From Truepera sp. (GTDB lineage: Bacteria; Deinococcota; Deinococci; Deinococcales; Trueperaceae), in the NCBI GenBank assembly GCA_965218435.1, contig CBDCKW010000009.1, forward strand, positions 576,001 to 640,000: a DNA stretch of 64,000 nt, read 5' to 3'. Positions 1 through 64,000 of this stretch are shown here, in pieces. Numbering within the stretch: position 1 is the stretch's first letter; every line of letters begins with the position of its first letter. The position numbers and the translations under genes are program-made. Under the pieces are notes generated by a model, which was not told where the DNA came from, did not search any database, and was given only the letters and a program-made list of their open reading frames with translations.

Positions 1-1
1 C

Positions 2-1987
2 ATCATCGTTTACGAAGATGACGAGAAGAAGAAACCTTTTATGATTGTCGAAACTAAAAAGCCTGACGTATCAGACGCGGCTTTTAGTGAAGCCGTCAAT
101 CAAGGCTTTAGCTATGCCAACGCCTTAAGTGCCGATTTTGTCTGGGTAACATCGGGACTCAAATCCGAAGCTTACGACGCGAAGTCTTTCTACCCGATGG
201 AGCGCGAGAGCAACCTCGTTGCTGATATTCCGAGCTATGGCGCAAAGGTCGCGCGTTACAAATACGCCGTGGGCGGCGTAGGTGGTAAAGAACTCGAGAA
301 AGTCAGCGAGGATGTCCTGACCCGCAAATTCAAACAAGCCCATGACGCGCTCTGGGCAGGTGGAAAGCGTAATCCGACTCAAGCATTTGACGAACTCGAC
401 AAGCTCATCTTTTGCAAGCTTTGGGACGAACGTATAGACCGTGACGACGGTGAACCCTATGACTTTCAGGTATTTACCGGCGAAGACCCGGACGACCTTT
501 TGAAACGCGTAAGAAAGCTGTACGAAATAGGACGAGAAAAAGACCCTGAAGTCTTTCAAGAAGATGTTCGTTTGACAGGCAACGAACTCCAGACCGTTGT
601 GGGCTACCTCGCCGAGATAGATTTGGGCGCAACTGATCTGGACAGTAAAGGACGCGCCTTTGAAGAGTTTATGGACGACTTTTTTAGGGGTGAGTTCGGT
701 CAATACTTTACGCCGCGCCCGATTGTTAAGTTTATCGTAGATGTTTTGCCTATCACTAACGAGTCTCACGTGCTCGATACCTCATGCGGCAGTGGCGGGT
801 TTTTGCTTTATGCGTTAGACAAGGTACGTCGTGAAGCACAAGAAAAACTTGATAGAGGTCAGTTCAGGCAACGCAACATTCACCCCCAAACGCAGATGTA
901 CAACTATTGGCACGACTTCGCTGAAAAACGCCTTTTTGGGATTGAAATCTCGGAAATGATTGCCCGTACCGCCAAGATGAACATGATTATCCACGACGAC
1001 GGGCATACCAACGTCATAAGTTTCGACGGACTACAGTCTCCCGAACGGATGCGCAGCAAAACAGGCAATCAAGGTTTCAAAGAAAATCACTTCGACTTCA
1101 TCATTACGAACCCGCCCTTCGGCGCAAAAATCTTGTCGGATGAGCGCAGCTACATGCAAGATTATGACCTTGGCACACGCTACACTGACTGGATAGACGC
1201 TGAGCTAAAAGGCGAAGTTGTAACGACTCGCGACAGTCAAAGCTCTGAAGTGCTGTTTATCGAGCAGTGCCACCGCTTCTTAAAACCCAGCGGCATCCTC
1301 GCTATTGTCGTGCCGGACGGTATCTTGACGAACTCGAGCCTTCAGTACGTGCGTGACTGGATAGCTGAACACTACCGCATTTTGGGTGTCGTCTCGATGC
1401 CGCAAACCGCCTTTACCGCGACCGGCGCAGGCGTCAAAAGCTCCGTGATGTTTTTGCAAAAGTACAGCGACACAGAGACCGCGCACATTCAAAGCACCAA
1501 AGAAGCTGTGCAGAACAGCCTATTTGGGCAAGACGAGTACGGCCCCGCGATTGCGAGACTGGAAGAAGAGAAAAACCGCGTATTGAAACGCGGCGACGAT
1601 ACGATGAGGCAACTCGAGGAAGCACACGAAGATCACCTCGAGGCGCTTGGCGAGGTAGACAAGGCTGCTGAACGCACCCTCAAACGCGAGCTGCGCGAGA
1701 AAATCAAAGCACACCAGCGCACCGACGCCCACAAAGAGTGGCGCAAAGCCACTACCGACAGCTACAACGAACGCATCAACGCCATTAAAGAGAGCTTGGC
1801 AAGTACCTTTGCCGAAGAGGTTCAGGCCCAGCTGAGCGACTACCCTATCTTTATGGCGATTGCCGAAGATATAGGTTATGACGCGACGGGAAGAGCGACC
1901 GGCAAAAGCGAGTTGAAACCGATAATAGAAGAGCTGAGCCGGTTCATAGGTGCTGTACAAGAGGGACGTGATAATTTTTTCGCATAA
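2..1987 (+). CDS. hsdM: Restriction-modification protein: N-terminal HsdR_N-like PD-(D/E)xK nuclease fragment fused to an HsdM-like N6-adenine methyltransferase; 5'-truncated by the window edge
   Basis: Frame open from base 2 (IIVYEDDEKKKPFMIVETKK, ExK nuclease-like); motifs GQYFTPR, VLDTSCGSGGFL, FDFIITNPPFG, MAIAEDIGYDATGR; long charged coiled-coil near the C-terminus. Confidence 0.9.
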   Translation: MIVYEDDEKKKPFMIVETKKPDVSDAAFSEAVNQGFSYANALSADFVWVTSGLKSEAYDAKSFYPMERESNLVADIPSYGAKVARYKYAVGGVGGKELEKVSEDVLTRKFKQAHDALWAGGKRNPTQAFDELDKLIFCKLWDERIDRDDGEPYDFQVFTGEDPDDLLKRVRKLYEIGREKDPEVFQEDVRLTGNELQTVVGYLAEIDLGATDLDSKGRAFEEFMDDFFRGEFGQYFTPRPIVKFIVDVLPITNESHVLDTSCGSGGFLLYALDKVRREAQEKLDRGQFRQRNIHPQTQMYNYWHDFAEKRLFGIEISEMIARTAKMNMIIHDDGHTNVISFDGLQSPERMRSKTGNQGFKENHFDFIITNPPFGAKILSDERSYMQDYDLGTRYTDWIDAELKGEVVTTRDSQSSEVLFIEQCHRFLKPSGILAIVVPDGILTNSSLQYVRDWIAEHYRILGVVSMPQTAFTATGAGVKSSVMFLQKYSDTETAHIQSTKEAVQNSLFGQDEYGPAIARLEEEKNRVLKRGDDTMRQLEEAHEDHLEALGEVDKAAERTLKRELREKIKAHQRTDAHKEWRKATTDSYNERINAIKESLASTFAEEVQAQLSDYPIFMAIAEDIGYDATGRATGKSELKPIIEELSRFIGAVQEGRDNFFA

Positions 1988-2032
1988 GCCCCGGCGTAGA
2001 TAATCCAACTATATTTATATCTAGTTGGGGCT
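1975..2032 (+). promoter_or_regulatory. Candidate -1 programmed ribosomal frameshift signal joining hsdM to hsdS
   Basis: Heptamer T TTT TTC (1975-1981) in the hsdM frame; -1 frame is stop-free into hsdS; stem 1987-2002/2018-2032 starts 5 nt downstream; GAGGGA at 1961-1966. Confidence 0.7.
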
Positions 2033-3360
2033 TGGCAAAAGAAAGATTAGACCCTGAAATAGTTCTGTTCAATAGCAGAGCCACTAACTTTAACTATCCC
2101 GTTGAGAGATTGGCTACTTTCTTGTCGTCTCCTCCTCAATATGGAGCTAATGAAGCTGGCATCCTGAGACTCGATGATAGTGAACCCCGTTATATAAGGA
2201 TTACCGACATTGACGAGTATGGAAGTTTAGTTCCCGGTTTGGGAGTTACGGCAACAAACGTCGAGGAAAAATACTTTCTCAAAAATAACGACCTACTTTT
2301 TGCCAGAAGTGGCAACACTGTAGGCAAAAGCTATCTGCATAAATCGAGTGATAAGTCCCACGCGCATTTCTTCGCCGGGTATATGATTCGCTTCACTATT
2401 GATGCCGAAAAGATAAGTCCTGATTATGTTTTCGCCTTTACTCAGACTCGAGCCTATGCAGATTGGGTAAAGGCAGTACAGCGGGTGACAGGACAACCGA
2501 ACATCAATGCCGATGAATACAAGTCCCTACCTATTCCGCTTCCGCCCTCGAATGTACAAAACACAGTGATTGACCTTCTTGAAACAGCGTATAAAGTCAA
2601 AGCTAAGAAAGAGCAAGAAGCTGAGCGGTTACTCGAGTCTATTGACGGTGTGGTGCTCGAGGCTTTAGGCATCAACCTACCTGTTGAGGAAGAGGGGGGA
2701 CTCGAGGGACGAAAGTTCTTCCGTAGTTTCCGTGAGCTGAATGCTACAAGGCTTGATCCTTTCCCATATCAGCAACGTCGTATGCAAGCTATCCGAGCGA
2801 TTGATGAAGCTCACCTTCCCAAAAAACGTTTGCACGATGTTTTTCTGTTCCGTAAAGAAGTTGTTACACAAGCAGAAGGGTTGCCTTACATCGGACTGGA
2901 AAACGTTCGCTCAAACACAGGGGAATATATAAGCTCCAATGTGGAGAAGGAAACGTTTAATAGCGCCCTCCGCTTTTATAAGGGTGATATTTTGTTTCCA
3001 AAATTACGACCGTATCTGAACAAAGTACACCTAGCTTCGTTTGATGGGGTTTGTTCAACAGAGTTTCACGTCTTGACGGCAGCGAAAGGGCTCGAGGAGT
3101 ACCTAGCTGCATGTCTACGTTCTCGACTTATTGTCAACCAGACGTCTTGCCTAATGACTGGTAACACGCTCCCTAGGTTGCAAACTTCCGATGTGGAAAA
3201 CTTACTGATTCCTTTGCCGGATGAAACAGTTCAAAAAAACATTGGTGAAGAAGTTAGAGATGTTCAAAAACAGGTCAACCAGATTCGAGAGGAAGCAAGT
3301 CAAACAGTCGCCCAAGCCAAACAACAAGTTGAGCGGGTGATTCTTGGGGACGTAGCGTGA
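2032..3360 (+). CDS. hsdS: R-M specificity subunit with two target recognition domains (reading frame is open from 1975)
   Basis: TRD1 (QYGAN..RYIRITDID..DLLFARSGNTVGK..QPNINA), TRD2 (YIGLENV..GDILFPKLRPYLNKV..STEF..LPRL); repeated IPLP..Q helical spacers. Confidence 0.9.
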   Translation: MAKERLDPEIVLFNSRATNFNYPVERLATFLSSPPQYGANEAGILRLDDSEPRYIRITDIDEYGSLVPGLGVTATNVEEKYFLKNNDLLFARSGNTVGKSYLHKSSDKSHAHFFAGYMIRFTIDAEKISPDYVFAFTQTRAYADWVKAVQRVTGQPNINADEYKSLPIPLPPSNVQNTVIDLLETAYKVKAKKEQEAERLLESIDGVVLEALGINLPVEEEGGLEGRKFFRSFRELNATRLDPFPYQQRRMQAIRAIDEAHLPKKRLHDVFLFRKEVVTQAEGLPYIGLENVRSNTGEYISSNVEKETFNSALRFYKGDILFPKLRPYLNKVHLASFDGVCSTEFHVLTAAKGLEEYLAACLRSRLIVNQTSCLMTGNTLPRLQTSDVENLLIPLPDETVQKNIGEEVRDVQKQVNQIREEASQTVAQAKQQVERVILGDVA

Positions 3361-4202
3361 AAATCACGTATCAGGTTGGGTACAGAAGCGACCTGGACAG
3401 CGACGAAAGTTTTGACGACCTCTTGGCGAGCGAACTTCAAAGAGCCTTTGCCGATGAATACGAGGAGGTGAGTGAGGCGGATGTGTTCGACTACTTTCAG
3501 GTACATTACGAACATCCGCTCAACGAGGACGAATCGCTAATCGCTTTCGAGTTGGACATCCCTACCGAGAAAACGGAGATTCAGCAGGCACGGCTTATGG
3601 AGGATATACACCGGCGTATTAGAGCTATTGAAGGCGTCTTTGTATTCTTCAAGTTTCACGACGAAGGTCTTTTTGGTTCATTGCAGAAGCTCTACGCTGA
3701 AATCTTTGCGCTCGAGATGAAACTACGCGAAATTGCCACGCTGATCTTTGCCGATACCTACCGGGGCAACTACCTTGACCATATCCGAGAGACGAAGGTG
3801 AAACTCTCCAGCACAGAGCTTAACCAGGGCGGTAATAACAAAGAAACCAGACTGAAAAGCCGCTTTGAAAATGAGTTCTTCCATATTTCATTTAGCGATT
3901 ATCACAAGCTGCTCGAGCCGCGTGAGCTGAAAGAGCCAGACCTGCTAAACTTTGCATCTAAAGCGGAAACCTTTGAAGACTTCAGGGATTATGTCCGATA
4001 TAGGGGTGTGCAGAATGAATACTACCGTGACTTCTTCGCGTCAATTCGTCCACATATGGATGCTCTGGAAAAGGTTCGCAACTGTGTTGCTCATGGCCGG
4101 GTAGTATCTGAAAACGAATACCAAAACTTTGAAGTCGCCAAGGCTGCTGTTCAGGAGCTGATAGATAGCTTTTTCACCGGTCTACAACAGGAAGTTGAAT
4201 GA
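3357..4202 (+). CDS. HEPN-like (Swt1/Apea-type) putative RNase with acidic N-terminal domain
   Basis: E(MKLR) helix plus C-terminal RxxxxH motif KVRNCVAHG; GTG start overlaps the hsdS stop (GTGA). Confidence 0.65.
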   Translation: MKITYQVGYRSDLDSDESFDDLLASELQRAFADEYEEVSEADVFDYFQVHYEHPLNEDESLIAFELDIPTEKTEIQQARLMEDIHRRIRAIEGVFVFFKFHDEGLFGSLQKLYAEIFALEMKLREIATLIFADTYRGNYLDHIRETKVKLSSTELNQGGNNKETRLKSRFENEFFHISFSDYHKLLEPRELKEPDLLNFASKAETFEDFRDYVRYRGVQNEYYRDFFASIRPHMDALEKVRNCVAHGRVVSENEYQNFEVAKAAVQELIDSFFTGLQQEVE

Positions 4203-4221
4203 ACCTGACAAAATAGGACTG

Positions 4222-4719
4222 CTAGTCCTGCTTTTCATACCGCTGCTTATGCCGTGCTCTTTGCCGCACATATTCCGGGTCTTCCTTAGCCTGGACGTAC
4301 TTCTCGTAAAAAATGGCCGCTGCCGCCGCCTTTACGGGGTCTTCGGTTCGGGGCAAGGTGGCACGGCCGTGTGCGCCGCTCTGCCCTTTTTTGTCCTCGG
4401 GTACCGGCCCGTCGTACTTCTTGCCGCCCTTATGGTTCGCGTAACGCCGCGCCCGCGTCCAACCCATCTGTAAAAACTTCCGCGCCATATCCGCACCCGG
4501 AAAGTCCTCAGCCTCGAGGTAAGCCTGAAACATCTCAAAGAGTTTTTTGGAGGACACTTCAGCCACTTCCGGGTTCTTAAAGCGCCAGTGGGGGAGGAGT
4601 TCGCTCTTGTATGGTTCTACGAGTAGCACGCCCTGCTCCCCCTTACCGATACGGTAAAGCTCGGGGTGTTCCCGAAAATTGATCGTCTCAAAGTCGAGGT
4701 CATAGTCAAACGCCGCCAT
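4222..4719 (-). CDS. DUF4385 family protein
   Basis: Recognisable motifs YRIGKGEQGVLLVEPYKSELLPHWRFK and DMARKFLQMGWTRARRYANHKGGKKY; TACACT -10 box 5 nt before ATG. Confidence 0.85.
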   Translation of the reverse strand: MAAFDYDLDFETINFREHPELYRIGKGEQGVLLVEPYKSELLPHWRFKNPEVAEVSSKKLFEMFQAYLEAEDFPGADMARKFLQMGWTRARRYANHKGGKKYDGPVPEDKKGQSGAHGRATLPRTEDPVKAAAAAIFYEKYVQAKEDPEYVRQRARHKQRYEKQD

Positions 4720-4787
4720 AAGAAAGTGTAGCGGGTTCTAAAAAGAAGTACGTGGCTGCTGCGCATAATTAGTTAGGAGGCACGCTA

Positions 4788-5039
4788 ATGACAACATTTG
4801 ATGACGCTTACAGCTTGGTGGGTTCAGGGGTTCCTGCGCCCGACGTACCGATGCCCACCGGCCCGCAAGAGATGCCCGACGTACCGGGGCAAGAGCCGCT
4901 GAATATACCCGGTGACGAACCGAATGATATACCGCTCGAGGTTCCCGAAACACCCAACCGCGATGCGCCGCTGGATTCACCCGGACGTGAGCAGCCGTCT
5001 GAAAACGATGACTTGCCGGGGCGAGAAGATGACATTTAG
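4788..5039 (+). CDS. Small acidic proline-rich, probably disordered protein
   Basis: AGGAGG SD upstream of ATG; repeated PDVP/IP units. Confidence 0.6.
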   Translation: MTTFDDAYSLVGSGVPAPDVPMPTGPQEMPDVPGQEPLNIPGDEPNDIPLEVPETPNRDAPLDSPGREQPSENDDLPGREDDI

Positions 5040-5086
5040 ATAGAGCTATGCTGAGCGGCAACTCAGATAGCGTACGAGGAGCTGCA

Positions 5087-5518
5087 ATGAGTCAAAATGC
5101 AAGTAGGGTTTTTGTATTTGGAACTTTGAAGCGGGGCTTTCCTCTACATGATGAGGGTCTACATGGTGCGACGTGTCTCGGCGCGTACAAAACGGTCAAG
5201 AAGTATCCGATGCTTGTTGCCGGACGTTGGTACGCACCTATGATGGCCTATGAACCCGGCACTGGATTGTGCGTTAAAGGTGAGCTGTACGAGGTAGATG
5301 CTAAAACACTCGAGCTTCTTGACAAGCTTGAATCTGTTCATCAGTCTGGTAATTACCGCGAAGTAGTTGAAGTTGAATCCCTAGAGACAGCGGATACACT
5401 GTCTGCCTATGTGTATGTTAAATCAAGAGAGCTGATGACGCCGAGCCACACCGACTATTTAGAAGATTATCAGGATAGAAGGTTTGTACACCCGAGCCAA
5501 AGAGCGAAAGAAGATTAG
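5087..5518 (+). CDS. Gamma-glutamylcyclotransferase (AIG2/YtfP-like) family protein
   Basis: VFVFGTLKRG, VKGELYEVD, LDKLE, Y.R..V motifs; GAGGAG SD before ATG 5087. Confidence 0.85.
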   Translation: MSQNASRVFVFGTLKRGFPLHDEGLHGATCLGAYKTVKKYPMLVAGRWYAPMMAYEPGTGLCVKGELYEVDAKTLELLDKLESVHQSGNYREVVEVESLETADTLSAYVYVKSRELMTPSHTDYLEDYQDRRFVHPSQRAKED

Positions 5519-5600
5519 CTGAGCGATTCAACTCAGGTGGAAACTAAAGATTTCCAAGCAAAAGCACCCGGCTCGCAATGACTTGTAAAGGAGGCTGAAC

Positions 5601-5825
5601 TTGAAAGTGCTTGACACGGTTGTCCTGAACAAAGATTTGCCGAGCCGGGGTTTACGTCATAACGACGTCGGTGCAGTTGTCGAGGTGTACGAACCGGATG
5701 GGCTCGAGGTCGAGTTCGTCACCGGTTCAGGCAGGACTCGAGCGTTAGTGACGCTAAAAACAGCTGATGTTCACTTGTTCGGCGACACAGATGTTCTCGC
5801 TGCGCGTTCTCTGGACGCAGCTTGA
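5601..5825 (+). CDS. DUF4926 domain protein
   Basis: LDTVVL..DLP..GL...DVGAVVEVY...EVEFV...G.T.A pattern; AAGGAGG SD. Confidence 0.8.
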   Translation: MKVLDTVVLNKDLPSRGLRHNDVGAVVEVYEPDGLEVEFVTGSGRTRALVTLKTADVHLFGDTDVLAARSLDAA

Positions 5826-5870
5826 TAAAAGATTGGTATGGCTGGCTAGATATGCAACAATAGCTGCACT

Positions 5871-6884
5871 GTGCTGAAAAATATCTGTAAAACGCTTTTG
5901 CTGCTCGGTTTTGCTGCTCAGCTAAGTTATGCGCAGCCGCCATTGTCTGAGATTCGACCTAAACCGGTGGTTGCGGCTACTCTAAAGCTTTTCGACACCT
6001 ATCCCGTCGTCGGTATCGGCGAAGTGCACGGTTTGCAGGAGTTGGGTAACTTTTACGTCAATCTCGTAAGCCAGCCGACTTTTGCAAAAGATGTTGGCAA
6101 CGTAGTTTTTGAGTTTGGCAACGCTTTCTTTCAGCCCACTATAGACAAGTATCTGGCGGGCGAAGAGGTGCCTTATAAAGAGGTGAAGAAAGCTTGGACA
6201 ACTATGGTTGGGACGATGGGTTCCGACAAGATTTCAGTGATGTATGGGCAGTTCTACAAGGCTGTAAGAGAAGCAAATCGAACCTTGCCAGAAGGCCAAA
6301 AGATAAAAGTCTGGTTGGGCGACCCGCCTACAGACCCTGACGACCCGCTCGCTTACACCCCTGAACGGCCTCCAGACCGGGATGCGTTCTTTTCCGATAT
6401 CGTTTTGCAAAAGATTTTAGCAAAAGGTAAAAAGGCGCTGCTCGTCATCGGGGCAGGACATGTTGTAGACGATGGCTTGAGGGCTAGTACCGCCACAATT
6501 TTTGAATGCAAATATAGACTGCCCTATAGGTACAACGTTAGAGCGTGTATAGATGCTTACTATCCCGGCAAGCTTTTTCTTATCCAAAATCACTGGGGTT
6601 TGCCCAAGCCGTTTTGTAACCGGCAGCTGGAAGCGCGGCTCGAGTCAGGCCCAGTTCCATCCCTGACGTCCCTTCGAGACACAGCCTTAGCAACTTTTTT
6701 AGATAGCCCCGAGTGCAGCTCTAAATCTTGGTGGGGGACGCTCACTAGCGCATGGAGTAATGCGTACTTGTACTTAGGAAAAAGCGATAAGCTTATCCTG
6801 TCGCCGCTTCCTGGAGAGCCAGAAACGCCCTTCTCGAAATGGGTACATGAGGCTGCACCTTACCTCAAAAAGCCGAACGAGTAG
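5871..6884 (+). CDS. Secreted hypothetical protein, ChaN/EreA-like fold possible
   Basis: N-terminal signal peptide; VVGIGEVHG, VVFEFG and LLVIGAGH motifs. Confidence 0.55.
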   Translation: MLKNICKTLLLLGFAAQLSYAQPPLSEIRPKPVVAATLKLFDTYPVVGIGEVHGLQELGNFYVNLVSQPTFAKDVGNVVFEFGNAFFQPTIDKYLAGEEVPYKEVKKAWTTMVGTMGSDKISVMYGQFYKAVREANRTLPEGQKIKVWLGDPPTDPDDPLAYTPERPPDRDAFFSDIVLQKILAKGKKALLVIGAGHVVDDGLRASTATIFECKYRLPYRYNVRACIDAYYPGKLFLIQNHWGLPKPFCNRQLEARLESGPVPSLTSLRDTALATFLDSPECSSKSWWGTLTSAWSNAYLYLGKSDKLILSPLPGEPETPFSKWVHEAAPYLKKPNE

Positions 6885-6967
6885 TTTGCTACCAGCTTGG
6901 GTAAGACTCGAGCCCTAGTCACACTAAAAATAGCCGGTGTTCAGCTGCTTACCGAGTAAAATGGTTT

Positions 6968-7675
6968 ATGTATAGCCGAACTGCTCAATACTAAGATTTA
7001 ATCTACGGTTTCAAAGATTACAGCGCGGAAGCTGAGAAAATCACAGCTCTTATACGCGAAGAACTGCCGACTGCAAAAACGATTTTAGACGTAGCCTGTG
7101 GCACTGCTGAACACGCTAAGTCGCTCTCCAAACAGTTTGAAGTTGACGGCATTGACCTCGAGCCCGCCTTCGTAGAGATAGCCAGAGGAAAAGTCCCTTC
7201 CGGCAAGTTTTGGCTTGCTGACATGAGCGGTTTTAGTTTGTCTAAAACGTATGACGTTGTGCTGTGCCTGTTCTCTTCTATCGGTTATCTGCCGGCGAAA
7301 GAAAGAGTCGTTGCTGCTCTTGAGAGCTTCAAAAAACATTTGAACCCCAGTGGTGTCATCTTTGTCGAACCCTGGATTACGCCCGAGAACTGGGAAGTTG
7401 GCCATACAACTATGGTCACGGCTGAATCGAATGATCTTAAAATCTGCCGAATGAACGTCGCCGAACGAACCGATAACCGCTCCGTACTCAACTTTCACTA
7501 TCTCGTTGCCACAAAACAGGGCGTCGAGCATCTTGAGGAAGCTCACGAACTCGTTCTCTATATGAAAGAAGAGATGCTCGAGTGTTTTATAAAGGCGGGT
7601 CTCGAGGTTGCTTACGACGAAAGGTCTTTCGGTCGAGGTTTGTATACTGCGCACATTGCATCCGAACATACCTGA
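6968..7675 (+). pseudogene. Class I SAM-dependent methyltransferase (TylM1/DesVI-like) with an early in-frame stop
   Basis: MYSRTAQY*DLIYGFKDY...ILDVACGTAEH...DGIDL continues in frame into ORF 7223..7675; TAA at 6992-6994; TAAAAT 5 nt before ATG 6968. Confidence 0.8.
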
Positions 7676-8750
7676 GGGGTGTGCATGACTAGCGTAAAGC
7701 CAACATGGTTTGTTTGAGACACAGTAAGTCACGACCCAGGCGAAGATTGAAGTAAGCAAGGAGTAAGTAGGCGAGCGCAGCCAAGGTCACGAGTGCTCTG
7801 ACATTGGCTAAGCCTTTAACGAGTAAATGTTCAAGTTTGAAGAGTGCCTTGAGACGACCTTGGAAAGGTTCGACAGTAGCTTTGCGCAAGGCGAAGACCT
7901 CTCTAACCTCAGGGTCGTTATAGAGTCGGGTGCGCTCACAACGGTCTTCGGGGGTGTTAGTTTTGACTTGAAGAGGGGCGATGAGGCTGATACCCCGCTC
8001 GTCGCAAGCGTCGTAACAAGGGGCTGTTCGTCATAGCCGCCGTCAGCTAAGACAAGGTTAGTGTCTTCGCTCAAGCTGGCGCTGAGTTCTCGGCTGAAGA
8101 CCTGAGCGTCTTTGACGTTAGCGGGATAGACACAGATGTTGCGTGGTAGCGGGGCAGTTGCGTCAGCATTGACGAGGCAGTGTAGGCGGTAGCCAAACAC
8201 CCACTCACCCTGCCCTGAAATACCCCAATGCGCTTCTTGGTCGATATTGCCACATGAGGGCAGCTTGCGGGCTTTCCTATCTTTACTGTGCCAGACATTG
8301 CCCTCAGCGTGCATTAAACTGGAGTCGGCACTCATGACGCTTGCCTCACCGATACCCGTTTCTATAAAGTGCTCGTGTAAGGTCGTCATCGCCTGCTGCA
8401 AGCCTTTAGGTATGCGCTTGAATCTGCGACTCAAGGTGGTGCGGTGGGGCAACTGATCGAGTCCCACTAGAGCAAGCACCTCAGGTCGCTCAAGTAAATG
8501 ATCATGCAGCGTCTTGAAGCCGCTGATGCCTTTGACGAGTGCATACAAAAACAGCTTGATTAGGCTGCTTTCTCCGTAGCTGTAACGGTCTAGCGTTTTA
8601 GGTAAATCCAGTTCATCAACCAGGCTCAAGTAGCTCTTCAGGTCTAGTGTTATCATTCTCCAATGCCTCCTTCATGGCGTTTTCGCTTTCTCCATTGTAG
8701 GAGGCTCTATCTTTATTCGGCTTTTCGTATCTTTATGTGCTCACCCCTCA
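7673..8750 (-). mobile_element. Insertion sequence, about 1.08 kb, DDE transposase (IS4/IS5/IS982-like)
   Basis: Terminal inverted repeats TGAGGGGTGTGCA (7673-7685) and TGCTCACCCCTCA (8738-8750), 12/13 match; encloses a transposase; no clear target-site duplication. Confidence 0.85.
7689..8656 (-). pseudogene. DDE transposase split by a frameshift near 8015-8025
   Basis: PHRTTLSRR, SADSS, FGYRLH, LADGGYD in the first frame; CYDACDERGISLIAP...RKATVEPFQGRLK in the second frame. Confidence 0.8.
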
Positions 8751-8893
8751 CATAAATAGCCTTCTGAAAATGATGATCTACCTGGAATAGAAGAGATCAC
8801 ATAATTCCGGTTTTCTGCTAAGCTAGCTGTTCAAAACGAAGATGTACTGGCGTTGCACTTAATAAATCGTCCAATTTTGGAGTTGATCAGCAG

Positions 8894-9529
8894 ATGAGTA
8901 TCAATAAATTTGGAAGCATTCTTTTGAATGAGGAGCAAGAACGGCTACAAAATTACGCTGCGCATCTGATGGAACCTGATACCCAGCGAACGCTTTTGCT
9001 CACCGCGCACCTCGTTTCTGAGCGTCTGCTTAGTGAAATGATTGAGACAAAACTTTTCTATCCTTCAGTTTGGCTAGATGGGGCTGATTACCGTGACAAA
9101 GTGAACTTGGCTCGAGCAATGAACCTTATTGGTGAAGATGAATTACGGATCTGTCGTGTGCTGAATTCTGCGAGGAATGCTGTAGCTCACTCTCTTGAAC
9201 CATTATCGGAGAAGTGGCGTGTTGAAGTTTTTAGATTGGCATTTGGACATAGTAAAGTAGAAAACGAAGTATCTGAAGCTGAGATTTGGCGCAAGGCGCT
9301 TGTCGAACTCATTATCTACGTTGCGGCACCGTGGCTTTACGCAGCATTTCAAAGCAAGCATTCAGCACTCCGCAAGCAGCATAAGAACCGTTGGATGGAG
9401 CTGATGGCTGAGCAACTGCAAACAGTCCCTGATCTCAATGCAGTAGTTGATAATGCTACTGAGCACAAACGCCTTGCAGAAGAAGTTGACCTTCTACTTG
9501 TGAAGGAGCTACAGGATAAGAGCAGCTGA
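8894..9529 (+). CDS. Hypothetical protein with HEPN/MtlR-like RxxxxH motif
   Basis: AHLVSERLL...KVNLARAMNLI...LNSARNAVAH pattern; AT-richer than host genes. Confidence 0.55.
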   Translation: MSINKFGSILLNEEQERLQNYAAHLMEPDTQRTLLLTAHLVSERLLSEMIETKLFYPSVWLDGADYRDKVNLARAMNLIGEDELRICRVLNSARNAVAHSLEPLSEKWRVEVFRLAFGHSKVENEVSEAEIWRKALVELIIYVAAPWLYAAFQSKHSALRKQHKNRWMELMAEQLQTVPDLNAVVDNATEHKRLAEEVDLLLVKELQDKSS

Positions 9530-9581
9530 AGACTATCGGTTTTAGGAAATTCGAATTATATTGCACGTTGAGTCTTTTGAC

Positions 9582-9618
9582 AAAAGCACCCCACATTCAC
9601 AAACGGTGCGGGGTGCTT
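9582..9618 (-). terminator. Intrinsic terminator, possibly bidirectional
   Basis: AAGCACCCC...GGGGTGCTT stem, with a T tract on the minus strand. Confidence 0.55.
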
Positions 9619-9633
9619 GCTTAAGTTATGGTG

Positions 9634-9790
9634 TTACTTCTGCGGCCACTCCGGGTTCGGCACAAAGTCGGTCGGGTCAAGTTCATACCGCCCGACGTCT
9701 TTTTCGTGTTTGACAATCTTGCCGTAAACACGCTGCACGTCGCCTTCGACGAGCCCGTAATCGAAGGCGTCCCCGATGTCGGTTTGTTTG
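9634..9790 (-). pseudogene. Orphan 3' gene fragment (..TDIGDAFDYGLVEGDVQRVYGKIVKHEKDVGRYELDPTDFVPNPEWPQK*)
   Basis: Host-like GC3-rich codons, stop followed by a terminator, no start codon (in-frame TAG upstream). Confidence 0.4.
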
Positions 9791-10246
9791 CTCTATCTCT
9801 GGCTCGCTGCCTTTGACTCCCAGGTCATCAAGTGGGGACTGCGTAAGCTGGTCGACCGCACGTCCAGAAGAGACCGCAGTAGCTTTTGCATCGGCTTCGA
9901 CTCCTTACTTCTACTTCGCTGCATCCACCAACGCTTCGTCCCTGACAACCTTTCTTGCCTTATCCGTGAACCGCGAAGGTGTTGGGTGGCTAGTAGTTCA
10001 CTCAACATCTATTGTCGGCTAGATGTAAAGAAATGACTCGTGCCAGACAAAAGTTTCGCTTGAGCCTCTGTAACAAAACTTGTTTGTCGGAGTGCTGGAT
10101 ACCTGTTTTAGGCTTTTGTCGCATACTTAGCTACTGTACATAGACTGAAAAATTGACATCAAGACCGCCTCACGGTAAAACGTAAAGCGGTCTGTAAAAC
10201 TTTGTGGCACACCGGATGATAGGCAAGGGTGCAGAAAAGAGCAACG

Positions 10247-11977
10247 ATGAGCGAATATCCGAGACCGCAATTAGAGCGGCAACACTGGCAAAGTCTGGAC
10301 GGGCAGTGGCAGTTCTCCTTTGATGAGGGTGAAGTCCCCGGCGAGGTCTCGTGGACGCATGAAATCACCGTCCCGTTTCCGCCCGAGTCCAAACTTTCAG
10401 GCGTTCACGACGAGGACTTTCACCCGTGCGTGTGGTACCGCCGGACGGTTCAGGTACCGTCTGAGTGGAGCGGGCAGCGGGTACGGTTGCATTTCGGGGC
10501 GGTGGATTATCGGGCGCAGGTCTGGGTCAACGGTCAGCTCGTCGTCACGCACGAAGGGGGCCATACGCCTTTTTGGGCCGACATCACGCCCGCGCTTTCA
10601 GGTGCAGAGGCAGAGATTATCGTGCGCGCCGAAGACGACCCGCACGACCTGGCTAAACCACGCGGTAAACAAGACTGGCTCCGTGAGCCGCACGGCATCT
10701 GGTATCCACGCACGACCGGCATCTGGCAGACGGTTTGGCTCGAGCCTATCCCCGAAACGCACCTCGGCGAGCTGCGGCTGACGCCTGACGCAAAGGCGTT
10801 CGGGATTACGCTCGAGGCGCAAGTTGTGGGAGATAGCGCCGACCAAAACTCACCCTTGAGCCTCGAGGTCACCTTGCGTTTGGGCGACGAAATACTCGTC
10901 CAAGATACTTTCGGTGTTGTGAACGGACGCGTTAAACGGACGCTTCACCTGGAAGACCCCGGCATTGACGACGCCCGCAGGCGGTTGGTCTGGAGTCCTG
11001 ACCGACCGACGCTGTTAGACTTAGAGCTCGTACTTAAGCGTAAAAACGAAGTTGTGGACGAGGTAACGAGCTATACCGCGCTGCGCTCGGTCAGCACCCG
11101 TGGCGGCAGCTTTTTTCTCAACGAGCGCCCCTACTTTTTACGGCTGGCGCTTGACCAGGGCTATTGGGACGACTCACTGCTGGCCGCGCCGAGTGACGAC
11201 GCGCTCCGTAAAGATGTCGAACTCGCCAAGGCGATGGGGTTTAACGGGGTGCGTAAACACCAAAAGCTCGAGACCCCCCGCTATCTCTACTGGGCTGATA
11301 AGCTGGGCCTCCTCGTCTGGACGGAACTGCCGAGCGCCTACGCCTTTACGCCGCAAACCGGTGAGCGCCTCACTAAGGAGTGGTTGGAAGCGTTGAAACG
11401 CGATTACAACCATCCGTGCGTGGTGGCGTGGGTCGCCTTTAACGAGTCGTGGGGTGTGCCGGATTTGCCCCTTTCAGCGGCGCAGCGTAACCTCGTCGCG
11501 GCGCTTTACCATCTGGCCAAAGCGTATGACACTACCCGGCCGGTTGTCGGTAACGACGGCTGGGAGCACGTCGCCGCCGACCTCTTTACCATCCACGACT
11601 ACACCAGCAACCCCGACGTGTTGCGGGCGCGTTACGGCAGCACCGGGGAGCGGGATTGGCGCGTGCGTCCGGCAGGGCGTGACCTGCTGTTAGACGGAGT
11701 AAATCTGGGAGACGCGCCGGTCGTGTTGTCCGAATTCGGTGGCGTGCGTTACGCCCGTGACGGCGAGGGATGGGGTTACGACCAGGTGGAAAGCTCCGAG
11801 GCGCTTTTAGAAAAATATCGGGCGCTCGTTGCGGCGGCCTCGAGCCCCGGTCTAGCAGGGTTTTGTTACACCCAGTTTGCCGACACCTTTCAAGAGCAAA
11901 ACGGCCTATTGTTCAGCGACCGCACCCCCAAAGTCACGTTAGACGACCTCCGTAAAGCGACGGCGCAGCGGCGCTAA
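10247..11977 (+). CDS. Glycoside hydrolase family 2 (beta-galactosidase/glucuronidase-like)
   Basis: YPRPQL, LHFGAVDY, HEGGHTPF, GIWQTVWLE, GFNGVRKHQK, FNESWG, LSEFGG. Confidence 0.9.
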   Translation: MSEYPRPQLERQHWQSLDGQWQFSFDEGEVPGEVSWTHEITVPFPPESKLSGVHDEDFHPCVWYRRTVQVPSEWSGQRVRLHFGAVDYRAQVWVNGQLVVTHEGGHTPFWADITPALSGAEAEIIVRAEDDPHDLAKPRGKQDWLREPHGIWYPRTTGIWQTVWLEPIPETHLGELRLTPDAKAFGITLEAQVVGDSADQNSPLSLEVTLRLGDEILVQDTFGVVNGRVKRTLHLEDPGIDDARRRLVWSPDRPTLLDLELVLKRKNEVVDEVTSYTALRSVSTRGGSFFLNERPYFLRLALDQGYWDDSLLAAPSDDALRKDVELAKAMGFNGVRKHQKLETPRYLYWADKLGLLVWTELPSAYAFTPQTGERLTKEWLEALKRDYNHPCVVAWVAFNESWGVPDLPLSAAQRNLVAALYHLAKAYDTTRPVVGNDGWEHVAADLFTIHDYTSNPDVLRARYGSTGERDWRVRPAGRDLLLDGVNLGDAPVVLSEFGGVRYARDGEGWGYDQVESSEALLEKYRALVAAASSPGLAGFCYTQFADTFQEQNGLLFSDRTPKVTLDDLRKATAQRR

Positions 11978-11978
11978 C

Positions 11979-13028
11979 ATGCGTTACTTGCTCGTCTCTA
12001 TCCTCTTTTTACTAGGGGTTGCTCGAGCCGCCCCCATACCTTCTCTGCAAGACCTCATCATGGTTGATGCGAAGGTCGGCTGGGGGCTGAGCGCCCAGCA
12101 GCTCTACCGTACCGAAGATGGAGGCGAGGGGTGGCAAACTGTTCCTTTCGGGCGGCTTGCCGACGAAACCTTTTGTACGCTCGGGCGCGGCGCGACACGG
12201 CGTGCGGTCTGGGTAGCCTGCACGCCGCTGCACTCGAGCCTTGTGACGCAAGCCGAAGGTACCCTCTACCGGACGGAAACAGCGGGAGAGAACTGGGCGC
12301 ATAGTCCGCTACCGTTAGGGGGCAGCGTTTACGTTCAGCGTCTAAATAAACAGCTCGGTTACGTCACGACCTTGATCGCGCAGGGGATGGGGCACGTAGA
12401 TTTCGGCTTTGCCCAAACTATTGATGGTGGGCAAAGCTGGCAAGTTGAGAATACCAAAAATCAGCGGCCGCTCGGTCAAAACGGCCAGACGTTTCCGACT
12501 TATGACGCTAAAGGTGACGGTTACTTAGGGATCAGCCCCTTTGCACAGGAGGGGTTTATGCTGCTCCTAAAAAGTCAAAATGCGGGTCAGACCTGGACGC
12601 CTACGCGTATCGCTGCGCCGGAAACCTCTACAATGATGACGCCGGACATCCCGGTGGTGCTCGGTCCAACAGTCCTGGTTGTGGCGAGGCTCGAGCGCCT
12701 TCAAGCCAAAAATGCTCATAGCTTTGCGCTTTACGTCAGTCACGACGGTGGACAGACTTATCAGCATGGGCAACGGGTGAGCTTTACGGCGCTCCCGGAT
12801 TGGCCGCCGCAGATTAAGGCGTCGTTTCTCAGTACAAAGTGGGGCTTTGTCGCGGCCGGGTCTACCTTGTACCGCACCAGCAACGGTGGTAAAAGTTGGT
12901 GCCGAACCGGAATCCCAAAAGAGCCGGTGGTGGCGTTTACCTTTGTCAACACGCAAACAGGTTGGTTCCTGACACGTAAGGCACTTTACCGCACTACAGA
13001 CGGCGGCTGGCAGTGGCAGCGGCTGTAG
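11979..13028 (+). CDS. Secreted BNR/Asp-box repeat beta-propeller protein (YCF48-like)
   Basis: Signal peptide; repeated LYRT.DGG.(T/S)W motifs. Confidence 0.75.
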   Translation: MRYLLVSILFLLGVARAAPIPSLQDLIMVDAKVGWGLSAQQLYRTEDGGEGWQTVPFGRLADETFCTLGRGATRRAVWVACTPLHSSLVTQAEGTLYRTETAGENWAHSPLPLGGSVYVQRLNKQLGYVTTLIAQGMGHVDFGFAQTIDGGQSWQVENTKNQRPLGQNGQTFPTYDAKGDGYLGISPFAQEGFMLLLKSQNAGQTWTPTRIAAPETSTMMTPDIPVVLGPTVLVVARLERLQAKNAHSFALYVSHDGGQTYQHGQRVSFTALPDWPPQIKASFLSTKWGFVAAGSTLYRTSNGGKSWCRTGIPKEPVVAFTFVNTQTGWFLTRKALYRTTDGGWQWQRL

Positions 13029-13048
13029 CGGTATAGAGGCCATCTCAA

Positions 13049-13080
13049 AAACCTTTTTGGGCTGAGGCCCAAAAGGGTTT
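13049..13080. repeat. 14-bp stem-loop (terminator or part of a possible MITE)
   Basis: AAACCTTTTTGGGC-TGAG-GCCCAAAAGGGTTT. Confidence 0.6.
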
Positions 13081-13284
13081 GACCGAGCTAGGCGAGTAAG
13101 ATAGGACGCTCTAAGTCTAGAAAATCATTTTTGCAATAGGTTTTAGACTGTCAAACCTGCACTTACCCTGACAACCTACCCTTCTTGTTATGAATTCAGC
13201 GGTTCATCCGGGTACGCTCGAGCCTGTCGGCGCAGATAGCTTTGGCCTAAAAAGCCTATATCGGACGACAACCTGTATCAAAGC

Positions 13285-13318
13285 TTGACGAAACCTGAAG
13301 TCAGTGTTAACGTTAACA
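13285..13318 (+). promoter_or_regulatory. Sigma70 promoter overlapped by a LacI-type operator
   Basis: TTGACG-17nt-TAACGT with TG extension; perfect palindrome TGTTAACGTTAACA at 13305-13318. Confidence 0.75.
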
Positions 13319-13348
13319 AGAAATAAAATTTACAACCGGGAGACCTTT

Positions 13349-14413
13349 ATGAAAGCACTTCGGCTGGCCCTTAGCGGTGTAGTATTGGGACTTTTTACCC
13401 TGACGACCCTCGCGTTTGCGCAGGACAAAGGCACGATCGGTATCTCGATGCCGACCAAATCTTCAGCCCGCTGGATTGCCGACGGGAATAACATGGTCGA
13501 ACAGTTTAAGGCGGCGGGTTACGACACCGATTTGCAGTACGCCGAAGACAACATCCCCAATCAGTTGGCGCAGATTGAAAACATGGTCGTTAAAGGGGTG
13601 GACGCCCTGGTCATCGCGTCAATTGACGGCACGACGCTTTCCGACGTGCTGGCTCAGGCTGCAGACCAGGGTATTCCGGTGATCGCCTACGACCGCCTGA
13701 TCCGCGACTCTGAAAATGTTGACTATTACGCGACGTTCGACAACTTTCAGGTCGGCGTGTTACAAGGCAGCTATATCAGAGACGCGCTCGATTTAGAAAA
13801 CACCGACGGCCCCTACAATATCGAACTCTTCGGCGGGTCGCCCGACGACAACAACGCCTACTTTTTTTACGACGGCGCGATGTCGGTGTTGCAGCCCTAC
13901 ATTGACTCGGGCAAGCTGGTGGTGAAAAGCGGTCAAACCGGGATGGACAAAGTTTCGACGCTGCGCTGGAGCGGTTCGGCGGCGCAAGCACGAATGGACA
14001 ACCTCTTAAGCGCGTACTACTCGGACGCCCATGTTGACGCGGTGCTGTCACCTTATGACGGGCTCAGCATCGGGATTATCTCGTCTCTTAAAGGGGTCGG
14101 CTACGGTAGCGGCAACCTGGCGATGCCGGTTATTACCGGTCAAGACGCAGAAGTTCCTTCGGTCAAGTCGATCATCGCTGGGGAGCAGACCTCGACGATC
14201 TTCAAAGATACCCGCGAACTAGCCAAAGTTACAGTTGAGATGGTAGACGCCGTACTGAGCGGGGGCAAGGTGCCGGTCAACGACACAAAAACTTACGACA
14301 ACGGTGTTAAAGTCGTGCCGTCTTACCTGCTTTCACCGGTCCTAGTTGATTCTGAGAACTACAAAAAAGTGCTGGTTGATAGCGGTTACTATACCGCGGC
14401 CGACCTTCAGTAA
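13349..14413 (+). CDS. chvE: Multiple monosaccharide ABC transporter substrate-binding protein
   Basis: [56 protein letters not shown]. Confidence 0.9.
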
Positions 14414-14445
14414 GCTCAAAGGTTTCTGACGGATATGTAGGCGGC

Positions 14446-14480
14446 AAGCGTATGTGCGCGTGAGCGGCGCACATACGCTT
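14446..14480 (+). repeat. Perfect 14-bp hairpin after chvE
   Basis: AAGCGTATGTGCGC-GTGAGCG-GCGCACATACGCTT. Confidence 0.75.
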
Positions 14481-14638
14481 CTCTCTAGCGGCGAGTCGGC
14501 ACGGTCAAAGTTTGAGAAGCACCGTTTGTCTAAAAACCGAGTCTAAACTTCGCCGATAAGTACGCACTTTCTGTGACACTACTAGCAGCAAGATTTGGAA
14601 AGTCTGTTAAGTCAACTTCGGCTGATGAGTGAGAGGCT

Positions 14639-16225
14639 ATGTCAGAGTCCAAGTTAGAAGCCAGGTTAAAGCCTGAGTTAGAGTCTAAGTCAACGATTTT
14701 AGAAATGCGCAACATCACCAAGACGTTTCCGGGCGTCAAGGCGCTTAGCAACGTCAATTTGAGCGTTCGGGAGGGGGAAATTCACGCGCTCGTCGGTGAA
14801 AACGGAGCGGGCAAATCAACCTTGATGAAGGTCCTTTCGGGCGTCTACCCCTACGGCAGCTACGAAGGTGAGATTTTTTATCAGGGGCAACCGTGCCGCT
14901 TTAGAGATATTAGCGACAGCGAAAAGCTCGGCATTATTATTATCCACCAAGAGTTGGCGCTGATTCCGCTGCTGTCAATTTCTGAAAATATCTTTTTGGG
15001 TAACGAGCGTTCAAAGTTCGGGGTCATCAACTGGTCTGAAGTGGCGCTGCAAACCCGCGACCTGCTCGCCAAAGTTGGCCTTAACGAAGCGCCGGACACG
15101 CTGATCGCCGATATCGGTGTGGGGAAGCAGCAACTCGTCGAGATTGCTAAGGCGCTCGCTAAAAAGGTCAAACTGCTGATCTTAGACGAGCCGACCTCGA
15201 GCCTGAGTGAAAGCGACAGTGAGGCGCTCCTAGAGCTGCTCCGTGAGTTTAGGGCACAGGGCATCACCTCGATTTTAATTTCGCATAAGCTGAGTGAAAT
15301 TTCAAAAGTCGCCGATTCGGTGACAATTTTGCGCGACGGCGAGACCATAGAAACGCTTGACTGTCACGCGCGTAAGGTCAGTGAAGCGCAGATCATCCGG
15401 GGGATGGTGGGCCGCGAACTTACCAGCCGTTACCCCGAACGGGACGCGCGTATCGGTGAAACGATCTTCGAGGTCAAAAACTGGAATGTGTTTCATCCGC
15501 TGCGGAGTGAACATCAGATCGTCCGGGACGTAAACCTGCACGTCAAAGAGGGGGAGATTGTCGGGATTGCCGGACTGATGGGCTCAGGGCGTACCGAGCT
15601 AGCGATGAGCCTCTTTGGTCGCTCGTACGGTCAGCGGATCAGTGGTCAGGTGCTGCTGCGGGGTCAAGAAGCCGACGTAAGTTCGGTCGGTAAGGCGATT
15701 CGCAGCGGTCTCGCGTACGTGACCGAAGACCGCAAAAGTTACGGCCTGATTTTGGGGCAAGACATCAAACACAACATCACGCTCGCCAATTTGGACGCGT
15801 TAACGCGCGGGCTGGTCATCAGCGAACCTGAAGAGTTTGCGGTCGCTGAACGCTACCGGACACGGCTCAATATCCGCTCCTCGAGCGTGTCACAAGAGAC
15901 GCTCAACCTTTCCGGGGGCAACCAGCAAAAGGTAGTCCTGAGCAAGTGGCTGTTTGCCGACCCTGCCGTGCTGATCTTAGACGAGCCGACCCGGGGCGTT
16001 GACGTCGGGGCGAAGTTTGAAATCTATACGATTATAGGTCAGCTCGCCGCCGAAGGGAAAGGGGTGATTTTTATCTCGTCGGAGTTGCCGGAAATCTTGG
16101 GCATGAGCGACCGTATTTACGTGATGAACGAAGGGCGAATCGTCGGAGAGATGCTCCGTAAAGACGCGTCACAAGAGAAAATTATGCGCGAAATCGTCAG
16201 TCTCGAGGGGAGTAACGTCGCATGA
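14639..16225 (+). CDS. mmsA: Sugar ABC transporter ATP-binding protein (two NBDs)
   Basis: [16 protein letters not shown] twice, LSGGNQQKV. Confidence 0.9.
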
Positions 16226-17415
16226 GCAGCGTAACGGTAGGAAAAAGCAGGGCGCAGGGTATCGGTGAACTCTTTCGCCGCAACGTTCGGCAGTACGGGA
16301 TGCTGGTCGCGCTGTTAGCGATCATGTTATTTTTTCAGGTACGAACAGACGGCGTGCTCCTCAAACCGCTCAACGTCACCAATTTGCTCTTACAAAACTC
16401 GTACATCGTCATCATGGCGATTGGAATGCTTTTAGTGATCGTCGCCGGTCATATCGACCTGTCGGTCGGTTCGGTGGTCGGGTTCGTCGGCGGGCTGGCC
16501 GCCATCATGATGGTCAACTATCACATTAACTGGGCCTTAACCGTCATCGTCTGTCTGCTCGTCGGGACGCTCGTCGGCGCGGCGCAGGGGTTTTGGGTGG
16601 CGTTTTTAGGGATGCCTTCGTTTATCGTCACGCTCGCGGGGATGCTGGTTTTTCGGGGCCTGAGTTTGGCGCTGCTACAAGGGCAATCCGTCGGGCCGTT
16701 TCCGGACACCTTCCAAAAACTCAGCTCGGGGTTTATCCCGGACTTTTTTGGCAGTGAACTGCACCTTACCTCGCTGCTATTGGGTGGGCTCGTCTCGCTC
16801 GCGCTGGTCGTGCTGAGCGTGCGGCAACGTCGCGCTCAGCTGCGTTACGGGCTGAGCACCGAACCGCTCGCTTTTTTTGTGCTGAAAAATGCGGTCGTCG
16901 TCGCGGCGATTATGTACTTGTGCTATCTGCTGGCGTCGTACCGGGGACTGCCGAACGTCTTAGTCATCATGTTCGTATTGCTGCTGCTCTATTCGTTTGT
17001 CACGACCCAAACGACGGTGGGGCGGCGGCTTTACGCGCTCGGCGGCAACGTCAGGGCGGCAAAACTTTCCGGCGTTAAAACCCAGCGCCTGACCTTTTTG
17101 ACCTTTATGAATATGGGGTTTTTGGCGGCGCTGGCCGGACTGGTCTTTGCGGCGCGGCTGAATACCGCCACGCCGGGAGCCGGAACCTCGTTTGAACTCG
17201 ACGTGATTGCGGCGGCTTTTATCGGGGGGGCGTCGGCAACCGGCGGTGTCGGAACGGTCGTCGGCGCGGTGATCGGGGCGTTTGTCATGGGCGTGATGAA
17301 TAACGGGATGTCCATCCTAGGGGTCGGCATCGACTGGCAGCAGGTCATCAAAGGTTTGGTGCTCCTACTCGCGGTGTTTTTTGACGTGTACAACAAAAAT
17401 AAAGGCTTATCTTAA
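16222..17415 (+). CDS. mmsB: Sugar ABC transporter permease
   Basis: [24 protein letters not shown]; many transmembrane segments. Confidence 0.9.
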
Positions 17416-17460
17416 CCGTGGTCTTAACCGCGAACCGAACCGCAAACCGAGGTCGCTAAG

Positions 17461-18522
17461 GTGTCCCAAACGTTCAAGTCGCCCGGTAGAGTGTCCGGTA
17501 AGTCGCCCAGGGCGGTGACGCTCAGCGACGTTGCCGAAGCCAGCGGCGTCTCGCATCAGACGGTCTCGAGGGTCGTTAACGGCAGTCCGCAAGTTGCCGA
17601 GCTGACCCGCACACGGGTGTTAGCTGCAGTTTTTGAACTCGGCTACCGCCCCAACACGGCGGCCCGGCAGCTCGTAACCGGGACCTCGAGAACGGTCGGT
17701 ATCATCAGTTTTGGAACGAGCTACTACGGGCCTGCGCAGATGGTCGGCAGCGTCGAGCGGGCGCTGAAAGCTCGGGGTTACGGGTTTGTCTTCGCCTCGA
17801 TCGACACGCTCAGCTTGCCCGAGGTTAAGCGCGCGTTAAAAGACCTCGAGCGGCATCAGCTGGCCGGACTTATCTTGGTCACGCCGCTCTCTAAAGTGCG
17901 GCTCGCAGAGGTACGGGCGCTCTGCCGCAACCTGCCGTTTGTGATGATTGACATTCGTAAGGGAGCCGAATTGCCCTCCGTTTTGTTCGACCAAGCCTAC
18001 GGAAGCGAGCTGGCAACGCAGCATCTGCTGGATTTAGGCCACCGCACGGTTTACGAAATCAGCGGGCCGCTGGTGTGGTCGGGGGCGCTCGAGCGCCACC
18101 ACGCTTGGAAAAATACGTTGCAACGCGCGGGCGTCTCGCCGGGGCTGAGCGCCGAAGGAGATTGGACGGCGGTGGGCGGCTACCGGGCGACGCAAACGCT
18201 GCTAAAACGTTCTGCGCCGGAGTTGTCTTTTACGGCGCTGGTCGTCGGCAACGATCAGATGGCGCTGGGGACCGTTGCCGCACTACGTGAGCACGGCTGG
18301 CGTGTTCCGGGAGACGTATCGGTGGTCGGTTTTGACGACGTTCCCGAGGCGCGCTTTTACAGTCCGCCGCTCACCACGGTGAGGCAAGATTTCGAGGTTT
18401 TAGGGCAGGAGAGCGCACGCTTTATCGTTGACCTGATCGAAGCGCCGGAGCCGCCCTTGGGGCAGCTGCTGCTCAGGCCCGAACTCGTGGTGCGCTCGAG
18501 CACCGCCGCCCCGTCACAGTAG
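17461..18522 (+). CDS. LacI family transcriptional regulator
   Basis: TLSDVAEASGVSHQTVSRVVN helix-turn-helix; VPGDVSVVGFDD; PPLTTVRQDF. Confidence 0.92.
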   Translation: MSQTFKSPGRVSGKSPRAVTLSDVAEASGVSHQTVSRVVNGSPQVAELTRTRVLAAVFELGYRPNTAARQLVTGTSRTVGIISFGTSYYGPAQMVGSVERALKARGYGFVFASIDTLSLPEVKRALKDLERHQLAGLILVTPLSKVRLAEVRALCRNLPFVMIDIRKGAELPSVLFDQAYGSELATQHLLDLGHRTVYEISGPLVWSGALERHHAWKNTLQRAGVSPGLSAEGDWTAVGGYRATQTLLKRSAPELSFTALVVGNDQMALGTVAALREHGWRVPGDVSVVGFDDVPEARFYSPPLTTVRQDFEVLGQESARFIVDLIEAPEPPLGQLLLRPELVVRSSTAAPSQ

Positions 18523-18594
18523 TGTCCTAAAACCACGCCTTAAAGCTGTGACCGGCTCGGACAAACTGAGACAAACCTTGTAAGGAGGTCAGAG

Positions 18595-20292
18595 ATGTAC
18601 ACCATCGGCATAGATTACGGCACCGAGTCGGGCCGCGCCCTTTTGGTCCGCGTAGACGACGGCGCTGAACTGGCAACCGCCGTTCACGTTTACGGTGACG
18701 GTGTGCTGGACCGCACGCTCCCTGACGGGACTCGGCTGCCAAACGATTGGGCGCTGCAAAATCCGGACGATTATCTCGGGGTTCTGAAACAAGCGGTACC
18801 TGCCGTGCTAAAAGAGAGTGGGGTCAGTGCCGACGAGGTGATCGGCGTCGGGATTGACTTCACCTCATGTACGATGTTACCGACACTTGGCGACGGGACG
18901 CCGCTCTGTTTTTTGCCTGAGTTAACAAGTGAACCGCACGCGTGGGTCAAACTCTGGAAACACCACGCCGCGCAGCCCCAAGCTGACAAGATCAACGCCC
19001 TGGCTGCCGAGCGCGGCGAGCCGTGGCTGGCGCGTTACGGCGGTAAGTACTCATCGGAGTGGTTTTTCTCTAAAGCTCTCCAGATTTTAGAAGAAGCGCC
19101 GGAAATCTATGACCGGGCCGACCGGCTGATCGAAGCTGCCGACTGGCTCGTCTGGCAGCTGACCGGGGTCGAGACGCGCAACGCCTGCACCGCCGGGTAC
19201 AAAGCCATCTATCAAGACGGCAGCTTTCCCTCCCGCGACTACTTCGCCGCGCTGCACCCCGACTTTGCCGAGGTGGTGGACACCAAGATGTCTCGAGACT
19301 TAGTTCCGCTCGGCGCAAAAGCTGGAGGTTTAAGCGAAGCAGCGGCGCGTTGGACGGGTCTCAATCCGGGTACCGCGGTAGCTGTCGCCAACGTGGACGC
19401 GCACGTGACCCTGCCGGCAACGGGTGAGGTCGCGCCGGGAACCTTCGTGATGATTATGGGCACCTCGACTTGTGACGTGCTGGTGGGCGAAGCACTGCAC
19501 GAGGCTGAAGGGATGTGCGGCGTCGTCGCAGGGGGCATCATCCCCGATTTTTACGGTTACGAAGCGGGGCAGTCGGGCGTCGGCGACATCTTCGCTTGGT
19601 TTCTTAACCACAGTGTGCCCCCGGCGTTTCACCACCAAGCCGAGACCGAGGGCCTCAGCTTACACGGACTGTTAGAACGCGAGGCGGCTAAGCAGCGGCC
19701 GGGAGCACACGGGTTGTTGGCACTCGACTGGTGGAACGGGAACCGCAGCGTTTTGGTTGACGCAGATTTATCGGGGCTGCTGGTGGGGCTGACCTTGGCG
19801 ACACGGGCACCCGACATCTACCGCGCCCTCTTAGAGTCAACGGCGTACAGCAAACGCCTTATCGTCGAAGCGTTTGAGGGGAGCGGGGTGCCGGTGACCA
19901 AGATCATTGCAGCGGGTGGGTTGCCCGCAAAAAACCCGCTGCTGATGCAGATTTACGCCGATGTGCTGGGCCGTGACATCTTTGTAATCGGGAGTGAACA
20001 GGGTCCGGCTTTAGGGAGCGCCATGCACGCGGCGGTGGCAGCCGGAGCCTACCCCGACATCGGCGCAGCCGCGCAAAAGATGGGGCGTCTCAGCGACGTC
20101 AGCTATCAGCCCAGCCCCGAAAATGTTGCAGTTTACGGCGAGCTTTATAGAGACTACTGCTACCTGCACGACCTCTTCGGCCGGAGTACCGTCAAAGAAC
20201 CTGGTGGGGTGATGAAGCGGCTGCGTAAACTTAGAGGAGCGACTACCGCAGCCACGAAGGAAACCTCAGTTGAGGCCGGAGTGAGAGAATGA
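18595..20292 (+). CDS. araB: Ribulokinase
   Basis: IGIDYGTESGRA, VKLWKHHAAQ, YEAGQSGVGD, LDWWNGNRS; AAGGAGG SD. Confidence 0.92.
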   Translation: MYTIGIDYGTESGRALLVRVDDGAELATAVHVYGDGVLDRTLPDGTRLPNDWALQNPDDYLGVLKQAVPAVLKESGVSADEVIGVGIDFTSCTMLPTLGDGTPLCFLPELTSEPHAWVKLWKHHAAQPQADKINALAAERGEPWLARYGGKYSSEWFFSKALQILEEAPEIYDRADRLIEAADWLVWQLTGVETRNACTAGYKAIYQDGSFPSRDYFAALHPDFAEVVDTKMSRDLVPLGAKAGGLSEAAARWTGLNPGTAVAVANVDAHVTLPATGEVAPGTFVMIMGTSTCDVLVGEALHEAEGMCGVVAGGIIPDFYGYEAGQSGVGDIFAWFLNHSVPPAFHHQAETEGLSLHGLLEREAAKQRPGAHGLLALDWWNGNRSVLVDADLSGLLVGLTLATRAPDIYRALLESTAYSKRLIVEAFEGSGVPVTKIIAAGGLPAKNPLLMQIYADVLGRDIFVIGSEQGPALGSAMHAAVAAGAYPDIGAAAQKMGRLSDVSYQPSPENVAVYGELYRDYCYLHDLFGRSTVKEPGGVMKRLRKLRGATTAATKETSVEAGVRE

Positions 20293-20954
20293 GCCTCGAG
20301 CCTAGCACCACGGCAGCCTTAAAAAAAACCGTTTGCGACCTGCACGCTCTCTTACCGGCTAACAACCTCGTTGCCTGGACAAGCGGCAATATCAGCGGCA
20401 GAGTCGCGGGTTCAGGCCGCATGGTCATTAAACCTTCGGGAATCGTGTTTGAAGACCTTACGCCGGAAAACATGTGTGAGGTTGAGCTCGAGACGCTAAC
20501 AAATAAAAGCCCGCACAAGTTTTCATCTGACACTGCTACCCACGCCTATATCTACCAACATATGCCCGAGGTAGGCGGAATTGTCCATACCCATAGCCCT
20601 TACGCAACTGCCTTTGCCGCAATCGGTCAAGAGATTCCCTGTTTTTTAACGGCGATGGCCGATGAATTCGGCGGCCCAATCCCCTGCGGCGGCTTTGCCT
20701 TGATCGGGGGTGACGACATCGGGCGTGAGGTGGTGCGGGTGCTGACAGATCACAGATCACCTGCACTTATCTTGCAAAACCACGGCGTCTTTACGGTCGG
20801 CAAAACGCCCCAAGCGGCGGTCAAAGCCGCCATTATGTGTGAAGACGTGGCGCGGACGTCGTTTTTAGCGTTGCAACTCGGCCAGCCCCTGTCTATTGCC
20901 CCGGAAGACATCGCCAAGCTCTATGACCGTTATCAAAATGTTTACGGCCAGTGA
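20289..20954 (+). CDS. araD: L-ribulose-5-phosphate 4-epimerase (class II aldolase family)
   Basis: WTSGNIS, IKPSG, SSDTATH, VHTHSPYATA, QNHGVF, C-terminal RYQNVYGQ. Confidence 0.9.
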   Translation: MSLEPSTTAALKKTVCDLHALLPANNLVAWTSGNISGRVAGSGRMVIKPSGIVFEDLTPENMCEVELETLTNKSPHKFSSDTATHAYIYQHMPEVGGIVHTHSPYATAFAAIGQEIPCFLTAMADEFGGPIPCGGFALIGGDDIGREVVRVLTDHRSPALILQNHGVFTVGKTPQAAVKAAIMCEDVARTSFLALQLGQPLSIAPEDIAKLYDRYQNVYGQ

Positions 20955-21059
20955 GACATTTTGGGTCGTGCGTCAACTGGGCTCATCTCGCTTTAGGTAT
21001 GAAGGAGAAGATATCCGAATGAAATGCGGAGAAGCTCTAGTTTTTACCCAGTGGGGTTC

Positions 21060-21420
21060 AAAGCTAAAGCTGCAGGGTTGTGTCGCATAAGGGGCAGAGT
21101 TATCAGGCGCAGCTGTTTCCGGTGCTCGAGCTCGTAGCTTGCGTGACCTTAACCAAGAAGCTGCCGAACGCGCTGCTTAGACGTAGTAGGTCGAGGCACT
21201 AAGCGTCAAAGCACTGTCACTCGTTCTGATATAGATGTCATTTTGGACCTTACCGTACCGTAAGCGCACGCTGAAGTGACGCTGCGGGCGCTTGCGGCGG
21301 GCAAGTGTGTCCACCTCGAGAAACCGCTAGCACTAAACTGAACTGAGGGCGAGCGTCGTTGCGGCTGTCCCTGCACCGGGTTTGCGCGTAAGCTGTGCTC
21401 TCGGCACGCTTCTGGGTGCA
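21060..21420 (+). pseudogene. Degraded Gfo/Idh/MocA oxidoreductase N-terminal remnant
   Basis: FPVLELVAC...DIDVILDLTVP*AHAEVTLRALAAGKCVHLEKPLALN* with stops and frameshifts; not shown in the ORF track; boundaries approximate. Confidence 0.7.
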
Positions 21421-21566
21421 AATATCCATAGGCAGTTAAGGGGTTACAAACGACGTCAGAAAATAGAACTACTGTTCGCTCACCTCGGTAACTTCCGGCA
21501 TTAGTCGTTCGTTATGAGCGTTAAGCAGAAAACTTCTTTAGCTTTCTCTAACTTGGCTACATTAAA

Positions 21567-22721
21567 TTACTGCCCAGGTGTTTTTGAGATGGGTTCTAGT
21601 AATACAGGTTCTCCGCCTTTTAGCGATGACTGCTGCAAGGCCAGAATGATCTCCTGATCAAGCCGTGCTTGTTGCGGACCATAGCTAGGGTCTTTTCCTG
21701 TATGTACCGCTTCTATTAAACTTAGCAAACATGAGGCTACGCCAATCTCGTCGTCGTGCCACTGCACTCCGTGGCCCTTTTTGGTCTCTATCAAAGGGTT
21801 GTCCCAACGGACCATAGGGATGTTCGGGTCACCGGTGTGAGCGACAACAGCGATCAGTGCACCACCGTCACTACGTTCAAAACGGCGTTCTATTGTAAGG
21901 AAGTGAGGTGCTTCTTCGCCAGCAGCTAGTACGCTGAGTTTTTCTACAGTCTCCAACCCGAGTCCAACGGTTATACCCATACCTTTTTCTGCCAGAAAAC
22001 GACTGCTCCGCCACCAGCGTAACGGTGAGTCGTAACCAACGTCGGTCCAGTGAAATATACCCAGCCGCCCGTCTTCAAACTCGATTATGCCGTGTTCCTG
22101 AGTTTCTGTCCTTGAACCGTTCGTACCAGCTAACCGCGCCCAGTGCGGCGCAAGACCATAGTCGCGTACCAGACCCATTACTTGTACTGGTTTGGCATCA
22201 AAACCCAGATAGCTCCGCATCACGCTCACGCCGTGATAGCCGTGACCAGCAAAGTCGTTAAATGAACTGTATACACGCCCAAAAAGCCCCGTGTCGAGGA
22301 GTTTGAGCTTAATCTGCTCCATTGGGCGTCGGTGGAACTGTTCAGCTACTTCGATCTTCAGGTCACGTTTAGCAGCAGCAGCAATGATCGCGTCTGCTTC
22401 GCTGAGTTTATGAGCAATAGGGGTCTCTAAAAGCATGTGAAGGCCATGTTCTACAGCCATGAGTCCGACTTCACCGTTGGCGCTGTAAGAGACCGAGGCA
22501 ATCCCGACTTGGGGGGCTGTATCTCGGATGAGGTGGTCTAAATTCGTATACCAGGGTACCCCTAAGCTTTTGCCCAAACGCTGCGCCGACTTTTCGCTGC
22601 GCCCCCAGACTGAAACAAGTGACACCTCGCTCGCGAGCGCCTTCAGGATGGGGCCGTAAAGGTAATCTGAACGTGCCGCAGTGCCAATCAAACATACACG
22701 GATAGGGTCTTTAGAGGTCAT
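21567..22721 (-). CDS. Gfo/Idh/MocA family oxidoreductase
   Basis: IRVCLIGT Rossmann start; HMLLETPIA (EKP-like); VAEQFHRRP. Confidence 0.8.
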   Translation of the reverse strand: MTSKDPIRVCLIGTAARSDYLYGPILKALASEVSLVSVWGRSEKSAQRLGKSLGVPWYTNLDHLIRDTAPQVGIASVSYSANGEVGLMAVEHGLHMLLETPIAHKLSEADAIIAAAAKRDLKIEVAEQFHRRPMEQIKLKLLDTGLFGRVYSSFNDFAGHGYHGVSVMRSYLGFDAKPVQVMGLVRDYGLAPHWARLAGTNGSRTETQEHGIIEFEDGRLGIFHWTDVGYDSPLRWWRSSRFLAEKGMGITVGLGLETVEKLSVLAAGEEAPHFLTIERRFERSDGGALIAVVAHTGDPNIPMVRWDNPLIETKKGHGVQWHDDEIGVASCLLSLIEAVHTGKDPSYGPQQARLDQEIILALQQSSLKGGEPVLLEPISKTPGQ

Positions 22722-22939
22722 TTCACTTATCCTAAACTTTGGGAGGATAAGATACTACCGCTGAGCTCGACATAGGAGCGTCAAGTCTCGGCTACTTCGG
22801 TGAAGCTGTGTCACGTCATGCCGTAGTGACTAACGTGCGAAGATAAATAAGTTTTCTTTGCTTGTGACAAAGCAGTCCGTATTCTAGACATGACGCTCGA
22901 GCCTGCGTAAAAGGTTGCTGAGTGCTTCACAACCCGGTT

Positions 22940-23959
22940 TTATGATGGCGGCGGTGCCGTGCTTAACCGTTCGATCAGTCGAGGGTAGAGCGTGCGCTGA
23001 TGGCGGGGGGTATCTGGCTGTTGGATCAGAGCCAGAAGGTAATCAACCGTTTGCTGACCCATAGCTGCAAAATCTTGATAGACAGTCGTTAACGGCGGCT
23101 CGAAGAAGCTAGCTTCCGGGATATCGTCAAAACCTACAACTGAAACATCTCTGGGTACCTCTAAGCCCTGCTCGCGAAGTGCCCTCATTGCTCCAAGTGC
23201 CATCTGATCATTGGCAACAACTAGAGCTGTGAACGGCTTTGCCAACTGTTTAGCGGCACTGTAGCCGCTACGAGCCGTCCAGTCTCCTACGGCTCTAGGT
23301 CCAGGAACTAGTCTGGCTCCATGTAACGTTGCCTCCCAAGCTCTATGCCGTTCTAAGGCGCTGTACCAGCTAAGAGGGCCACAGATTTCTGCGATTTCTC
23401 GGTGCCCCAAATCTATAAGATGTTGTGTGGCAAGCCTTACGCCCTCAGTCTGATCTAAAACTACTGAGGGCAACTTAGCGTGTTTAGGGACGTCGGTCAT
23501 AACCACCGGTAGTGGTCTTTTAAGAGATAAAAGCTGGCTGGGCTCGAGATTGACCGACGGCGCAATAATGACAATTCCATCGACAAATTGACTGGCAAGA
23601 TCGTCTATCGCTGCCTGCAACTGCTGAGGAGAAGGCACGTCGATGTTACGAAGGGCGAAACCGTAACCTCGCACTCTTACCGTCTTCTCAATTTCGCTAA
23701 ACATTTGCGCTGGGCCAAAATAGTTGGTCCCGTAGCTAACTATTCCAATAATGTTAGAGCGACGCGTCACCAACCCTTTCGCCGTGCGGTTAGGTCGGTA
23801 TCTCAGGGCGTGAACAGCTTCTAGAACGCGCTGGCGCGTTTTTTCAGACACATTAGGGTGGTTGTTAACAACCCTCGAGACGGTCTGATGCGAGACGCCG
23901 GCAACGCGTGCAACATCCTCAAGAGTGGCTTGCTTGTCGCCAAAAGTGACCACAGACAA
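22940..23959 (-). CDS. LacI family transcriptional regulator, paralog of 17461..18522
   Basis: TLEDVARVAGVSHQTVSRVVN; GIVSYGTNYFGPAQM; VPRDVSVVGFDD. Confidence 0.92.
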   Translation of the reverse strand: MSVVTFGDKQATLEDVARVAGVSHQTVSRVVNNHPNVSEKTRQRVLEAVHALRYRPNRTAKGLVTRRSNIIGIVSYGTNYFGPAQMFSEIEKTVRVRGYGFALRNIDVPSPQQLQAAIDDLASQFVDGIVIIAPSVNLEPSQLLSLKRPLPVVMTDVPKHAKLPSVVLDQTEGVRLATQHLIDLGHREIAEICGPLSWYSALERHRAWEATLHGARLVPGPRAVGDWTARSGYSAAKQLAKPFTALVVANDQMALGAMRALREQGLEVPRDVSVVGFDDIPEASFFEPPLTTVYQDFAAMGQQTVDYLLALIQQPDTPRHQRTLYPRLIERLSTAPPPS

Positions 23960-23986
23960 ACCTTACCAGAAGAAGGATTGCAGAGA

Positions 23987-24000
23987 CGTTATCGCTAACA
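23987..24000. promoter_or_regulatory. LacI-type operator upstream of the second lacI
   Basis: CGTTATCGCTAACA matches TGTTANCGNTAACA. Confidence 0.6.
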
Positions 24001-24106
24001 AACTAGACATATTTATATGTAGACAATATAGCTAAGCCTTGTCTTGACAGTAACAAAACGTAGATTTTAGCTTTTGAAAACACACAAACTGTAGTCTTAA
24101 CGCTCA

Positions 24107-24150
24107 TTGACAAGATACACCAGATATGCTACCGTTTGTTAGCGTTAACA
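24107..24150 (+). promoter_or_regulatory. Sigma70 promoter followed by a LacI-type operator
   Basis: TTGACA-17nt-TACCGT with TG extension; TGTTAGCGTTAACA at 24137-24150. Confidence 0.75.
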
Positions 24151-24401
24151 AAATATTGAATGGTTTGGGTTCTTGTCAACCTTATGAAGGGTGGTTGCTA
24201 TGTAAGTACCGAAACGACGCCGCAAGGTTACAGATCATCGCTAGCTGCGCTGACTGCCTTTACGCAGACTTGCTCGCTATGTAGTTCAAACTTGTGTATC
24301 AGCAGGGTGAAGGCGTACACCTTTTTGACATTACAGACGATTTTGAGAGACTAATCCTGCGAACTCTCAATCTATCCAAGACTTAGGAGATAAAACTGCT
24401 C

Positions 24402-25694
24402 ATGAAAAATGGTGACCATCTAGTCTTAAAGCCGGGTTTTCGCATTTTTGGAATCTTGGTTGCAGCCTCGGCACTTATCTTTACGACCGCAGCGGCTCAA
24501 ACGCCCCTTCAGTACTGGGGCTGGGTTGATGGCAGCGAAGAAGCCGTCGCGTTGTGGAACCAGACGCATCCTAATGTACAGGTCAACTTCACACGTACAA
24601 CAGCCGGCACAGAGCACTACAACAAGGTTAAAACCGCGGTCACCGCAGGTTCCGGCGGCCCCGATGTGGCGCAGGTTGAGTTTCAACTGCTGACTAGTAT
24701 GGTCGTGGCTGGTGCGGTTCAGCCAATCACGCAACAAGCAGCTTCGGCGGAGGATCAGTTTATCGACTGGACGTGGCAGCAGGTCAGCCTCGGCGGAGAT
24801 GTTTACGCCATTCCGCAAGACATTGGGCCGATGGGGATGTTTTATAACAAAGAGCTCTTTGCAAAGTACGATATCACGGTACCGACCACTTGGGATGAAT
24901 ATGCTGCTGCCGCAGAAAAGCTTCATAAAGCGGACCCGTCTAAATACATCGCGCATTTCTCGCCCGCTCAGGTAGGTCAGTTTGCAGGTTATGCCTGGCA
25001 AAATAGCGCTAAATGGTTTGGAATTGATGGCGATGCTTGGCAGGTGAGTTTAAGCGGCGCTGAAACGAAACGAGTTGCCGACTATTGGCAAGGTCTTATT
25101 GACCGCGATCTCGTCAAGGTCGAAACAGACTTTAACCCAGCTTGGTATAAAGACCTGCAAGACGGAAACATTGCTACCTGGATTACTGCCGTTTGGGGTG
25201 CGGGAACATTGGCGGTTAACGTTCCTGGAGGTTCAGGCAAGTGGGCGGCAGCGCCCATGCCCCAATGGACTACCGGCGCTGCGGCAGCGGGGAACTGGGG
25301 CGGCTCGACCACAGCCGTGATCACGGGGAGCCAACACGTTGATGAGGCCGTCGCGTTTGCTGTCTGGCTTAACAGTGATCCGGGTGCGCTCGAGGCGATG
25401 ATCAAAGCTCAAAACATCTTCCCGGCGACGAAAGAGGGTGCAAACTTGCCCATCATGAAAGAAGGTAACGCCTATTTCGGCGGGCAGGTGGTCAACGACG
25501 TGTTTGCTGAAGCGGCAACTAGTGTCGATCCGTCTTGGACGTGGGGGCCGACGATGGACCAGGTTTATGCCAACCTCGGTGACCAGTTTACGGCCGCCAC
25601 GAACGGTGACGAGACCCTTTCGGTAGCACTAGATACAGTACAAGGAAACACTGTGACAGCGATGACGCAACTGGGTCTAACGGTCGTACGCTAG
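24402..25694 (+). CDS. Oligosaccharide (CUT1) ABC transporter substrate-binding protein
   Basis: Signal peptide; PDVAQVE, YAIPQDIGPM..FYNK, VPTTWDE, NWGGS; AGGAG SD. Confidence 0.88.
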   Translation: MKNGDHLVLKPGFRIFGILVAASALIFTTAAAQTPLQYWGWVDGSEEAVALWNQTHPNVQVNFTRTTAGTEHYNKVKTAVTAGSGGPDVAQVEFQLLTSMVVAGAVQPITQQAASAEDQFIDWTWQQVSLGGDVYAIPQDIGPMGMFYNKELFAKYDITVPTTWDEYAAAAEKLHKADPSKYIAHFSPAQVGQFAGYAWQNSAKWFGIDGDAWQVSLSGAETKRVADYWQGLIDRDLVKVETDFNPAWYKDLQDGNIATWITAVWGAGTLAVNVPGGSGKWAAAPMPQWTTGAAAAGNWGGSTTAVITGSQHVDEAVAFAVWLNSDPGALEAMIKAQNIFPATKEGANLPIMKEGNAYFGGQVVNDVFAEAATSVDPSWTWGPTMDQVYANLGDQFTAATNGDETLSVALDTVQGNTVTAMTQLGLTVVR

Positions 25695-25709
25695 TATGTC
25701 CATTCGGTG

Positions 25710-25745
25710 GGGTCGGTGCGTCCAAGCGACCGACCCGCTTTTTTT
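25710..25745 (+). terminator. Intra-operon terminator-like hairpin
   Basis: GGGTCGGT...ACCGACCC followed by a T7 tract. Confidence 0.65.
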
Positions 25746-25760
25746 GTTCGGGAGGTTTGG

Positions 25761-26696
25761 ATGATGAGTAGCGTTACAGCAAAAACTCCCAAGGTCAGGC
25801 AGAGGCGGGTGTTATTTAATTGGAGAGGACTTGCAGGCTACGCTTTTGTCGCGCCGTTTATGGTTATCTTTCTCGTTTTTCAGCTTATTCCGGTCGGCTA
25901 CGCGCTCTGGCAAAGCGTTCACGCAACCTCGAGGTCCGGGTTGGGAATCGGCGCGGCCACCGTCCGCTTTGTCGGACTAGCAAACTACATGCAGGCGCTC
26001 CAAGATCAAGAGTTTGTCGCCGGTGTTTTACGGATGCTGCTTTTCGGCATCGTTCAGGTCCCGATCATGCTTGGTCTAGCTCTGCTACTAGCTCTAATTT
26101 TCGATTCTTCGTTTGCTGTTTTTAAGTCGTTTTTTCAGCTCTCGGCTTTTTTGCCCTACGCTTTACCCGGTATTGTAGCGTCGATTCTCTGGTCATTTCT
26201 TTATCTTCCTGGTGTAAGTCCAGTCGTTGCTGTCCTCCAGGCGCTGAATTTGCCTCATAATTTTCTAGGTCCGGGGTCAGTCCTTTGGTCAATCGCCAAT
26301 ATCGTCACCTGGCAGTGGACGGGCTATAACATGCTTATTATTTTTGCGGCCCTGCAAGCTCTGCCGCACGACGTTTTTGAAGCTGCCCGAATTGACGGCG
26401 CAAACGAATGGATGATCAATACTCGCATCAAAATTCCGCTCGTGATTCCAGCAGTCATTCTTACAGCGGTCTTCTCAATTATCGGGACCTTGCAACTTTT
26501 TTCTGAACCAATGATCGTTAGGACGCTTACCAATAACGTTACAACGAAGTTTACGCCGAACATGGCAGCTTACAATATCGCTTTTGGGAACAACAACCCC
26601 AACTACGCAGCGGCGGTTGCGGTCACGCTCGCCGTCGCGACCTTTATCTTGTCGTTCGCCTTTATGAAGCTGGCACAACGGGGAGCTAGCTCGTGA
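25761..26696 (+). CDS. Carbohydrate ABC transporter permease
   Basis: FVGLANY, EAA motif EAARIDGA; GGAGG SD before ATG 25761. Confidence 0.9.
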   Translation: MMSSVTAKTPKVRQRRVLFNWRGLAGYAFVAPFMVIFLVFQLIPVGYALWQSVHATSRSGLGIGAATVRFVGLANYMQALQDQEFVAGVLRMLLFGIVQVPIMLGLALLLALIFDSSFAVFKSFFQLSAFLPYALPGIVASILWSFLYLPGVSPVVAVLQALNLPHNFLGPGSVLWSIANIVTWQWTGYNMLIIFAALQALPHDVFEAARIDGANEWMINTRIKIPLVIPAVILTAVFSIIGTLQLFSEPMIVRTLTNNVTTKFTPNMAAYNIAFGNNNPNYAAAVAVTLAVATFILSFAFMKLAQRGASS

Positions 26697-27559
26697 GTAC
26701 GGTTCGTCGTCGTACACTCGTACCGGCACTTGGCTCACGGTCACTCACATTGATATTTTTACTTGTCGTAGCCGGCTACTGCTTGCTGCCGGTCTCGTGG
26801 CTGATCTTTGCCTCAACCAAAAGCACTGGGGACCTTTACGGCACGTTTGGGTTCTGGTTTGCTAAGTTCAATTTTTTTGAAAACTTAAGACGGCTCGGAG
26901 CGGAAGACGGCGGTATCTTTATCCGCTGGATGCTCAACTCAGTTATCTATGCGGGTGTAGGCGGTTTGCTGAGCATGTTGATCTCGGCGCTGGCTGGTTA
27001 CGCTTTGGCTAAACATAAGTTTGCCGGAAAGGAGCTGATCTTCGGCGTCATCTTGGGCGGCGTCCTGATCCCTGGCGCAGTGCTCGCGCTGCCGCTCTTT
27101 TTGCTGCTCAGTAAGCTCGGACTGACCAACACCTATTTAGGGGTTTTGCTACCGAGTCTGGTCAGTCCGTTCGGGGTCTATTTGTCGCGCGTCTACGCTG
27201 AAGCTTCTGTGCCTGACGAACTGCTCGAGGCTGCCCGGGTTGACGGCTCCGGCGAGTTTAGGACCTTTTTTACGATGGTGCTACGGATTATGGGTCCTGC
27301 CCTCGTAACCGTGTTTCTTTTTCAGTTTGTCGCCATCTGGAACAATTTTTTCCTGCCATTAGTCGTGCTCAGCCGAAACGAGCTATTTCCGGTCACGCTC
27401 GGCCTCTATGCGTGGCAAGGTCAAGCACTCGGCAATCCCGATATTGTCAGCCTCGTTCTTACCGGCTCACTAATTGCAAGTATTCCGCTTGTCATCCTTT
27501 TTTTCTCACTGCAGGGCTACTGGCGCGCCGGGGCTACTGCGGGCGCTGTCAAGGGTTAA
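26693..27559 (+). CDS. Carbohydrate ABC transporter permease
   Basis: EAARVDGSGE, WNNFFLPL, C-terminal GAVKG. Confidence 0.9.
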   Translation: MSTVRRRTLVPALGSRSLTLIFLLVVAGYCLLPVSWLIFASTKSTGDLYGTFGFWFAKFNFFENLRRLGAEDGGIFIRWMLNSVIYAGVGGLLSMLISALAGYALAKHKFAGKELIFGVILGGVLIPGAVLALPLFLLLSKLGLTNTYLGVLLPSLVSPFGVYLSRVYAEASVPDELLEAARVDGSGEFRTFFTMVLRIMGPALVTVFLFQFVAIWNNFFLPLVVLSRNELFPVTLGLYAWQGQALGNPDIVSLVLTGSLIASIPLVILFFSLQGYWRAGATAGAVKG

Positions 27560-27562
27560 CTC

Positions 27563-29635
27563 ATGAAAAAATCACTGCAGACAGAACATTTTAGCTTAGG
27601 CGTATGTTACTACCCTGAACACTGGCCTGAAGACCTCTGGAGGGACGATTTTCAGCGGATGCGCGACCTTGGCTTTTCAGTCATCCGCGTCGCGGAGTTT
27701 GCGTGGACGATCTTTGAACCTGAAGAAGGGTCGTTCTCTTTTGATCTTTTCGACCGGGCTATCGACCTGGCTCACGAACACGGCTTAAAGGTTATCCTCG
27801 GTACGCCAACGGCGACGCCACCCGCTTGGCTGACCCACAAATATCCTGAAGTCCTAAATGTAACCCAAGCAGGCGTTCAGTACCAGCATGGTGAGCGGCG
27901 GCATTATAACTACAACGCTCAAGTTTACCGTGAGCTGTCTGCCCGGCTCGTTCGCAAACTAGCTGAACACTATGGCCACCATCCAGCGGTCATCGGCTGG
28001 CAAATTGACAATGAACTCAACTGTCAGATCGATGTATTTTACGCGGAGGCTGACCAAACTGCATTTCAGAGCTGGCTTAAAGACAAGTACAGCACTTTGG
28101 CTGAACTCAACCACGCTTGGGGAACTACCTTTTGGAACCAAACCTATACGGCTTGGGCGCAGGTTAAGCTGACCGGGCCGACACCCAGTCACTCGCCCAA
28201 CCCGCATCAAGCACTCGATGAAAAGCGATTTTTTTCAGCCAGCGCAATTTCGTTTGCCTGTATTCAAAGCAATATTTTGCGCGAACTTGCGCCTGACCAG
28301 TGGGTTACGACCAACGGTCTCTTCGGTCACCTAGACAGCCATCAACTCACTGAAGAGGCGCTGGACTTTATTTCGTACGACTCTTACCCTAATTTTAGCA
28401 CCCTTTTGGACAAAGGATTTGGACTGCTTGACCGTTACTGGAGCTGGAATCTAAGCAAAGTGCGGAGCATTTCACCTAACTTTTGTGTGATGGAGCAGCA
28501 GTCAGGACCGGGTGGATGGACGAATATTATTGCGCAACCTTCACCTAAACCAGGGCAGATGCGTCTCTGGACCTATCAGTCGGTAGCCCACGGCGCGGAT
28601 ATGGTGCTTTATTTTCGCTGGCGCACCGCGACGATGGGGACAGAAATCTACTGGCACGGCCTTAACGACTACCATAACCGACCGAACCGGCGGGTTGCTG
28701 AAGCCGCGCAGATTGGGCGGGAGCTCGAGGTGTTGGGACCACGTATTGTCGGGACCCAGCCATCGGCTCAAGTCGGTATGGTGTGCGATTACGACAATGA
28801 TTGGGACGGTGAGCTAGACAACTGGCATGGTCCTTATACGCGTCAAAGTATTGAGTCTTGGTTTGCCGCTTTGCAATACAAACATGTCCCTGTAGACGCG
28901 GTGTATCTACGGGCTACCACAACGCTTCAAGACCTAACTAAATACCAGGTCCTCATCTACCCGCATCCTGCTATTTTGAGCGACACCACGGCCGCACTAC
29001 TCACCAAGTACGTAAACCAAGGTGGGAAACTCGTCTTTGGTTGTCGTACAGGGTATAAGGACACAACTGGGCAATGCTATATGCGACCGTTTCCAGGTCC
29101 TGTGGCAGACCTATGTGGTATTACAGTTACAGACTTTACACGTATTGGGCCAAATGAACAGGCACCTACCGTGCGGTGGTTCGTGGAGGGCGGCCTCGAC
29201 GCGGCAGCCGACAGCTTTAACGATGTCTTACAAGTAGAGGCGTCTAGCGCAGATGTGTTAGCCGAGTATGTCGGTGGTTACTACACCGGCTTACCCGCGC
29301 TTATACGGAACCGTCTAGGGGATGGCGAAGCCTACTACTATGGCGCGGTTTTCAACGAGGAAGCGGCAGCAGCCTTGATCACGCAACTTGGCTTGGTATC
29401 GCCACTTGACGATTTGATAGATCTACCACAAGTGGTTGAACTGTGTATCAGAGAAAACTTCCGATCCGGGGAAAAACTGATCTTTCTACTTAACTATAGT
29501 GCTGAAGAACAGGTATTAGATTTCCGCGGGGCTGTCACTAATTTAATCACAAAGGAACAAGGGCAGGAATCAGTAGTACTAGGGCCATTCGGTGTATGCG
29601 TTCTGACTACTGATAAGTACGCTAGTCAACCTTAA
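27563..29635 (+). CDS. Beta-galactosidase, glycoside hydrolase family 42
   Basis: GVCYYPEHW, AEFAW..EP.EG, GTPTATPPAWL, WQIDNE, VMEQQSG, YFRWR. Confidence 0.92.
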   Translation: MKKSLQTEHFSLGVCYYPEHWPEDLWRDDFQRMRDLGFSVIRVAEFAWTIFEPEEGSFSFDLFDRAIDLAHEHGLKVILGTPTATPPAWLTHKYPEVLNVTQAGVQYQHGERRHYNYNAQVYRELSARLVRKLAEHYGHHPAVIGWQIDNELNCQIDVFYAEADQTAFQSWLKDKYSTLAELNHAWGTTFWNQTYTAWAQVKLTGPTPSHSPNPHQALDEKRFFSASAISFACIQSNILRELAPDQWVTTNGLFGHLDSHQLTEEALDFISYDSYPNFSTLLDKGFGLLDRYWSWNLSKVRSISPNFCVMEQQSGPGGWTNIIAQPSPKPGQMRLWTYQSVAHGADMVLYFRWRTATMGTEIYWHGLNDYHNRPNRRVAEAAQIGRELEVLGPRIVGTQPSAQVGMVCDYDNDWDGELDNWHGPYTRQSIESWFAALQYKHVPVDAVYLRATTTLQDLTKYQVLIYPHPAILSDTTAALLTKYVNQGGKLVFGCRTGYKDTTGQCYMRPFPGPVADLCGITVTDFTRIGPNEQAPTVRWFVEGGLDAAADSFNDVLQVEASSADVLAEYVGGYYTGLPALIRNRLGDGEAYYYGAVFNEEAAAALITQLGLVSPLDDLIDLPQVVELCIRENFRSGEKLIFLLNYSAEEQVLDFRGAVTNLITKEQGQESVVLGPFGVCVLTTDKYASQP

Positions 29636-29758
29636 GCCAAGTTTGTGACCGATATCGACTGTGTACTACAGAGTATAGTCGAATACGGGTAATCAAACTT
29701 TCGCACTATAGGGCTATAGAACCAAACAGGTTCTAGATAAATATTGATGGGAGTTACT

Positions 29759-31261
29759 ATGTACAATCTCGCCGCGCCGCAAATCTGGTTGGTCTGCGGC
29801 TCACAGCACCTCTACGGCCCCGGCCCGTTAGCCGAAGTCGAGGGTCACGCCCGTGAGGTCGCCGAAACCCTGAACGCGTCCGAGGCGGTGACGCTCGAGC
29901 TCGTCTACAAGGGCCTCTTAACCACCCCTGAAGAGATTCGCACCCTCTGTTTAGACGCGAGCCGTGACCCCGACTGCGCCGGGTTGGTCGTGTGGATGCA
30001 CACCTTTTCCCCTTCACGGATGTGGATCGGTGGCCTGCAAAGCTTAAGCAAACCCTTATGTCATCTCCATACCCAGTACAACCGCGATTTGCCGTGGGCA
30101 GAAATTGATATGGACTTTATGAATCTCAACCAAGCCGCGCACGGCGACCGCGAAGCGGGCTTTATGCACACCCGGCTGCGTTTAGGGCGTAAGGTCGTCG
30201 TCGGACACTGGCAAGACGTCGAAGCGCAGGCGCAACTCGGTACGTGGGTGCGGGTCGCGCACGCCTGGAGCGACTTGCAAGGGGCCAAGTTCGCCCGCTT
30301 TGGGGACAACATGCGGCAGGTTGGCGTCACCGAAGGCGATAAGGTCGCCGCTGAAATCCGCTTCGGCGTTTCGGTCAACGGTTACGGCGTCGGTGATTTA
30401 GTCGAACGTGTAGACGCGGTTTCAAACGCTCAGATAGACGAGCTTACCGACGTTTACGAAACGAGTTACGACGTCGCTGACGGTCTGCACCAGGGTCAAG
30501 AAAGTCACGAATCATTGCGGTATGGGGCACGCCTCGAGCTCGGCCTCCAGGCCTTTTTGGAAGAAGGCGGCTTTAAAGGCTTTACGACGACCTTTGAAGA
30601 CCTGCACGGTTTAGCACAGCTTCCCGGTCTAGCGGTGCAGCGCCTGATGGCTGACGGCTACGGCTTCGGCGCAGAAGGCGACTGGAAAACGGCGGTGCTC
30701 TTACGTGCCCTCAAGGTAATGGCGGGGGGCGAGCGTACTTCGTTTATGGAGGACTACACCTATCATCTGGACCCGGCAGGGCCGCTCGTTTTAGGGTCGC
30801 ATATGTTGGAAGTCTGCCCCAGCATTGCGGCTGAAAAACCAAGACTCGAGCTTCACCCTCTGGGGATCGGCGGCAAAGCCGACCCGGTGCGTTTGGTCTT
30901 TGACGCGCCCCCCGGCCCGGCACTCAACGCGTCGCTGATTGATCTGGGGAACCGCTTCCGGCTGATTGTCAACGAAGTCGAAGCGGTGTCGCACCCGCCG
31001 CTGCCAAACCTGCCGGTGGCACGGGCGGTGTGGCGCTGTAAACCCGACTTTAAGACGGCCTTAGCTGCGTGGCTTTATGCGGGCGGCGCACATCACACGG
31101 TCTACAGCTACGCGCTAAAAAGTGAGCATATGGAGGACTTTGCCGAAGTCGCCGGGATTGAGCTCGTGGTCATTGATGACGACACCAGACTCAGAGCGTT
31201 CAAAAACGAGTTGCGGCAGAACGATCTCTACTATGTTCTGGCTCAGGGGCTCAGGAACTGA
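29759..31261 (+). CDS. araA: L-arabinose isomerase
   Basis: [52 protein letters not shown]. Confidence 0.95.
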
Positions 31262-31434
31262 GAGCAGATCAGGATACGTTCTGGTGACGCGTTTACCATG
31301 ACCAACGACCAAACTGCGCAAGCGAGCTTTTCTCAGTTCAAACCTAAAGGTAGGCTAATATCTCAGAATCCTGGGAGCTATACTTTGGGGCGATGCGTGG
31401 CGTAAGCGCATGAGATGCTGGCTCGAGGGGGCTT

Positions 31435-34408
31435 ATGATTCACGATTATGGTGATGAGGTTGCCTTAGAAGTTGACGGCTGGACCGTTTATGCACCCGCG
31501 GGTGAACCGCTTGTCGAGGTGCTCGACCGGCTCAAGTCCGGTGTGGCCCACGTCTGCTATCACTCGGCGCTAGGGCCGCTGCAAACGTGTGACACCTGCC
31601 TGCTCGGTCGAGATCGGTGGGACGCTGCAACGTGCGTGTGGTATCCCGGTTCAGGCGGGGCTCGAGGTGCGGACGGCGGCCCCTCGAGCCGTTGCCGCGC
31701 GGCAAGAGGCGATGCACCGTATTTTAGGCAACCACGACCTTTACTGCACCATCTGTGACCGGAATAACGGCGACTGCGACGTCCATAACGCGACTAAGCT
31801 GTTAGGGCTCGAGAATCAAAAATATCCCTTTCAGCCCAAGCCTTACGAAGTAGATAAAAGTAACCCGTTTTACCAGTACGACCCCGACCAGTGCATCCTC
31901 TGCGGACGCTGCGTCGAGGCGTGTCAAAACGTGCAGGTCAATGAAACACTCTCGATTGACTGGCAGGCTGAGCACCCGCGCGTCTTGTGGGACGGCGGCG
32001 CGGCGATTGACGATTCTTCATGCGTGTCGTGCGGGCACTGCGTCACGGTCTGCCCGTGTAACGCGCTGATGGAAAAAAATATGGTCGGCGAAGCAGGCTA
32101 CTTTACGGCGTGGCCCGAGTCGGTGCGCGAACCCGCCACCAAACTCGTCAAGGCGGTCGAGCCTTACACCGGCTACGCCCCGATTATGGCCTTGTCCGAC
32201 GCCGAAGCGAAGATGCGTCATGAGGACATCAAAAAAACTAAAACGGTCTGCACCTACTGCGGCGTCGGCTGCTCGTTTGACGTGTGGACGAAAGGCCGTA
32301 AAATCCTCAAGATTGCGCCGCAGCTAGACGGCCCCGCCAACAGCATCTCGACGTGTGTCAAGGGCAAGTTCGGTTGGGATTATGTGAGCAGCGACGAGCG
32401 CCTCACCACGCCGCTGATCCGCGACGGTAACGGCTTTCGTGAAGCGAGTTGGGATGAAGCTCTGACGCTCGTCGCCAAACGGCTGTGGGAAACGAAGCAG
32501 CAACACGGCGACGACAGCACCGCGTTTATCGCGTCGTCAAAATGCACCAACGAAGAGTCGTATTTGGTGCAAAAGATGGCGAGGGCGATTTTCGGCAACA
32601 ACAACGTGGACAACGACTCGAGGTATTGCCAAGCTCCGGCGACGACCGGGTTGTGGCGCACCGTGGGTTACGGCGGCGATTCGGGCACCATTAAAGACAT
32701 CGAACAAGCCGAGTTGGTCTTTATCGTCGGGTCAAATACCTGCGATTCACACCCGGTTTTGGCGACGCGGATCAAACGCTCGCACAAACTGGGCAGGCAA
32801 AAGATTATCGTGGCGGATTTACTCGAGCACGAGATGGCTCGCCGCGCCGACATCTTTATGCGGCCCAACCCCGGCACCGATTTAGTCTGGCTCTCGGCGG
32901 TGACCAAATACATTTTGGACAACGGTTTGGAAGACAAAAACTTTTTACGTGATAGGGTCAATCAACTCGACGAATACCGGGAGAGCTTGGCGGACTTTAC
33001 GTTGGAGTACGCCGAAAAGGTCACCGGCCTAAGTCAAGATACGCTCAAAACGGTCGCTGAGGAGATTGCGGCAGCCGGGAGCGTCTGCGGACTCTGGGCG
33101 ATGGGCGTGACGCAGCACTACGGCGGCTCTAACACCTCGACGGCGATTTCCAACCTCTTACTGGTGACCGGTAACTACGGCCGTCCCGGTACCGGCGCGT
33201 ATCCGCTGCGCGGTCACAACAACGTGCAGGGGTGTAGCGACTTCGGTTCGATGAACAGCTATCTACCGGGCTACCAGAAGATTGGGGACGACGAGGCGAG
33301 AGCGCGTTACGAAAAGGCGTGGGGCGCAACCATCCCCGGCGAACCGGGGCTCAACAATTTCAGGATGATTGACGCCATTCACGACGGCCAGCTTCACGCG
33401 CTCTACGTCGTCGGGGAAGAGCTGGCGCTTGTAGACGGCAACGCCGAACACGTGCAAGAGGCGCTCGAAAAAGTGGACTTCTTGGTCGTCCAAGAAATCT
33501 TTATGACCCGCACCGCGCAGTTTGCCGATGTGGTGTTGCCAGGGGTGCCGTCGTTAGAGAAAGACGGGACGTTTGTCAACACCGAACGCCGGATTCAGCG
33601 GCTCTACCAGGCGTTAGACTCTCTCGGCAACTCGAAACCCGACTGGCAGATTCTGACTGAGCTGGCTGGGCACTTGGGTCACCACTGGAACTATGAAAGC
33701 CCGAGCGACGTCATGGATGAGATTGCCAGCCTGACACCGCTTTTTGCCGGGGTCAGCTACCCGCGCTTAGAGGGCTACAATTCGCTTCTATGGCCGGTCG
33801 CCGAGGACGGCACCGACACCCCGCTTTTATACGAGCACGAGTTTCACTTTCCCGACGGCAAAGCGCGGCTCTACCCCTTGGGGTGGCTGCATCCGAGCGA
33901 GTCTCCAGACGAGACGTATGACCTGCACCTCAACAACGGCCGCATCTTAGAGCACTTTCACGAGGGCAATATGACCTATAAAAGCGTCGGCATCACCGCC
34001 AAAGTGCCTGACACCTTTGTCGAGGTCTCCGCTGAGCTGGCTGCAGAACGTGGCTTAGAGAGTGGTGACTGGGTACGGCTGACCTCGAGGCGGGGTAGCA
34101 TCGAACTCCGGGCACTGCTGAGCGACCGGGTAACGAGCCACGAGCTCTACGTCCCGAATAACTCGTCGAAAGCGCCGGTCAACATGCTCACCGCGAGCGT
34201 CGTAGACCCCGACAGCGACACGCCCGTCTATAAAGAAACGGCGGTCAAACTCACCTCCTTGGGTCGCCGAGGTGCCCCGCCGCTCCCCGAAACCAACCCG
34301 TGTTACGGCCACCCGACCCCGCAACCCGGCGTCGAGGTTGAGCGCAAGTGGGAACGGGCCGATTACGTGTCACCGACCCAAAACCGACCCGAAGGGGGGA
34401 ACCTCTAG
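31435..34408 (+). pseudogene. fdhF: Formate dehydrogenase alpha subunit (YjgC-like molybdoenzyme) with one frameshift near 31600
   Basis: HVCYH..LGPLQTCDTC in frame 1 continues as VEIGG..RAC in ORF 31589; CILCGRCVEAC, CTYCGVGC, SRYCQ, PLRGHNNVQG; CTGCCTGC duplication at 31596-31603. Confidence 0.85.
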
Positions 34409-34836
34409 TGGCCAAGCCGCTGACCTATACCCCCATGCCGGTTCCTCAAGACACCGCCCAAGATGACCTGGAACGTCTCCTCCAAACCCTGCACGAACGC
34501 GGTGCGCTCCGCCTCCTAAACGGTCTCGTGGGCCAATATGACGGCGTACTCAGCGTGGCTTTGGGACAGCTCGAGTCCCAAAAAGGTGAAAACGCGCTCG
34601 GTACCCTGACCGTCCTGCTTAAAGCTCTGACGGAAACCGATGCGGACACGGCGCAGGCGTTTCTGACCGGAACGCAAAAGGGCTTGGCAGCGGCGCAAAC
34701 GAGTTTACAGCGTGACCCACCCTCGAGGCTCGCTCTGCTCGGCAAACTTAACGACCGTGAGGTCAGACGCGGGCTCTACGCCGTGCTCAGTTTGCTGGGA
34801 GGACTGGGAAAGCACCTGCACGATAACCGAGTCTAG
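34408..34836 (+). CDS. DUF1641 (YjgD-like) formate dehydrogenase partner protein
   Basis: Starts MAKP, ends L.D.EVRRGL..L..LGK; GTG overlaps the upstream TAG. Confidence 0.8.
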   Translation: MAKPLTYTPMPVPQDTAQDDLERLLQTLHERGALRLLNGLVGQYDGVLSVALGQLESQKGENALGTLTVLLKALTETDADTAQAFLTGTQKGLAAAQTSLQRDPPSRLALLGKLNDREVRRGLYAVLSLLGGLGKHLHDNRV

Positions 34837-34863
34837 CGAGGCTCGGGGCCAATATTTACGTGC

Positions 34864-35811
34864 TCAGCTATAGGCGTGCTGAGCAGCTTGTTGGGACTGT
34901 CTGAGTGTAACCAAGGCGGCTAGTCCGGTAACCAGTGCAAGTCCGGCAAACAGTCCCAGCGTCAATGCGTCGGGCCGTAAAAGCGGTTGCGCCCGGAGCG
35001 CCTGTTGCAACAAAATCAAGATCATCCCAAGGTAAAAGCTGCCCCCGACCCACACCAGCGCCACCCGCGTCCGTATGGGGAGGCGTTTGCGGCGAGAAAG
35101 CCACCAGCCCAAAAACGGCACCACTTGCAGCGCGTGCAGCCCGGTAAAGTGCGGAATTCGCAGATCGCCGCCCTGCGTGCTCCAACCTGTTATCGGCAAA
35201 CCGGGGCTGCCGTCAGGCAAACCAACCGTGTGCGCCCCGACGATGCTGACCGCGCCGCCCGTCTGCCAACCCGCTAGCTGCTGCGCGGTGGGAACTGTCA
35301 TCAGATAACCGAGACCCATCCCGACGATGCTCAGCGTGAGGCCGAGCCGCAAACTCCAAGCAAACGCCGGGTTCTCGAAGGGTTGAAACAGTAGCAAACC
35401 TGCAACGATGAAGTTTGTGCCCCATAAAACGGCAATTGCAACGGCCATCATCCCCCAGAGCGCAGCGTCAAAGGGTGTCGCAACGTTAAAGTGACTCGTG
35501 GTGCCGCGTACGACCTGCGTAATGATAGCGAACCACTCGAGCCCGAGTACCGTCAGCACGACCCAACCCAAGATATTTACCCACCGCCGCTTGCCCCGAA
35601 CAAACCCTAAAATCCACACCAGCGTGAGGCTGTAGAGCGAAATCGAAACGCCGAACTTGGTCGGTTTAAGCCACGCCGGAGCGCCGGTAATGACGCGTGG
35701 GTCGGCAAAAATTCCGATGATGAAAAATACGGTGACGAGCGCCGTGACGAGAGCTGAAACGGTAAGGGGTGCGTGCGTTCGCCAGAGTTTATGAAGGGTA
35801 CGGCTGAACAT
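34864..35811 (-). CDS. Conserved integral membrane protein
   Basis: Multiple transmembrane helices; DPR.ITGAPAWLKP.KF, RG..SHFN, GDLRIPHF.GLHALQ. Confidence 0.75.
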   Translation of the reverse strand: MFSRTLHKLWRTHAPLTVSALVTALVTVFFIIGIFADPRVITGAPAWLKPTKFGVSISLYSLTLVWILGFVRGKRRWVNILGWVVLTVLGLEWFAIITQVVRGTTSHFNVATPFDAALWGMMAVAIAVLWGTNFIVAGLLLFQPFENPAFAWSLRLGLTLSIVGMGLGYLMTVPTAQQLAGWQTGGAVSIVGAHTVGLPDGSPGLPITGWSTQGGDLRIPHFTGLHALQVVPFLGWWLSRRKRLPIRTRVALVWVGGSFYLGMILILLQQALRAQPLLRPDALTLGLFAGLALVTGLAALVTLRQSQQAAQHAYS

Positions 35812-35847
35812 GGGGAGTCTCCAATCTTTGAGAGAGCGGTTATCTTT

Positions 35848-35864
35848 TACTTAACGCCGTTATT
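35848..35864. promoter_or_regulatory. Putative TetR operator, copy 2
   Basis: TACTTAACGCCGTTATT, 15/17 identical to 36550-36566; palindromic core TAAC-N3-GTTA. Confidence 0.7.
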
Positions 35865-35888
35865 CTTTACGCCAAAAAAATCGCTATC

Positions 35889-36536
35889 TTAAGCCTCCTT
35901 TGCAAACCCCTGCCGGAGCGTCCCTAGCAGATTGTCAGTTCGTTTTTCCAGCTCGCTTTTATCCATCACCGGAACGCAGAGCGTCAGCGCGACGAGGCCG
36001 TGAACGGCGGCCCAGAGTGTGTATACGAGATTCATCGGTTCTTTTGTATTGAGCACACCCGCTGCGTGCGCTTCGTGAACCGCCTGAACAAGGACGTTAA
36101 ACGAGTTGATTGTGGGCTCACAGTCGTTTGGATTCTCTTTTGAGAGAAACTCGCCGCGTTCCATAAACATCATGCGGTAGTGCGCGGGATGCGCCATGCC
36201 GAACGCGACGTAAGCGCGGCCGATGGCGCTGATTCGGGCAAGGGGGTCGCCTACCGAATCGTAAGCCTGTTTTAGGGCCTGCCCAAACCTCTCAAAACCC
36301 TCGAGCGACACCGAAAAGAGGAGGTCGTCTTTGTTGTCGAAGTACAGGTAAACCGTCGTGGCCGAGTAACCCACCCGTTCGGCCACCTCACGCAGGGAGA
36401 AGCCCCCCAACCCACCCTCTAAAAACAGTTCACTCGCCGCTGTCAAAATCGCTTGCCGCACTTCAGCTTTTTGCTGCTGACGGCGGGCGCTGCTCTTTTC
36501 GCGTAGGCGGGTGGCTCGAGTCTTTACATCTGTCAT
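35889..36536 (-). CDS. TetR/AcrR family regulator (WHG-type C-terminal domain)
   Basis: FSLREVAERVGYSATTVYLYFDNKDDL; WAAVHG. Confidence 0.9.
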   Translation of the reverse strand: MTDVKTRATRLREKSSARRQQQKAEVRQAILTAASELFLEGGLGGFSLREVAERVGYSATTVYLYFDNKDDLLFSVSLEGFERFGQALKQAYDSVGDPLARISAIGRAYVAFGMAHPAHYRMMFMERGEFLSKENPNDCEPTINSFNVLVQAVHEAHAAGVLNTKEPMNLVYTLWAAVHGLVALTLCVPVMDKSELEKRTDNLLGTLRQGFAKEA

Positions 36537-36545
36537 AACACCCAT

Positions 36546-36574
36546 ACTCTACTTAACACTGTTATTTTTGTCAA
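36546..36574 (-). promoter_or_regulatory. tetR promoter containing the putative TetR operator
   Basis: Minus strand TTGACA-17nt-TAGAGT; operator TACTTAACACTGTTATT (36550-36566) lies in the spacer. Confidence 0.75.
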
Positions 36575-36611
36575 GCATAACCTACGTGAATACGTGAGCG
36601 TGATAGCTTGA

Positions 36612-36923
36612 ATGATGACGAAGGAAGCTAAAAAACATGTCACCGACGAACAAATTACCGTACAAGTTTGTCGTGCCAAGAGCTGCACGAAAAGGGGCGC
36701 GGGTGAACTTGCTAGGGGGCTCGAGGAGACCTTCGCCCGTAAAGGGATAAACGCGCAGGTTTTACGGCACGAGTGCTTTGACCTCTGCAAACAAGCGTGT
36801 AATGTCCTGGTTGAGATGCCGGACACCGAACCGCGTATCTACACACAGCTGCACCCGCGCTACGCGGAACGGTTTGCCGAAAGTTTCGTTGAAGAGATTC
36901 AGGAGAACATGAGAGTTAAGTAA
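36612..36923 (+). CDS. Thioredoxin-like (2Fe-2S) ferredoxin
   Basis: VCRAKSC..RGA and CFDLCKQACNV cysteine pattern. Confidence 0.75.
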   Translation: MMTKEAKKHVTDEQITVQVCRAKSCTKRGAGELARGLEETFARKGINAQVLRHECFDLCKQACNVLVEMPDTEPRIYTQLHPRYAERFAESFVEEIQENMRVK

Positions 36924-36961
36924 AATATTAGTCCTGCTACAGAATATCGTAAACTGACAAA

Positions 36962-38671
36962 GTGAATGTTCCAAAACAGAAATCTTACGATGTAGACAAC
37001 CAAACTATTGCTGATGCATTGGGCTTAGACTCCGCCATCTACACAATCCCTCAGTTTCAACGAAAATATGCTTGGACAAAGAAAGAAGTAGATGATTTAC
37101 TGTTTGACCTTTTCGACGAAATAGATTGGTCAAATGAAGACTTGAGCGTCTTGCCGTCCCACTTTCTTGGTTCTATTGTGATAGCCACTGTAGATGAAGT
37201 TGATATGGTGCTTGACGGTCAACAGCGTTTGGCTTCAATATCTTTACTTTTATCCGTAATTAGAAAGAAACTGACCGAAGAAAATTCCGAGAAAGCCGGT
37301 ATTGTTGATCAATATCTGAGGAAAGTTTCGAGAAAAATAAGAGGAGAAGATCGAATTAGGCTCGAGTTACAGCCTGAGGACGCGACAATCTATAGAACTC
37401 TCGTGCGTGACCCAGCAAAATATAAAGCTAAAGAGCTGAGCAGTAGTCTTATAGCAAAAGCTGCTCAAGCCATTTTAGAAAAAGTAGAGGACTATTTGGC
37501 TAAGGCTGCGGAAGCCGGTGCCACTACAGAAGCTGCATTATTGTCTATGCTCGACAGAATACTTAGTCATACAACATTGGTAAAGATCGTTGCGCCGTCT
37601 GAAGCAGACGCATTTCGTCTGTTCGAAACGCTAAACGATAGAGGTTTAGCACTCAACGCTGCTGACTTAGTGAAAAACAAAATCCTTGCAAGGTGTAGGG
37701 AAAAGAAATATATAGATGAAGCAGTAGAAGTCTGGAGCCAAATTGTTGAAGCCGTAGGAGAAGACGAGATAGTAAACTTTTTGCGTTATTACTGGATTGC
37801 ATTTTACGGAAACGTTCGGCAAAGAGAACTTTATAAAGCTTTTGAGGAACTTCTCAACAGAATGAATCCTATTTCAGCCTTAGCACTCGCACGTGATCTA
37901 AGATCATCGGCACAAACATATAAGCAAATTGTGAAACCAGATCGGGAAAAAAAGATATGGAAAACGGGTACAAACGAGATTCTGGAAAGACTTTCAATTT
38001 ACAAAGCTCGTAGCTGCAGACCTGCTCTACTATCTTGCGCCAAGCATAGGCCCGAAGATATGTTGAAAATTGCAAAAGCTTGCGAACTCATCACCGTTCG
38101 GTATTCAGTCGTCAGTAATCTTGGATCAAATGATTTAGAGAGAAGCTATGCACAACTTGCAAGGGCATTGAAAAACAAGCAAAGAAGTGTCTCCGAAATG
38201 CTAAAGACATACTTAGATGCTCGTTCTCTTTCAAGAGGAGAGTTCGAACGTAATTTTTCAGAAGTCAGCGTCACTTCTGTGTCTGAAGTTTGGCGACAAA
38301 TTCTGATTCAGCTCAATGATCAATTATCTACTGGGGAAACTACGATAGGCAACGCTCAAAGAGTACATGTAGAGCATATATTTCCGCGTAATCCTAGTTC
38401 GGAAGCATTGCGTGAGTCTCAAGTGTCAAGTAAAGAGGATGGAGTAAGACTATCTTGTATGATCGGGAACTTGACGCTTTTATCAGGAGAACTAAACCGT
38501 AGAGCATCTAACCACGCTTTCTCCGCAAAAAAGCTGGCTTTTCTGAGTTCGGAGATCACTTTGAATAAAGGCATATCAGATAAAACTCAATGGGGTGAAA
38601 GCGAGATAATTGAGAGAAGTATATTTCTTTCTCACCTAGCTGCCGAAGTGTGGCCTTGGCCTATAGATTAA
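36962..38671 (+). CDS. DUF262 + DUF1524 (HNH) protein, GmrSD-like modification-dependent nuclease family
   Basis: IPQFQRKYAW, HFLGSIV, LDGQQRL, FETLNDRG, VEHIFP, IGNLTLL...N; AT-rich. Confidence 0.88.
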   Translation: MNVPKQKSYDVDNQTIADALGLDSAIYTIPQFQRKYAWTKKEVDDLLFDLFDEIDWSNEDLSVLPSHFLGSIVIATVDEVDMVLDGQQRLASISLLLSVIRKKLTEENSEKAGIVDQYLRKVSRKIRGEDRIRLELQPEDATIYRTLVRDPAKYKAKELSSSLIAKAAQAILEKVEDYLAKAAEAGATTEAALLSMLDRILSHTTLVKIVAPSEADAFRLFETLNDRGLALNAADLVKNKILARCREKKYIDEAVEVWSQIVEAVGEDEIVNFLRYYWIAFYGNVRQRELYKAFEELLNRMNPISALALARDLRSSAQTYKQIVKPDREKKIWKTGTNEILERLSIYKARSCRPALLSCAKHRPEDMLKIAKACELITVRYSVVSNLGSNDLERSYAQLARALKNKQRSVSEMLKTYLDARSLSRGEFERNFSEVSVTSVSEVWRQILIQLNDQLSTGETTIGNAQRVHVEHIFPRNPSSEALRESQVSSKEDGVRLSCMIGNLTLLSGELNRRASNHAFSAKKLAFLSSEITLNKGISDKTQWGESEIIERSIFLSHLAAEVWPWPID

Positions 38672-38674
38672 CAG

Positions 38675-40075
38675 CTAGTGCTGACGCCCCGCCTCTTTAA
38701 TCGCGTGGGTGGAAAACCCGAATTGCGGCAAGTGCGCCTCACCAATACCGGTCAAAATCGCCCCGGCGAGTTCAGCTAAATTTGTGCCGCCCACTTCGAC
38801 CTGCATCCCTAAGCCGTCCCGTAAATCGTCTAAGGTGCGCTCATCTAACATCGTTTCGGTGCCGTATTTGAGGACGTTAGGGGAGACGAGCAGCAAATCG
38901 GCCTCACCCGGCGCAATCTGCGTTAAAAAGTCCCGTCCGGCCAACAGTCCGGCGACGGTCGTGACTTCACCAAACGTGCGGTTTTTAAGCGGGCGAACCT
39001 CGAGCGTCAAGCCTTCAATCTCCCGCAAAGGGGCGACAGCGCGCTCCAACACCGGCGCGAACAGCTTGCCGGTGCCTAAAATGACCTTACGCGGCGTGTC
39101 TAACCGCGTCGGCAAGGGCGGCAGCGGGTCGCTCAAAAAGTCCTGAATCATGCCGACGCCGTTTTCTAACATCGGGAAACCTTCATATGCTTCGTCACCC
39201 GGCAGCGGTTCGTCGGCTAACAGATAAAACTCGTCGGAAGGGAAAATAAAGCGGGTGCCGCGTTCGGCGAGCATCCGTTTTTGAAAGGCGTGAACGCGCC
39301 GTAAAACGTCTCGAGCTTCGTCGGGGCGGTAGGGGCGCAGCTCGGGCAGGTTGCGGCGATGGTCGGTCAGGCCGACGGGCACGCACGCCACCGCCTGAAT
39401 GTTGTCGTAACCGGCCAGGTGCTCCAAGGTTTCCTCGAGATGCACCCCGTCGTTGCGCCCCGGCAACAAGACCATCTGCGTGTACAGCTCAATCGGGGCG
39501 AGGCGCTCCAACATGCCGCGAATCTTCGTCGCTTCAGGGTCTTTAACTTTCAGACGCCACCACTTCATCATGTCGCGGCGCAGGTCTTCGTTGGCGGTAT
39601 GCACCGAGACGTATAAAGGGCTCAGGTTTTCGTCCAAAATCCGCTTGATGTCGCCTTCCGAGAGGTTGGTCAAGGTGACGAACGAGCCGTACAAAAAGCT
39701 GGTGCGAAAGTCGTCGTCCATCACATACAAGCTTTTGCGAAAGCCTTTGGGCATCTGGTGGACGTAACAAAACTCGCACTTGTTGGCGCAGAGTTTGAGG
39801 CCGTCGAAGATGACTTCCGAGAACTCGAGCCCCGGGTCTTCCCATGACGCACTAAAGCTCAGCTCTTCGCCAGTTAAAGGATCGCGTACTTGCAACTCCA
39901 CGTCACCGTGCTCTAGTTCGCGCCGATACGCCAGAACGTCGGTAACCGCTCGGCCGTTGACCCGTAATAACTCCCAGCCTGCCCGGACGCCCGCGTGCGC
40001 CGCCGGTGAACCGGGTTGCACCTGCGAGATAGCGGCGGGATAGAGTGTGTCGGGAAGAGGAGCGGCGAGCGGCAT
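38675..40075 (-). CDS. DUF512 family PDZ + radical-SAM-like Fe-S protein
   Basis: PGSPA PDZ motif; CANKCEFC; DDDFRTSF..G.F.TLTN; SPLYVSVH; ENGVG. Confidence 0.88.
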   Translation of the reverse strand: MPLAAPLPDTLYPAAISQVQPGSPAAHAGVRAGWELLRVNGRAVTDVLAYRRELEHGDVELQVRDPLTGEELSFSASWEDPGLEFSEVIFDGLKLCANKCEFCYVHQMPKGFRKSLYVMDDDFRTSFLYGSFVTLTNLSEGDIKRILDENLSPLYVSVHTANEDLRRDMMKWWRLKVKDPEATKIRGMLERLAPIELYTQMVLLPGRNDGVHLEETLEHLAGYDNIQAVACVPVGLTDHRRNLPELRPYRPDEARDVLRRVHAFQKRMLAERGTRFIFPSDEFYLLADEPLPGDEAYEGFPMLENGVGMIQDFLSDPLPPLPTRLDTPRKVILGTGKLFAPVLERAVAPLREIEGLTLEVRPLKNRTFGEVTTVAGLLAGRDFLTQIAPGEADLLLVSPNVLKYGTETMLDERTLDDLRDGLGMQVEVGGTNLAELAGAILTGIGEAHLPQFGFSTHAIKEAGRQH

Positions 40076-40207
40076 AACAAAGCAGTGTAGCAGATGAGGC
40101 TTTCGCAGCTTCACTTGCATTTGACATAGACGAATACACCCACATGTTGCGCTTTCGTTGTATATAAACGCACCATGTTGTATACTTAAAAATTAAGGAG
40201 GTAAGAA

Positions 40208-40423
40208 ATGGGCAGAAAACGAGTTTCTGTAATGAGTGAAAGCGAATCTGGTAGAAATCAGAAGTTCCTCGATAACTACACGGGTAAAAGTATGACCCGA
40301 GCAGGATTCGTCCGTGAGATAGAACAAGGTGGATACAAAAATTACCATGTACGTGAAGTTAATGGGGTGAAAACTCCGGTTTCAAATCCCGACGGAACAG
40401 AAAGAAATAATTTGGACGATTAA
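40208..40423 (+). CDS. DUF3892-like small protein
   Basis: MTR..FV..I..G.Y...SNPDG...NNLD; AAGGAGGT SD; promoter TTGTAT-17nt-TATACT (40158-40186). Confidence 0.7.
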   Translation: MGRKRVSVMSESESGRNQKFLDNYTGKSMTRAGFVREIEQGGYKNYHVREVNGVKTPVSNPDGTERNNLDD

Positions 40424-40483
40424 ATATTCTGTTAGCATCATCTCGATAGCTGAGCCTTGTTAAAAGTGGCTCAGCTTATATGT

Positions 40484-40512
40484 TTGACAATAGCTGTTAA
40501 AACAGCTATTGC
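40484..40512 (+). promoter_or_regulatory. marR promoter with a perfect 24-bp palindromic operator
   Basis: TTGACA at 40484-40489; CAATAGCTGTT-AA-AACAGCTATTG at 40488-40511. Confidence 0.75.
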
Positions 40513-40574
40513 TGCAACAAGTTTATTTGAAGAGGTTTTCTACGCCGTTCGCTACGCAAAGCCAAAAGCCTTTT

Positions 40575-41006
40575 ATGAGCCTCGAGCACGAAGTTTATTT
40601 AAGCCTGCAACGTCTCGCCACCGCCCTCAGCTACGAAGCCGCCGAACTGTTTAAGGCGTACGGCCTAAGTGCCCCGCAATTTAACATCTTGCGGATTTTA
40701 CGCGGCGCGGCCGGGAGGAACCTAGAACACCCCGGCCTTTCGGCGCACGACATCGGGGAACGGCTGCTCGTTCACGCGCCCGACCTGACGCGGCTCCTAG
40801 ACCGGATGGGCACGCAGGGGCTCATTGCCCGTTGCCGTAAAACCACGGACCGGCGGGTCGTCACTGTTCGCCTGACCGACAAAGGACGCCAACTCCTCGC
40901 TGACCTCGACACGCCGCTGCTGGAGCTGCACCAACGTCAGTTTGCCGCCCTTGACCAAGCACAGTTAGAAACGCTGCAAGGGCTGCTCGAGCTAACTCAA
41001 GCGTAG
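40575..41006 (+). CDS. MarR family transcriptional regulator (start uncertain)
   Basis: GLSAPQFNILRIL, DLTRLLDRM...GLI.R....DRR...VRLT.KG. Confidence 0.88.
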   Translation: MSLEHEVYLSLQRLATALSYEAAELFKAYGLSAPQFNILRILRGAAGRNLEHPGLSAHDIGERLLVHAPDLTRLLDRMGTQGLIARCRKTTDRRVVTVRLTDKGRQLLADLDTPLLELHQRQFAALDQAQLETLQGLLELTQA

Positions 41007-41025
41007 GGCTGAACTTTTAGGAAAA

Positions 41026-41454
41026 ATGATGTCTGACGTAACCGTTACCTCTATGCCCGCTGCCACTTCGAACAGTGTCTCCCTCGGCCTCGCTAGTGTT
41101 GCGCGTCGTGGTCGGAATTGTGTTCGTTTATCACGGCTACGACAAGTTCTTCGCAACGGGAATCGCCGGGACGACCGGGTTTTTTACGCAGATCGGTGCG
41201 CCGCTGCCAGGCGTTGCCGCTCGTGGCGGTGCTCGAGTTTGCCGGGGGAATTGCGCTAATTAGGACTCTTTACACGGCCTATCGCCGGACTGCTCGCCCT
41301 TGACATCTTGGCCGCACTCTTTCTCGTTCACCTGCCGAACGGCTTTTCGGCGCAAAACGGGGGCTACGAGTTTGTTCTGACGCTCGCACTGGTTTTAACC
41401 GGCCCTGGAGCCTACGCGTTAGACACGCTGCTCGGCCGTGGGCGCTCGAGCTAA
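41026..41454 (+). pseudogene. DoxX family membrane protein, multiply frameshifted
   Basis: LVLRVVVGIVFVYHGYDKF / LEFAGGIALI / GLFTRPIA...VHLPNGF...GGYEF lie in different frames. Confidence 0.8.
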
Positions 41455-41510
41455 AACCCGTACGGGCAAGGTACAACCTGCAAAAGCAGCGTTGCCTACC
41501 CCTTCACCAT

Positions 41511-41975
41511 TTAGATTTCATGATCGGCCGCAGCCAGCGCCGTGCGGTTCACCTGCGGCAGTAAAAACCCATGAACCGGCGGCAACCCCGTGACCGTCAC
41601 CCAGTCGCCCGCCGCGAGCGTGTCAGACAGTGGTGCAAAACTCCCGATGACGAGCGGCGCACCCGCGTCAATCACGATCATCCGGCCCTGCCGCAACACC
41701 ACGACGCCCCACGCTCTCAAGTGACTTGGGCCGAGGACAACCACTTTACGCACCTTTTCTTCAGCTGGCTCGACCTGCTCGGTGCTTAGAGACAAGATAA
41801 GTTTGGCGGGGCCGATAGGGGCGCTGTAGGGGCCGGTGCGCTCTAGCACGCCGAAGATCACCCCGGCGGCGCGGCACTCGAGCAGCGGACTCCCCTCGGT
41901 GTGCGCGAAGAGCGTAACGTCGGCGGCGTAGGGCCGCCACTGAGTGATAAAACTTTCGACCGACTCTTCGAACAT
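41511..41975 (-). CDS. Hypothetical protein
   Basis: Host-like codon usage; TAGACT -10 box 6 nt before ATG. Confidence 0.65.
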   Translation of the reverse strand: MFEESVESFITQWRPYAADVTLFAHTEGSPLLECRAAGVIFGVLERTGPYSAPIGPAKLILSLSTEQVEPAEEKVRKVVVLGPSHLRAWGVVVLRQGRMIVIDAGAPLVIGSFAPLSDTLAAGDWVTVTGLPPVHGFLLPQVNRTALAAADHEI

Positions 41976-42258
41976 GCGCTGAGTCTACCAAGCTGCCGAG
42001 CGCGGCGCTTGACTGCGGCTTAAGGCTTAAGGTGTAGCTTGCCCTCACGTATTCACCGCTGAGGACAGCTAAACGCGCCTTTGTCAAGGTGCCGGGACGC
42101 TGCGCCGAAACACCCTCGAGGTTTACCGGCGACTGGGCTGCTCCGGGCGCGTGTGCTAGAGTGAGCTAGTGAAGTCGCCTTTTGGCCCCGTCTAAACCGT
42201 CCCGCCGCTTGGCTGGGCGGATTTTTGTGGTGTACGGTATCAGAGGGCGCAGGAGGAT

Positions 42259-42975
42259 ATGATGCTCGAGACCCTAAATCAGGTGCAGCAGCGCGACCTA
42301 GACCTCGACGCGCTTTTAGAAGAGCGGGGACAGACGCCGACGGAACTTACCCGTTTACGCGAACAGATCGCGCACCTTCAGGTTGAGCTGGCAGCCGCCG
42401 AAGTGCGTTACGGCGAGCTCCGCAAAGAGGTTTCGCGGGGTGAAATGGAGCTTAAAACCCTCGACGAGCGCCGTAAAAGTTCGGCGCAGGGGGCGCTCGA
42501 GGCTGCCACCGCCAAAGAAGCCGCGCAGTACCAAAACCAAGAGATGCAGTTTGCTACCCGTTACCAAGAACTCGAGGAAGATACCCTGCCGCTGATGGAA
42601 CGTTTGGAAGGCTTTGAGGAAGACGTCAACCGGTTACGCGGCGACATCGAGGATTTGGAACCCGAGCTCGAGAGCGCCGCCGAAGCCGAATCCGCCCGTG
42701 TCAAAGAGGTAGACGACCGGATCGAAACGCTCGTAGCCGAGCGTGAAAAGGTCGCTGAAGAAGTAGACGCTCCGCTCTTAAAACAGTATGAGCAGGTGCG
42801 CAAAGCGCGGCGCGGCGTCGGCCTCGTTGAGATTGTGGACAATCAGCGGTGCGGCGGCTGCAATGTGCGGCTGCCGATTCACGTCATTCAAAAGTCGCGG
42901 AGCGGCAAAGGCGTGACGCGTTGCCCGAGTTGCGGGCGGCTGCTCTGGGCAAAAGAGGCGCAGCCGACGAGCTAA
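42259..42975 (+). CDS. Coiled-coil + C4 zinc-ribbon protein (DUF164/CT398-like)
   Basis: Long coiled coil, CGGC...CPSCGRLL; AGGAGG SD. Confidence 0.85.
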   Translation: MMLETLNQVQQRDLDLDALLEERGQTPTELTRLREQIAHLQVELAAAEVRYGELRKEVSRGEMELKTLDERRKSSAQGALEAATAKEAAQYQNQEMQFATRYQELEEDTLPLMERLEGFEEDVNRLRGDIEDLEPELESAAEAESARVKEVDDRIETLVAEREKVAEEVDAPLLKQYEQVRKARRGVGLVEIVDNQRCGGCNVRLPIHVIQKSRSGKGVTRCPSCGRLLWAKEAQPTS

Positions 42976-42981
42976 GCGGCG

Positions 42982-43894
42982 ATGCGTTACGCTGAACTGC
43001 TTTTGTACGGGCCTCATGACCTGCGCTGGACTGAGGGTAAGTTAGCGCCGCCTGGACCGAATGAGGTGTGGTTGGGGACCCTTGCCGGAAGTATAAGTGT
43101 CGGCACCGAAGGCCCGCTCTACCGGGGCGACGCACGCGGAGTCAGCCCATCTGTCTATCCGCTGATGACCGGCTACGAAAGTCTGGCCCAGGTCGTCCGT
43201 ACCGGAAAAAATGCAGACGTTCAGGTAGGCGAGAAGGTTGTCTCAACTTACGGTCACCGCACCGCCGCGTGCGTTTCGGCTGCTAAGCTGATGCGTGTGC
43301 CGGAAGGTATACCTGATGAAATTGCGCTTTTAGCTATTTTGGCGAACGACTCGAGTAGGGGCGTCGGCAAATTACACCTCAAACCTGAAGATACGGTGCT
43401 CATTACCGGAGCCGGAACGATAGGGTTGTTGGCGCTTTACCGTTTGCGCTGGTTGGGACTTCAAGTTGACGTCGTTGAACCCGAGCCGGAGCGGAGAAGG
43501 TTGGCGCTTACGTTGGGCGCACGAAACGTCTTTTCACCTGACGAACTTAAAGATGAGCTGTACGCCGCCGGGGTGGAGTGCTCGAGCACCCAAGCTGCTT
43601 TTGCTACCTTGCAACGTCATCTGCAACCGGGCGGTCAAGTGTGTTTTAGCGGACGGAAACCTCGAGCCGCTCATTCTGCTCCCTGAGTTCCACGCCCGCG
43701 AGTTGTCAATCGTCGCGTCGTCAGCTGGGGAAGATTATCCGGGCTATGCTCAGACTTTTTTCGAGTATTGGCTTGTAAATAAAGCGCCGTTGGGCAAGCT
43801 TTTCACCCTGCGGATTACGGCTGACGAACTCCCTGAAACGTTTGAAAAGCTGGCGATAGATAGGCCGATCAAAGTTTTTGTGGATTACCGGTGA
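42982..43894 (+). pseudogene. Zinc-binding alcohol dehydrogenase-like (MDR) protein with a frameshift near 43640
   Basis: SISVGTE, GYES, GAGTIG; C-terminus (CVLADGN..FH.REL...IKVFVDY) in another frame; apparent GT loss in GTGTGT. Confidence 0.75.
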
Positions 43895-44418
43895 ACGCCC
43901 AAGTGCAACGTGCATATGCTAATGATTTGGGAGAGGTGTTGGACCTGTTCGATTCGGTGCAGGCTTGGCTCGTCGCCTGTGGTCTAAAAGAGCAGTGGGG
44001 TAGCGCACCGTTTTCGGTAGATGAAATGCAGCGGCGACGGTTTGCAGTTTGGATAAGAGCCGGACACTTCTTTCTGATAAAGCTCAATGGAGAAGTTGTC
44101 GGGACACTCGTTTTCAGTCCGGAACCGCCGGACTATGCCCGAAACGCTTGTGGTGAACGCGTTCCGGGTAGCTACCTCGAGGCGTTCGCCGTTCGCCGCG
44201 ACTACGCCGGACAAGGTGTCGGTACAACTCTGCTGAACTGGGCAGAGCATGAAGCTCTGAGTAGAGGCTCAGACATTCTCCGGCTCGACTGCTGGGCTGA
44301 AAATGAGGTTTTACGTTCGTACTACCGCCGCGCCGGATTCTCTGAGGCCGCTTTACTTATGCTTGGCGACTGGCACGGCGTCATGTTTGAAAAACGACTC
44401 AAAGCTCCGTCGCTTTAG
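43891..44418 (+). CDS. GNAT family N-acetyltransferase
   Basis: [17 protein letters not shown]...N..LR.YY...GF. Confidence 0.88.
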
Positions 44419-44833
44419 TCTCCGGCAGGGCTTCACGCAAAAACTTCACCACGTCTTGCGTGCTCGTCCCCGGCGTAAAAATCGTCGCCACGCCCATCGC
44501 TCTGAGTTTCGGCAAATCTTCATCCGGGACGATGCCGCCGCCGAAGACTAAAATGTCCTCGGCTCCACGGGCTCGCAGTTTGTCGGTCACTTCTTGAAAG
44601 TAGTGCAGGTGTGCGCCCGATAAAACCGACAAGCCCACTACGTCTACGTCTTCTTGGACGGCGGCCGAAACGATCATGTCGCTCGTCTGCCGGAGACCCG
44701 TATAAATGACTTCCATCCCGGCGTCGCGGAGGGCGCGGGCGATAACTTTTGCGCCCCGGTCGTGACCGTCTAAACCGGGTTTGGCGATCAAGATGCGGAG
44801 GGGACGAGGTTTGGTTTCTTCAGCTTGCGTCAT
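44399..44833 (-). CDS. Methylmalonyl-CoA mutase cobalamin-binding subunit
   Basis: [14 protein letters not shown] (DxHxxG), [15 protein letters not shown]. Confidence 0.92.
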
Positions 44834-46479
44834 CAGACGACCGCCGGTTCCAGGTAGCTGCCGTAAACCGTGCGGAGTACGTTCATCTGTTCACCTAACG
44901 TGCAGTAAGCGTGCGCACACGCCATAAATGCGGGCATGGTGTTTTGGCCCTCTTTGGCTGCTTTTTGCAGACTCTCGAGCGCGTCTCGCGCAGCTTGTGG
45001 GTCTCGTTCTCGGCGTACCTGCTCGAGCCGCTGCTGCTGCACCCTTTCTACTTCTGGGTCGAAAGGCAACAGCGGCGTCTCTTGAGCTTCCGAGACGAAG
45101 GCGTTGACCCCGACCGTCAGGCGTTCAGCGGTGTCGAACTCGCGCTGCTGCTGATACGACGCGTCGCCGATTTCAGCGGCAAAAAAACCTGCGTCAATCG
45201 CGGCTTCAACGCCGCCGAGGGCGTCAATTTGCTCAAAGTAGGCGAGACAGGCTCCCTCGAGCGAATCCGTCAGTGTCTCTAAATAGTACGAGCCCCCAAG
45301 TGGGTCGGCGGTGTTGCCGACGCCTGTTTCATAAGCGATCACCTGCTGCGTTCTAAGTGCAAGCGTTGCAGCTTCTTCCGTTGGGAGTGCTAGGGCTTCA
45401 TCGAACGAATCGGTATGAAGGCTGTTGGTCCCGCCCAGCACGCCCGCCAAAGCTTGAATAGCAACCCTGGCAATATTGACCTGCGGTTGCTGCGCCGTTA
45501 AAGAGACCCCAGCGGTCTGCGCGTGCGTCCGGAGCATCCAAGATCTAGGGTTTTTTGCGCCGTAAACCTCGCGCATTTGCCGCGCCCAAATCCGCCGCGC
45601 CGCCCGAAACTTGGCGATCTCTTCAAAAAAGTCGTTGTGGACGTTGAAGAAAAACGAGATGCGCGGCGCGAACTCATCTATGTCGAGGCCGCGCTCTAAC
45701 GCCTTGCGGACGTAGTGGATGCTGTCGGCAAGGGTAAACGCCAACTCTTGCACCGCTGTACTGCCCGCCTCACGGATGTGGTAGCCCGAGACCGAGATAA
45801 AGTTCCACTTCGGTACGTGCTTCGGCCCCCACTCGAAGGTGTCGATGACCAGCTCAACCGAGGGTGCGGGGGGAAAGATATACTCTTTTTGCGCGATAAA
45901 CTCTTTTAAGATGTCGTTTTGCAGCGTCCCGCCCACCTTGCCGAGGTCAGCACCGCGTTTTTCGGCGTTCGCCAAGTACATCGCCCAGATTGCGTTGGCG
46001 GGGCTGTTGATGGTCATCGAAGTGGTCACAGCTTCCACGTCAATGCCGTCAAAAAGTATTTCCATATCGGCCAAAGACGAGACCGCCACGCCCATCTTGC
46101 CGACCTCGCCCCGGGCCATCTCATCGTCGGCGTCGTAGCCCATCAGCGTCGGTAGATCAAACGCGGTTGAGAGTCCGGTTTGGCCTGCCGCTAAAAGCTT
46201 CTTAAACCGCGCGTTGGTCTGCGCGGCAGAACCAAACCCGGCAAACTGCCGCATCGTCCAGAGTTTGCTTCTATACATGCTCGCCTGGACGCCGCGCGTA
46301 TACGGGTACTCGCCAGGGTAACCGAGCTTCTCGTCCGGGTTAAAACCTTCTAGGTCTTCGTGGGTATAAACCGGCTCGACCGGAAGGTTTGAAAGTGTCC
46401 GAAACGGGTAAGGACGCTCAGGCACACGCAGGGTGGCGGCGCGGTAACTCGCCTCGAGCCACGCTTTTTTCGGTTTCAT
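44833..46479 (-). CDS. Methylmalonyl-CoA mutase large (catalytic) subunit
   Basis: [52 protein letters not shown]. Confidence 0.93.
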
Positions 46480-46523
46480 AAGGCTAGTATAGCGCCGCCG
46501 CGTTCTCTTTTGACCGTATAGAC

Positions 46524-47552
46524 CTAATTCGTGAAGGGTAGCCGGGTTACGGCCGCTTGTACCTGAGCTACCGTAAGCAGCTCGCCCGCTTCGATTTCGG
46601 TGCGAACACTGCCGAGCGCAATCACGCCCAACTGCGGATGTACCGCGACGCTCCCCAACCGTCCGACCGTTTTGCCGTCTTTTGTAAGGTCGCGTACGCC
46701 GGGATCGGGGAACGCCGTAAGTTTAAGTCCGACGAGCCGTCGCCGAACCTTGCCCCGCGCCTCGATTCGCGCCATGATCTCTTGGCCCAAGTAGCAGCCT
46801 TTACGGTACGAGAGCGCGTAGGTAAGCCCCGCTTCTTGTGGCAGTACGCCTTCGCCCCCTTCAAACTCTGCCTCGGCAATCCCGGCGGCGATACGGTGAG
46901 CTTCTAAAGCGTCTTCTCCGGCAAGTCCTGCCCGGGCGTCTTGCAGCGCCCCAACCAACGCTTCGGTGTCCCTGGTTAAAACATGCAGGTCAAACCCTCC
47001 GGCGCGGCTCCGGGCGACCGGGCTCACAAGCACCTTAGCTGAGGCGAACGGGACTTGAATAAAGGTGTCGGGTGCGGGTAATTCAGCGTTAAAAACCTTT
47101 TGCAACGCCTGTGCTGCCTTCTCGCCCTGAAGCGTCAGCGCGGTTAAGCTGCCCTCCAAGTTTTCAATCTCTACCTGGTCAAAGATGATATGGGCGCGTA
47201 GTCCAGCCTCGAGCCCCTCCGCACTACCCCCTTCGGGCGCGACGAAGAGGTCGTCGTCCCGGCGGTAGAGGCGCAGCAGCGCGAGGGCGTGGCCGCGAAT
47301 GTTGAGCCTCAAGGCGGCGCGGCCCTCACCGGGTTGCAGACGTTTGACCTCATTACTGACCTGGCCGTGGAGAAACTCGAGCCTGTCGTTTCCGGTCAAT
47401 CTGAGCGCACCTGTCCCGAGTAGCGGCACGAGACCTACAGTTTCCAGGCTGCCAAATTCGGCTGCAGGGTCGCCAAAGTTCCTGACGCGGCCCTCTTTAA
47501 GCTGTGCGCCTCTGTCTAGCCAAAGGTCGTTTTGCGTATCTGTCGTTGTCAT
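46524..47552 (-). CDS. ygfZ: YgfZ/GcvT-like folate-binding protein
   Basis: KGCYLGQE motif; [12 protein letters not shown]. Confidence 0.85.
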
Positions 47553-47656
47553 ACGCTTTCATAGCACAGTTGCACGGACGTTTGACGTCACGCAAAACAC
47601 GGCTGGCTGCTCTGGTTTTTGGTGAGGTAGTGCCGGTACTTCGGTAAGCTTAAATC

Positions 47657-48574
47657 TTACTCCGAGTTCGACAAGCGGCCACCGCGCCAGCGGTAGAGCG
47701 CCCGTTGCCACGCCCGCTGCGTTGACGATCCGGCGTAGCGTTCGGCAAAGTCGGTGGCGGCTTGCTCGGAACCGACGTCGCGGCCGTACTGCTGTTTTAA
47801 GTAGTAGCGGTGATCCATAATCCACAAGTAGAGGTCGGCTTCGGTACGCCCCGGAAAGCGGCGCAAGACGCGGTGCTCACGGATTTCGTCGACGACGCGC
47901 AGGTAAAAGCGGTCGTACCACGAGCCCACCGCCTCTTCCCACGAGACCTCGCGCTGATACTTGAGGCCCAGGTAATACTGCCGGGTGCCGATGTGCTCGA
48001 GCAACACGTCATAACGGCCCGTTACGGTAAACAAAATCTCGTAGTGGCCGGGGCGCACCCGGTTCAGCTGCGTTTTTTCTAAAAAGTCGGCGTATTCACC
48101 CTTGATAATCACTTCTTTTAAGGTGTCCGCTGAGTTGGGCGGTACCGATACGCTCAGCTCGATGATCTCGGCGTCAATAAACTTCTGTCCGGCGTTACGG
48201 GCAACTGACACTCTATGGTGACCGTCTTTAACGAAGTAGACCTCGCCGACCTTATAGACGCTGATCGGCGGCAGCTCTTTGCCCTCGAGTCCCGCTTGCC
48301 GAATCCCGGCCCAACGCTCGACGGTGTGACCCACCCGGGGCAAAAAGTAGTGGTCGAAGTCGCGGTAACGGTCAACTGAGCCGACAATCTGCCCAATCGG
48401 AATCGGTTTGACGCCGCCGTAGCTTTCGCCTGCCGGATGCAAGTTTTTAACGGCGCTGAACGGCAGAAGTTCGTTAGGTATCCCCCGGAGGTTGTGCGTA
48501 ACGTTATGCCAAAACGCCCGACTCCGCGCCTTTTCTGCGTCTCGCCGTGCTCGGCGCTGGTATATTCCGTCCAC
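47657..48574 (-). CDS. ParB/Srx-like + DUF4032 domain protein
   Basis: IVGSVDRY.DFD..F.P, LPPI.VYK.G..YFV.DGHHRVSVA, FPGRTEADLYLWI.DH. Confidence 0.75.
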   Translation of the reverse strand: MDGIYQRRARRDAEKARSRAFWHNVTHNLRGIPNELLPFSAVKNLHPAGESYGGVKPIPIGQIVGSVDRYRDFDHYFLPRVGHTVERWAGIRQAGLEGKELPPISVYKVGEVYFVKDGHHRVSVARNAGQKFIDAEIIELSVSVPPNSADTLKEVIIKGEYADFLEKTQLNRVRPGHYEILFTVTGRYDVLLEHIGTRQYYLGLKYQREVSWEEAVGSWYDRFYLRVVDEIREHRVLRRFPGRTEADLYLWIMDHRYYLKQQYGRDVGSEQAATDFAERYAGSSTQRAWQRALYRWRGGRLSNSE

Positions 48575-48838
48575 TGCACCCTCCTCTCTGCTGTAAGCGT
48601 AACTGGACTTTGTAAAGACTATGTGATGTGATTTGCCGCCACGTGCAGTTCAGCGCATGTTACCTACACCCTTATTATAGAGCACACCTATGCTCCCGGA
48701 GGTAGGGAAAAATGCCCTAAATATAGTGTGACAAGTCTTCCTGAAGCCTCACTTAAGGGTGCGCTGCAGATCAACGTGGGATTTTTACAGTGTTCGGCGG
48801 CGTGCGTAGGCCCGGTAGCTGCGGCCGGAGTCCAAAAG

Positions 48839-49477
48839 TCAAAGCTCGAGCACCGTAAACCCGAACGCGTTGACTACCCGGACGCCCGCGTCGGTCACAT
48901 ATTCGCGCGGCGCGTTGGCTCCGCTCAGGTGGACGTGGCCGTGAATATGCACTTTGGGTTTCCAGCGGTCGTCAAAACTGTTAAAGGCGCCGACCCCGCG
49001 GTGCGGGTAGTCCGCGCCTTCATGCGGGCCTCGGGGCGCGGCGTGGGTGAGTAAAATGTCAACGGCGCGGCCGTAACGCAGCTGATTGTAAAGGAGGCGC
49101 GGGGTCAGTTTTTGGGTCATCAGGCGCATCTGCAGTTCGGTGTATTGGTGGGGGCCGGGGCGGTAGCGCGGACTGCCTTCAATCCCGGCGATCAGCACGC
49201 CGCCGACCTCGAGCACCCGCTCATGCGCGTTGATGCAGCCTCCCGGCAAGCTGACCTGCTGCGCTGTTTCCGGGTCGTCACGCCGCACGTACTCTTCGCG
49301 GTGGTTGCCCAAAACGTACACCGGTTGGGTGTTGGTCAGGCGCGTGGCGACAAATTCCAAAAGGTAGCCCGGAATGTCCCCGGCGGAGAGCACCATGTCA
49401 AAGGACGGGAGGTTTTTAGGGAAATTTGCCGAATAGATAAACGGCGAAACCTCGTCGGCAATAGCCAAAATACGCAC
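48839..49477 (-). CDS. Calcineurin-like metallophosphoesterase
   Basis: AIADE, SAGD, VLGNH, LLTHAAP, HGHVH. Confidence 0.88.
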   Translation of the reverse strand: MRILAIADEVSPFIYSANFPKNLPSFDMVLSAGDIPGYLLEFVATRLTNTQPVYVLGNHREEYVRRDDPETAQQVSLPGGCINAHERVLEVGGVLIAGIEGSPRYRPGPHQYTELQMRLMTQKLTPRLLYNQLRYGRAVDILLTHAAPRGPHEGADYPHRGVGAFNSFDDRWKPKVHIHGHVHLSGANAPREYVTDAGVRVVNAFGFTVLEL

Positions 49478-49560
49478 AGGCGGTTATACCGTAAAATCTC
49501 AGAAAAAGTGTCTCGAGCCCTCATGTTGGACCCAGGATAAGTTTGCGCCTAAAAAGCCGC

Positions 49561-50659
49561 TCAGCTGCCCCCACGCTCCCGAGCACGCCACTCGAGCCCC
49601 GACCAGACCAACCCTTCGATGTCGCCGTCTAAGATATTGTCCGGGTCGTGCCGCATCTCGCCCGAGCGGTGGTCTTTGACGTACTGTTTATCGAGCACAT
49701 ACGAGCGAATCTGCGAGCCCCATTCGATAGCTTTTTGCTCGCCACGGGCGGCGGCCTGCTCGTCGCGGCGGCGGCGCTCCTCGCGTTCAAAAAGCCGCGA
49801 TTTCAGGACCGTCATCGCCTTTTCACGGTTTTTGATCTGCGATTTACCGTCTTGACACGTCACGACGATCTCGTCGGGCGTGCCCTGTTTGTAGACGACC
49901 CGCACCGCCGAGTCGGTGGTGTTGACCGATTGTCCGCCCGGTCCCGAAGAGCGGTACACGTCTACCCGGACATCTTTGGGGTCAACGGTCACGTCGCCCT
50001 CGTCGGCGATTTCCGGCATCACTTCAACGGAGGCGAACGAGGTGTGGCGGCGGTTTTGCGCGTCAAAAGGGGAGACCCGTACGAGCCGGTGAACGCCCGA
50101 CTCGACCTGCATCAGGCCGTAAGCGCGTTCGCCGCGGACAATCAGCTGCGCGTAATCCACCCCGTTCGGAGCCGAGTCGTTGCCCACGGCGTCCAAAAGT
50201 TCGACGTTCATCCCTTGGCGTTCGGCGTAACGGCGGTACATCCGCCAGAGCATCCCCGCCCAATCGGACGATTCGGTGCCGCCCGCCCCCGGTTTGATGG
50301 TCACAATCGCGGCGCTCTCGTCGTGACGGCCTGAAAATAAGGTTTCGCGGTACAAGGCGTCGAGGTCTTTTTGTAGCGCCGCTTGTTCGCTCCCAAGCTC
50401 TTCGGCCTCTTCTTCGGACGCGCCCTCTAAGAGCTCGGCCAACCCGGTAAGGTCGCCCTCGAGCCGCCGATACGTTTCGACTACGCGCGTGAGCCGCGCC
50501 GCCTCTTGCGTTACGGCCCGCGCCTCGTCAGGATCGTTCCACAACTCAGGGTCGTTTAGTTTAGGTTCTAGGTCTCGTAGCCGCGCCTCTTTGCCCGCGA
50601 CGTCAAAGATACCCCCGGAGGGCGTGAAGTTGGTTTTGCTGGTCGGTCAGGTTAAACAT
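49561..50659 (-). CDS. prfB: Peptide chain release factor 2 with programmed +1 frameshift
   Basis: AGGAG SD, MFNLTDQQNQLHALRGYL then CTT TGA C (50602-50608); SPF and GGQ motifs. Confidence 0.95.
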
Positions 50660-50985
50660 CGGTGTCTCCTTTAGGGCTGCGCAGACGGCTCTACTCTTTA
50701 CGGCGCTGCGTACGCTTTTTGCGTCATGCACTGCCCAAAAGGTATGTTACCGTAAAGTTACAAGTTCGCGCGTTGTGTTTGGCTGACGGTTTAGGAACAA
50801 CAGACCAAGTAGCTTGTAGCCGCGTGCTTTGTGACGGCGCAGCACACGGGTCATCACAATATTCACGCAATTCACGTAACAGGAACTGCTGAGCTAGAGC
50901 CGCTGACGTCGGCTGCGAAGTGCAAGCTGAGTACGACCTGCAAAACGGACGCTGAGCGCGAGCGTAGAGGGACGGTGAATCACCT

Positions 50986-51720
50986 TTGCCGGAGGGACTA
51001 ACCTTATTAGATGTACTCGATATCTTGATTATCACCGTGGTGATCTATCAAGGGTACAAACTTTTTGTCGATTCGCGGGCGTGGAACGTGCTGCGTGGGT
51101 TTGCCTTTTTGCTGCTTTTGTGGCTTTTAGCGACGCGGCTTAACTTGGGGGCGACGCGCTGGATTTTCAACTACGCAGCCCCGGTCGCGCTTTTTGCGGT
51201 GATCGTGATCTTTCAACCCGAACTGCGGGCCGCTTTGGAGCGGGTCGGTCAAGGGCGGGGAACGCGGCCCGTCGAGCAAGACCCGGTGCCTGAAATTATG
51301 GCAGCGGTGCGTGAGTTAGCCGGGCAGCGGCGGGGGGCGCTCATCGCCATCGAACAAAAGGTACCGTTAGCCGAGTACGGCGCGGTCGGGTCCAGACTTA
51401 ATTCGCCGGTTTCAGCGGCGCTCTTACAGACCATTTTTGACTCGCGCGGCCCGCTGCACGACGGCGCGGTGCTGATTAAAGACGACACCATCACCTACGC
51501 GGGCGCGGTGTTTCCGCTGTCGGAAAGTCTCGAGGGTCTCTCTGCCAAACACGGCACCCGGCACCGGGCGGCGCTCGGTTTAGCCGAGGTCACCGACGCC
51601 CTCGTTCTCGTCGTCAGTGAAGAGCGGGGCAGCGTCTCGTACGGCAAAAACGGCGTGTTAAGGAGCGACGTCGCACCCGCTGAGGTGCTCCGGGCGTTGC
51701 GGGAGGCGTATGAGCGGTGA
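50986..51720 (+). CDS. dacA: Diadenylate cyclase CdaA
   Basis: Three N-terminal transmembrane helices; FQPELR, PLHDGA, GTRHRAA, VSEERG. Confidence 0.92.
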   Translation: MPEGLTLLDVLDILIITVVIYQGYKLFVDSRAWNVLRGFAFLLLLWLLATRLNLGATRWIFNYAAPVALFAVIVIFQPELRAALERVGQGRGTRPVEQDPVPEIMAAVRELAGQRRGALIAIEQKVPLAEYGAVGSRLNSPVSAALLQTIFDSRGPLHDGAVLIKDDTITYAGAVFPLSESLEGLSAKHGTRHRAALGLAEVTDALVLVVSEERGSVSYGKNGVLRSDVAPAEVLRALREAYER

Positions 51721-52900
51721 ACGGCGAAGTGAACGCCGGGAGCAGGCTGGCCCGGTGACAGAAAACCCGGCCCTGGAAACTCTCAACAGAGAAAGCTCCG
51801 GCAAAGAAAGCTCCGGCAAAGAAAGCTCCGGCAAAGAAAGCTCCGGCAAAGAAAGCTCCGGCAAAGAAAATACCACGAGAGAGACTCTTGCCGGAGACAA
51901 CCGCACCCCAAACAACCGCACCGGGGAAACCATCCGCCGCTTGCCCCGGCAGCTGGTAAACCGCTTCCGCAACCTCCGCACGCTCCGAGAGGTTGGTGCG
52001 CAGCTCTGGGCGACGCTGCTCCACAACCTACCACTCAAGCTCGGCGCGCTGCTGCTGGCGATCGTCTTCTGGTTTTTTGTCAGTACCGATGACGCCGTCA
52101 TCTCGCAGCGAACGCTGCGGGCACCCCTGCATACCGAAGGGCTGAGCGATACGCAGCGTGTACTCGGGCTGCCGGAGCGGGTGAGCGTGCGGCTTTCGGG
52201 ACCGCAGAGTCGCCTGCGCACCCTCAATCCGGACGGCCTCGACGTCGTGCTGAACCTGCGCGGCGTCACCGGCAACTTTGAACGCGGCCTGCGCGTCTTT
52301 CCGCCGCAAGGGATTACCGCCGTGGGGGTCGTTCCAGGTGAGCTTATCGGCACGGTTGAAACGCTCGCGCGAAACGAGGTACCGGTCAAGGTCGTCACGC
52401 TCGGTACGCCCGCTGCGGATACGGCGCTGAGGTTACGCGCGGAACCCCCTAGCGTTCAGATTAAGGGCGCGGAAACGCGGGTCGCGCAGGTCACGCAGGT
52501 ACTAGCGCCCTACGACCCCGCCACCCCTACGCCCTCTGAAGGTGCTGAAAAGGTCTACGCCGCTGACGCGCAGGGCGAACCTGTCCCCGGCGTCACCGTG
52601 ACGCCCGCGCAGGTCAGCGTGAGCGCCGCAGTGAGGGCTGTGCTCTCGGTTCGCACGTTGCCTTTGCACCTGACCCCGGTCACGGTACCCGGAAGGCAGG
52701 TCGTGTCGGCGGCCTCAACCCAGAACGAAGTCAGGGTCGTCGGCCCCGAAAGCGTTCTGGCCGAGCTTTCAGCAGTGACGGCGACACTGCCCGAGACGCC
52801 CGCGCGGGGGCCGGGGCGGTATACTTTAGCCTTGACCCTGGACTTACCGGCGGGGGTGACGGCGCTCGAAACGCCGCAGCTCGAGTTACAGCTCCGGTAA
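51710..52900 (+). CDS. cdaR: CdaR/YbbR family regulator with repeat-expanded N-terminus
   Basis: N.PLKL.ALLLAIVFWFFV transmembrane motif then YbbR-like domains; directly after dacA. Confidence 0.8.
   Translation: MSGERRSERREQAGPVTENPALETLNRESSGKESSGKESSGKESSGKESSGKENTTRETLAGDNRTPNNRTGETIRRLPRQLVNRFRNLRTLREVGAQLWATLLHNLPLKLGALLLAIVFWFFVSTDDAVISQRTLRAPLHTEGLSDTQRVLGLPERVSVRLSGPQSRLRTLNPDGLDVVLNLRGVTGNFERGLRVFPPQGITAVGVVPGELIGTVETLARNEVPVKVVTLGTPAADTALRLRAEPPSVQIKGAETRVAQVTQVLAPYDPATPTPSEGAEKVYAADAQGEPVPGVTVTPAQVSVSAAVRAVLSVRTLPLHLTPVTVPGRQVVSAASTQNEVRVVGPESVLAELSAVTATLPETPARGPGRYTLALTLDLPAGVTALETPQLELQLR
51791..51869 (+). repeat. Perfect 15-bp tandem repeat x5 plus partial copy (GAAAGCTCCGGCAAA, ESSGK)
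   Basis: Directly visible. Confidence 0.95.
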
Positions 52901-52976
52901 GCCCCCGGAACCCTTTTTGACGACTAACGACAGCTTTTGGGAACCGTTTACCAAGCCCGAGCTGTGAGGAGACACT

Positions 52977-53615
52977 GTGATCTACAAAGTTCGTTTTTAC
53001 GGAGACCCGGTGCTGCGGCGGCGCGCCCAACCGGTCACGGCGTTTGATAAAAGGCTCGCGGTACTCGCGCAAGACATGCTGGCGACGATGTATGACGCCA
53101 ACGGTGTCGGCTTAGCTGCGCCGCAGATCGGCCTTTCGGAACGGGTGTTTGTCGCACTCGAGTTAGCCGAAGAAGCCGAAGAGGAGACCGAGGGCGAAGT
53201 CTTAACCAGCCGCGAAAAACGTGAGAAGTGGGGCGTCAAGGCCGAACACGTGATGGTCAACCCCAAAATCATTGCTCGAGGGGGCGTGCAGTACGGTACC
53301 GACGGCTGTTTAAGTCTGCCCGGTATCTTCGTCGAAGACATGAAACGTGACCAAAGCGTCCGTCTGCGCTACCAAGACGTCACCGGCAAACAGCATGAAC
53401 GCGACGCCGAGGGCCACTTCGCTCACGTGATTCAGCACGAACTCGACCACTTAGACGGCGTGCTCTTCTTCGACCGCTTGCCCGAAGCCGAAAAACGCGA
53501 GTTTTTGGAGCTGCACCGCAAAGAGCTCGCGGAGTTGCAACGCGAAGCTAAAGGGTACCTTAAAGAACTTAAAACCAAGAACGTAACCGGCCATAACGAC
53601 GCACGGGTAGGTTGA
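52977..53615 (+). CDS. def: Peptide deformylase
   Basis: GVGLAAPQIG, DGCLS, QHELDHL. Confidence 0.95.
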   Translation: MIYKVRFYGDPVLRRRAQPVTAFDKRLAVLAQDMLATMYDANGVGLAAPQIGLSERVFVALELAEEAEEETEGEVLTSREKREKWGVKAEHVMVNPKIIARGGVQYGTDGCLSLPGIFVEDMKRDQSVRLRYQDVTGKQHERDAEGHFAHVIQHELDHLDGVLFFDRLPEAEKREFLELHRKELAELQREAKGYLKELKTKNVTGHNDARVG

Positions 53616-54571
53616 TGCGGGTCGCGCTGTTCGGGTCACCGACGTTTGCGCTGCCGGTGCTGGACGCGCTACTGGCGAAGCATGAGGTGGCGTTAGTCGC
53701 CTCTCAGCCCGATAAACCTGCCGGACGCGGCAACAAGCTGACCCCGCCGCCGGTAGCGATACGGGCGCGGGAGCTGGGGGTAAGGCTCGAGCAACCCCCT
53801 CGCTTAAAACGCAACGAAGGCTTTTTTGAGCTGGTCAGGAGTCTCGAGCTAGACGTTGCAATTACCGCTGCGTACGGTAAAATCTTGCCGCAAATCCTCT
53901 TGGACATTCCCCGACACGGGTTCTTAAATGTCCACGCGAGCCTCTTACCCAAATATCGCGGCGCTGCGCCGATTCAGTGGGCGCTCATTAACGGCGAAAC
54001 AGAGACGGGTATTAGCATCATGCAGACCGAAGCGGGGCTCGATACGGGTCCGGTACGGCTCGAGCGTCGCCTCCCTATAGACCCGGATGACACTTCTTTA
54101 ACGCTTTTCGACAAACTTTCGGTGCTCGGTGCCGACACGCTGACGGACGCTTTAGACAAACTAGAGCGCGGTGAGCTGCCGAGTTGCCCCCAGAACGGCG
54201 CTGAGGCGACGATTGCCCCTATGCTCAGCAAAGACGACGGGCGTCTCCGCTGGGATGAGCCCGCCGCGCAAATTTACAACCGCTACCGCGGCGTGTTCGT
54301 GTGGCCGGGGAGCTTTACGGTGCATGACAAAAAACCGCTTAAAGTCGTTCAGCTCAGTGTGGTTGCAGGGATGAACTCGAGTGCCCAACCCGGTGAAGTG
54401 ATCGCCACGTCTCCCCGAGGTATTACCGTCCAGTGCGGCGCAGGCGTGGTGTTGCTAGAGAGCATTCAACCTGCCGGAAAACCAAAGATGCCCGCGTCTA
54501 GTTGGGCGAACGGTTACGGGGTCCGGGTCGGGACACGTTTAGGAGACGGGCAAGGAGAAAGTCATGGCTAG
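53615..54571 (+). CDS. fmt: Methionyl-tRNA formyltransferase
   Basis: QPDKPAGRG, AAYGKIL, NVHASLLPKYRGAAPIQ, GLDTG. Confidence 0.95.
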   Translation: MRVALFGSPTFALPVLDALLAKHEVALVASQPDKPAGRGNKLTPPPVAIRARELGVRLEQPPRLKRNEGFFELVRSLELDVAITAAYGKILPQILLDIPRHGFLNVHASLLPKYRGAAPIQWALINGETETGISIMQTEAGLDTGPVRLERRLPIDPDDTSLTLFDKLSVLGADTLTDALDKLERGELPSCPQNGAEATIAPMLSKDDGRLRWDEPAAQIYNRYRGVFVWPGSFTVHDKKPLKVVQLSVVAGMNSSAQPGEVIATSPRGITVQCGAGVVLLESIQPAGKPKMPASSWANGYGVRVGTRLGDGQGESHG

Positions 54572-55883
54572 AGTGGCGATTGTCGGACGGCCCAACGTAG
54601 GTAAATCTAGCCTCTTTAATCGCCTCGTCGGACGGCGTGAAGCGATTGTCGCGGATATGCCGGGGGTCACGCGAGACGTCAAAGAAGCGAAGGTCGAAGA
54701 CGATCTGGGCCGCAGTTTTTCACTCCTGGATACCGGCGGCCTCTGGTCAAATGACGAGTGGGAAGCGGCCATTCGGGGCCGTATCGAACTTGCGCTTCGT
54801 GACGTTGACCTGATTCTCTTCTGTGTAGACGGCCGCACCCCCCTGAGCGCCGCCGACTTTGAAATTGCCGACTGGCTCCGCGCCCTCGATAAACCGACGC
54901 TGCTGGTCGCCACTAAACTTGACGACGAACGCCACGAAGAAGACCCCGAGCTGTATGAACTCTACGCCCTCGGCTTCGGCGAACCGCACTTCGTCTCGGC
55001 AGAGCACGCTCGCGGCACGCATGAACTTTCAGACACGATTTTTGAACGTCTGCCTGAAGATGCCGACGAAGCCGAACCCGAAGAGGTCCGCGTCGCCATC
55101 ATCGGACGGCCCAACGTCGGCAAATCGAGCTTGTTAAACGCCCTGGTCGGTGATGAACGGGTGATCGTCGCTGATCTGCCGGGAACAACGCGGGACAGCG
55201 TAGACGTGAAGTTTGACTTCGGTGGCCGGTTATTCGTTTTGGTAGATACCGCCGGCATCCGCCGTAAACCCGACGGCGACGTCGAATACTACTCAAAACT
55301 CCGCAGTGAAGAAGCCTTGATGCGCTCTGACGTGGCGGTTTTAGTTGTTGACCCGTTTGAACTCGGCGACCACGAACTGCGCCTCGCCAATCTCGCGCTG
55401 CACGCGGGCAAGCCGGTCGTGTTGACCATCAACAAGTGGGATTTGGTCCCGGACGAAACGCTGCAGGAGTTTGAAAAAGACATCGCCCAAGAACTCGGGC
55501 ATATCTCGTTTGCGCCCAAAGTCTATACGAGCGCCATCAACGATTACGGCCTCCACGACCTGTTAGCTGCTGTCATTCGCGTCTACGACACCGCCCGCTT
55601 CCGTATCTCGACGAGTGACGTGAACAACTGGTTAGACGTCTGGTCGCTGCGGCAGTCACCGCCCAACTTTCGGGGCAAACCGCTCAAAATGCTCTACGGT
55701 ACCCAAGCCGACGTTGCGCCGCCGACCTTTGTCATTTCGGTCAACAATGAAAACTTCGTCACGCGCCCGTATGAGCAGTACATCCTGAACCGGATTCGGG
55801 AGGATTTGGGGTTTGCCGAGGTGCCGATACGCCTGATTTGGAAGTCGCGCTCGAGAGACGGTGGCAAACGCGTTCGGGTATGA
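54564..55883 (+). CDS. der: Ribosome biogenesis GTPase Der (EngA)
   Basis: Two GRPNVGKSS P-loops, DTGG/DTAG, C-terminal KH-like domain. Confidence 0.95.
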   Translation: MARVAIVGRPNVGKSSLFNRLVGRREAIVADMPGVTRDVKEAKVEDDLGRSFSLLDTGGLWSNDEWEAAIRGRIELALRDVDLILFCVDGRTPLSAADFEIADWLRALDKPTLLVATKLDDERHEEDPELYELYALGFGEPHFVSAEHARGTHELSDTIFERLPEDADEAEPEEVRVAIIGRPNVGKSSLLNALVGDERVIVADLPGTTRDSVDVKFDFGGRLFVLVDTAGIRRKPDGDVEYYSKLRSEEALMRSDVAVLVVDPFELGDHELRLANLALHAGKPVVLTINKWDLVPDETLQEFEKDIAQELGHISFAPKVYTSAINDYGLHDLLAAVIRVYDTARFRISTSDVNNWLDVWSLRQSPPNFRGKPLKMLYGTQADVAPPTFVISVNNENFVTRPYEQYILNRIREDLGFAEVPIRLIWKSRSRDGGKRVRV

Positions 55884-56776
55884 GCGAACGTCCCTTTATC
55901 CCTGCTGAAAGTGCTGAACCGGCGGATTGGCTAGTCGAGCGGCTGACCGACTTCGCGGTCAACGTCTTATCGGTCGTTCCGAGCGGGTTTGGAGCGTACG
56001 CAAGGGTGTTTCACCCGGCTGCTAAAGTGACCTGCACTTTGGACGCCGACCAAACGTCTACTGCTGAACCACTGAGCTGGGCGGAGGTTGCCGAACTGAC
56101 CGGGCGCACGCCGCACCGATTGATGCAGTGGGCAAGTATTCAGGGGTCGCATCCTGAACTTCACGATTACACCGCGCTTAAAGCCGAGGATATTTATATC
56201 AGAGCTCCCCTTGGAGGTAGTTTACCGCTCGAGCTGGCCCAAACTTTACAGCTCATTTTTGAGCAGCATACGAGCACCCCTGACACGTGCTTTTTCGCTG
56301 TCTGGGAGGGTTTTGGTGGGCTGCCGAAATATGTGTACGAAGCGCCTGCATTTGAGATTCCCGCAAGGCGTTTTCACCTCTTTAGAAACGCTATCCAGAC
56401 AGTTGAACAAAGTTTTTACACGGGAGCCGAACACGACACTATGGAAACGGTCTTTGTAGCGATTTCAGATGAAGAAGCAATACTTTCACCTGAGAAACTT
56501 CAAGAGCAACTTCACGCATCGTTGGATGCTCTCAACGCCATGCCTGTTGCTTATCAAAGTGCTAACCTCTGGTGGCCCGAAGACCGCGCCTGGTGCGTTC
56601 ACACCGAGATTGACCTCAACACGACGTACGTCGCAGGTTCACAGGGGCTGATTGACGCCATTCTCGCTTCTGAAAAACTGGAAGCGTACCAGCTCGAGCC
56701 GACCGATGAACTTGTCAACGACGCCGTAAATCCTATCCCCGATGACCCTTACGGCAGTTCCTTTAAGATTGCGTAA
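55880..56776 (+). CDS. Conserved hypothetical protein
   Basis: VP.GF.AYARVFHP, CFFAVWEGFG, ANLWWPEDRAWCV; ATG overlaps the der stop. Confidence 0.7.
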   Translation: MSERPFIPAESAEPADWLVERLTDFAVNVLSVVPSGFGAYARVFHPAAKVTCTLDADQTSTAEPLSWAEVAELTGRTPHRLMQWASIQGSHPELHDYTALKAEDIYIRAPLGGSLPLELAQTLQLIFEQHTSTPDTCFFAVWEGFGGLPKYVYEAPAFEIPARRFHLFRNAIQTVEQSFYTGAEHDTMETVFVAISDEEAILSPEKLQEQLHASLDALNAMPVAYQSANLWWPEDRAWCVHTEIDLNTTYVAGSQGLIDAILASEKLEAYQLEPTDELVNDAVNPIPDDPYGSSFKIA

Positions 56777-56821
56777 TGCGCTTAGCGCGTCACACCGGGA
56801 GGTTTAGATGATGAGGATAAC

Positions 56822-58639
56822 GTGGAGGCTAACGTTTTACCCAACGGCGCAGGTGCGGCAGTGAACCGGTTTTCTGTACGCCCACTTGCAGAGATGACGC
56901 GTGAGCTGGCCGCTGTCGCGTCCGGGCGGCAAACGCCCGATTCAGTCCTAACGAACGCGCGTATCTTGTCAGCCTATACCGAGCGCATCTTAAAGGACCG
57001 CGAAGTGTGGCTCTGCGGCGGCCGCATCGCCGCCGTCAAACCTGCCGGAACTGCGAAAGATGCGCCTGTCTATGACGTCCAGGGCGGCATCCTTGCGCCC
57101 GGTCTGGTAGACCCACATATCCATATCGAATCGAGCATGATGACGGCGTGTGCGTATGCTGAAGCTGCGCTTCTGAACGGCACCACGACCATCTTTTGCG
57201 ATTCGCATGAGATCGGCAACGTCTGTGACGTTAAAGGGATCGAGTGGATGTTAGAGGACGCCCGTCAAGCGGCGCTCAACATCTTTTTAACGGTTCCGAG
57301 CACGGTTCCGGCCACGTCACCGACGTTTGAAACGGCGGGCGGCGACCTCACCGCAGAGAAGATCGGCGCACTCTTTGACGCGTGGCCCGAAGCGGCGGCA
57401 CTTGGCGAAAAGATGGATTTTGTGCAGGTAACGCAGGGTGACCCGCGCAGTCACGCGATTATCCGAGCTGCTTTAGAACGTGGGAAACCTGTATCCGGGC
57501 ACGTCTACGGGCGTGAATTCGTGGCGGCGTATGCGGCGAGTGGCGTGACCGATACGCATGAGGCGATAGACCGGGAGATTGCTGAGGATTTGCTCGAGGC
57601 CGGTCTCTACCTCTTCCTCCGGGGTGGCCCCCCCACGACGCCGTGGCACAGCCTGCCTGAAGCGATCAAAGCGGTGACTGAACTCGGCGCTTGTGCCAAC
57701 CGGGTTTGCCTCTGCACGGACGACCGCGACGCCGACGACCTGTTGATGTTTGGTCTCGACTGGGTGGCACGGGAAGCCGTCAAAGCAGGCTTAAAACCGG
57801 CCTTAGCCTGGAGTATGGGCTCGCTGCACGCGGCGACGCGTTACGGCTTGGACGGCGATTTGGGTGGTCTCGGGCACGGGCGGCGGGCGGATATTGTCTT
57901 ACTAAACGATGGGCTCGAGCCCCAAGCCACTTGGTACGGCGGCGAGCTGGTCGTTGAAAATAAGAAAATCACCTCGAAACTCGACGAAGCCTTGTCCAAA
58001 CGCTACACCTACCCTAAAGCTGCGTTTGCAACGGTCATGCTGCCCGAAACGTACACGCTGACGCCCGACTTGCCGACGGAACCTTGCACCGCCAACGTCA
58101 TCCGCACGGCGCTCCCCGGCATTACTCTGTTTCACGAACGCGTAGACCTGCCGGTGCGGGAGAGCTGGGCCGCACACTTTGAGGCTGAACCCCTCTGTTT
58201 CGTCAGCATCTTAGAGCGTCACGGCAACTCGGGCGAGGTAGCGCACGGGCTCCTCAAAGACTTCGGCCTCACCTCCGGTGCAGTCGCAAGCAGCGTCGGG
58301 CACGACGCCCACAACCTCATCGTTGCGGGCAGAGACGAAGCGGATATGCGGCTAGCGGTCGAAACCATCCGCAAAAGCCGAGGCGGGGTCGTCGTCGTGC
58401 GTGGGGGCGAGGTGTTAGCCGAGGTCGCGCTGCCGATTGCCGGACTTTTAGCCGAGGGCCGCGCTTCTGACGTTGCCGAGGCGACCGCTGAACTTAAACA
58501 AGCTTGGGCCGAACTCGGTTGTACGCTGCCGTACATGGGGTTTAACCTGCTTCCGCTGTCGGTCATTCCTGAAATTCGCATTACCGACAAGGGGTTGGTC
58601 ACTGTACCGGGGATGGAGCAGGTACCGCTTTTTGTCTGA
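56822..58639 (+). CDS. ade: Adenine deaminase
   Basis: [52 protein letters not shown]. Confidence 0.85.
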
Positions 58640-58971
58640 CCCGGCCTTACTGTGAAATTGTTAACACTTTTAAGAGAGCTTGTCGCAGCTGTCACCACAA
58701 AATGCGCGTGCCAAACCGCGCTTTATCTACCCGGACTGGCTCAAACTAGAGGATACCCGCCAGGCAACATGCAAATAACGTGAGTAAACAGTAAAGTTTC
58801 ATGATTTTTTCATTAACCATATGTTAATTTTATGATGTCTCAATACATCGGCCAGGGCAATACGTTAGAGACGGCTCGAGCACAACTAAGCGTCACCTGT
58901 AAGCTGCCTAAACTCGGCGGGGGCTTCCTAAAGGTACTACCCGGCAGGACGCTCGAATCTAAGGAGCAACG

Positions 58972-60237
58972 ATGAAATCAGCTTTGCGTTTGCTGTCCGT
59001 CTCTTTACTTTTGCTTGTCGCTGCGTGTAGTCAAAACGAAGCCGTGGTGCAAAAACCTCTGGACGCCGCCCCGTCCGCGGACGTGAAAACGGCCCTGGCA
59101 GCCGTGACAAGTGGGGTACCGGTCAGCAATCTGTCCGGGTCGCGCGGCAGTCAGCGCACCGGCAGTCTCGAGGTGCCGAGTGGGGCCACGGACCTTCGTA
59201 TCAGCATCTCGGGCGGGTCGGGTGACGCCGACCTCTATGTACGTTTCGGCGCTGCGCCGACGACCAGCAGCTACGACTGCCGCCCCTACCGCACCGGCAA
59301 CAACGAAACGTGCAGCTTTAGTGCGCCGCGTACGGGAACGTACTACATCATGATTCGTGGTTATACGGCCTATAGCGGCGTGATCTTAAATGCGAGCTAC
59401 AGCGGCGGGACGACCAACCCGCCCGCTCCAACCGGCAGCTTTAACATTCAATTTGTCTTCGGGCCGAACGTGACGAGCAGCCAAAAGGCGACGTTTGAAC
59501 AGGCGGCGACGCGCTGGGAACAGGTCATTACCGGCGACCTTGCCAACGTCTCGGTCAACAAGCAGAGCAATCTCTGCGGCGCAGGTGAACCCTCTTATAA
59601 CGGCACCGTTGACGACGTGGTGATTTACGCCGAAGTCGGGCCGATTGACGGGGCGAGAGGCGTCTTAGCGCAAGCCGGACCGTGTTTGGTTCGGAGTGGC
59701 GGCGTCACCAGCTACGGCGTGATGAGTTTTGACAGTGCCGACGTGGGCAGTATCAACCTGACCAACGTGATTCTTCACGAGATGGGGCACGTGCTCGGTA
59801 TCGGAACGCTCTGGCCCAACTTTGGTCTGGTCAACTACAGCAGCGGTTGCCCGAGCAACCCACGCTACAGCGGCCCCAGCGCCCGGAGCGAATGGAACGC
59901 ACTCGGCGGCAGCGGCGACATCCCCGTCGAGCAAGACGGCGGCCCCGGTACGGGGTGTGGTCACTGGGACGAGGAGACCTTTAACGCCGAACTGATGACC
60001 GGCTACGTCGAAAACGGCAGTATGCCGCTCAGCCGGATGACGGTCGGGACGCTGCAAGATATGGGCTACGCCGTCAATAAGGGTGCCGCCGACGCCTACA
60101 GCTTGCCCTCATGCTCGCCAACTTGTAACTCGCTGGCACCGCAGGGTATAGATATTGCGGCGGGTGAGGTGCTCCTCGAGCCCATCGGGATCAGTTTGCC
60201 GAGTGGAGAAATCGAGCGGATAGATCAGAGCCGTTAA
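58972..60237 (+). CDS. Lipoprotein metalloprotease: PPC domain + leishmanolysin-like (M8) zincin
   Basis: Lipobox [19 protein letters not shown]...[31 protein letters not shown]. Confidence 0.88.
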
Positions 60238-60255
60238 AGTAGTCTTTTGAAGTAC

Positions 60256-60279
60256 GGCGGGCTTCGGCTCGCCTTTTTT
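60256..60279 (+). terminator. Intrinsic terminator
   Basis: GGCGGGC-TTCG-GCTCGCC-TTTTTT. Confidence 0.85.
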
Positions 60280-60301
60280 GTTGTGATTGACCCGCTCGAG
60301 C

Positions 60302-60913
60302 TTACGGCGTAAAGCCAAAAGTATTTTCAACTACACCTGGTAAGACGCTGTAAATCGAGCGTCCAATCGCCTTTTCAAAGTATCCCTGCAATTCTAAAAA
60401 CGCCCGCCATTTTTCCACAGTCATGTCGTTAATGCCAAGCCGGAGCGCCACATCAACGAGCCTCTTTTCAATCATCACAAACCCTGAAGGCCATGCAAGC
60501 GCGTCACAGAGTTGCAGTAGGCGGTCATAGTCGTCGTACTTTACGCCGTTCAAATACGCTTCGACAAAAGCTAATTCTTCAGCTGAACCGTCCCACCTGC
60601 CTGACCCAGCTTTGATGTCCTGCAGCGGGTACGAATGCGTCAGGGCGATGCGCGCCGCGTCCGAGTAACCCAAATTTTCCAAAAAGGTATAGCCGTCTAA
60701 GATATGACGGTGGCCGGTGACACCTTCTTGTCGTCCGATGTCGTGCAGCAAGCCCAAAATATAAGCAGTTTTGGGATCTAAGTCAGGATGAACTTCAGCG
60801 ATGTTTTTGGCCGCTAACGCGACGTAACGGGCGTGGTCAGCCCAGCCGCCGGGATTTTTTGCTTCAGCCTTGTCTAACAGTCGTTCGGCTTCGGCTAACG
60901 TAGGTACTTTCAT
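60302..60913 (-). CDS. HD domain phosphohydrolase
   Basis: W..H..YV, GLLHDIGR, H..DGY, THS, LCDAL. Confidence 0.85.
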   Translation of the reverse strand: MKVPTLAEAERLLDKAEAKNPGGWADHARYVALAAKNIAEVHPDLDPKTAYILGLLHDIGRQEGVTGHRHILDGYTFLENLGYSDAARIALTHSYPLQDIKAGSGRWDGSAEELAFVEAYLNGVKYDDYDRLLQLCDALAWPSGFVMIEKRLVDVALRLGINDMTVEKWRAFLELQGYFEKAIGRSIYSVLPGVVENTFGFTP

Positions 60914-60933
60914 AGGCTTAGTCTAGCGCGAAC

Positions 60934-60963
60934 AAAAAAACCCCCTCAGGGCTCGAGGGGGTT
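60934..60963 (-). terminator. Intrinsic terminator of the BMP gene
   Basis: AACCCCCTC...GAGGGGGTT stem with T7 on the minus strand. Confidence 0.8.
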
Positions 60964-60997
60964 CACAGCTAACTTATACCTTCTTCAAACTAAGAGC

Positions 60998-62149
60998 TTA
61001 CGGCTCGTCCGGCCACGACCCGACGACACCTTGGGCGGCCCACTGCATACTCGTCAGGTCGGCGACGCTCATCACAGTCCCGGCGGGGACGACTTCGTTC
61101 CCTTTGCGGTCGGTGAGCGGTCCGGTAAAGGGTTCAAACGCAGGCGTTTCTTGTGACATCTGTCCCAAGCGTTTGTTCACTAAGTCATAAACAGAGATCT
61201 CGCCGAGTTCGCTGTCGTTGACCTTTTTGGCCTTGAGTGCGTCCGTAAAGGCCGGGTTGATGACCGTGCCTACGTCCGCGCCGGTCTCGACTGCGCCGCT
61301 CGTTAGGAGCGACCAGTAATCTACATCTTGCATATTCTCGGGCGTATAGGTGCCGTCGTGAACTTTGGTCAGGATGTCGCGGTAGATTTTGTCCCAGTGG
61401 ACAATCTGCCCGGAGACCACGTAATCGGGTGCAAACTTGAGCATCGGGGAGTAGTGGCCGAAGCTCGGCAAGTTGTTCTGCGCGGCGACCTGCACGACCG
61501 TCGGCGAGTCCTCGGTAAAGGCGAAGATATCTACCCCGTCAGCAATAAGCGCCTGCGCCGCTTCGGTCGCGGCGGCGGGGTTGTACCACGAGTTGAGCCA
61601 GCGGACGTTGACCGTCGCGTCGGGGTTGACTGCCCGTGCGCCCATCGTAAAGGCGTCAATGTGCCGCTTGACTTCCGGAATTGGGAAGCCGCCGACGTAG
61701 CCGAGCTTGCCGCTTTTGCTCAGTGCGCCCGCCATCAGGCCGTTTAAGTAGTAAATCTGATAAAACTCGGCGGTGTAGGTCGCCACGTTCGGCGCGCGCA
61801 TGAAGCCGGTAGCGTGGGCAAAGACCACATCCGGGTAACGGGCGGCGGCGGCTAAGGTCGCGTCCATGAAGCCGAACGAGGTCGTAAAGATGACATTGGC
61901 ACCCTGATTGACAAGCTGGTCGATAAAGACCTCGGCGTCGGCTTCGGGTACCGATTCGACGGCGATGGTATCTAACCAGTCGTACTCATCGTCGAGCAGC
62001 TGCCGCGCCTGGTCGTGCGCTTCGGTCCAGCCGTTGTCGTCGGTCGGGCCGACGTAGATAAAGCCTGCCGTAACATGATCTTGCTGAGCCAGAGCCGAGG
62101 TAAAAAGACCTGTGAAGAGAAAGATAGCTAAAACCGAAAAACGCCGCAC
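60998..62149 (-). CDS. BMP family (purine nucleoside-type) ABC substrate-binding protein
   Basis: GFIYVGP..D.GW..AHD, IFTTSFGFMD, GFPIPEV.R..AF..GA, W...WY.P; AGGAGG SD. Confidence 0.88.
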   Translation of the reverse strand: MRRFSVLAIFLFTGLFTSALAQQDHVTAGFIYVGPTDDNGWTEAHDQARQLLDDEYDWLDTIAVESVPEADAEVFIDQLVNQGANVIFTTSFGFMDATLAAAARYPDVVFAHATGFMRAPNVATYTAEFYQIYYLNGLMAGALSKSGKLGYVGGFPIPEVKRHIDAFTMGARAVNPDATVNVRWLNSWYNPAAATEAAQALIADGVDIFAFTEDSPTVVQVAAQNNLPSFGHYSPMLKFAPDYVVSGQIVHWDKIYRDILTKVHDGTYTPENMQDVDYWSLLTSGAVETGADVGTVINPAFTDALKAKKVNDSELGEISVYDLVNKRLGQMSQETPAFEPFTGPLTDRKGNEVVPAGTVMSVADLTSMQWAAQGVVGSWPDEP

Positions 62150-62356
62150 ATTGACCTCCTAGGGGAGACTCGAGCCTTGAAACGTTATACCCGGCCTCGA
62201 GCCCGCTAGCAGCAGTATATGAAGTTTGTTGGCAACGCTGCAATCATTAAGGTCAACAAAAAGTCATTTTTCTGTTTACACTTTGCTAAGTTCAGCTGCG
62301 TTACCCTGCCAAAAAAGCCCAATTGACGCCCCTGTGCGCCTCTGCTACCGTACAGC

Positions 62357-63403
62357 ATGTCTTTGACCGACTTTAACCGCAAGACCGAACTGGCGACCGC
62401 TAGAGTAGAGTCTGACCGCCTTAAACCCAGCTCGAGCGACCCGGTGCTGGCGCGGCAGTGGATGGTCTTGGCTCGCAGCGAAGATGTCACAGACGCGCCT
62501 ATACGTGCCGAACTCCTCGGCGAAGCGGTGGTGCTGTGGCGCAATGAAACCGGCCTGCACGCCTTTCGTGACCTCTGCATCCACCGGGGCGCAGCTCTGT
62601 CCCTCGGACGCGTTGAGGGGAGCGAACTTGTCTGCCTATACCACGGTTGGCGGTACGGCGGGGACGGGGCCTGTACCCGGATTCCGGCGCAACCTGCCGA
62701 GGCTAAAGTGCCGACGAAGGCCAGGGCGCTCGTGTATGCGTGTGAAGAGCGGTATGGATTGGTTTGGGTAGCACTAGAAGCTCCCGAAAACGACGTGCCG
62801 GAGTACCTCGAGACTACTGAACCCGGCTTCACCACCCTCAGCGTCGGCCCTTATAAGTTACAAGCCGAACCGCCTAGGGTTATCGAAAACTTTTTAGACG
62901 TCTCGCACCTGATGTGGGTACATGAAGGCTTGTTGGGCGTCCCTGACTACGCTGAAATCCCTGAGCACCACGTTCACCGCGTTAGCAACACGCTTAGAAG
63001 CGACCCAATAGACATCTTTCAACCCGACCCCGACGGACGCGGCAAGGCGCTCACGAACCGCTACGTCTACGAAGTCTTGGCCCCGACCACGGCCCGCTTC
63101 CGCAAAACCGACCCGGACACCGGCGAGGTCTTTTCGATGCTGTTGCACGCGACGCCGACCGCCGCAGGGGAGACGCTCGCTTACGCGCTGCTATCGCGCA
63201 ATTACGACCTGGACGCACCCGACGAGACGTATATAGATTTTCAAAACACGCTGATGGCGCAGGACAAACGCATTATCGAGTCGCAGCGACCGGAGAACTT
63301 GCCGTTAGATTTACAGGTGGAGCTGCACCTCAAGTCGGACAGGTTGGCGATTGCGTATCGGCGGTACCTGCATGAGTTGGGGGTAGCGCGGGGGACGGCG
63401 TAG
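62357..63403 (+). CDS. Rieske non-heme iron oxygenase (VanA/NdmA demethylase-like)
   Basis: CIHRG...CLYHGW Rieske motif; ENFLDVSH..WVH; QDK; promoter TTGACG-17nt-TACCGT ending 5 nt before ATG. Confidence 0.88.
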   Translation: MSLTDFNRKTELATARVESDRLKPSSSDPVLARQWMVLARSEDVTDAPIRAELLGEAVVLWRNETGLHAFRDLCIHRGAALSLGRVEGSELVCLYHGWRYGGDGACTRIPAQPAEAKVPTKARALVYACEERYGLVWVALEAPENDVPEYLETTEPGFTTLSVGPYKLQAEPPRVIENFLDVSHLMWVHEGLLGVPDYAEIPEHHVHRVSNTLRSDPIDIFQPDPDGRGKALTNRYVYEVLAPTTARFRKTDPDTGEVFSMLLHATPTAAGETLAYALLSRNYDLDAPDETYIDFQNTLMAQDKRIIESQRPENLPLDLQVELHLKSDRLAIAYRRYLHELGVARGTA

Positions 63404-63418
63404 GTGTAGACAGACGAT

Positions 63419-64000
63419 TTATGGCTGAGTGTTAGGGCGGTATAAGCGCCTTGTAATAACGAGGTAGGTTGCCAGAGCTATAGCTAAAATGATTGCGGGA
63501 AATGTAAAGGATATAAATCCAAACTTTTGAGCGGCTCCTCCTAAAAGAGGTGGCCCCGTAAACAAGCCGACCTCGAAAAATGCATAAAAAGTACCTCCGG
63601 CAGTTGCCCTTTCTGCTTCGCCAGCTCGTGCTACGGCCCAACTTAAAAGTCCCGGCATGGCTGCACCTGTACCCACTCCAAAGAAAAAAGGAGCGACAAA
63701 AAGAAACAAATCCGAGTGTGTGGTGCCGAGCAGAATTAGTGCCAGAGATGCGAGTGCAAGCCCCGGAACAACGACCCAACTTCTTCCTTTCTGTGTTGCA
63801 AGAGGCCCAGCCACAAACCTTACTAAAATGGAACCAAGTGCCGAGCAAGTCAGCAGCAAACCGACGTTCTCAACGCCTCTACCGGCAGCAAGCAGCGGAG
63901 CGAAAGCCGCAAATGACCCCGAGGCGACAGCTACCGCGCCGCCAAACAAACCAGGGACGAGAGCTGCAGGCACGTAAGGGCGATAGTTGGAAGTTGGGTT
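63419..64000 (-). CDS. MFS transporter, C-terminal half; 5' end outside the window
   Basis: Six transmembrane segments, R..AG.LA...GR loop, GPPLLG; frame open to the window edge. Confidence 0.75.
   Translation of the reverse strand, partial: NPTSNYRPYVPAALVPGLFGGAVAVASGSFAAFAPLLAAGRGVENVGLLLTCSALGSILVRFVAGPLATQKGRSWVVVPGLALASLALILLGTTHSDLFLFVAPFFFGVGTGAAMPGLLSWAVARAGEAERATAGGTFYAFFEVGLFTGPPLLGGAAQKFGFISFTFPAIILAIALATYLVITRRLYRPNTQP

Follow-up and report, generated by a model that had tools for sequence, protein, structure and literature searches.

A conserved candidate −1 frameshift signal between the nuclease-methylase and specificity genes of a BsaXI-like type IIB restriction-modification system in Truepera sp.

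The window analysed here is a 64,000-nt stretch of a Truepera sp. contig (CBDCKW010000009.1). At its left end, the RM and specificity (S) genes of a restriction-modification (R-M) system are very probably joined, judging from the sequence, by a programmed −1 ribosomal frameshift, which would give RM and an RM-S fusion as the equivalent of (RM)2S. The initial annotation had proposed that one transcript yields these two proteins, and a start-less S gene, a conserved heptamer and a covarying hairpin all support that proposal. At the locus an in-phase heptamer is followed by a 3′ structure at the right spacing, and a conserved −1 frame lies beyond it that is otherwise unreachable.

The 3′ part of the RM gene occupies positions 1–1987 of the + strand, on which all features described here lie. 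Its first base is 254 nt before the window start (contig position 575747) and its product is 746 aa long. A domain search placed HSDR_N_2 and N6_Mtase on one chain, that is, a PD-(D/E)xK-type nuclease domain together with an N6-adenine methylase (NPPF). Residues E47, E48, D85, E102 and K104 and the NPPF motif are invariant in 39 aligned sequences. The best PDB match of the RM profile is BsaXI (8w0p, E 1e-50), and the alignment with RM.BsaXI passes through the region of the BsaXI ‘knob’. The S frame (1975–3360, 461 codons, in the −1 frame) contains two Methylase_S stretches, as in an HsdS-like subunit with two TRDs. Its AlphaFold model (pLDDT 91) has BsaXI S as the best Foldseek match (E 1.4e-16, TM 0.60). 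A neighbouring third gene, HEPN-like (RNCVAH, 3357–4202), overlaps the S stop. By these domain and profile matches, RM and S are a BsaXI-like type IIB R-M system. The gene ending at 1987 had initially been called hsdM; it encodes a nuclease-methylase RM of this type IIB family and not a type I HsdM. A type I system (HsdR/M/S) was dismissed since the methylase bears its own nuclease domain and no HsdR is linked: no HsdR-sized ORF was found over ∼5.7 kb on the upstream side or 8 kb on the downstream side of the locus, and the long HSDR_N genes of the same genome are >170 kb away. The system is patchy, being present in 6 of 364 genomes from the host's phylum. A search for AloI/TstI-like genes with the PADLOC model PDLC03624 is uninformative, with matches in 0 of the 364 genomes and also in 0 of 14 controls.

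The 0 frame of RM ends AAT TTT TTC GCA TAA, with the stop codon at 1985–1987. Within it the slippery heptamer T_TTT_TTC (Phe-Phe, 1975–1981) is in X_XXY_YYZ phase. Immediately 5′ of the slip site TGA TAA (1969–1974) closes the −1 frame, which is open from there through 3360. The spacer GCATAA (1982–1987) contains the RM stop codon and leads into a hairpin (1987–2032), a putative stimulator that begins 5–6 nt 3′ of the heptamer; the spacing rule for such structures is 4–10 nt after the motif (PMC4066793). The hairpin has 15 pairs, including two G-U, one bulge and a G/C-rich base, and folds with −19.2 kcal/mol. The segment 1982–2045 folds with −25 kcal/mol (z −4.67), and 1 of 200 shuffles folds equally well. 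The hairpin is absent from the terminator listing and is not terminator-like. A Shine-Dalgarno (SD)-like GAGGGA (1961–1966), 9–14 nt 5′ of the heptamer, is a possible 5′ stimulator; in frameshift signals of the dnaX/IS3 type such an element is optional and placed 6–17 nt before the motif. Heptamer phase, TGA TAA, open −1 frame, 15-pair stem and GAGGGA were thus all found where the initial annotation had placed them. In E. coli, the heptamer class H_HH.U_UU.Y ranks with the most efficient frameshift motifs (PMC4066793). By itself T_TTT_TTC is no rarity, occurring 962 times in the genome, so the case stands on the combination of elements and on its conservation. The predicted transframe junction peptides are DNFFR and ISPGVDNPTIFISSWGLAK.

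Related junctions were surveyed in 202 loci taken from the top of longer hit lists; since the loci share ancestry and were top-ranked matches, p-values overstate. Separate adjacent RM and S frames are found in 118 of these loci, and in them heptamer and S start codon almost exclude each other: 28 have a heptamer without an S start, 84 a start without a UUU-type heptamer, 3 have both and 3 neither. The in-phase heptamers of 32 loci are C_CCT_TTT (15), C_CCT_TTC (1), T_TTT_TTC (11) and T_TTT_TTT (5), compared with 6.5 of 32 expected from codon usage; the class is defined by the heptamer, so that 32 of 32 is partly circular, a circularity that does not touch the contrasts in start codon and hairpin. 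RM proteins end with Pro/Phe-Phe 1–4 residues before the stop in 115 of the best 120 matches. The cassette is common to relatives from several bacterial phyla, and the same phase, stop and spacing occur in 39 loci from many assemblies. E. coli genomes gave no match to a frameshift-type junction, and plasmid and phage records, judged by annotation and one translation, gave distant or rearranged relatives and no further frameshift junction.

The hairpin follows the heptamer through this set. A z below −2 was obtained for 29 of 31 heptamer loci versus 9 of 84 start-bearing loci, and the hairpin is stronger than expected from synonymous resampling of S codons (mean z −3.5). Two-sided changes were found at 13 of 17 pairs, a level reached by 0 of 500 shuffles, and pairing was 81% versus 40–54% in slid controls. 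In a ∼93% alike relative the T6 run is kept and three stem bases are changed, every one still pairing. Homologue alignment had been named in advance as the check on the cassette, with normal S starts and no heptamer as the outcome that would count against it. Homologues with overlapping ATG/GTG starts do lack both heptamer and hairpin, and the start-less ones keep both. Exceptions are L171 and L173, with ATG at the RM stop alongside the heptamer, and L053 and L173, with weak hairpins (z −0.8 and −1.1). The SD element of the initially described layout fared less well: GAGGGA is present here, and an SD-like motif occurs in 26 of 32 frameshift-type loci, versus 13.5 expected from the amino acids, and is missing in 6. 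It is the weakest part of the cassette and could be derived from the ribosome-binding site that serves S in coupled relatives.

S has no start of its own at its conserved N terminus. The first ATG, GTG or TTG of the frame is the TTG at 2032–2034, taken as the S start by ORF callers, and no ATG occurs before 2383 (residue 137). As the initial annotation had it, this TTG in the hairpin base is the only nearby start. It was rejected as the S start since it sits inside the stem and would drop F14, an invariant residue upstream of it (67 of 67 S sequences). Most start-bearing S genes (56 of 70) begin 19–22 residues ahead of the position of TTG 2032. S residues 1–20 are modelled by AlphaFold as coil (pLDDT 66–72), so the model gives no sign of a structural need for this stretch. 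ATA 1984 was also rejected, its position not being kept: it is CTA in a close relative and, across the class, mostly CTA, else CTG, TTA or GTA.

We propose the following mechanism. Phe-tRNAs on UUU UUC would be poised to slip as the ribosome pauses at the hairpin 5–6 nt downstream, and 16S pairing at GAGGGA perhaps assists the pause or slip. Non-slipping ribosomes would stop one codon on and release free RM of 746 aa, and those slipping back one base would continue through S to give RM-S of 1204 aa. S would be produced only as RM-S, and RM-S plus one free RM would be the equivalent of (RM)2S. Frameshift efficiency would then set the 2:1 ratio. Surplus RM may aid cutting, as in BcgI.

Other explanations were weighed against this reading. 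A separate S protein, made from TTG 2032, from ATA 1984, which overlaps the RM stop, or after reinitiation, with the hairpin controlling coupling, would agree with the 84 related loci that start S with ATG or GTG at the RM stop, and with L171 and L173, which have ATG where the window has ATA 1984. We consider it highly improbable: the TTG and ATA candidates carry the defects given above, ATG, GTG and TTG are all missing from the 75 nt 3′ of the heptamer in 10 of 32 frameshift-type loci, and such a hairpin is absent from most start-bearing loci. Transcriptional slippage by RNA polymerase within the T run, or phase variation through slipped DNA replication there, in either case with no ribosomal shift, is hardly more probable. 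The run is T6 here, T7 in five relatives and T9 in cyanobacterial fusions, and the fused proteins P0122 and P0144 read like the frameshift product, as one added T would give. However, 16 of 32 loci are C_CCT_TTY with just three or four T's, efficient slippage by the polymerase has been reported on 9-base runs (PMC5009743), and the conserved hairpin is on the 3′ side, in the position at which a ribosome would encounter it. No indel was found in four contig sets.

Mis-assembly, or decay of an in-frame fusion into a pseudogene, is in substance refuted, even though homopolymers are error-prone and in-frame fusions occur in the family. The initial annotation had raised a mis-assembled T7, but the public contigs carry T6. 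Two deep contigs, perhaps the source of the window DNA itself, match it base for base over 1500–2500 with no indel; both frames are intact, and the 39 loci of identical phase, stop and spacing come from many assemblies. The strongest alternative, though still an unlikely one, is a genuine frameshift of low efficiency that keeps the active, S-containing enzyme scarce for safe establishment after transfer, rather than providing a 1:1 mix of RM and RM-S; it differs from the two-chain reading in purpose only. Efficiency in E. coli is context-dependent, from 0.018% to 54% across motifs (PMC4066793), co-expression of BsaXI RM and S is unstable in E. coli (PMC9159934), and the system is patchy in the phylum. 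On the other side are the efficient motif class (PMC4066793), the strong stem and the in-frame fusions, which retain a slip-prone run that would give free RM, pointing to a need for both chains.

The predicted 1204-aa protein and a natural fusion of 1201 aa, P0003 (70% identical), are collinear across the junction. In 14 in-frame cyanobacterial fusions (11 distinct) a T9 run is accompanied by stops in both other frames, and this run is likely, from its sequence, a reverse switch yielding free RM. Ten distant fused viral loci have about one TRD each and no consistent run at the junction; this fits one RM per TRD, if weakly. A further fused group, for which searches returned no DNA, consists of proteins that read past the former stop; these may rely on a reversed use of the frameshift. 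The expected products can be compared: coupled genes would give RM and S, frameshift genes RM and RM-S, and T9 in-frame fusions RM-S and RM. We tentatively suggest, at somewhat less than even odds, that at a single junction this family has at least three interchangeable solutions to the need for two RM per S, namely coupling, −1 frameshift and T9 fusion, and maybe a fourth.

Among known systems, BsaXI is (RM)2S (PMC11997821) and likewise has a two-TRD S gene behind its RM gene (PDB 8w0p; PMC11997821, PMC9159934). Its RM and S are separate chains of 911 and 476 aa, whereas here S is start-less and reached by a predicted frameshift, and RM, judged by its length, ends where BsaXI runs on (‘paddle’). 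AloI, CjeI, PpiI and TstI are RM-S single chains of ∼1200–1250 aa with two TRDs and resemble the predicted 1204-aa product; they are read in one frame, while here the same message would supply free RM too. Single-chain type IIB enzymes are short of one RM per S, called ‘a mystery’ (PMC3874165; PMC4081073). Purified single-chain TstI is active as a homotetramer without free RM (PMC4027205), an observation that counts against our preferred reading. An engineered EcoKI M-S fusion, with the frame difference removed, works and requires extra M (PMC3510504); it is a laboratory construct of a type I enzyme, and natural EcoKI uses translational coupling. In E. coli dnaX (tau/gamma), a −1 frameshift with SD, heptamer and stem likewise provides two subunits, one short and one long, for a single complex; the protein is unrelated and the site is A_AAA_AAG, while here the site is U-rich Phe/Pro and the long product requires the shift. 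Reversed dnaX candidates, with a stop right after the shift site, and 9-base slippage in T. thermophilus, with both other frames stopped, are described (PMC5009743), and both layouts are also present in this RM/S family.

Conserved programmed −1 frameshifts are few among bacterial cellular genes. Among the papers listed for frameshifting and restriction in the openly accessible literature, none described one for an R-M system, and the main text of PMC4066793 has 0 matches for ‘restriction’ or ‘methyl’. Should the reading hold, gene callers leave S truncated and overlook a protein of 1204 aa in many genomes, a ribosomal switch sets the amount of active defence enzyme, and some R-M systems regarded as broken may work. 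In H. pylori, the BcgI-like pairs HP1472/HP1471 and JHP1365/JHP1364 have been interpreted as inactive (PMC3936762). If the mechanism is general, such start-less ‘inactive’ S genes, and also type IIB enzymes called ‘single-chain’, would be recoded two-product genes. Recoding would then answer the published stoichiometry puzzle, and the question of how fused type IIB enzymes manage with two recognition domains per one catalytic chain is made testable.

The nuclease-methylase gene (RM) of the window ends with a stop codon at 1985–1987, and the frame encoding the specificity protein (S) follows in the −1 frame. Every feature of the frameshift cassette proposed in the initial annotation was found in its place. 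Reading the forward strand identified an SD-like GAGGGA (1961–1966), the stops closing the −1 frame (1969–1974) and a slippery heptamer T_TTT_TTC (1975–1981). Folding gave a 15-pair stem at 1987–2032 on the same strand, and a reading-frame check showed the S frame to be open to 3360 (+). The stem region has a free energy of −25 kcal/mol (z −4.67), a stability reached by 1 of 200 shuffles. Two public contigs, which may be the source of the window DNA, match it throughout 1500–2500. The cassette is real and, judged from its sequence, very probably functional.

The RM ORF encodes 746 aa, its start lying 254 nt upstream of the window, and contains an HSDR_N_2 nuclease and an N6 methylase. The acidic and lysine residues of the nuclease and the NPPF motif are invariant in 39 aligned sequences. 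Among solved structures both proteins most resemble those of BsaXI: RM.BsaXI is the best solved relative of RM (E 1e-50), and BsaXI S is the best match to the confidently predicted structure of S (pLDDT 91). Because RM combines nuclease and methylase, both proteins resemble BsaXI and no HsdR was found near the locus, we classify it, from sequence and structure prediction, as a type IIB-like RM + S system. The S stop is overlapped by GTGA with a HEPN-like gene (3357–4202, +) carrying an RNCVAH (RxxxxH) motif; its Atlas look-alikes are Apea-like/Swt1 HEPN clusters, it has a weak PADLOC match to PDC-M34B, and it is possibly a back-up RNase beside the R-M system. An ORF nearby (7808–8656) resembles a transposase gene and may be one.

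In the S frame no common start codon precedes TTG 2032, and the first ATG comes only at residue 137. Initiation at this TTG would leave S without its first residues; a point against excluding it is that 1–20 form a low-confidence coil in the predicted structure, which gives no sign that they are needed. Nevertheless, four residues are invariant across 67 S sequences and F14, upstream of the TTG, is among them, and in 56 of 70 relatives whose separate S has its own ATG or GTG at the junction (start-bearing loci) the start lies 19–22 residues before the TTG position. On these findings TTG 2032 is rejected as the S start. The N termini of start-bearing S align with the −1-frame residues following the heptamer, and a natural fusion, P0003 (1201 aa), is collinear at the junction with the 1204-aa RM-S predicted from a −1 frameshift.

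The initial annotation had proposed that homologues be compared for a phased heptamer and an S start. We examined 202 loci: 6 from 364 host-phylum genomes, window included, the best 80 of 520 genome matches, the best 80 of 573 metagenome matches and all 36 viral matches. S was separate and adjacent in 117 and fused in 18; in 51 no adjacent S was found, 10 had a broken RM and 6 were cut by a contig end. Many of the 51 (e.g. L034, L038, L056 and L058) have another gene of 280–530 aa directly after RM. With one locus (L171) added by hand, 28 of 118 split loci carry a UUU-type in-phase heptamer while lacking a junction ATG/GTG, versus 84 with a start and no heptamer, 3 with both and 3 with neither (Fisher p 2e-20, inflated by kinship). 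At L171 and L173 the heptamer is accompanied by an ATG overlapping the RM stop; these loci are possibly intermediates between coupled and frameshifted states.

The 32 frameshift-type loci, which include L171 and L012 added by hand, carry C_CCT_TTT (15), T_TTT_TTC (11), T_TTT_TTT (5) or C_CCT_TTC (1), against 6.5 heptamers expected from each gene's codon usage, a partly circular comparison. All belong to the class H_HH.U_UU.Y, named among the most efficient frameshift motifs in E. coli (PMC4066793). Six more such loci were found among 20 further loci (17 cyanobacterial) and one by a motif-first DNA scan. Pro/Phe-Phe lies close to the stop in 115 of the 120 best protein matches; three others are fused and two lack it.

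Of the 31 frameshift-type loci for which a score could be computed, 29 have a folding z < −2 in the 65 nt 3′ of the heptamer, compared with 9 of the 84 start-bearing ones; the stem typically begins 6 nt 3′ of the heptamer. The hairpin is more stable than synonymous resampling of S codons would give (mean z −3.5); in 25 of 31 loci no more than 2 of the 150 resampled sequences reached the native stability. Compensatory stem changes, for which the initial annotation proposed a test, occur: 13 of 17 pairs changed on both sides in a 31-row alignment, a count reached by 0 of 500 shuffles. Pairing holds in 81% of cells (slid controls, 40–54%), although the structure was drawn from the same 31 sequences, which favours this score, and RNAalifold by itself retained 6 pairs. 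In one relative, about 93% alike, three stem bases have changed and pairing persists at all three. The SD-like motif occurs in 26 of 32 loci versus 13.5 expected from the amino acids, an enrichment that offers supportive but weak evidence for the signal.

On a FastTree of 112 RM proteins, from which the last 15 aligned residues and loci below 40% identity or without adjacent S (L012 excepted) were removed, the frameshift label needs at least four changes, gain or loss alike. Named carriers are Pseudomonadota, Bacteroidota, Thermodesulfobacteriota, Balneolota and Chlorobiota, with more among cyanobacterial-search loci and in the host's phylum.

Fused genes suggest a reverse switch. Among close in-frame fusions for which DNA was available, each of the 14 (11 distinct junctions) carries a run of exactly nine T's at this junction; the eight placed on the RM tree lie within one cyanobacterial clade. 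Loss of one T leads to an immediate stop, gain of one to a stop three codons on. Twelve of the 14 lack a strong hairpin, and the 1.8 kb upstream contains no other T8/A8 run in any of them. The layout resembles that of T. thermophilus dnaX, which slips on a run of nine, with stops in both other frames, to give a short product (PMC5009743). Since codon usage predicts T9 with a probability of 0.16–0.46 at each locus, and these loci are related, this is suggestive and no proof. Phe-Phe is kept in 41 of 44 distinct junction segments of fused proteins with tails of two-TRD (target recognition domain) length and absent in three; of fusions with single-TRD-length tails, two lack it and three of similar length keep it. 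In P0140–P0143, P0145, P0147–P0150, P0154, P0156, P0185, P0199 and P0229 the junction reads Phe-Phe-x-(K/N/D/A)-(A/S)-Pro, as though loss of the RM stop had placed S in frame with heptamer and stem retained; these fusions, known from proteins alone, could be the frameshift working in reverse. A gene on a Leisingera plasmid (NZ_CP109788.1; L319:3037–5280), with an RM-family methylase core that lacks the nuclease N terminus and runs on into unrelated C-terminal sequence, appears to be the remnant of a rearrangement.

Of 80 viral-contig loci (L227–L306, e.g. L269:2499–2560) retrieved by scanning DNA for the cassette motif, 49 have T_TTT_TTC, and 48 of these belong to one protein family. The part of them that was scanned, eight pairs and one downstream frame, consists of a Mu-type portal with MuF after it in the −1 frame, some with toxin-like tails. 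These pairs carry the same signal layout, which therefore joins a gene pair unrelated to RM/S.

Recoding of this kind is a known mechanism; its place at the RM-S junction we found undescribed in the openly accessible papers searched on frameshifting and restriction. Word look-up in the accessible text of PMC5009743, PMC4066793, PMC3711429, PMC3874165, PMC4081073, PMC11997821 and bioRxiv 10.1101/2025.10.02.679949 turned up no such frameshift at this kind of junction. In H. pylori, BcgI-like systems have S genes without a start that were interpreted as inactive (PMC3936762), and for single-chain type IIB enzymes reviews describe the ratio of 1 RM to 2 TRDs as a mystery (PMC3874165; PMC4081073). 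In part of this enzyme family the junction carries a conserved frameshift signal and, with few exceptions, no S start. Two Phe-tRNAs would slip in tandem on a paused ribosome to yield RM-S, while ribosomes that do not shift would release free RM. TstI acts as a pure homotetramer (PMC4027205), so free RM is not required by every fused enzyme. In the window system, RM and RM-S may join as the equivalent of (RM)2S, the composition described for BsaXI (PMC11997821; PMC9159934). An engineered EcoKI M-S fusion cut only once M was added (PMC3510504), and BcgI is activated by spare A subunits (PMC3592470); by analogy, therefore, a frameshift efficiency below 50% would still be workable for an RM/RM-S enzyme.
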